From the IMG/VR virus record IMGVR_UViG_2874920711_000002, positions 1-42,995 of that record: a stretch of DNA of 42,995 nucleotides; one strand, 5' to 3'. This DNA comes from a virus (lineage: Duplodnaviria > Heunggongvirae > Uroviricota > Caudoviricetes). Positions 1 to 42,995 of the stretch are shown one piece after another. The number at the start of each line of letters is the position of its first letter. The stretch's first letter is position 1. A model generated the notes under the pieces. The model worked only from the letters and a program-made list of their open reading frames with translations, had not been told where the DNA came from and searched no databases. Both the position numbers and the translations under genes were made by a program.

Positions 1-11298: not shown

Positions 11299-14200
11299 TA
11301 CCGGTATGCTCCACTTAACCGGCCACCATCACGGGCCTGCTGTTGCATAAAGTCCGCGGCCGCTTTTTTCCCGAGGTCATAAACCACCTTCAGGGCAGCC
11401 GGACCTATCTGCCCGTTCGTGCCGTCGTTATTGATCTCAATGTTGTACTGCGGGGCAAACATCACCATGCCTGAACCACCAGTATCCGCCACAACCCCAG
11501 CTTACCATCAGCACCGCGACGCAGTGGCAGAATGGCTTCAGGTCCCGCTTCCCCCATCACACCCGCGCCTTTTGCAAAAGCAAAAAACGTCGGACGGTTA
11601 ACCACCGTGCCACTGTAGCGACTCAAATCAGCAGACTGGTAAACACCGCCATCAGCATTAGTCGTGAAGCCGAATAAAGAACCGACGCCCTTTACCGCCT
11701 GCATCATGGCCATCTGTGCCATAATTCTGGCCATATCTGACAACAGGGAAGAGGTGAAGGATTTAAAATTCAGCTTACCGGTGGTACAGAATGTCGCCAG
11801 TGCATTACCGGCACTGCTGAATGCCACTGTAAACATCTGTTCTGCCGTTCCCGCCGCATTATCCGCATCCGCCGTAAAATTCTGAAACGCCCGCATGGCA
11901 CCGTTTTTCCAGTCGCCCTGCGCCACTTCCAGTTCCTGCCAGTAGCGTTTGTTTTCATTCAGTTGTCGCTTCAGGCTCCCCTTCAGCACCTCCTCAGCCC
12001 TCCGGTAGTCCTCCGTCCCGTAAGTGCCTTTCTGGCGACTGTCATTCTCAAGCTGTTGCAACTGTTGCCGGTATTCCTGCCGGATGCGCAACTGTGCCTG
12101 GTAGCGCTGCCGCTGCTTATCCCCCATACCTGCAGTGGCAATATCCAGATTGTGCTGCTCACGCAGTGCACGTTCTTTGTCTGCCAGCTGGCTGGTCAGC
12201 TGAACCGTTTTTTTTCTCAGGTCGTTAAGCGCTGTCTGTTTCTGCAGCTCCTGCTGTTTCACATCCAGCAGCGTCAGCGCCTGAATCAGCTCATTCTTAC
12301 GGGCCAGCACACTCTTTTCATCTGCCGTCAGCTTTTTCCCGTCCAGGTCGCTGATGCGCTGCTGCAGGGCCAGAAGCTGTTTATGCGCTTCAGTCATCCT
12401 TTCAGTGGCAATGCCTGCTGACTGTCTGGCAGCAGCAATCTGCCCTTCCACCTGTGCCTGCTGCTGACTGTACTGCAGCAATAACCGGGTGGCCTCATCA
12501 TTACGGGTTGCCCGTGTATTTTTCTTAATGGCTTTTTCGTAACGTTCATTTTCACGCTGTATCGCCGCATCCCTGACAGCCTGGTCGGCGTACTGCATGG
12601 CATTAATACGCGCAATTTCCCGCTGATGTCGTGCAGCTTCCGTTTCATTCATCCGGTTCAGCGCGGCATTTTCAGCATTCCGGCGTTTCTGTTGCTCCTG
12701 GTAATTCCGTTCTGCCTGCGCTTTTGCATCCTGCAAATCCTTCCGGCGTTTTTTCTCCTGAAGATCGTTAAGACGCTGCTGATCGTACTCCACCTGTGTG
12801 GAGGCGTTTGTCCACGGATATTTTTTCGCGCGCTGAATTTTTTCCTGTAACGCATCAATCTGCGCATCCAGCGAGTCTTCACGACCAATATTCATGGCCG
12901 CATCCCAGAACTGCTTCCACCAGTCAGACAAGGTTTGCAGCGTACTACCCAGCGCATTGAGATTATTATCAATATCAGATGTGCGTTTACCGGTTTCCTC
13001 TGCCAGCGCAGACATGGCGATCCGGGCCGCATCACTGGACCGCCCCTGCTCCCCAAGGACGCGTATCTGCTCAAGCTGAGTGGCAGTCAAAAAATGCAGC
13101 GCATTGTCCAGCGCCTTCGCGGCATTTACAGGATCATCCTTCAGCCGCTTAAACTGATTTATGGTATCGCTGACCGACTGGCCAACCGATCGCTCCATCT
13201 GTGCGGCAGCTTTCGCCACCATACCAATATCGTTTCCATGAAATGCCCCACTGCCCACTACCTGTGCCAGCGCACCGGCTGCCGCATGTTGCGTGATACC
13301 ATTCCCGGATATGGCCCGGCTGAGTTTCCACAACTGCCCGACAGTGACACCGGCATAATGTCCCGTCAGCGCCAGCTGACGGTTAAATTCCTCGCCCTCC
13401 TTCCGGCCGTCATGCCAGGCTTTACCCAGACCCAGGACCGCCGCGACAAGTCCGCCAATAACGCCGCCAGTCATCATGCCTTTCGGCGACATCAGTGCGC
13501 CTGTCCATCCGGCACGGTTAGCCAGCGTTATCCCGGCTCCCCTCAGCGCACCAAAATTGCCGCGCGCCATCTGACTGATTAACACCCCAGCTCCCGCCGG
13601 GCTGCCGCACTTTTCAGCCCAGCGAATGTGTGGCTTTTCCTGCCCGCTCCATTTTGCGGATATACACTTCTGCAGCACTGCTTACCCCAGCTGAGCCGCC
13701 CTGGCGCGAAGCAACTCAGAAGACGACAGATTCTGGCGGGTTGCCTGCTCTTTAAGCTGGCGGATAAACGCCGCTTTCTGCCGGGTGGCCTGTTCCTCTG
13801 CCTGCGTCAGGGCACGGGTTTTCGCCGTGATCTCCGAAATCAGCGCCAGATAATCCTGCTGACCAACCCCGCCACTGTTTCTGGCCTGTCGGATCTGCTG
13901 CTGAATACGCTGTAATTCCTGAAGCCCCGCACCGGCCTGTTTCACACTGTCAATCTGGCGATAAAAGGCGGCAGCCGCTTTATCCTGCGCCTCCGCCAGT
14001 GCCCTGGCCTGCGCCTGTTCCTCGCGCATTTTCTGATTCAGGGCATCCACGCGCAGACGGGTTTGTTCCACCTCACGGGCCATGCGTTCATGAGCCCGTG
14101 CATTCTTCTCCACCGTCTGCGCATGGGCTGATGCTGCTGTTGCAGCCGAAGAAGCCGCCTGCATTGTCTGCCGGGCCGCCTGAGTCTGACGCTCCATAAA

Positions 14201-14335
14201 ACGCTGCATACGGGCAGAAGACCGTTCTGCATCGCTGGCTGCACCATTCAGAAGGTTTTTGATACGGGGAATTTCATTTTTAAACTCTGCCGCATCAATC
14301 CCCAAATCAATGACCAGGTTGGCTATCTGGTCCAT
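11298..14335 (-). CDS. H: Tail tape measure protein H, split into three ORFs
   Basis: ORFs 13682-14365 (N-terminal part, internal start MDQIANLVIDLGIDAAEF), 11462-13678 (coiled-coil Q/R/E-rich body) and 11298-11492 (…NNDGTNGQIGPAALKVVYD… lambda H C-terminal motif); size and position fit a tape measure gene. Confidence 0.8.
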
Positions 14336-15029
14336 AACGCACACCTCCGGAAATACCTTCCCCAAGATGCATCAGTTCTTCGTCCGTTCGCTCCGGTATC
14401 CCGTTCTCTTCCGGTAAAAGGCTGAAATCAGCCACCGCAGCATCGCTGCTGCCGGACACCATTCTCACGATCAATGCCTTCAGCGAGGCAAACTGCGCAT
14501 CCATCCACACATCACTGAAGCTCTGCATCCGGAAATAATCGCCCCACTCACCAAGCTCAGTGGCCGACATATCCGACAGCATCCGCCGCCAGTCTGCCCG
14601 CCGGAACTCCCGGGCAAGCCGCATGACAAACTGCATTTCCCGCGTCAGGACTTTTCCGGCGTCAGCGCCTCATGATCATCATCCCCGGCATTCTCAATGG
14701 TCCCATACCGCTCAGCGACAGAACCCTCTCCGCCCCGCGCCCAGCGCATCATACGACCATGTTGTCATAATGGATGCGCAAAGCGTCTCAACATCCTGAG
14801 ACTGCTCAGCATTCCACAGTGAGCGGGAAACCAGCCAGGCATTGATATCCATTCCCATACGCAGAAAAGCAATCTGTCGTTCAGCCTCCGGCAGTTCTCC
14901 CTCCTGTGCATCAAACTTTGCCGTTCGCTGCTGAACAAACGTCAGATATTCAATTCTCTGCAGCCCGGACAGCTCACTGAGCACCACGGACTGTTTTTCA
15001 TAATTAAACGTATCCTGTTTCAGAAACAT
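14307..15029 (-). CDS. G: Tail assembly chaperones G and G-T
   Basis: MFLKQDTF…VVLSELSGLQRIEYL… matches the lambda G N-terminus; the 14307-14636 ORF has the position of the T extension; G itself appears to carry an extra indel near 14750. Confidence 0.6.
14651..14659 (-). other. Candidate programmed -1 frameshift slippery site for G-T
   Basis: Minus-strand CCGGAAAAG near the end of the restored G frame; reading -1 from here enters the T ORF (…PEK/VLTREMQFVMRLAREF…). Lambda uses GGGAAAG at the equivalent position. Confidence 0.3.
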
Positions 15030-15086
15030 CATGTTCTCCGGATGCAAAAAGCCCGGATAACCGGGGCAATGATGAGTATCGTCCTG

Positions 15087-15769
15087 TTATGGTGCGCTGA
15101 CGGTCACCGCAGCCACTGCCACAAACTCTCCGTCAGAGGTCATGCCCACGATGCTGACACTGCCCTGCTTCACGCCTTTCACCGTGGCCACAAGCCCGCT
15201 CAGGGTCACCGAAGCAGTCTGAGGATCTGACGAATGCACACTGATCGCTTTGACACTGACAGATGCCGGTGCCACCGTCAGTCCGGTAACACCCACGGTT
15301 TCAGCGCCCTCCTCTGCCAGATACGGACGCCCCACACCGCTGATTTTTACAGTACGGGTCATCACCTCTTTTGAGGTAATGGTTTTACCCAGAGAACTCA
15401 GCCAGCCACGGAAAACATCAACCGTACCGTTGGGGTATTTGATACGAAACGCGCAGACTTCACCGGAATCGAACAACTGAACCAGTTTTTTCTGCCCGCT
15501 GTCACCCGGACGCCAGGCCAGCGTCGCCAAAGTATCACCGACGGATTTCTGCCCTGGGTTGTCGTTTTCCAGTCTGCATCTTCATCATCGAGATAAGTGT
15601 CATCTTCTGCATCAGCGGTCATTTCGCCAGGTTGCAGATCCTTCACCATCGCAAGACGCAGCCAGTCAGTGTCCGACAAAGGGTTCGCAAACGCATCGCC
15701 CTTGCCGGTGTACATCCAGAACGTCGTTCCCGCACCTTTCGTTTTTGCCAGTGGATTTGGTGTGGTCAT
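15087..15769 (-). CDS. V: Major tail protein V, frameshifted
   Basis: MTTPNPLAKTKGAGTTFWMY…LDDEDADW… (lambda V N-terminus, ORF 15398-15844) then …FRIKYPNGTVDVFRGWLSS… and an Ig-like C-terminal domain (ORF 15087-15530) in a second frame. Confidence 0.8.
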
Positions 15770-15779
15770 TGCCACCTCC

Positions 15780-16181
15780 TTAATTCGTGTACGTGATCTG
15801 GTACGTGATTTCCGCCATCGCCCAGGTGGCCATCTCATTATCACGTTGATAGTTAAAACCGAGTGGGTTCATGGTGTCGATGAGTCCGGAAAATGCAGGT
15901 ACATCATTCAGGGCCGGGAAAATGGTGCTCTCCATCCACATATCCAGCTCTGAATCCGGTGCCTGTGCCCGGATGAAGACGGCAATATGCAGAACAGCCT
16001 GCCAGTCATCTTCATCCGTCATTTTTCCGGTGTACTGAGCATCACTCAGCCACACCGCCACGGCAGGCAGTTCCTGCGCATCAATAAATGCCGGAAGCCC
16101 GTCAAAAAACGTGGCGCTGTCTCCACACTGTTCCCGAAGGCGTGCCAGTACGACCTGGCGGATCTGTGTATGTCGGTTCAT
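15780..16181 (-). CDS. U: Tail terminator protein U
   Basis: …ATFFDGLPAFIDAQELPAVAVWLSDAQYTG…WQAVLHIAVFIRAQAPDSELDMWMES… matches lambda U; start taken at MNRHTQ. Confidence 0.8.
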   Translation of the reverse strand: MNRHTQIRQVVLARLREQCGDSATFFDGLPAFIDAQELPAVAVWLSDAQYTGKMTDEDDWQAVLHIAVFIRAQAPDSELDMWMESTIFPALNDVPAFSGLIDTMNPLGFNYQRDNEMATWAMAEITYQITYTN

Positions 16182-16761
16182 CGGGTCAGCCATAACCTCA
16201 GTTGTTGTTTCAGTGCATACCCCAGCTGTTTCGGCATTTCCGCAGCAATGATGCGGTCGCGGGCATCTTCAAATGCCTGTGTCAGCGGTCCGGACAGCGG
16301 GATTTTCACCACATCAATGGGGTAACGATTTTTGCCGTCAATACGCCGCATCACATGCCAGCGACCATTCGCCAGTTGCTGAATAAACGCATCCCGGAAA
16401 AGGTATTTCCCCACTTTCAGTACGCTGCCACGATGACGTGAGTTGCTGCCATGCCGGGAGCGGGCCAGTCTGACCTGTGCGGTACCCAGCTTAATGGCGG
16501 GCAGGTTACCCCGGTTAACACGCATGCGGGCATACATTTTTCCTGAGGGCTGGCTTTAAGCAGCCTGACACGCTCCCTGACCGTTTTCAGGGGAATACCT
16601 TTCACCTGGTTATCCCCGGCAACGGTATTCTGCGCAACCTGCCGTGTGGCGACAGAAATAATCTTTGCCGCCACACGGTTTACCGCCCATGCGCTGGCCT
16701 GTGGCACCATGCGGGTATCGAGGCTGTTCAGATTATGGATGGCATTCTCAAGCCCCTTCAT
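16178..16761 (-). CDS. Z: Tail completion protein Z, frameshifted
   Basis: MKGLENAIHNLNSLDTRMVP…AVNRVA… (lambda Z N-terminus, ORF 16417-16761) and …VMRRIDGKNRYPIDVVKIPL… (ORF 16178-16537) in two frames. Confidence 0.7.
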
Positions 16762-16786
16762 CCCACACCTCTTTACTCAATAAAGA

Positions 16787-17047
16787 TCATTGGTTTACCG
16801 TTAAAGCGTTCATGCCGTGTGACCGTCCATTGTTGTCCGTCATAAACAACGCGGTCCCGCGCCGTGGGCGGTATCCCGAAGAAAACACCACCAGAGAGAC
16901 CGCCGGTCCGGACAGAGCGTTCAGCTCTGCCAGAGTTTCTCCCGGGAGCACAGGCATATAAACATCATTAATCGAGGCCATCTTTCCCATCTTTCTGACC
17001 GTGATCGCATCCATACGCGCTGCCTGCCGGGAAAAGGGATCAGACAT
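16787..17047 (-). CDS. Head-tail joining protein, FII-like
   Basis: 86-aa ORF between the head module and Z, with loose resemblance to lambda FII; C-terminus may be frameshifted. Confidence 0.45.
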   Translation of the reverse strand: MSDPFSRQAARMDAITVRKMGKMASINDVYMPVLPGETLAELNALSGPAVSLVVFSSGYRPRRGTALFMTDNNGRSHGMNALTVNQ

Positions 17048-17363
17048 TGAGTTTTACCGGCACTTCTTCTGCACCAGCTCCGGCATCTGCCCAGACAACC
17101 CCGACCAGCGGATCAGAGCCGCTGTTAGTCAGCTGAACTTTTCCGGACTTCAGAAAAACCTTCTTACCCGTTTTCATGTCATCCGTTTTCAGCTTAGGCA
17201 GCATAAACACACCTTCGGTCAGGCCGTCGCCTGTTTCACCCTGTGGAATATCGGTCAGCGCCACCGCAAAAACATCACCCACCTGCACCAGATCTCCGCT
17301 GCTGATGGCTGCACTGGCAACAATCGCCACCGTTTTTCCTTCTTCTACAAAATTCTTTGCCAT
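17040..17363 (-). CDS. Small head-associated protein, DUF2190-like
   Basis: 107-aa Gly/Val-rich protein immediately downstream of the major capsid gene, a position and composition typical of DUF2190 proteins. Confidence 0.4.
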   Translation of the reverse strand: MAKNFVEEGKTVAIVASAAISSGDLVQVGDVFAVALTDIPQGETGDGLTEGVFMLPKLKTDDMKTGKKVFLKSGKVQLTNSGSDPLVGVVWADAGAGAEEVPVKLNV

Positions 17364-17403
17364 AACTGTCTCCGCACAGCCCGTTCAGGGCTGATTTCAG
17401 GTA

Positions 17404-17423
17404 CAAAAAAAGCCCTTACGGGC
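17404..17423 (-). terminator. Rho-independent terminator after the capsid gene
   Basis: Minus-strand GCCCGTAAGGGC hairpin followed by TTTTTTTG; a second hairpin CAGCCCGTTCAGGGCTG lies at 17378-17394. Confidence 0.5.
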
Positions 17424-17447
17424 CATCAGAGTTGTTGTCTGCGACGT

Positions 17448-18464
17448 TTACGCCGTACATTTCACCAGGCCGCGGTGATCAACTGGCGCAACACCGGCGT
17501 CAATACGCACTTTCGTTGTCACGCCATCCACACTGAAGCCCTCCATCTGATCAATATATGGCGTATCCACACCGTTGAGATAAGCCACTTCAATCGTATC
17601 GGAGCCTTTGGACGCAGCCAGGTAGAAGGTGGTCTGGCTGTTATCATCAAGACGAGGCTCTGCAATAACGGTCGCAAAATCTTTCACCGGGTTAATAATA
17701 CCGGCGTTAATGTCAGCCCCCTTGACACTTGAGGAGCGAATGACCTGGTTAGCAACAGACTCCATCGCCGTCGGTACCAGTACGAACGCAGGACGAATAT
17801 TCAGATGACGCTCCCCTCTTTCTGAACACGCATCAACTGGCGGGCTTTATCCAGCGATGCCACGTCCATTGCAGCGCTCTCCAGTACGTTTGCATGTTTC
17901 GCTTTATCGAACAGACTTACATTATCTGTGGAGATTTTCGGGTTAGACGTCAGAATGGCATAAACCAGATCGGCAATAGTGGATTTCGCCGCACGGCCCA
18001 GTTTCATCGGGACATCGGTCAGCATATTCAGATCATCGTTGATAATGGCCTGACGGGTGATACTGAACAGTTCACCATAGGTCGCCAGTGCAATCGTGGC
18101 CTGTTTATCTCCGGTAGTAACGTATTTATATTCCGCCCTTCACGCACCTGACGCAGAGCACTGAAGCCCCCATACCCACACGATGGGCAATTTTAAAATC
18201 AGACAGCTGACCTTTCCGCGTCCACTGTTCATAGGTTTCAGGGGCATCTTCCCAGCCCTGCAGAATGGCTTTGTTCGCAACATCCAGCAGAATATTACCG
18301 AAGTCAGACGTACTGTGTGTGAACGCCGCACCGACCATCTGCATCGGGTTATAACCGGAAACCCCAATACCCCGTTCAGTCAGTGACATACGGGCATATT
18401 CACGCAGGGTCATCCCGTTGTAGACATTATCACGTTCAGTTTTTTCAAACCCGGCACGCGCCAT
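17448..18464 (-). CDS. Major capsid protein (HK97-fold type), split into three ORFs
   Basis: ORFs 18126-18464, 17801-18025 and 17448-17765 are collinear pieces of one capsid-like protein (…MTLREYARMSLTERGIGVSGYNP…, …LNMLTDVPMKLGRAAKST…, …MESVANQVIRSSSVKGADINAGIINPVKDFATVIAEP…). Confidence 0.7.
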
Positions 18465-19433
18465 CAGCGCCTGGCGGATCCCGTCCCCACAAAATTACCG
18501 TTTCCGGCATAAATATGGGCCGGGTATTTTTATTTGATGGTGAAAATTCCTTACCCATTTCGTTAAGTAATTTCTCACGGGCCTGCTCAAGCGAGCACTC
18601 CGGCTCGGAAAGACAACTGGCCTGCAATGTCTGATAACGCCCGCCAAACATACCAAACAGTTCATTAATACCACTCACACGTGCTTTTTGCTCTGCCAGT
18701 ACCTGCGCACGGATACTGCTTTCATCTGCGGAAGGTGCATTTGTGGTGGTCACGGTTGTGGCAACCTGAGCCGTAGTCTGCTCCTGTGTCTGAGATGCAG
18801 TATTTTTGTTTTCAGGTTCACGCGTTGCACTGTTGCGTGGCGGAGTAATCATGTTTCGAATGGATTCCGGCATCTTTTTAAATTCCTCTGTACGTTTTGA
18901 CTGAATACATGCCATTGCCTTAACGGCTGGCGTCACCTGATCAGCAAATCCATGTGCCAGACATTCGGCACCGGACATCCAGGTCTCATCCGCCAGCATG
19001 GCAGCAACTTCATCGGTGGTTTTCCCGGTTTTCTGTGCATAAGCGGGTAACAGAACCGCCTCAACTTTATCGAGCAGGTCGGCATAGGTGCGCATGTCCT
19101 CCGCATCACCGCCCGTAAAGCCAAATGGTTTATGAATCATCATGAAGGTGTTTTCCGGCATAATGACCGGGTTTCCCACCATCGCAATGACCGACACCAT
19201 TGATGCCGCCACACCGTCAACATAAACGGTAATGGACGCACCATGTGTTTTCAGTGCATTAAAAATGGCGATGCCTTCAAAGACATCGCCACCCGGTGAA
19301 TTGATATGGAGATTAATGTGGGTGATATCGCCCAGTGCATTCAGATCACTGATAAACTGCTTCGCCGTAACACCCAGAAACCAATCTCGTCATAAATATA
19401 AATATCCGCGTCACTCTGGTGACCTGCCTGCAT
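18445..19433 (-). CDS. Prohead protease (ClpP/S14-like) with scaffold-like C-terminal region, N-terminus frameshifted
   Basis: …VAASMVSVIAMVGNPVIMPENTFMMIHKP… is a ClpP-type motif; the N-terminus MQAGHQSDADIYIYDEIGFW is at 19433 in another frame, with an apparent GGG versus GGGG indel just after GFW. Confidence 0.7.
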
Positions 19434-19446
19434 CCTGAACCAGGAA

Positions 19447-20952
19447 TTATTCTTCGGACTGGCCGTCGGTGTGCTGCGGCTCCTGTCGTTTCGTTGCGAC
19501 ACTGCTGCCTCCTTTATCACTGGCCGGATCGGTATCAAATATCAGACCCAGCTTGCGGTTTTCATCAATTTCAGCCTTGCGCCGACGTTTGACATCATCC
19601 GGATTACGCCCACCTGCTCGCACCCAGTCTGATTCTGTCGCCGCTCCACCGCGAATCTGGATTTTCCAGGCCTCAGCCTCCTTAACCGGATCAATCCACG
19701 GCATGACCGGACCGGAATATGTTGCGTTACACAACGTTTTCATATCCACATCCGACGGAATTTTCAGCAGACCTGCTGCTACCACCATGTTCAGCCACGT
19801 CCGGTACACGGGACGGGTTACAGCACCAATAAAGCAGTCCTGCAGGATCAGATAGCCGTCAGTGGACTCGACCAGCTCCTGTCGCTGAGCGCTGTAGGTA
19901 CCGTTGTAATTGCGCGCCGCACTGGAAAAACTCATACGACTGCCTGCGGCCACCGCACGCAGCTGCCCGTTACGAAAAGTTTCAAGGTTAGGATTGGGCC
20001 GATCAGATTTGACCATGCCAATATCTTCCCCCTTGCGCAAATCGTCATAAATAATGCCAGGGGTGATATGCAGTTCCCGGTCATTATCTTTATTTATCGT
20101 GGCGTCTTCATAATCCTGCCCATCTCCTTTACGGATATACAGCCCCAGAGCCGCAGCAACACGCGCCGCTGTCAGCTCAGCATCTTCATATTCCTTAAGC
20201 GCACTGATCCGCATCAGCACACCTGACAACATGGATGTACCACGCGTCTGATGCAGACGACGGGTAAATTTCAGATGCACCATATTTTCGGCAACGATCT
20301 CTTTGGTATCACTCAGCCGCCCGGTAGTCGGATGATTTTTATAAACCAGGTATTTTTTCGGTCTGCCCCAGTCATCCAGAAAAACACCCTGATTCAACCC
20401 CACAGATTCATCACTGAGCATGGGCACAAAATCCGGCTCCATTGCCTCGATCCAGAAAGGCACGCCAGCAGTCCGCACCAGCCCTCCGCCGGCACCACGA
20501 ACCAGCTGGGCAAACACTTCACCATCACGTAACCAGGTACGCAGCAGCAGACGCTCGAGCATGGGGCGCGTATACTGCCCGGTCACATCCGGACTGACAG
20601 ACCATTCCACCCACAAGCGACGGATAATCATTGCCAGCTCTGTGGCTATATCACCGTTCTTCAGTAATGGCTGGGGTTCGACAACGATCCCTTTTGCACC
20701 AATCACCCGTTCCTCAAGTTTGTCGAAAACACCGATTACCAGATCATGATTGATGTCCAGAAAACGAGCCTGCTCCCGCAGGGAAACTGCACCGTACTTA
20801 CTGAGCTGGTCGGCAGAACGATTTTCCCGCCGGGCTTTATGTGTACGAGTAGGCTTCACTGCCTCATAGGCACGAATTAATGCCCTTGAGCGCAATCTCG
20901 CAGCTTTCCAGCCAGGTGAAAAAACACCAATCACATCATCAAGAATTGCCAT
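19447..20952 (-). CDS. Portal protein
   Basis: Intact 501-aa ORF between gpW-like and protease genes; size and position are those of a lambdoid/HK97-type portal. Confidence 0.85.
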   Translation of the reverse strand: MAILDDVIGVFSPGWKAARLRSRALIRAYEAVKPTRTHKARRENRSADQLSKYGAVSLREQARFLDINHDLVIGVFDKLEERVIGAKGIVVEPQPLLKNGDIATELAMIIRRLWVEWSVSPDVTGQYTRPMLERLLLRTWLRDGEVFAQLVRGAGGGLVRTAGVPFWIEAMEPDFVPMLSDESVGLNQGVFLDDWGRPKKYLVYKNHPTTGRLSDTKEIVAENMVHLKFTRRLHQTRGTSMLSGVLMRISALKEYEDAELTAARVAAALGLYIRKGDGQDYEDATINKDNDRELHITPGIIYDDLRKGEDIGMVKSDRPNPNLETFRNGQLRAVAAGSRMSFSSAARNYNGTYSAQRQELVESTDGYLILQDCFIGAVTRPVYRTWLNMVVAAGLLKIPSDVDMKTLCNATYSGPVMPWIDPVKEAEAWKIQIRGGAATESDWVRAGGRNPDDVKRRRKAEIDENRKLGLIFDTDPASDKGGSSVATKRQEPQHTDGQSEE

Positions 20953-21188
20953 CAGAACCTCGCCAGTTTATAGCCCGGCGTCCCCCGTCGCCGCGCAGCC
21001 AGAGTCGCAAGGCGACGTTCCCACTCCTGCCGCCCCTGTCGGATCTCGGATAAGTTTTCCATGGTCATCTGCTGACCATTAAAAGTAATGGACTTTCCGT
21101 CCAGCACTGCCATTTCCGCATTGATATAACGATGGATCATGGCTTCAATATCATTCTGGTTCACAACCATCCTCCGGAAGTCACCCAT
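20952..21188 (-). CDS. W: Head-tail joining protein, gpW-like
   Basis: 78-aa ORF between terminase and portal; ending …RRRGTPGYKLARF resembles the lambda W C-terminus. Confidence 0.55.
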   Translation of the reverse strand: MGDFRRMVVNQNDIEAMIHRYINAEMAVLDGKSITFNGQQMTMENLSEIRQGRQEWERRLATLAARRRGTPGYKLARF

Positions 21189-23262
21189 GGGTTTTCTTCA
21201 TCAGGCACCACTTTTTTTCGTTTCTTTTTTTTAACGGACACGGATACCGGCTCCGGCGAGGCTGACAGTCCGGCATCGTCCCTGACACGCTCCAGCCAGG
21301 TTTCCCTGCATGCCCATTCCGGCGCATCCGGCCACTGAATTTTCTCGTAACCATGCAGAATGACCAGAGCCTCGGCATACACCATCAGGTCAAAAGCTTC
21401 GTTGGCACCTCGACCCGGCTTACTCCATTTCCCGTCACTGCTCCGCTCTTCATACGTCAGTTCGTCGTAAAACCAGCTCCCCAGCCAGTCAGGGAAATGC
21501 ACATAGCCGGGACCTGGCGAGTCACGCCATAACGCGTTATTCACCCGGTCTTTCAGGGCATCCGTCTGAAGAAGCCAGAGCGGCACATCACCTGCGGCCT
21601 GCGCCCGTCGGCCCGTTCGTCCGGTGTTATCAGGGAATGTACGGGTGATCAGTTTTGCGCGCCGGATGCTGTCGCCCTTAAACAGGTAAATACGTTTACC
21701 AAGGCCATCACGACGGCAACGACGCCAGAATTTATAGGCATTATCAGTGACCCCGTCTTCACCGCCGGAGTCCACCGCCATTGCCATCAGTCGCATTTGT
21801 TGAGAAGGATCGGAGGCCAACGGCCAGCTTTTATGAAAAACATCCGTCAGCAGGACATCCCAGTCCTCAGGATAACCAGCAGGATCAATTCGCAGGCTTT
21901 CTCCGTTGTTGTCACAACGCAATGACTGCGTGATGTTGTAACGATCAATAATCCAGCGTTCGCCACGGCAACCATAACCCGTTACCTGAACCACAAAACG
22001 GCGATGACGTCCCGCCTGCACATCCACTGTCGCCGCCAGGAAATTAACACCATCCGGTACGCAGCGGGGAGGAACAGGCTCTGCCCGCTGCTCAAGCAGT
22101 TCACTTTTTCGTTGCTCCATGCTGGCGCGGGGAAGATAAGGTAATCCCCAGTCGGTGTTGATAACCGCCCTGAGTGTTTCTTCACTTCCGGTTGTCTCGT
22201 ATTCCTGTTCTGCAGTAAGCAGTTTGTAAACGAGTTGCGAGAGTGTCTGGTAAGCAGCTGCCGGACCCTCCATCCAGAATGACGCAATACGTGAGCGTCG
22301 GGGATCACCATAACGACTGCCATCCGCATTGATGGATTCACCATCCCGCAACCAGACCCCACGTCCGTTCAGCTCACGTTTTTGTTCAGGAATAATCCGT
22401 CCTGAACAGGAAGGACACTGAATATAAGCCGCCTCACTTGCCAGCACGGGATCGGCAATATCACGGAAACCAGCAACCACATCGCCGCAGGGCTGAAAAT
22501 ACTCACCACAGTGTGGACAGGGCCAGTACCAGCGACAGCGATCGCCACGGTTATAGAGCGACAGTATCCCCGTGGTTGGTGGAGCCTCATGCGGTGAAGT
22601 CCGTCGCCATTTCACATCCTTCACATCCCTGCCGGGGAACTCTCCACCAGCGTCATACCACTGGACATAAATGTTGTGGTACGTTTTGAGGCAAGAGAGA
22701 AAGCATCCCCCTCGCCATCAATATCTTCCGGAAAACGGTCATAATCCGTCAGCGCGACGCATTTATAATCTGATGAGGACATGATATTGACTGACGGCCA
22801 GCCGATTTTCAGGTAGTTGCCAGCAAGGAATGTTCTGTCATAAACGTTGTTGTCATTTTTGTTCGGACTCAGGCGACTGACCACTTCCGGGCTGACGCGA
22901 AACGTTCTGGCGAGTCGTTTTTTGGAGTGTTCGCGGGCTTTTTCCTCCGTCATCTGAATAATCAGCATATCAGCAGGATCGCAAATCACGTTGTAAATCA
23001 CCCAGCCGTCAATCAGGCCGATAGTCTTGCCGGTTCGTGCCGGGCCAACAAATATCAATGCGTCGTATTCACGCGAGGCCAGGCAGTTCATCGGCTCAAT
23101 AACATACGGTGCCACCAGCGGATCCCACGGGACTGAGTTCCCTGCCCCCATGGGCACCCGCATATACTGAGCAACGGCATCAGCAACCCGCATTCGTCTC
23201 GGTGCGCGAAGGATATAACCTGAATCGGTTCGTGCTGCCTTTGCGGTTTCCTGATTCAGCAT
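21161..23262 (-). CDS. A: Terminase large subunit (lambda A-like), frameshifted near 22624
   Basis: ORF 22621-23262 has the N-terminal ATPase region (…IFVGPARTGKT…) and ORF 21161-22624 the Cys-rich and nuclease parts; combined length about 700 aa. Confidence 0.85.
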
Positions 23263-31915: not shown

Positions 31916-33303
31916 TCAAAAGAAACGCTCCATCTTACTGCTGTCAGTTCGTTTATTACTGTATCTGCGCGGATTGCCGGGCTTCATGGGAGTGGAAAGC
32001 ACCCGTGCACTTTCCTGGTCCACAGGCAGAAAATGTCCGTTATAAAAACGCCGGTAAATCGTTCCCAGAGAACCGTTACGTTGTTTCGTGATATTGATTT
32101 CTGCGATGCCCCTGGCCTGCGTATCCGGGTTGTACACTTCATCCCTGTAAAGCATCAGAATGATGTCTGCATCCGCCTCTATTTCTCCGGAATTTTTCAG
32201 GTCTGAGTTCATGGACGTTTATTGGGTCTGGACTCCACACCGCGGGAGAGCTGGCTCAGCGCAATCAACGGAAAACCACCGGATTTTGCCAGGCCTTTAA
32301 GCCCTTTGAGATTTCACCCACGGCAAGGTCATGACGCCCGTGGTTCGGGTTTTTATCAGCCCGAGATAATCAACCACCACCAGCGCCGTTTCCGGATATT
32401 TAATCAGGTGGTGTTTCGTTGTTGCGCATATCTCATCAATGGCCAGGTTCGCCTGGTCCACCATCCAGATATTGCGCCCGGTCATCCGCCCCACCCCTTG
32501 CGAGAAACGCGCCCAGTCTTCATCTTCAAAGTGAGCCACAGATTTCAGGCGTGATACTGGCATCCCTCCAGCCGCAGACACCATACGTTCACCAATCTGG
32601 ATGTTCGCCATCTCCATGGTGAACAGAAGCACACCATGCCCTGCTCAGTCACCTTGTCGATGATGTCCAGCGCAAGTTCGGTTTTCCCCATCGAAGGACG
32701 GGCGGCAATGAATACCAGGTCTCAGGGCTCCATACCGCCTGTTTTTGCGTCCAGTTCATCAATACCGGTCATCAACGTCCTGGATTTCTCCAGCCCCTGA
32801 TTCCGGCATTCAACACGCTCAACCACTTCCGGAAGCACATCATCAATATGTACCGGCTGAATGACGCCCTTTCCTGTCGACAGTGTGACCATCATGTTCT
32901 GCGCATCCTTCAGGGCATCTTCAGCTGCTTCACAGGTATGCGCATCACGTAATTTCTGCAGCACCTCATTCAGTGTTTTTTCTGCATCGCGCAGTGCGGC
33001 ATTGCGCCGCAACGCTGCAACATAGTGCTCCAGTGAAGACTTCACCCAGGTTTTACGCCCGGTATCAGTAATCACCGGGGCAAGTTCCGGCATCTCATTA
33101 CACAACAGCACGGGGTCAATCACTCCTGAAACACGGGCCTGTCTGCAGATGCCTGTATAGATATCCTGATACGCTCGTACAGAAAAAACGTCCGCTGGCA
33201 GTGTGGCCAGAATATCCATCACTTCAGGATCTGCTCCGCGCAGAAAGAACGCGCCGATGACAGCGCCTTCAAGGTCATCGTTACGCCATACTGGAGTTGT
33301 CAT
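31916..33303 (-). CDS. DnaB-like replicative helicase, frameshifted into three ORFs
   Basis: ORFs 32722-33303 (N-terminal domain), 32297-32632 (…[11 protein letters not shown]…) and 31916-32212 (…[12 protein letters not shown]…[16 protein letters not shown]…) carry DnaB motifs in order. Confidence 0.8.
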
Positions 33304-34186
33304 GCAGCCACACCTCTGATACGAGAACGGTAACTGGGCCAGTTAAACGACAACCAGTTGCGTCCCCGTCTGTGATCCTGTCGGCAATTCGGGGACTGAT
33401 GAACGCCCACAACTCTTCCGGTGAGAGGTTACTGATCAGAATGGTGGGCAAGATACTTTCGTACCTGGCGTTGATAATTTCCTGCAAAATAGCCATTTCA
33501 GCCGCGCTGCCAAACTGAACGCCAACTTCGTCGATGATCAGCAAATCCATTGACGCATAACGCTCAATAACTTCATCCGCTGTTTTTTCGCTGTCATTCC
33601 GCCAGCAATTTTTCACAGCACGGGTAAGGCGCATCACGTCGGTGATCTCCACACTGGCCAGATAGTTACGGATGATGTGTTTTGCCATTGATACCGCCAG
33701 ATGATTTTTCCCGGTTCCGCAACTACCGGTCATAACAAGACTGGTACCGTTCTCCAGCATATCTGGCCAGTTCTCCGCATAGCGGCGACAGGCCGCAAGA
33801 TTCCTGGCTGCGTCAGGATTAACCTCCAGATAATTATCAAACTCGCAGTCCCGAAAACGCAGGGCAATTCCGGCGTTATCAGTCAGCTCTTCCGCCTTGA
33901 TGGACGACAGCTCCATGGTCAAATCGTTGGCCTCAGCGATTAAGCAGTCAGGGCAGCATGAAATTTTTTCTCTGTCCTCGCCATTACGATCGCTCCACAC
34001 CAGTATATGCGTGTGATATTCGCCATGTTTTTCGCAATATCCGCGACCTTCACGCATCAGGCAGGAACGATAAGGCCATGGCTTTTCGCCCTTCTGAGCA
34101 AATGCAATCTCTGCCCGTAACTCATCCATTCGCGCCTGTAGTCTTTTTTGTTGTTCACGCAGGTTAAACGTCATCATCGCTGTCAC
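33281..34186 (-). CDS. DnaC/IstB-like AAA+ helicase loader
   Basis: Walker A GSCGTGKNHLA and Walker B LLIIDEVG; N-terminal Cys/His cluster; position between replisome organizer and helicase. Confidence 0.75.
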   Translation of the reverse strand: MTAMMTFNLREQQKRLQARMDELRAEIAFAQKGEKPWPYRSCLMREGRGYCEKHGEYHTHILVWSDRNGEDREKISCCPDCLIAEANDLTMELSSIKAEELTDNAGIALRFRDCEFDNYLEVNPDAARNLAACRRYAENWPDMLENGTSLVMTGSCGTGKNHLAVSMAKHIIRNYLASVEITDVMRLTRAVKNCWRNDSEKTADEVIERYASMDLLIIDEVGVQFGSAAEMAILQEIINARYESILPTILISNLSPEELWAFISPRIADRITDGDATGCRLTGPVTVLVSEVWLHDNSSMA

Positions 34187-34187
34187 C

Positions 34188-35102
34188 TCAGAATGTCAGT
34201 TTGTCACTGGATTTACCGAATTTGTCAGACATGGCTCCCAGGCCAGCCAGGACATCGACCTGTCGCTGTCGCCCACCTCCGGGAGCGGCTGGCTGTTGCC
34301 AGAAGTCTTCGAAGTGACGATCGGGTCCAAAGAACGTCGCAGCCTGCTTCACGAACTGTGTGCCGGTATTTCCTGTGGCACGTACCCAGGCAGCATAGCG
34401 TTTCACGCCATCAAGCATGGCTTCAGGTTTTATTCCCTCCCTGAGCCGGGCTTTCCAGGCTTTGAAGGCTGCGGATTTTGAGTTACCACCAGCACGTTTT
34501 GGATATTCCTGCCAGGCCTGTTCAAATTCCGGTGAATATTCCTGTCGGGCAGAACGCGCTGGTGCAGACGCGTCAGCGGATGCGCCAATAGTGTTTTTAC
34601 TCTCTGTAGTATTCTCTGAAGTAATCTCTGTTGTATTCTCTGTAAGATCGAAATTGGTTTTCCCTTCTCCGCGGCGAGGGGTTTCCCGTGTCCGCGGTGA
34701 AGGCTTTCCCTCCTCCGCGAAATTGGGTTTTACAGTTTCCCGAAAACGGGTTTCCCCATTTCGGGAAAACTGATTGTTTTCATTGATAATTTCATTAAGG
34801 CGCTCACAATCTATACGGTAGAACATTTTGTGCTCAAGACGCTTGTTGGTTTCAACCAAAATGCCTCTGGACACAAGATGCTTACGCGCTACAGCCTGTT
34901 GTTCAAATGTAAGTCCGGTTTCGTGTTGTATCTCTTCACGCGTTTTATGTACGCCTTCCGCTGCATGTGCTTTATCCTGCCAGTAAAAAATCTGACCAAA
35001 GAAAATAACAGCGTGCGGACTTCCCATGTATTTAACGAGCCCAGGGTAATAAGCAACCGGATGTCCAAAATCGAGCAGAAGATCAGACGGACGCATAGCC
35101 AC
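34188..35102 (-). CDS. Replisome organizer / replication initiation protein (O-like)
   Basis: N-terminal region (…IFFGQIFYWQDKAH…TREEIQHETGLTFEQQAVARKHLVSRGILVE…) resembles the phage replisome-organizer domain; direct repeats (iterons) lie inside the gene. Confidence 0.65.
   Translation of the reverse strand: MAMRPSDLLLDFGHPVAYYPGLVKYMGSPHAVIFFGQIFYWQDKAHAAEGVHKTREEIQHETGLTFEQQAVARKHLVSRGILVETNKRLEHKMFYRIDCERLNEIINENNQFSRNGETRFRETVKPNFAEEGKPSPRTRETPRRGEGKTNFDLTENTTEITSENTTESKNTIGASADASAPARSARQEYSPEFEQAWQEYPKRAGGNSKSAAFKAWKARLREGIKPEAMLDGVKRYAAWVRATGNTGTQFVKQAATFFGPDRHFEDFWQQPAAPGGGRQRQVDVLAGLGAMSDKFGKSSDKLTF
34656..34770. repeat. Putative origin iterons inside the replication initiator gene
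   Basis: Five tandem ~23-bp direct repeats of the form GGGTTTCCCnnnTCCGCGGnGAA, preceded by short GTATTCTCTG-type repeats (34600-34650) and followed by an AT-rich stretch (34771-34800). Confidence 0.5.
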
Positions 35103-35271
35103 CTCCCAGGCGTTTAAACATTTTTCCGGACTGAAACGCCACCAGCGGATAACTCAGGGTATGAGTACGTCCCTGAACCTGGCAGACAACCTTCTGGCTT
35201 TCTGTATTGACCAGGCAAACCCGCAGAACGTGGCCGTTGCTGGTGGTGAACCACTGCCCCACTCGGGGCAA
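35083..35271 (-). CDS. Hypothetical small protein
   Basis: 62-aa ORF overlapping the replisome organizer start; no recognisable motif. Confidence 0.25.
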   Translation of the reverse strand: MPRVGQWFTTSNGHVLRVCLVNTESQKVVCQVQGRTHTLSYPLVAFQSGKMFKRLGGGYASV

Positions 35272-35311
35272 CGGTTGTATCGGTGATACAGGGAATTAAC
35301 GATGTGGCGGA

Positions 35312-35860
35312 TCATGGGCGCCCCTCCTTGTCAGAACCATTCAGTCTGGAATCAACAAGTGCAGCACCAAAAACAGCATCACCTACACGGTCGTACAGTT
35401 TGCCAGCCAGCGGAGACTCAACGGCCTTAAGCATTGGATAAAGCTGGCTTATCCAGATTTGATGCAGGTATACGCCTCTGGCGTTTCGTGCGACAGCTGA
35501 CATATCAGACGCATCGGCACCTGATAAACTCTTCTCCATCAGGTTAAAGGCGTTGATGTATGCCTCTTTGAAGCGGGCAGCACGTTTGCCAGTGAAGCCC
35601 ATTGCCAGGAATGCGAAGCCGTCGCGGGTGATGTGGTAGCAAGGAAGTTTGCGAGTACCGCCGTTGGGCTGGTGTACCAAAATTGATGTCTCCGCAAAAT
35701 TGCGGGCACAAAACTCTGGAGAACAATCCAAAATGCGGATCTTTTTCAGAACATCGTCATGACGTTTAGAGAAGAAGTCAGCAACAGCCAGAGATGAAGT
35801 AACAGCCTGACCATCAACGATGGCAATTTCAGGTTGAGAGAGGGTTGGGAGTGTAGTCAT
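35312..35860 (-). CDS. Rha-family phage regulatory protein
   Basis: Starting at MTTLPTLSQPEIAIVDGQAVTSSLAVADFFSKRHDDVLKKIRIL…, which fits the Rha N-terminal signature (TSSL, KRH, NVL, IR); the 615-aa ORF in the track over-extends upstream. Confidence 0.65.
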   Translation of the reverse strand: MTTLPTLSQPEIAIVDGQAVTSSLAVADFFSKRHDDVLKKIRILDCSPEFCARNFAETSILVHQPNGGTRKLPCYHITRDGFAFLAMGFTGKRAARFKEAYINAFNLMEKSLSGADASDMSAVARNARGVYLHQIWISQLYPMLKAVESPLAGKLYDRVGDAVFGAALVDSRLNGSDKEGRP

Positions 35861-36172
35861 GGTGACAGCCCCTATGTTGAATTCAAAGAACTCACCACAT
35901 GGGACGCCAATCACAGAGGTGGTGAGACGTACAGGGTTGGCGTAACCGGTCAACATAGAACCCGGCGCATCTTGCGATGCCCCTGCACGCCCCACCATAA
36001 TTTGGGCGTAGCAATGCTCATGACACGAAAAAACCGCATGAGCGCGGTTATGCTCTATATTGAATTTCAGGACGCCAATCCCGGCACCCGCTTTATAAGG
36101 TGCAGAGACAGTGTAACGTCCCGGACTTGCAGAATCAATATCAAAATGTTGTAGCTGTGGACAACGCGAAGC

Positions 36173-36196
36173 CTTGTTGTTATTGTTTACAACAAG
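36173..36196 (+). promoter_or_regulatory. Perfect 8-bp inverted repeat upstream of the plus-strand cassette
   Basis: CTTGTTGT-tattgttt-ACAACAAG, 19 bp upstream of the ORF1 ATG, with another ACAAC at 36161. Confidence 0.4.
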
Positions 36197-36214
36197 AACC
36201 AGAGGAAGCTTTAA

Positions 36215-36502
36215 ATGCCATCCAGACTGTATAAACAGTTCATCCGTCATCTCGGTGAATCTGAATACATACGAATCCGCATATGGGAAGTGGAGCCTGC
36301 TGTATTGGGTAGCCAGCACAACTACAAATACAGCATGGCTTATGTCGTTGATGGCATGTGTGTGATGCGTTACGACAACGAACGGGGTAAAGGCGATCAC
36401 AAACACATTGGTAGTCAGGAAGTCAGCACCAGCTTTGTCACCATTGAACAACTGCTCGCTGATTTTCTGGCTGACGTTGAATCCATCCGCAGAGGTATCT
36501 GA
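36215..36502 (+). CDS. Hypothetical protein, first gene of a two-gene cassette
   Basis: 95-aa ORF with AGAGGAAG Shine-Dalgarno 6 nt upstream; protein-like composition (…GSQHNYKYSMAYVVDGMCVMRYDNERGKGDHKHIGSQE…); its stop is 1 nt from the next start. Confidence 0.5.
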   Translation: MPSRLYKQFIRHLGESEYIRIRIWEVEPAVLGSQHNYKYSMAYVVDGMCVMRYDNERGKGDHKHIGSQEVSTSFVTIEQLLADFLADVESIRRGI

Positions 36503-36503
36503 C

Positions 36504-36863
36504 ATGAGAACCGTAACAATCCGAATCGAGTCAATGGATAATTTCACGGCTGATGTGCTGTCTGCGTTCCAGGAAGCAGCTACCGGAGCAAAAGCAACCA
36601 GAGAAAACGTTATTTCATTTCCTGACTGGCAAATGATGCATAAGGTACTGACACCAAAACGCATGGACATTCTGATGGCAATGACTGGTGCCGGAGAAAT
36701 GTCCATCCGAAAAATTGCAGCCCTGGTTGGACGTGATGTAAAAAGCGTGCATACTGACGTGACCGCACTCATCAGCAACGGTTTACTGGAAAAAAGCGAG
36801 CGCGGAACGTCATTCCCGTATGACGACATCCACTTTGATTTTACGCTGGGCAAGGCGGCGTAA
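36504..36863 (+). CDS. Putative winged-helix transcriptional regulator, second gene of the cassette
   Basis: 119 aa; …KRMDILMAMTGAGEMSIRKIAALVGRDVKSVHTDVTALISNGLLEK… looks like a MarR/ArsR-type winged HTH. Confidence 0.55.
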   Translation: MRTVTIRIESMDNFTADVLSAFQEAATGAKATRENVISFPDWQMMHKVLTPKRMDILMAMTGAGEMSIRKIAALVGRDVKSVHTDVTALISNGLLEKSERGTSFPYDDIHFDFTLGKAA

Positions 36864-37080
36864 TTTTTCGTATATACCGTGCCGTCATTCCGGCGGCGCT
36901 TCACACTCCACAAAATCACGCCTGAACAACCACAACGGGCTGAAACATTCATATGGATAACCATCACGCAGATAAATAACCCGCTGTGTTTCAGGCTCCC
37001 AGCGTATAACGTGGACGCGGCGCCCTCTGCCATCACGGAACCAGCGATTGAGGACTTGCATAAATTACCCGTAAACATCG

Positions 37081-37794
37081 TCACACCTGCCAGCCAGTAG
37101 CCTGAAACAGGCCCATTCTCGGGTGATACCAGCGGGTACCACGCTGAACGGCACCACACATCATGTGATGAAACGCCTTCAGAAACGGTTCCACAGCAAC
37201 AATTTCACGACGTGCCAGTAATCCATCTGGCGTCAAAAATTCATGAGTGTCTGTCGGGATGTTGTATACATTTACAAGCGTGCGACATTTCGCATCTGAC
37301 ATACCGGTTTTTGCTTTCAGCTGGCGATATCCGGCATAGCCCTCACGAATGGTACCCTTTTTGATTTGCTCAACTGTTTCGGCAACATGGCTGACTTTTT
37401 CTTCCACCTGAGTGATCCGTTTCTGCTGGCGAACGGCTTCAAGAGCCATCGCGGCAACCATTTCGATTTCGCTCATTGGTTTGCGCACCTGCTCTTCCAG
37501 TTCGCGCCAACGATCTACCAGGCGGGCAGTGAATTCCGGGCAAAGTTGTGCGACGACAATGATGCTGTCGCGTTTGCCTTGTTCGCCTTCGAAAATATAT
37601 GCGTTTGTGAATTTGTTTTGGCTAAATGATTGTTCGTTCTCAACTTTTTGCATTGCAGGAAGTTGAATCACCCCGCGTTTTGCCAGACGCTCTATTGATA
37701 TTCTGACATTGCCGTGTTGACTTCCAACCAGCTCTGCGATTTCAACGCTGGTCATGGATACTTTGTCGTTAAAAATTGCGGTGTTCACTGCCAT
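37081..37794 (-). CDS. Rha-family phage regulatory protein (second paralog)
   Basis: MAVNTAIFNDKVSMTSVEIAELVGSQHGNVRISIERLAKRG… fits the Rha N-terminal signature. Confidence 0.6.
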   Translation of the reverse strand: MAVNTAIFNDKVSMTSVEIAELVGSQHGNVRISIERLAKRGVIQLPAMQKVENEQSFSQNKFTNAYIFEGEQGKRDSIIVVAQLCPEFTARLVDRWRELEEQVRKPMSEIEMVAAMALEAVRQQKRITQVEEKVSHVAETVEQIKKGTIREGYAGYRQLKAKTGMSDAKCRTLVNVYNIPTDTHEFLTPDGLLARREIVAVEPFLKAFHHMMCGAVQRGTRWYHPRMGLFQATGWQV

Positions 37795-37907
37795 CTCCTT
37801 ACGGATAAATTCTTTTAAGATTCCGCACATTCGTACTTGTTGGTGCCGAACCATCCTTCAGTTATCCTTTTGATCCCTATAAACAAAAGAACCAAAGGAG
37901 GTTCGAC

Positions 37908-38201
37908 ATGAAAGTTCAGGCCGTTGGTTTATTCTGGTTTCGCGATGCGATTCAGTATCATGAGCTCAAAAATATTTTTACTGATGCTGATGTGCTCTCC
38001 GACAGTTACACCGAGTGGAAACACGACGCTGAAAAATTGATTAAGCGTGTCGAAAGAAGCGGGCAACGAGTTATTAAAGTTGAAGCGGATACAGCCGAGT
38101 TCATCGCCTGGTGCACAAGCGAAGGCATTGGAATCAATGCCGAAGGTAGAATGCAGTTCGCATCCTTTAAGGCTTACCAACAACTTCTCAGCGAACGCTA
38201 G
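37908..38201 (+). CDS. Hypothetical protein
   Basis: 97-aa ORF with strong AAAGGAGG Shine-Dalgarno 6 nt upstream; hydrophilic composition; the stop codon is formed at the junction with the IS5-family element. Confidence 0.4.
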   Translation: MKVQAVGLFWFRDAIQYHELKNIFTDADVLSDSYTEWKHDAEKLIKRVERSGQRVIKVEADTAEFIAWCTSEGIGINAEGRMQFASFKAYQQLLSER

Positions 38202-39115
38202 GCTGTGTCCCTTAATTACGTAAGCGTTGATAAAAGAGTCGGATGCAGCCCAGTTTCACCATCGCCAGGTAATTTCTCGCCGTTTTGTCGTAACGCGTGG
38301 CGATGCGGCGATATTCTTTCAGCCGCCCAAAGCACCGTTCAACGATATTACGATTGCAGTACGCATCACGATCAAGCTGTGCACGTCCATCCGATGCCAT
38401 TTTCTCATTTGACTTTCGGGGATTACTGCCTTTATACCGTTATTTTTCAGCTCGTTGCGCAATGCGCGCCCTGAATACGCTTTATCAGCCAGTACCGCAT
38501 GTCCACGGCGTTTCATGCTGCCGTTCTGACGCTGAACGCCAATCCCGTCCAGAAGTCGTTGCGCGAACTGGCTTTCATGAGCTTGTCCGGGGCTTAGCAC
38601 GATATTTAACGGGAGGCCACTTCCGTCTGTTGCCAGATGGATTTTGGTGCCAAAACCGCCGCGAGAGCGACCCAGCCCATTATCTCCGTCGATATCGGGA
38701 TGTTTTTTTGAGCACCGGCGGCACATTTCAGCGCCCGGATATTACTGCCATCCAGCGCGGTGGCAGACCAGTCAATAAAGCCGTTTGCATCAAGTAGCGA
38801 AAGCAACCTGTTGAAAATAATATTAATCACGCCTGACTTTGACCATCGGTTAAAGCGGTTATAAACAGTTTTCCATGACCCATATCGTTCGGGTAAATCG
38901 CGCCATGGTGCACCGGAACATAACACCCAGAACATGCCATTGATGATTTTACGGTGCTCAGCCCATGGGCGTCCGGCCCGTGGTGTGGCGGGTTCAGGAG
39001 GTAACAGGGGCTTGATGATGGTCCATGCCTCATCGGGAAGGTCGTAGCGAGCCATAGTTCAATATGTTGTGTAAACAGACAGTTACTATAGCTCAGATGA
39101 TTAAGGGACACAGCC
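38201..39115 (-). mobile_element. IS5-family insertion sequence (IS427/IS1031-like), about 915 bp
   Basis: Terminal inverted repeats GGCTGTGTCCCTTAAT (38201-38216) and its reverse complement (39100-39115), each flanked by TA; encloses transposase ORFs. Confidence 0.7.
38212..39055 (-). CDS. IS5-family DDE transposase, in three frames
   Basis: ORFs 38606-39055 (MARYDLPDEAWTIIKPLLPP…WRDLPERYG…), 38319-38726 and 38212-38400 (…RIATRYDKTARNYLAMVKL…) together make one transposase of about 280 aa. Confidence 0.7.
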
Positions 39116-39188
39116 TAATGTGATTGGGGCAATCGAAATTGTTGCCCCATCGTATTTAATAGTTATTTTTTCGCTCATATCACCACCA

Positions 39189-39398
39189 TCACTTCTCATC
39201 CTCTGTGTGCGCTAAGCTTGGATGTGTATATGGAATGTTCGGATCCAGATGGCAGAGAATGGCAACATCCTCCGGAACGCCCCGCGTTTTCCACTTTCCA
39301 ACTCCCTGACTACCACGAGGCTTTCCTTTCTTTGGGAACCTGCGGCCAATAGCGGCATTGGTTTTAAATTGAGTTTTTAATATTTCATAAAGGGTCAT
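39189..39398 (-). CDS. Putative Cro-like regulator
   Basis: 69-aa ORF divergent from cI at the head of the minus-strand early operon; contains a …GKWKTRGVPEDVA… motif reminiscent of Cro/YdaS-type HTH proteins; possibly frameshifted. Confidence 0.35.
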   Translation of the reverse strand: MTLYEILKTQFKTNAAIGRRFPKKGKPRGSQGVGKWKTRGVPEDVAILCHLDPNIPYTHPSLAHTEDEK

Positions 39399-39509
39399 TC
39401 TTTAGCCTCACACCGGATACTCTGTTATCCAAGAATGTTAAACATGAGAATCCAAAGTATCAAGACATTCTGTTACTTTAGTATCAGCAGCCATGAAAGG
39501 AGAAGAAAA
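39399..39509. promoter_or_regulatory. Divergent immunity promoter/operator region
   Basis: cI-cro intergenic region with repeated AGTATCA motifs (39456, 39480), a GGATAC…GTTATCC palindrome (39415-39430) and ATGTTAAACAT. Confidence 0.45.
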
Positions 39510-40166
39510 ATGAAATCTTTAGGTGAACGCCTCATCAACGCACGACAAAAAGCTGGGTTAACGCAAGATGCGTTGGCTAAAAAAGCTGGGGTCACCAGAG
39601 TTGCAATCAGTAAAGCCGAGCAAGGTCTTACAAAAAGTTTCAACGGTGACACGCTTTTTAAAGTCGCAGCGGCACTGCAGTGTTCACCGCAGTGGCTTCA
39701 GAACGGAGATGAAAAAGGTAAGTATTGGGAAAATAATGTTAAGAGCTGTCCCCAGAGAGACACAGCACACTCTTACCCTGTAATTAACTGGGTTCAGGCA
39801 GGATTATTCGCAACTGCAGGTGATGACTACAACATGTATGATCAGGATAATTGGAGGCATTCTGTAAAATACGCTGGTGAGAGGGGCTTCTGGCTGGAAG
39901 TACACGGAGACTCAATGACTTCGCCTATAGGAATAACATTTCCTGAAGGAATGTCGATCCTTGTCAATCCAGATAAAGAAGTTTTTTCAGGGTGTTACGT
40001 CATCGCCAGAAAAAAATCCACCAATGAAGCAACATTCAAAAAATATATTTCTGAAATGGGGAAGGCGTTTCTAAAGCCCCTTAATCCACAATATCCCATC
40101 ATAGAAATGGACAATGATTGCGAAATAGTAGGTGTTGTGGTTGATGCCAGGTGGGATATTTTCTGA
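39510..40166 (+). CDS. cI: CI-type repressor (N-terminal HTH, C-terminal LexA/S24 autopeptidase)
   Basis: MKSLGERLINARQKAGLTQDALAKKAGVTRVAISKAEQG… then …GDSMTSPIGITFPEGMSILVNPDKEV…FKKYISEMGKAFLKPLNPQYPIIEMDNDCEIVGVVVDARW…, closely parallel to the lambda CI C-terminal domain; GAAAGGAG ribosome-binding site. Confidence 0.85.
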   Translation: MKSLGERLINARQKAGLTQDALAKKAGVTRVAISKAEQGLTKSFNGDTLFKVAAALQCSPQWLQNGDEKGKYWENNVKSCPQRDTAHSYPVINWVQAGLFATAGDDYNMYDQDNWRHSVKYAGERGFWLEVHGDSMTSPIGITFPEGMSILVNPDKEVFSGCYVIARKKSTNEATFKKYISEMGKAFLKPLNPQYPIIEMDNDCEIVGVVVDARWDIF

Positions 40167-40188
40167 CCAGATACAAAAAGAAACCAAA

Positions 40189-40220
40189 GTATCAAAAGCT
40201 ACTTGCCATGCTTTGATACC
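40189..40220. promoter_or_regulatory. OL-like inverted repeat downstream of cI
   Basis: AGTATCAAAAGC-tacttgccat-GCTTTGATACC, carrying the same GTATCA core as the upstream operator region. Confidence 0.35.
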
Positions 40221-40262
40221 TTAGTTACCATGAAACAAAGTTCGTAACTGGGGTATCATCTC

Positions 40263-40625
40263 ATGATCAATAAAGCTACAACTCTTGACTGTCTCGAAGA
40301 ACTGAAAAACCTCGGCAGCCTCATTACACTAATAGCAAAAGCAACACCAGATGCTACGCTCTCTAGCGATATAGAGTCATGCGCAGGACTGGCATGGGAT
40401 ATGACAAATAGCATATCCAGAAAGCTATCGTCAGCAATGCTTTTACAGAACAAAAATTCTGCAATCAACAACCGTCTTCGCACCCAACGCGAAGCCTGCG
40501 GCTTAACAACCGCCGAACTCGCCAGGCTGCTCGATCTCGATGAAGAAGTCATCATCCAGTGGGAGAGCGGAGAGTATGAACCAACTATCAGTATGCTTAT
40601 CCCACTGGCAAATATTCTTGGCTGA
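40263..40625 (+). CDS. Hypothetical protein with C-terminal XRE-type HTH
   Basis: 120 aa; C-terminal …NNRLRTQREACGLTTAELARLLDLDEEVIIQWESGEYEPTISMLIPLANILG is an XRE-family HTH; N-terminal 70 aa unknown; the stop falls where HTH domains usually continue. Confidence 0.5.
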   Translation: MINKATTLDCLEELKNLGSLITLIAKATPDATLSSDIESCAGLAWDMTNSISRKLSSAMLLQNKNSAINNRLRTQREACGLTTAELARLLDLDEEVIIQWESGEYEPTISMLIPLANILG

Positions 40626-40653
40626 GATCCGATGTGGCTGTTAACTGGCGCGG

Positions 40654-42995: not shown

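Follow-up and report, generated by a model that had tools for sequence, protein, structure and literature searches.

What are two short, closely spaced plus-strand genes doing in a part of a prophage in which both the flanking and the surrounding genes lie on the minus strand? This question is raised by a locus in the window (i.e. the whole stretch of viral DNA analysed, 42,995 nucleotides), for which an earlier reading of the sequence alone had proposed a toxin-antitoxin or small defence cassette, built of a small protein, a helix-turn-helix partner and an operator palindrome. The features of the locus are collected in Table 1.

Table 1. The two-gene cassette and its neighbourhood (positions refer to the window).
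Feature	Position	Strand	Remarks
Operator O1, palindrome TGTTGT-N8-ACAAC	36147-36165	+	right half overlaps the -35 hexamer
Predicted sigma-70 promoter of tumE-tumA	36158-36186	+	-35 TGGACA (36158-36163), spacer 17 nt, TG-extended -10 TATTGT (36181-36186)
Operator O2, core TGTTGT-N8-ACAACA (36175-36194)	36173-36196	+	-10 hexamer inside the spacer
tumE (ORF1), TumE/DUF6516-family putative toxin, 95 aa	36215-36502	+	PF20126
tumA-like gene (ORF2), HVO_A0114-family winged-helix protein, 119 aa	36504-36863	+	PF25212
Terminator-like intrinsic hairpin, then TTTTTCGTAT	36841-36873	+	overlaps the tumA stop codon
Rha1, Rha-family antirepressor-like gene	35312-35860	-	PF09669, E 3.2e-26; downstream of isrK/C4
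C4 antisense RNA homologue, leader of the Rha1 gene	35915-36002	-	Rfam RF01695, 80.1 bits (gathering score 45)
isrK Hfq-binding sRNA homologue	36027-36103	-	Rfam RF01394, 61.9 bits (gathering score 50)
DUF4222 gene, right neighbour	36885-37061	-	PF13973, E 3.3e-15; last minus-strand operon gene before the cassette
Second Rha-domain gene	37081-37794	-	E 3.6e-7, 31.1 bits (cutoff 29.9)
Stop-free antisense frame, 630 codons	35315-37204	-	in frame with Rha1

Identification of the two genes

The coordinates originally read for both ORFs, as well as the 1-nt gap between them (junction TGAcATG), proved exact, and in profile HMM searches both proteins scored well above the Pfam thresholds. ORF1 matched PF20126 (E 2.1e-15, 56.9 bits against a cutoff of 23.4, HMM positions 6-81 of 81), a domain present in all 114 close homologues of this protein, and it also matched phrog_16135. 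The tentative link to a DUF6516-type protein was thereby borne out, as this family, with at least 7,999 relatives, is now Pfam TumE. The invariant residues of the family are all kept in ORF1; the His/Lys-rich patch GKGDHKHIG that had been singled out is indeed present, but it represents the invariant family signature (G60, D61, H62 and H64). In the AF2 model (pLDDT 94.9) the short ORF1 protein forms six beta strands and one C-terminal helix, whereas the fold described for TumE, which is without a solved relative, consists of two helices on a seven-stranded antiparallel sheet (PMC10584680).

ORF2 was assigned to PF25212 (E 6.5e-25, 87.2 bits against a cutoff of 27.6), which, together with the winged helix-turn-helix (wHTH) domain of its AF2 model, agrees with the winged-helix character already ascribed to it. 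The model comprises an N-terminal strand and helix (residues 3-27, low confidence), a linker and the wHTH domain (residues 35-112), and its closest solved folds are wHTH proteins of the ArsR/MarR/CadC type. We consider this 119-aa protein a putative antitoxin and autorepressor, whose modelled N-terminal strand and helix are a candidate toxin-binding element.

Other searches yielded little. No NCBIfam model matched ORF1, and the wHTH matches of ORF2 in this collection were all below threshold; a sequence search of the PDB returned nothing for ORF1 and only weak ArsR matches for ORF2. In a scan of PADLOC-DB 2.0 the best match of ORF1 (E 0.045) was not meaningful, ORF2 displayed only a generic likeness to the wHTH domains of CasR/Csa3/CARF proteins, and no defence system was matched by both proteins together.

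RefSeq already carries the TumE and HVO_A0114 names for both genes. Since both proteins match named families and the TumE-TumA pair was validated in 2023 (PMC10584680), the novelty implied by the sequence-only reading falls by that reading's own test, i.e. placement of both proteins in an already characterised module. It is worth mentioning that existing annotations contain errors: the wHTH protein is labelled "glycosyl transferase family 1", and tumE is missing from the RefSeq annotation of some genomes. Inactivation of tumE in the latter was considered and rejected, as the ORF is intact in CFSAN029787.

Anatomy of the cassette, its predicted promoter and operators

A single ribosome-binding site shared by the two genes had been assumed; instead, each has its own Shine-Dalgarno sequence (AGAGGAAG at 36201-36208 for ORF1, and AGAGG at 36491-36495 for ORF2). 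Comparison with other copies of the cassette placed the left border of homology at 36146/36147, i.e. at the first operator, while homology to independent copies ends on the right at 36844-36904, just beyond the terminator. As the homology extends from O1 to just past the terminator, the unit is a cassette made up of promoter, genes and terminator. A promoter-like site within tumA (36513-36542) was given no weight because it lies downstream of the start codon.

The perfect 8-bp inverted repeat noticed earlier (arms CTTGTTGT, 36173-36180, and ACAACAAG, 36189-36196) was found as described. It does correspond to an operator-like palindrome, as had been supposed, but to one of a tandem pair, namely the second, 28 bp from the first. 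Within the 43-kb window the sequence TGTTGT-N8-ACAAC has exact matches only at O1 and O2; with up to one mismatch there are 5 matches, against 1.0 +/- 1.1 expected. The promoter is predicted from its match to the consensus and from conservation, since other copies of the cassette carry TTGACA in the place of the -35 hexamer and TAT(Y)(S)T within the O2 spacer.

The position of O1 is conserved in several related loci (L003, L004, L013, L019 and L016), and the two-operator geometry, with the same 28-bp distance and the same placement over the -35 and -10 hexamers, recurs in diverged copies. Palindromes of the GTTGT type precede tumE in at least 25 clusters, whose GC content ranges from 0.38 to 0.64. 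Moreover, the half-site changes to GATGT/ACATC in both operators where the recognition helix of the wHTH protein reads RDFRGV[YH] and not RDVKxVH. This co-variation amounts to a readable operator code (GTTGT with RDVKxVH, GATGT with RDFRGV[YH]), which makes cross-talk and specificity directly testable. A wHTH partner and two palindromes over the -35 and -10 of the operon's own predicted promoter are a hallmark of type II systems, and this is how we read the sequence. Taken as a whole, region 36147-36873 is probably a type II toxin-antitoxin cassette that is complete in itself, belongs to the TumE superfamily and has the toxin gene in first position, in keeping with the kind of module originally proposed, now with a TumE protein, a wHTH partner and a conserved operator pair.

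Distribution of the tumE-tumA pair

Of 101 TumE loci, 100 have an HVO_A0114 ORF immediately 3' of the toxin gene, and the remaining one is cut by a contig end. The co-occurrence of the two genes is strict; the pair was likewise present in all 12 contexts inspected by hand. The toxin gene is upstream in every locus of this TumE-HVO_A0114 subfamily.

The cassette is a rare cargo of a defective E. coli/Shigella-type prophage. It was found in 18 of 5,426 E. coli genomes (0.3% of complete genomes), in 74 of 72,556 plasmids and at 75 IMG/VR loci. A core lambdoid function at this position is contradicted by its frequency in complete E. coli genomes and by its presence in only one of 50,697 phage records. 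The contexts include (i) lambdoid prophages, (ii) P4-like satellites, (iii) plasmids and (iv) chromosomal sites beside other toxin-antitoxin genes. There are three distinct insertion contexts in E. coli alone, and in an Stx1c prophage the cassette is located in the nin region. The pair is thus both rare and mobile, as expected of the cargo that it had been suggested to be.

Comparison with known systems and proposed mechanism

The toxin belongs to the same family (PF20126, formerly DUF6516) as the TumE-TumA superfamily of Durairaj et al. (2023, Nature; PMC10584680), whose members are likewise bicistronic, with a partner predicted to bind DNA. In that study six TumE toxins (subcluster 1a) arrested the growth of E. 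coli and were neutralised by their cognate partners, and one of the toxins blocked incorporation of 35S-Met (PMC10584680). The present pair differs from the published ones in several respects. The antitoxin gene is upstream in clusters 1, 2, 4 and 6 and in all validated pairs, while here the toxin gene is upstream; other arrangements are allowed in other TumE clusters (PMC10584680). The toxin of the window is a minimal, 95-aa form, and the validated examples originate from environmental Gammaproteobacteria, not from enterobacterial prophages. The tested TumA proteins were probably short and RelB-like or hypothetical, and not 119-aa HVO_A0114 wHTH proteins; supplementary table 3 of the paper gives accessions and the lengths of the synthesised TumA fragments (289-388 bp including flanks; PMC10584680). 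Since such fragments are too short for a 119-aa protein, the validated TumA probably represent another antitoxin family. A literature search revealed no experiments on toxin-first TumE members with an HVO_A0114 antitoxin, and among its matches only the 2023 paper and its preprint treat TumE, the others merely citing the paper.

Among type II systems, higBA, mqsRA and hicAB are toxin-first operons with a DNA-binding antitoxin, a tight or overlapping gene junction and palindromic operators that overlap the promoter. The cassette resembles them in having the toxin gene 5' of a DNA-binding partner, a tight junction and operators over the promoter. Lambdoid morons are cargo cassettes of promoter, gene and terminator placed between phage genes. 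Like these, the tumE-tumA cassette is an autonomous unit that brings along a promoter and a terminator of its own; it sits between phage genes, in few relatives only and at differing positions in different phages. Unlike them, it is a two-gene toxin-antitoxin operon, opposed to the early operon, with its antisense strand kept open.

For the toxicity of TumE, its neutralisation, DNA binding by TumA, the trigger and the biochemical target we infer the following scheme. The sigma-70 promoter would drive a bicistronic tumE-tumA mRNA ending at the intrinsic terminator, and the 1-nt gap would permit translational coupling of the two genes. A dimer of the 119-aa TumA would bind the two palindromic operators (GTTGT-N8-ACAAC) by its C-terminal winged helix and, because one operator covers the -35 and the other the -10 hexamer, this binding would repress the operon, while the N-terminal approximately 30 residues of TumA would bind and neutralise TumE. 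Loss of TumA, whether by proteolysis or by a shut-off of transcription during phage attack or upon loss of the element, would set TumE free. Free TumE would then arrest growth by inhibiting translation, probably through the invariant D54-N-E-x-G-K-G-D-H-x-H64 site, and the outcome would be stabilisation of the prophage or an aborted infection.

The last of these outcomes might itself be the selected role, i.e. anti-phage defence or superinfection exclusion by abortive infection, as opposed to plain addiction or selfish maintenance. The moron-like build (own promoter, genes and terminator) fits such a role, and the position on the strand opposite to the repressed early operon means that the cassette can be transcribed in the lysogen. 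Furthermore, its carriers are prophages and P4-like satellites, which are known bearers of defence cargo, and the Anabaena copy adjoins an AAA_15/AAA_21 ATPase and another toxin-antitoxin pair. However, the PADLOC scan matched no defence model beyond the generic Csa3/CARF-type wHTH likeness, and the cassette also resides on plasmids and in plain chromosomal sites. We regard defence as the selected role as rather unlikely, although it is compatible with, and not exclusive of, the toxin-antitoxin explanation.

Flanking genes and the isrK-C4-antirepressor module

The Rha domains of the genes on both sides of the cassette were confirmed. The antisense setting between the two also holds, but the left gene is not a plain member of the early operon: the left neighbour is an isrK-C4-antirepressor module, divergent from the cassette. 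Because its Rha gene is the antirepressor of a module with its own promoter, the view of two Rha paralogs within one early operon needs refining. A putative promoter of isrK (PisrK) was recognised by eye (-10 at 36110-36115, -35 at 36133-36138) and is conserved in alignment A4; the isrK terminator runs from 36049 to 36032. The AUG at 35998, within C4, opens a stop-free frame into Rha1 (228 codons in total), and the position of Rha1 corresponds to that of anrP in the isrK-orf45-anrP locus of Gifsy-1 (PMC4825925). In the manner of the P1/P7 immI region (c4-icd-ant; PMC8201110) and the Gifsy-1 locus (PMC4825925), the left flank has homologues of the isrK and C4 RNAs, then an ORF starting at the C4 AUG and an antirepressor-type Rha gene. 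A difference is that in the window the orf45-like frame continues into the Rha gene as an in-frame fusion. This module is a neighbour of tumE-tumA and lies outside the cassette proper. On the right, the DUF4222 gene is also found as a neighbour in Salmonella and Serratia prophages.

This arrangement raises the alternative that the pair mainly regulates the prophage switch, with the wHTH protein (and TumE as its cofactor or sensor) controlling the divergent isrK-C4-antirepressor promoter, and hence induction or anti-repression. Indeed, isrK and/or C4 are located directly to the left of tumE, in divergent orientation, in the window and in loci L002, L003, L019, L020, L048, L049 and L050, and C4 alone in L008 and L047. 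Between the 5' end of isrK and the tumE ATG there is a constant interval of approximately 112 nt, also in copies whose flank can no longer be aligned by blastn, and O1 lies 9 nt from the putative -35 hexamer of PisrK. However, several cassettes (L004, L013, L023, L045 and L067) lack isrK/C4, which were also found in none of 40 more distant cassette loci, and in this hot spot the modules are frequent in any case and occur in tandem (four in L019). Copies differ by about 3-16 nt in how far O1 lies from the PisrK -35, which speaks against a fixed geometry; together with the many cassettes that lack isrK/C4, this leaves control of PisrK by TumA bound at O1 in a set geometry unsupported. In addition, homologous TumE proteins are proven toxins (PMC10584680). 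A primary role in the prophage switch is consequently improbable.

A stop-free antisense frame across the cassette

The minus strand of the locus contains a 630-codon frame that covers the 3' region of the DUF4222 gene, the whole tumA-tumE cassette, the promoter region, isrK and C4. Across the cassette this frame has no stop codon in ten lineages, which share 55-79% nucleotide identity, against 0.19 zero-stop clusters expected; other loci of the family have 3-13 stops in it. The pattern of stop avoidance changes precisely where the 1-nt shift of frame separates the two genes. At both ends the antisense ORF is coupled to its neighbours, with start codons coupled to the upstream gene in six of the ten lineages. 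That this ORF encodes a known protein was rejected, as the translation matched no Pfam or PHROG family. The same effect was sought on the second plus-strand gene, at 37908-38201, where one frame is almost open (1 stop), which is not significant for a gene of 294 nt.

That the plus-strand ORFs are mere shadows of a real minus-strand gene (the 615-aa ORF, or a 317-aa "Rha" annotated by PGAP) is practically ruled out: the open frame does cover the whole cassette, and RefSeq Rha and Ash proteins are annotated as starting at 36250, within tumE, but this reading is already contradicted by the present data, since each of the plus-strand proteins is a member of a large Pfam family, with loci in which the antisense frame is interrupted, their AF2 models are confident (except for ORF2 residues 3-27), the antisense translation lacks any family, and in the 182-aa version of Rha the Rha domain does not start before residue 21. 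The Rha and Ash calls are over-extended, a further annotation error.

With tumE and tumA retained as the genes of the locus, one possible reading of the stop-free frame is a bridge ORF that is translated. On this proposal, a coupled ATGA or GTGA start would let ribosomes that have finished the upstream gene of the minus-strand early operon initiate anew and read antisense through tumA and then tumE, in a frame held stop-free by selection; from there they would either continue in frame into the C4-AUG/antirepressor ORF or pass over by an ATGA overlap. In this way they would cover the early transcript over about 650-1,000 nt of inverted cargo, and such coverage would protect it from Rho-dependent polarity. 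A c4/icd/ant-type module, such as the one next to the cassette, uses this kind of control in P1. We put the proposal that the whole operon is overprinted by a translated bridge ORF with this protective role at somewhat less than an even chance. Long antisense overlapping genes have been reported in E. coli O157 and other bacteria, as long ORFs fully antisense to annotated genes; the antisense ORF described here is similar in this respect, but it differs in overprinting an entire two-gene operon, in the switch of its stop-avoidance pattern, in its conservation across lineages with only 55-62% nucleotide identity and in its coupling at both ends.

Significance

Both protein families and the RefSeq names were already known, and as a toxin-antitoxin module the cassette adds one more member, its importance in this respect being modest. 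It nevertheless places the TumE toxin family in P4-like satellites and in prophages of E. coli, Shigella and Salmonella (one of them an Stx1c phage), and it sets apart a subfamily in which the toxin gene comes first and is paired with a putative wHTH antitoxin. The antisense result could outweigh the toxin-antitoxin finding, as it is a statistically strong case of a whole operon whose opposite strand is under selection, with signals of translational coupling besides, and it hints at a general rule by which phages would tolerate cargo opposed to the direction of transcription. If the bridge proposal is true, cargo inserted against an operon must be "translation-transparent", and morons and defence genes would be subject to a constraint on their insertion that has so far not been recognised.

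Family identity of the two-gene cassette

The two plus-strand ORFs of the cassette, read directly in the sequence and separated by a single nucleotide (TGAcATG), form an already named TumE-family toxin-antitoxin pair, a type of system that was correctly recognized in the sequence-only reading. Neither protein had then been placed in a characterized family; a profile search assigned ORF1 (tumE) to PF20126, 'Toxin TumE' (E 2.1e-15, nearly the full model covered), formerly DUF6516, the family tentatively and correctly named in that reading, and ORF2 (tumA-like) to the winged-helix family PF25212, HVO_A0114 (E 6.5e-25). In RefSeq the pair is named 'toxin-antitoxin system TumE family protein' and 'HVO_A0114 family putative DNA-binding protein'. 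The strong ribosome-binding site described as common to both genes is present, although there is one per gene: AGAGGAAG for ORF1 and AGAGG for ORF2, each 8–9 nt upstream of its own ATG.

At least 7,999 proteins make up the wider TumE family. The His/Lys-rich patch noticed in ORF1 is the family signature, in which G60, D61, H62 and H64 are invariant; these residues, as well as the near-invariant S33, H35, K38, Y39, Y53, D54, N55, E56, G58 and K59, are all retained in the window TumE. The modelled ORF2 protein comprises a weakly predicted N-terminal strand and helix (residues 3–27), a linker and an ArsR/MarR-like winged helix (residues 35–112), a layout (putative neutralizing segment joined to a DNA-binding domain) that would correspond to the usual antitoxin build.

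Database annotation of both genes is uneven. Many entries for ORF2 homologues (P0115–P0136) are titled 'glycosyl transferase family 1', evidently a legacy misannotation of a 119-aa winged-helix protein. RefSeq leaves an intact tumE unannotated in some genomes (e.g. L102 1616–1903, E. coli CFSAN029787), and in others it starts 'Rha family' (317 aa) or 'ash family' (251 aa) proteins at an ATG within tumE (window 36250), over-extended ORFs that read through the promoters as well as the isrK and C4 RNAs (L001 19198–20151, L002 5388–6143).

TumE-TumA was defined in 2023, when six DUF6516 proteins of environmental Gammaproteobacteria were found to arrest the growth of E. coli and to be neutralized by the adjacent gene; one tested TumE blocked 35S-methionine incorporation, and RNase activity was put forward as a proposal only (PMC10584680). 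Later experiments on this family were not found in the literature searched. Two features set the window cassette apart from the validated pairs: the toxin gene comes first, and it is paired with a wHTH protein of 119 aa. For the published tests, TumA genes were synthesized as fragments of 289–388 bp, flanks included (PMC10584680). Fragments of that length could not encode such a partner, and the tested TumA proteins are therefore probably members of other antitoxin families. Toxicity and neutralization are thus putative for the toxin-first subfamily with a wHTH partner.

Features of the cassette and its surroundings (window coordinates)
Feature	Position	Strand	Remarks
DUF4222-type gene phrog_1153	35083-35271	-	after Rha1
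Rha1	35312-35860	-	Rha-domain match strong
C4 antisense RNA	36002 to 35915	-	Rfam 80.1 bits, above gathering threshold
isrK sRNA	36103 to 36027	-	Rfam 61.9 bits, above gathering threshold; own terminator
isrK promoter, putative	-10 36110-36115; -35 36133-36138	-	back to back with tumE promoter
Operator O1, TGTTGT-N8-ACAAC	36147-36165		palindrome
tumE promoter -35, TGGACA	36158-36163	+	predicted, sigma-70-like; within right half of O1
Operator O2, TGTTGT-N8-ACAAC	36175-36194		palindrome; inside inverted repeat 36173-36196
tumE promoter -10, TATTGT, TG-extended	36181-36186	+	predicted, sigma-70-like; within O2 spacer
ORF1 (tumE)	36215-36502	+	95 aa; PF20126
ORF2 (tumA)	36504-36863	+	119 aa; PF25212
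Terminator-like hairpin and T-run	36841-36873	+	overlaps ORF2 stop codon and extends past it
DUF4222-type gene phrog_1343	36885-37061	-	before cassette
Rha2	37081-37794	-	Rha-domain match just past cutoff
Second plus-strand gene, phrog_4753	37908-38201	+	97 aa
IS4/5-family element	~38201-39114	-	DUF4096 and DDE_Tnp_1 ORFs
CI-like HTH-S24 repressor	39510-40166	+	
Early operon		-	69-aa gene (cro position), Rha2, DUF4222, inverted cassette, Rha1, DUF4222-like gene, 304-aa protein, DnaC/IstB-like ATPase

Tandem operators and probable autoregulation

The perfect 8-bp inverted repeat reported upstream of tumE (CTTGTTGT/ACAACAAG) was confirmed and proved to be the second of two tandem operator copies, 28 bp apart, which are the only exact TGTTGT-N8-ACAAC matches in the 43-kb window. 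The same two-palindrome geometry precedes tumE in an E. coli Stx1c prophage, in lambdoid prophages of Salmonella and Serratia, in a Yersinia satellite and in a metagenomic chromosome, and diverged copies keep the -35 in O1, the -10 in the O2 spacer and the 28-bp spacing.

Comparison of operators and recognition helices across 60 cassette clusters revealed that the helix RD(V/I)(K/Q/R)xVH is accompanied by GTTG(T/G)-N8-(A/C)CAAC (at least 25 clusters, with GC contents from 0.38 to 0.64), and RDFRGV(Y/H) by GATGT-N8-ACATC in both operators; in clusters with the helix R(N/H/D)Y.NVH neither the GTTG(T/G) nor the GATGT palindrome was found. A joint change of this kind, in the helix and in all four half-sites, is predicted for the operator of an autorepressor, to which the wHTH protein would bind. 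Family matches, tandem operators and this co-variation bear out the earlier suggestion of a toxin-antitoxin-type cassette with an operator palindrome and an HTH partner, and make an autoregulated toxin-antitoxin mechanism quite likely.

Distribution and mobility of the cassette

An HVO_A0114 ORF directly follows the TumE ORF in 100 of 101 loci, the sole exception being cut by a contig end. The pair was found in lambdoid prophages, in P4-like satellites (with int, AlpA, Bro-N and primase), in a P2-like element of Thiothrix and at plain chromosomal sites, one of which, in Anabaena, adjoins another toxin-antitoxin pair; E. coli alone offers three distinct neighbourhoods. The cassette is rare, being present in 18 of 5,426 complete E. 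coli genomes, 1 of 50,697 phage records and 74 of 72,556 plasmids. Given these patchy contexts and low counts, it is accessory cargo and not a core lambdoid function. Alignments with independent copies have their left border precisely at O1 (36146/36147) and their right border at 36844–36904; the mobile unit therefore consists of promoter/operators, tumE, tumA and terminator, a classical 'moron' structure.

One copy, 77% identical to that of the window (L003 457–1684, E. coli STEC1590, and phage record PQ600364.1), lies in the nin region of a Stx1c-converting prophage, approximately 4.4 kb from stxA1c/stxB1c, and directly adjoins isrK and C4 on its left side.

The prophage surroundings and the isrK-C4-Rha1 module

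The window covers the immunity and early region of a lambdoid prophage, and Rha-family genes flank the cassette on both sides, as had been noted. In prophages of Salmonella and Serratia, too, a DUF4222 gene adjoins the cassette on the right. The E. coli prophages L001 and L002 are otherwise co-linear with the window, and in comparison with them the IS4/5 element is an insertion. It sits between the cro-position gene and the remainder of the early operon, which it probably separates from its promoter; the prophage is therefore probably defective.

The 350 nt separating Rha1 from tumE hold isrK and C4; together with a weak c4-a1b1 target match and the putative promoter they take up 35915–36138. 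An AUG within C4 (35998) opens a frame fused to Rha1 without a stop (228 codons in total). Judging from the Rfam matches, isrK and C4 form the leader of the Rha1 gene, and Rha1 is the antirepressor in a module of the same type as P1 immI and Gifsy-1 isrK-orf45-anrP (PMC8201110; PMC4825925). Many enterobacterial-type copies of the cassette adjoin isrK/C4, approximately 112 nt from the tumE ATG; the RNAs are absent beside some other cassettes and in all 40 more distant loci checked. A functional link between cassette and module is possible, with no fixed geometry to support it. In a Serratia prophage (L019 145–2889) four tandem isrK-C4(-antirepressor) modules adjoin the cassette, and in the middle two the reading frame is open for approximately 190 nt ahead of the C4 AUG, as far as the stop codon that ends the preceding gene.

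A conserved open frame antisense to the cassette

A stop-free minus-strand frame of 630 codons (35315–37204), in which a 615-aa ORF (35312–37159) lies, spans the entire cassette and is continuous in frame with Rha1. Over the length of the cassette this antisense frame is free of stops in ten clusters (the window, L003, L004, L008, L013, L019, L047, L048, L049 and L050), which share only 55–79% nucleotide identity (most pairs below 62%). When synonymous codons were resampled with both protein sequences held fixed, 2.4–4.9 stops per cluster were expected; among 15 comparable clusters, 10 were stop-free against 0.19 expected. Related cassettes L021, L023, L040 and L045 carry stops in this frame.

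In the first six stop-free lineages examined, stop avoidance takes one form in tumE and another in tumA, and the change falls exactly on the 1-nt frame shift that separates them: TTA/CTA/TCA account for 0 of 66 Leu/Ser codons in tumE versus 21 of 91 in tumA, while junction patterns making stops in the phase of tumA number 0 of 35 in tumA versus 25 of 73 in tumE. All ten stop-free cassettes are flanked on both sides by minus-strand ORFs. In six lineages the frame opens with an ATG or GTG that either overlaps the stop codon of the preceding minus-strand gene or lies right next to it, and that has a good Shine-Dalgarno sequence in front (e.g. ggaggttcattcATGA, ggaaggtggaaggATGA and aggggtaaaaccGTGA, of ATGA or GTGA type); in the window and L004 the sole candidate start is a GTG 17–20 nt before the DUF4222 stop. 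At its far end the frame continues in phase into the C4-AUG/antirepressor ORF or reaches the next gene through an ATGA overlap. The antisense translation matched no protein family.

The second plus-strand gene also runs against the early operon; over its counterpart in L001 and L002 there is an antisense frame of 121 open codons that has start codons near the stop of the upstream gene, which is not statistically significant alone.

We read the stop avoidance over the cassette as real selection that would keep the antisense strand translatable. Most plausibly, the frame would act as a ribosome 'bridge' shielding the early transcript from Rho polarity. The toxin-antitoxin module itself is of modest interest; the wider importance lies in the operator code and, above all, in the conserved antisense open frame.

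Follow-up and report, generated by a model that had tools for sequence, protein, structure and literature searches.

Six 14-bp candidate operators of the CI repressor around the cI gene of a phiP27-like Escherichia coli prophage

The cI gene of a phiP27-like E. coli prophage is flanked on both sides by short DNA repeats with a GTATCA core. Are these repeats the operators of the CI repressor, and what is the unit that a repressor would recognize? An earlier note on this DNA proposed that they form OR and OL operator sets for a LexA-type CI. We analyzed the whole stretch of 42,995 nucleotides (the window) and compared its immunity region with those of relatives. Judging from the sequence comparisons, six 14-bp sites, grouped into an OR and an OL set, are quite probably the operators of the CI of this prophage in a lambda-style immunity switch.

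The prophage and its immunity genes

The window is of the phiP27-like E. coli prophage type. The region shares 95% DNA identity with phage phiP27 and 84% with the Stx1a/Stx2a phage group, and chromosomal copies of it occur in 331 of 5426 complete E. coli genomes (~6%). In phiP27, as in lambdoid phages, the immunity module has the integrase side on one flank and the replication side on the other. Other hosts of this immunity type are Salmonella, Klebsiella/Raoultella, Phytobacter, Xenorhabdus and Providencia. Three genes border the repeats.

39189-39398, minus strand: Cro-like gene, 69 aa, an ORF divergent from cI; phrog_4749, function not known
39510-40166, plus strand: cI repressor gene, 218 aa, with an N-terminal HTH_3 and a C-terminal S24 autopeptidase domain
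40263-40625, plus strand: first gene after PL, an HTH_3 protein; phrog_4739, and phrog_4836, a 'CII-like regulator'

Between them lie the two intergenic regions considered throughout, the cro-cI region (39399-39509, 111 bp) and the post-cI region (40167-40262, 96 bp), with a total given as 208 bp. The latter follows the TGA stop codon of cI at 40164-40166.

The reading of CI as a LexA-type repressor is borne out. CI is a lambda CI homologue in which Pfam recognizes HTH_3 (1.4e-14) and Peptidase_S24 (1e-22), and the self-cleavage residues are in place. Residues 12-215 align with the lambda repressor structure PDB 3bdn (E 2.5e-33), with the QAG, GDSMT and FKK segments aligned, so that the cleavage pair Ala97-Gly98 and the catalytic pair Ser135/Lys177 match those of lambda CI; A97, G98, S135 and K177 are invariant among the relatives. 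The N-terminal domain is closest to 434 Cro (E 1.1e-9) and P22 c2 (E 3.7e-9). Among sequenced phages, a DNA-binding domain more than 90% identical to that of this CI is found only in phiP27 and the Stx1a/Stx2a yecE-type phages, the next nearest being less than 47% identical. Database records of phiP27 and the Stx phages annotate the gene as 'putative lambda repressor' or 'phage repressor protein CI'.

Where the earlier note placed cro there is a small ORF divergent from cI, a putative Cro. The 69-aa protein has no sequence match in Pfam, NCBIfam or the PDB. Its AlphaFold model has a pLDDT of 90, and the best fold matches, Xfaso-1 Cro and YdaS, are weak (TM 0.5-0.6, E about 0.5). The gene adjoins the CI gene in every relative examined. 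'Cro' is used here as a label taken from position, size and this weak fold resemblance, and the protein may be called Cro-like in that sense.

The window copy differs from phiP27 and the Stx phages by an insertion sequence (IS) beside cro and by a nonsense codon in the PL-proximal gene. Located 73 bp downstream of the cro-like gene, the IS is 915 bp long (38201-39115). Its terminal inverted repeats are GGCTGTGTCCCTTAAT.../...ATTAAGGGACACAGCC, TA is duplicated, and a transposase is encoded in overlapping frames (ORFs within 38212-39055, minus strand). The element is missing from the E. coli O121 locus (L164, 99.8% identical) and from phiP27. Between the cro-like gene and a convergent 97-aa gene (37908-38201), a terminator-like hairpin TGGGGCAATCGAAATTGTTGCCCCA at 39125-39149 may end one or both of these transcripts. 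The nonsense codon, TGA at 40623-40625, stands where phiP27, the Stx phages and locus L004 have TGC (Cys121), so that the HTH domain loses its end. Among relatives the product of the PL-proximal gene differs in length: it has 215 aa, including two HTH_3-like stretches, in the Stx phages (L002 4575-5222, L003 4571-5221), 166-167 aa in L004 and L164, 138 aa in phiP27 and, owing to the nonsense codon, 120 aa in the window. Near the end of the window an IS30-like transposase ORF (42183-42995), which runs past the window end, comes immediately after an IS3-family-like orfA (41859-42182); from the translations alone, 41859-42995 looks like one IS inserted into another. Because the TGA in the PL-proximal gene occurs together with IS elements, the copy suggests a decaying prophage.

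A 14-bp unit behind the GTATCA motif

The motifs described for the cro-cI region are present as claimed. AGTATCA occurs twice (39456-39462 and 39480-39486), and the palindrome GGATAC...GTTATCC has its arms at 39415-39420 and 39424-39430. The long inverted repeat after the cI stop also exists, with arms AGTATCAAAAGC (40188-40199) and GCTTTGATACC (40210-40220), although it is imperfect and contains one bulge (AAAA vs TTT). A further GGTATCA at 40252-40258 lies just past the end of the stretch treated in the earlier note.

Wherever GTATC occurs in the two regions, it forms the better-matching half of a 14-bp element. GTATC is thus most likely, on the alignment of these elements, the well-conserved half of a 14-bp pseudo-palindromic site with the consensus GWWAC-N4-GTATC. 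The proposed GTATCA core is a real motif, but its unit would be this 14-bp pseudo-dyad, the bare GTATCA word being insufficient. Six such sites are found, each with one perfect GTATC half and one half with one or two mismatches.

39416-39429, minus strand: OR site a (cro-proximal), GATAA CAGA GTATC, GATACTCTGTTATC; the GGATAC...GTTATCC palindrome
39448-39461, plus strand: OR site b, GAATC CAAA GTATC, GAATCCAAAGTATC; overlaps the predicted PR -35 hexamer and spacer
39472-39485, plus strand: OR site c (cI-proximal), GTTAC TTTA GTATC, GTTACTTTAGTATC; overlaps a candidate PRM-like -10
40180-40193, plus strand: OL site a, GAAAC CAAA GTATC, GAAACCAAAGTATC; left arm of the inverted repeat
40215-40228, minus strand: OL site b, GTAAC TAAG GTATC, GATACCTTAGTTAC; right arm of the inverted repeat
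40244-40257, plus strand: OL site c, GTAAC TGGG GTATC, GTAACTGGGGTATC; overlaps the ribosome-binding site of the next gene; past the coordinates of the earlier note

Two relatives carry perfect versions of the unit. Where the window has GATACTCTGTTATC, Stx2_12E129 has the perfect dyad GATACTTAAGTATC, and where the window has GAAACCAAAGTATC, locus L068, whose CI is 86% identical, has the perfect dyad GATACTTTAGTATC. We adopted the 14-bp unit because of these perfect dyads and rejected two longer ones, AAAGTA-N14-TACTTT (39454-39479) and GTATCA-N19-TGATAC (40189-40219), whose half-site centres are ~25 bp apart and whose spacings disagree between OR and OL. One stretch of similarity is longer than the 14-bp site: a 17-nt block AGAA(T/A)CCAAAGTATCAA is shared at 16 of 17 positions between 39447-39463 (OR site b) and 40179-40195 (OL site a).

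Short words recur in A+T-rich intergenic DNA, and over the whole window GTATCA itself has 43 copies on both strands, about twice the number expected under a uniform model (about 21), so chance or composition might be thought to account for the motifs. Five of the 43 copies, however, fall within the 208 intergenic bp on the two sides of cI. When all words were scanned, GTATC was the top enriched 5-mer there (7 copies, Bonferroni 2e-4) and GTATCA the top enriched 6-mer (5 copies, Bonferroni 2.4e-3). When both regions were shuffled with dinucleotides preserved, the observed count was never reached by this word in 5000 shuffles, and any word at all equalled it in 34 of 5000. The sites are moreover conserved across genera while their flanks diverge. 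We give an effect of chance or composition a next to negligible probability.

The pattern GWWWM-N4-GTATC matches six times in the window against 0.82 expected, and all six matches lie in the two intergenic regions; the even density throughout the prophage that would have spoken against operators is not what is seen. This pattern was drawn up after the sites had been seen, a circularity that is lessened, not removed, by a leave-one-out test, the unbiased word scan and the comparison across genera. With a position weight matrix built by leaving one site out, the omitted site ranked between 2nd and 12th among 85,964 positions. The six sites score 17.5-21.7 bits and all other positions of the window at most 12.2 bits, and further operators elsewhere in the prophage were rejected on this score. 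Near-dyads one mismatch from a perfect dyad, at 6752, 8153 and 33452, were also set aside, being located within long ORFs or, with a centre rich in G+C, at a gene junction. As for the host SOS regulator, no LexA box (CTGT-N8-ACAG, with at most one mismatch) matched in 39399-39509 or 40167-40262.

Conservation of the sites and covariation with the CI helix

The relatives compared were 80 viral contigs and 80 species-representative genome loci encoding CI relatives, together with three further locus sets retrieved via the Cro-like protein. The CI recognition helix TRVAISKAE(Q/L)G is kept in relatives from seven enterobacterial genera. At loci with the helix xTRVAISKAE(Q/L)G from E. coli, Salmonella, Phytobacter, Raoultella, Xenorhabdus and Providencia, the three sites upstream of cI are kept at CI identities down to 55%, and two or three sites occur downstream of cI around TTGxCA-17-TACxxT, one of them in the spacer. 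The start-to-start spacing in OR is 32 and 24 bp, identical in the tabulated E. coli, Phytobacter, Raoultella and Xenorhabdus loci, and site c begins 24 bp after site b in all relatives. In OL the spacing is 34-35 bp and then 24-29 bp.

The sites stand out from the DNA around them. When the OR regions of eight diverged relatives were aligned with the sites as anchors, 29 of the 42 columns within sites were invariant, against 5 of the 52 outside (Fisher p 1.6e-9). phiP27 and the Stx1a/Stx2a 'yecE' phages carry all six sites; compared with them the GTATC cores are invariant, and much of the DNA between the cores is altered. The segment CCAAAGTATCAA of OR site b is near-invariant across genera, and OL site b is near-invariant in phiP27-group relatives. 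OL site c is more restricted, being found in the phiP27 group, L068, L114 and L167 and missing in L084 and L085.

The half-site follows the recognition helix of CI. All 72 loci with the helix xTRVAISKAE(Q/L)G have two or three strict sites within 220 nt upstream of cI, whereas loci with other CI helices have none or, rarely, one. The helix SRMAISKIEMG of the Serratia-type CI is accompanied by TAAAC-N4-GTTTA dyads that occupy the same positions in both OR and OL, and the helix SRVTISKIELG by (G/A)TTTC half-sites, likewise in the same positions. Such covariation is expected if CI reads the sites.

Could another adjoining regulator, the Cro-like 69-aa protein or the PL-proximal HTH protein, be the main reader of these sites in place of CI? 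Both are small putative DNA-binding proteins that flank the sites, and in lambda Cro and CI bind the same operators, a precedent by which binding of the Cro-like protein could accompany that of CI. The Cro-like putative helix SQGVGKWKxRG, however, is identical in loci with GTATC, GTTTC and GTTTA half-sites, while the half-site changes with the helix of CI. As for the PL-proximal gene, it carries the nonsense mutation in the window with the sites intact, and in the Salmonella locus L165 it is replaced by unrelated small genes with the GTATC sites still present. We consider it quite unlikely that either protein rather than CI mainly reads the sites. By analogy with lambda, the Cro-like protein may well bind them also, although it would not explain the GTATC specificity, because its putative helix is the same with three different half-sites. 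CI is the reader that we prefer.

The phrog_4749 proteins in the Cro position (those of the window, L070, L114, L165, L167 and L169) are 65-96% identical to one another despite differing CI helices and half-sites; their putative recognition helix, in contrast to that of CI, does not vary with the operator.

The predicted promoters and the inverted repeat after cI

The sites overlap two sigma-70-like promoters predicted by a consensus scan.

39435-39463, minus strand: predicted PR promoter for cro; -35 TTGATA 39463-39458, 17-bp spacer, -10 TAACAT 39440-39435
40203-40231, plus strand: predicted PL promoter; -35 TTGCCA 40203-40208, 17-bp spacer, -10 TACCAT 40226-40231

The scan gave six matches in the region, a number not far above the shuffle mean of 3.8. 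The -35/17/-10 layout of PR recurs among the relatives; that of PL, TTGxCA-17-TACxxT with an operator inside the spacer, is conserved over a range of hosts from E. coli to Providencia and Xenorhabdus. OR site a would cover about +1 to +13 of the predicted PR transcript. OL site a starts 13 nt past the cI stop, just upstream of the PL -35 hexamer; OL site b is in the PL spacer and abuts the -10 hexamer; OL site c would span about +7 to +20 of the predicted PL transcript. The proposal of an OL set directly after cI with a PL-type promoter thus gains support from three sites around TTGCCA-17-TACCAT, an arrangement conserved across genera. For PRM no candidate passed the consensus scan. Our best guess for its -10 is TAGTAT at 39479-39484, inside OR site c, a hexamer that is degraded in the Stx phages (TTGTAT, TGGTAT).

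The inverted repeat at 40188-40220 directly follows the cI stop and folds at -10.3 kcal/mol (z -2.5), and a true terminator occupies this position in more distant relatives. It might then be an RNA hairpin that terminates the cI transcript rather than a pair of protein-binding sites. Several observations speak against such a hairpin. The repeat is without a U-run, its stem is low in G+C, it was not reported by a terminator scan, and it has no Rfam match. Folding of the corresponding sequence from phiP27 and the Stx phages yields only about -5 kcal/mol (z -0.8 to -1.2), since outside GTATCA the arms (AAAAGC, GCTTT) are neither conserved nor compensated. The conserved -35 hexamer TTGCCA occupies the 'loop'. 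Since the extra pairing is lineage-specific, we judge a terminator to be very unlikely. The long inverted repeat of the earlier note is better read as two separate operator sites, OL a and OL b, flanking the PL -35, with an extended pairing peculiar to the lineage.

A clear intrinsic terminator, a GC hairpin with a T-run, is present between the cI stop and the first OL site in L084, L085, L114, L165 and L167. In the phiP27 group and L068 the gap carries no terminator and measures 13-21 nt and 5 nt, respectively (40167-40179 in the window). In these phages cI transcripts should then run into OL and PL.

The proposed switch and its relation to known systems

All the above, namely the footprint, the fixed spacing, the covariation with the helix and the overlap with promoters, argues for the OR and OL sets as operators of CI. 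A CI with a 434/P22-type helix-turn-helix domain and a lambda-CI-type domain for oligomerisation and self-cleavage would place a dimer on each site; binding to both halves is assumed, because the second half of every window site has one or two mismatches. By occupying OR site a, over +1, and OR site b, over the -35 hexamer, CI would block PR and thereby cro. At OL sites a, b and c, which lie upstream of the -35, in the spacer and at ~+7 to +20, it would block PL. Occupancy of OR site c would limit the promoter of cI itself. On SOS induction, RecA-stimulated self-cleavage of CI would free PR and PL, a release proposed because Ala-Gly, Ser and Lys are all conserved. We infer the physical binding, the exact promoters, the start sites, the cooperativity and the division of the sites into those that repress and those that might activate.

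This would be an ordinary switch of a well-known kind, with newly mapped sites. It resembles that of lambda in a CI homologous over nearly its full length with the cleavage and catalytic residues kept, in three sites between cI and a small divergent gene in the cro position and three at the leftward promoter, in sites with one well-conserved and one weaker half, and in the overlap of sites with the -35, spacer and +1 regions of promoters. The differences from lambda are several. The sites are 14 bp long here and 17 bp in lambda, with the half-site GTATC in place of TATCACCGC. The OR spacing of 32 and 24 bp compares with 24 and 23 bp in lambda. Since OL starts 13 nt after the cI stop, with neither rexAB nor a terminator between, the OL-OR distance is ~770 bp instead of 2.4 kb. 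An N gene is absent: what comes first after PL is a gene for an HTH protein. cI has a leader with a Shine-Dalgarno sequence.

The N-terminal domain of CI links the system to 434 and P22 through its matches to 434 Cro and P22 c2. The operators of 434 are also 14 bp long, and the operator centre is important in 434; the sites described here share the conserved outer bases and the A/T-rich centre. The half-site differs (GTATC vs ACAA in 434), the helix here is TRVAISKAEQG, and the C-terminal domain is closer to the one in lambda CI. Also close are phiP27 and the Stx1a/Stx2a 'yecE' phages, which have the same immunity module at the DNA identities given above and the same six sites. Their records contain no annotated operator features, and word and sequence searches found no description of these operators in the literature covered.

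Two more speculative readings concern the terminator between cI and OL, which the phiP27 group would have lost, and the Cro-position protein, which would read something other than the CI half-sites. We regard these readings as unlikely. If the terminator was lost, CI bound at OL might serve as the roadblock at which the cI message ends; alternatively, lysogens might express the PL-proximal HTH regulator along with cI. Because the Cro-position proteins are 65-96% identical across three specificities and their helix does not track the half-site, they may read something else, possibly the conserved A/T centre or the weaker halves of the sites. If true, this would break the rule seen in lambda, where the operators of CI are also those of Cro.

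The value of our CI operator assignment is practical rather than conceptual, and the understanding of such switches is unchanged by it. It provides an operator map, comprising six sites, a consensus and the predicted PR and PL, for an immunity type without a characterised member, and the sites can serve as a marker of the immunity group. As this type is carried by phiP27 (Stx2e) and by Stx1a/Stx2a phages, the map can aid in predicting superinfection immunity groups and the SOS inducibility of Shiga-toxin prophages.
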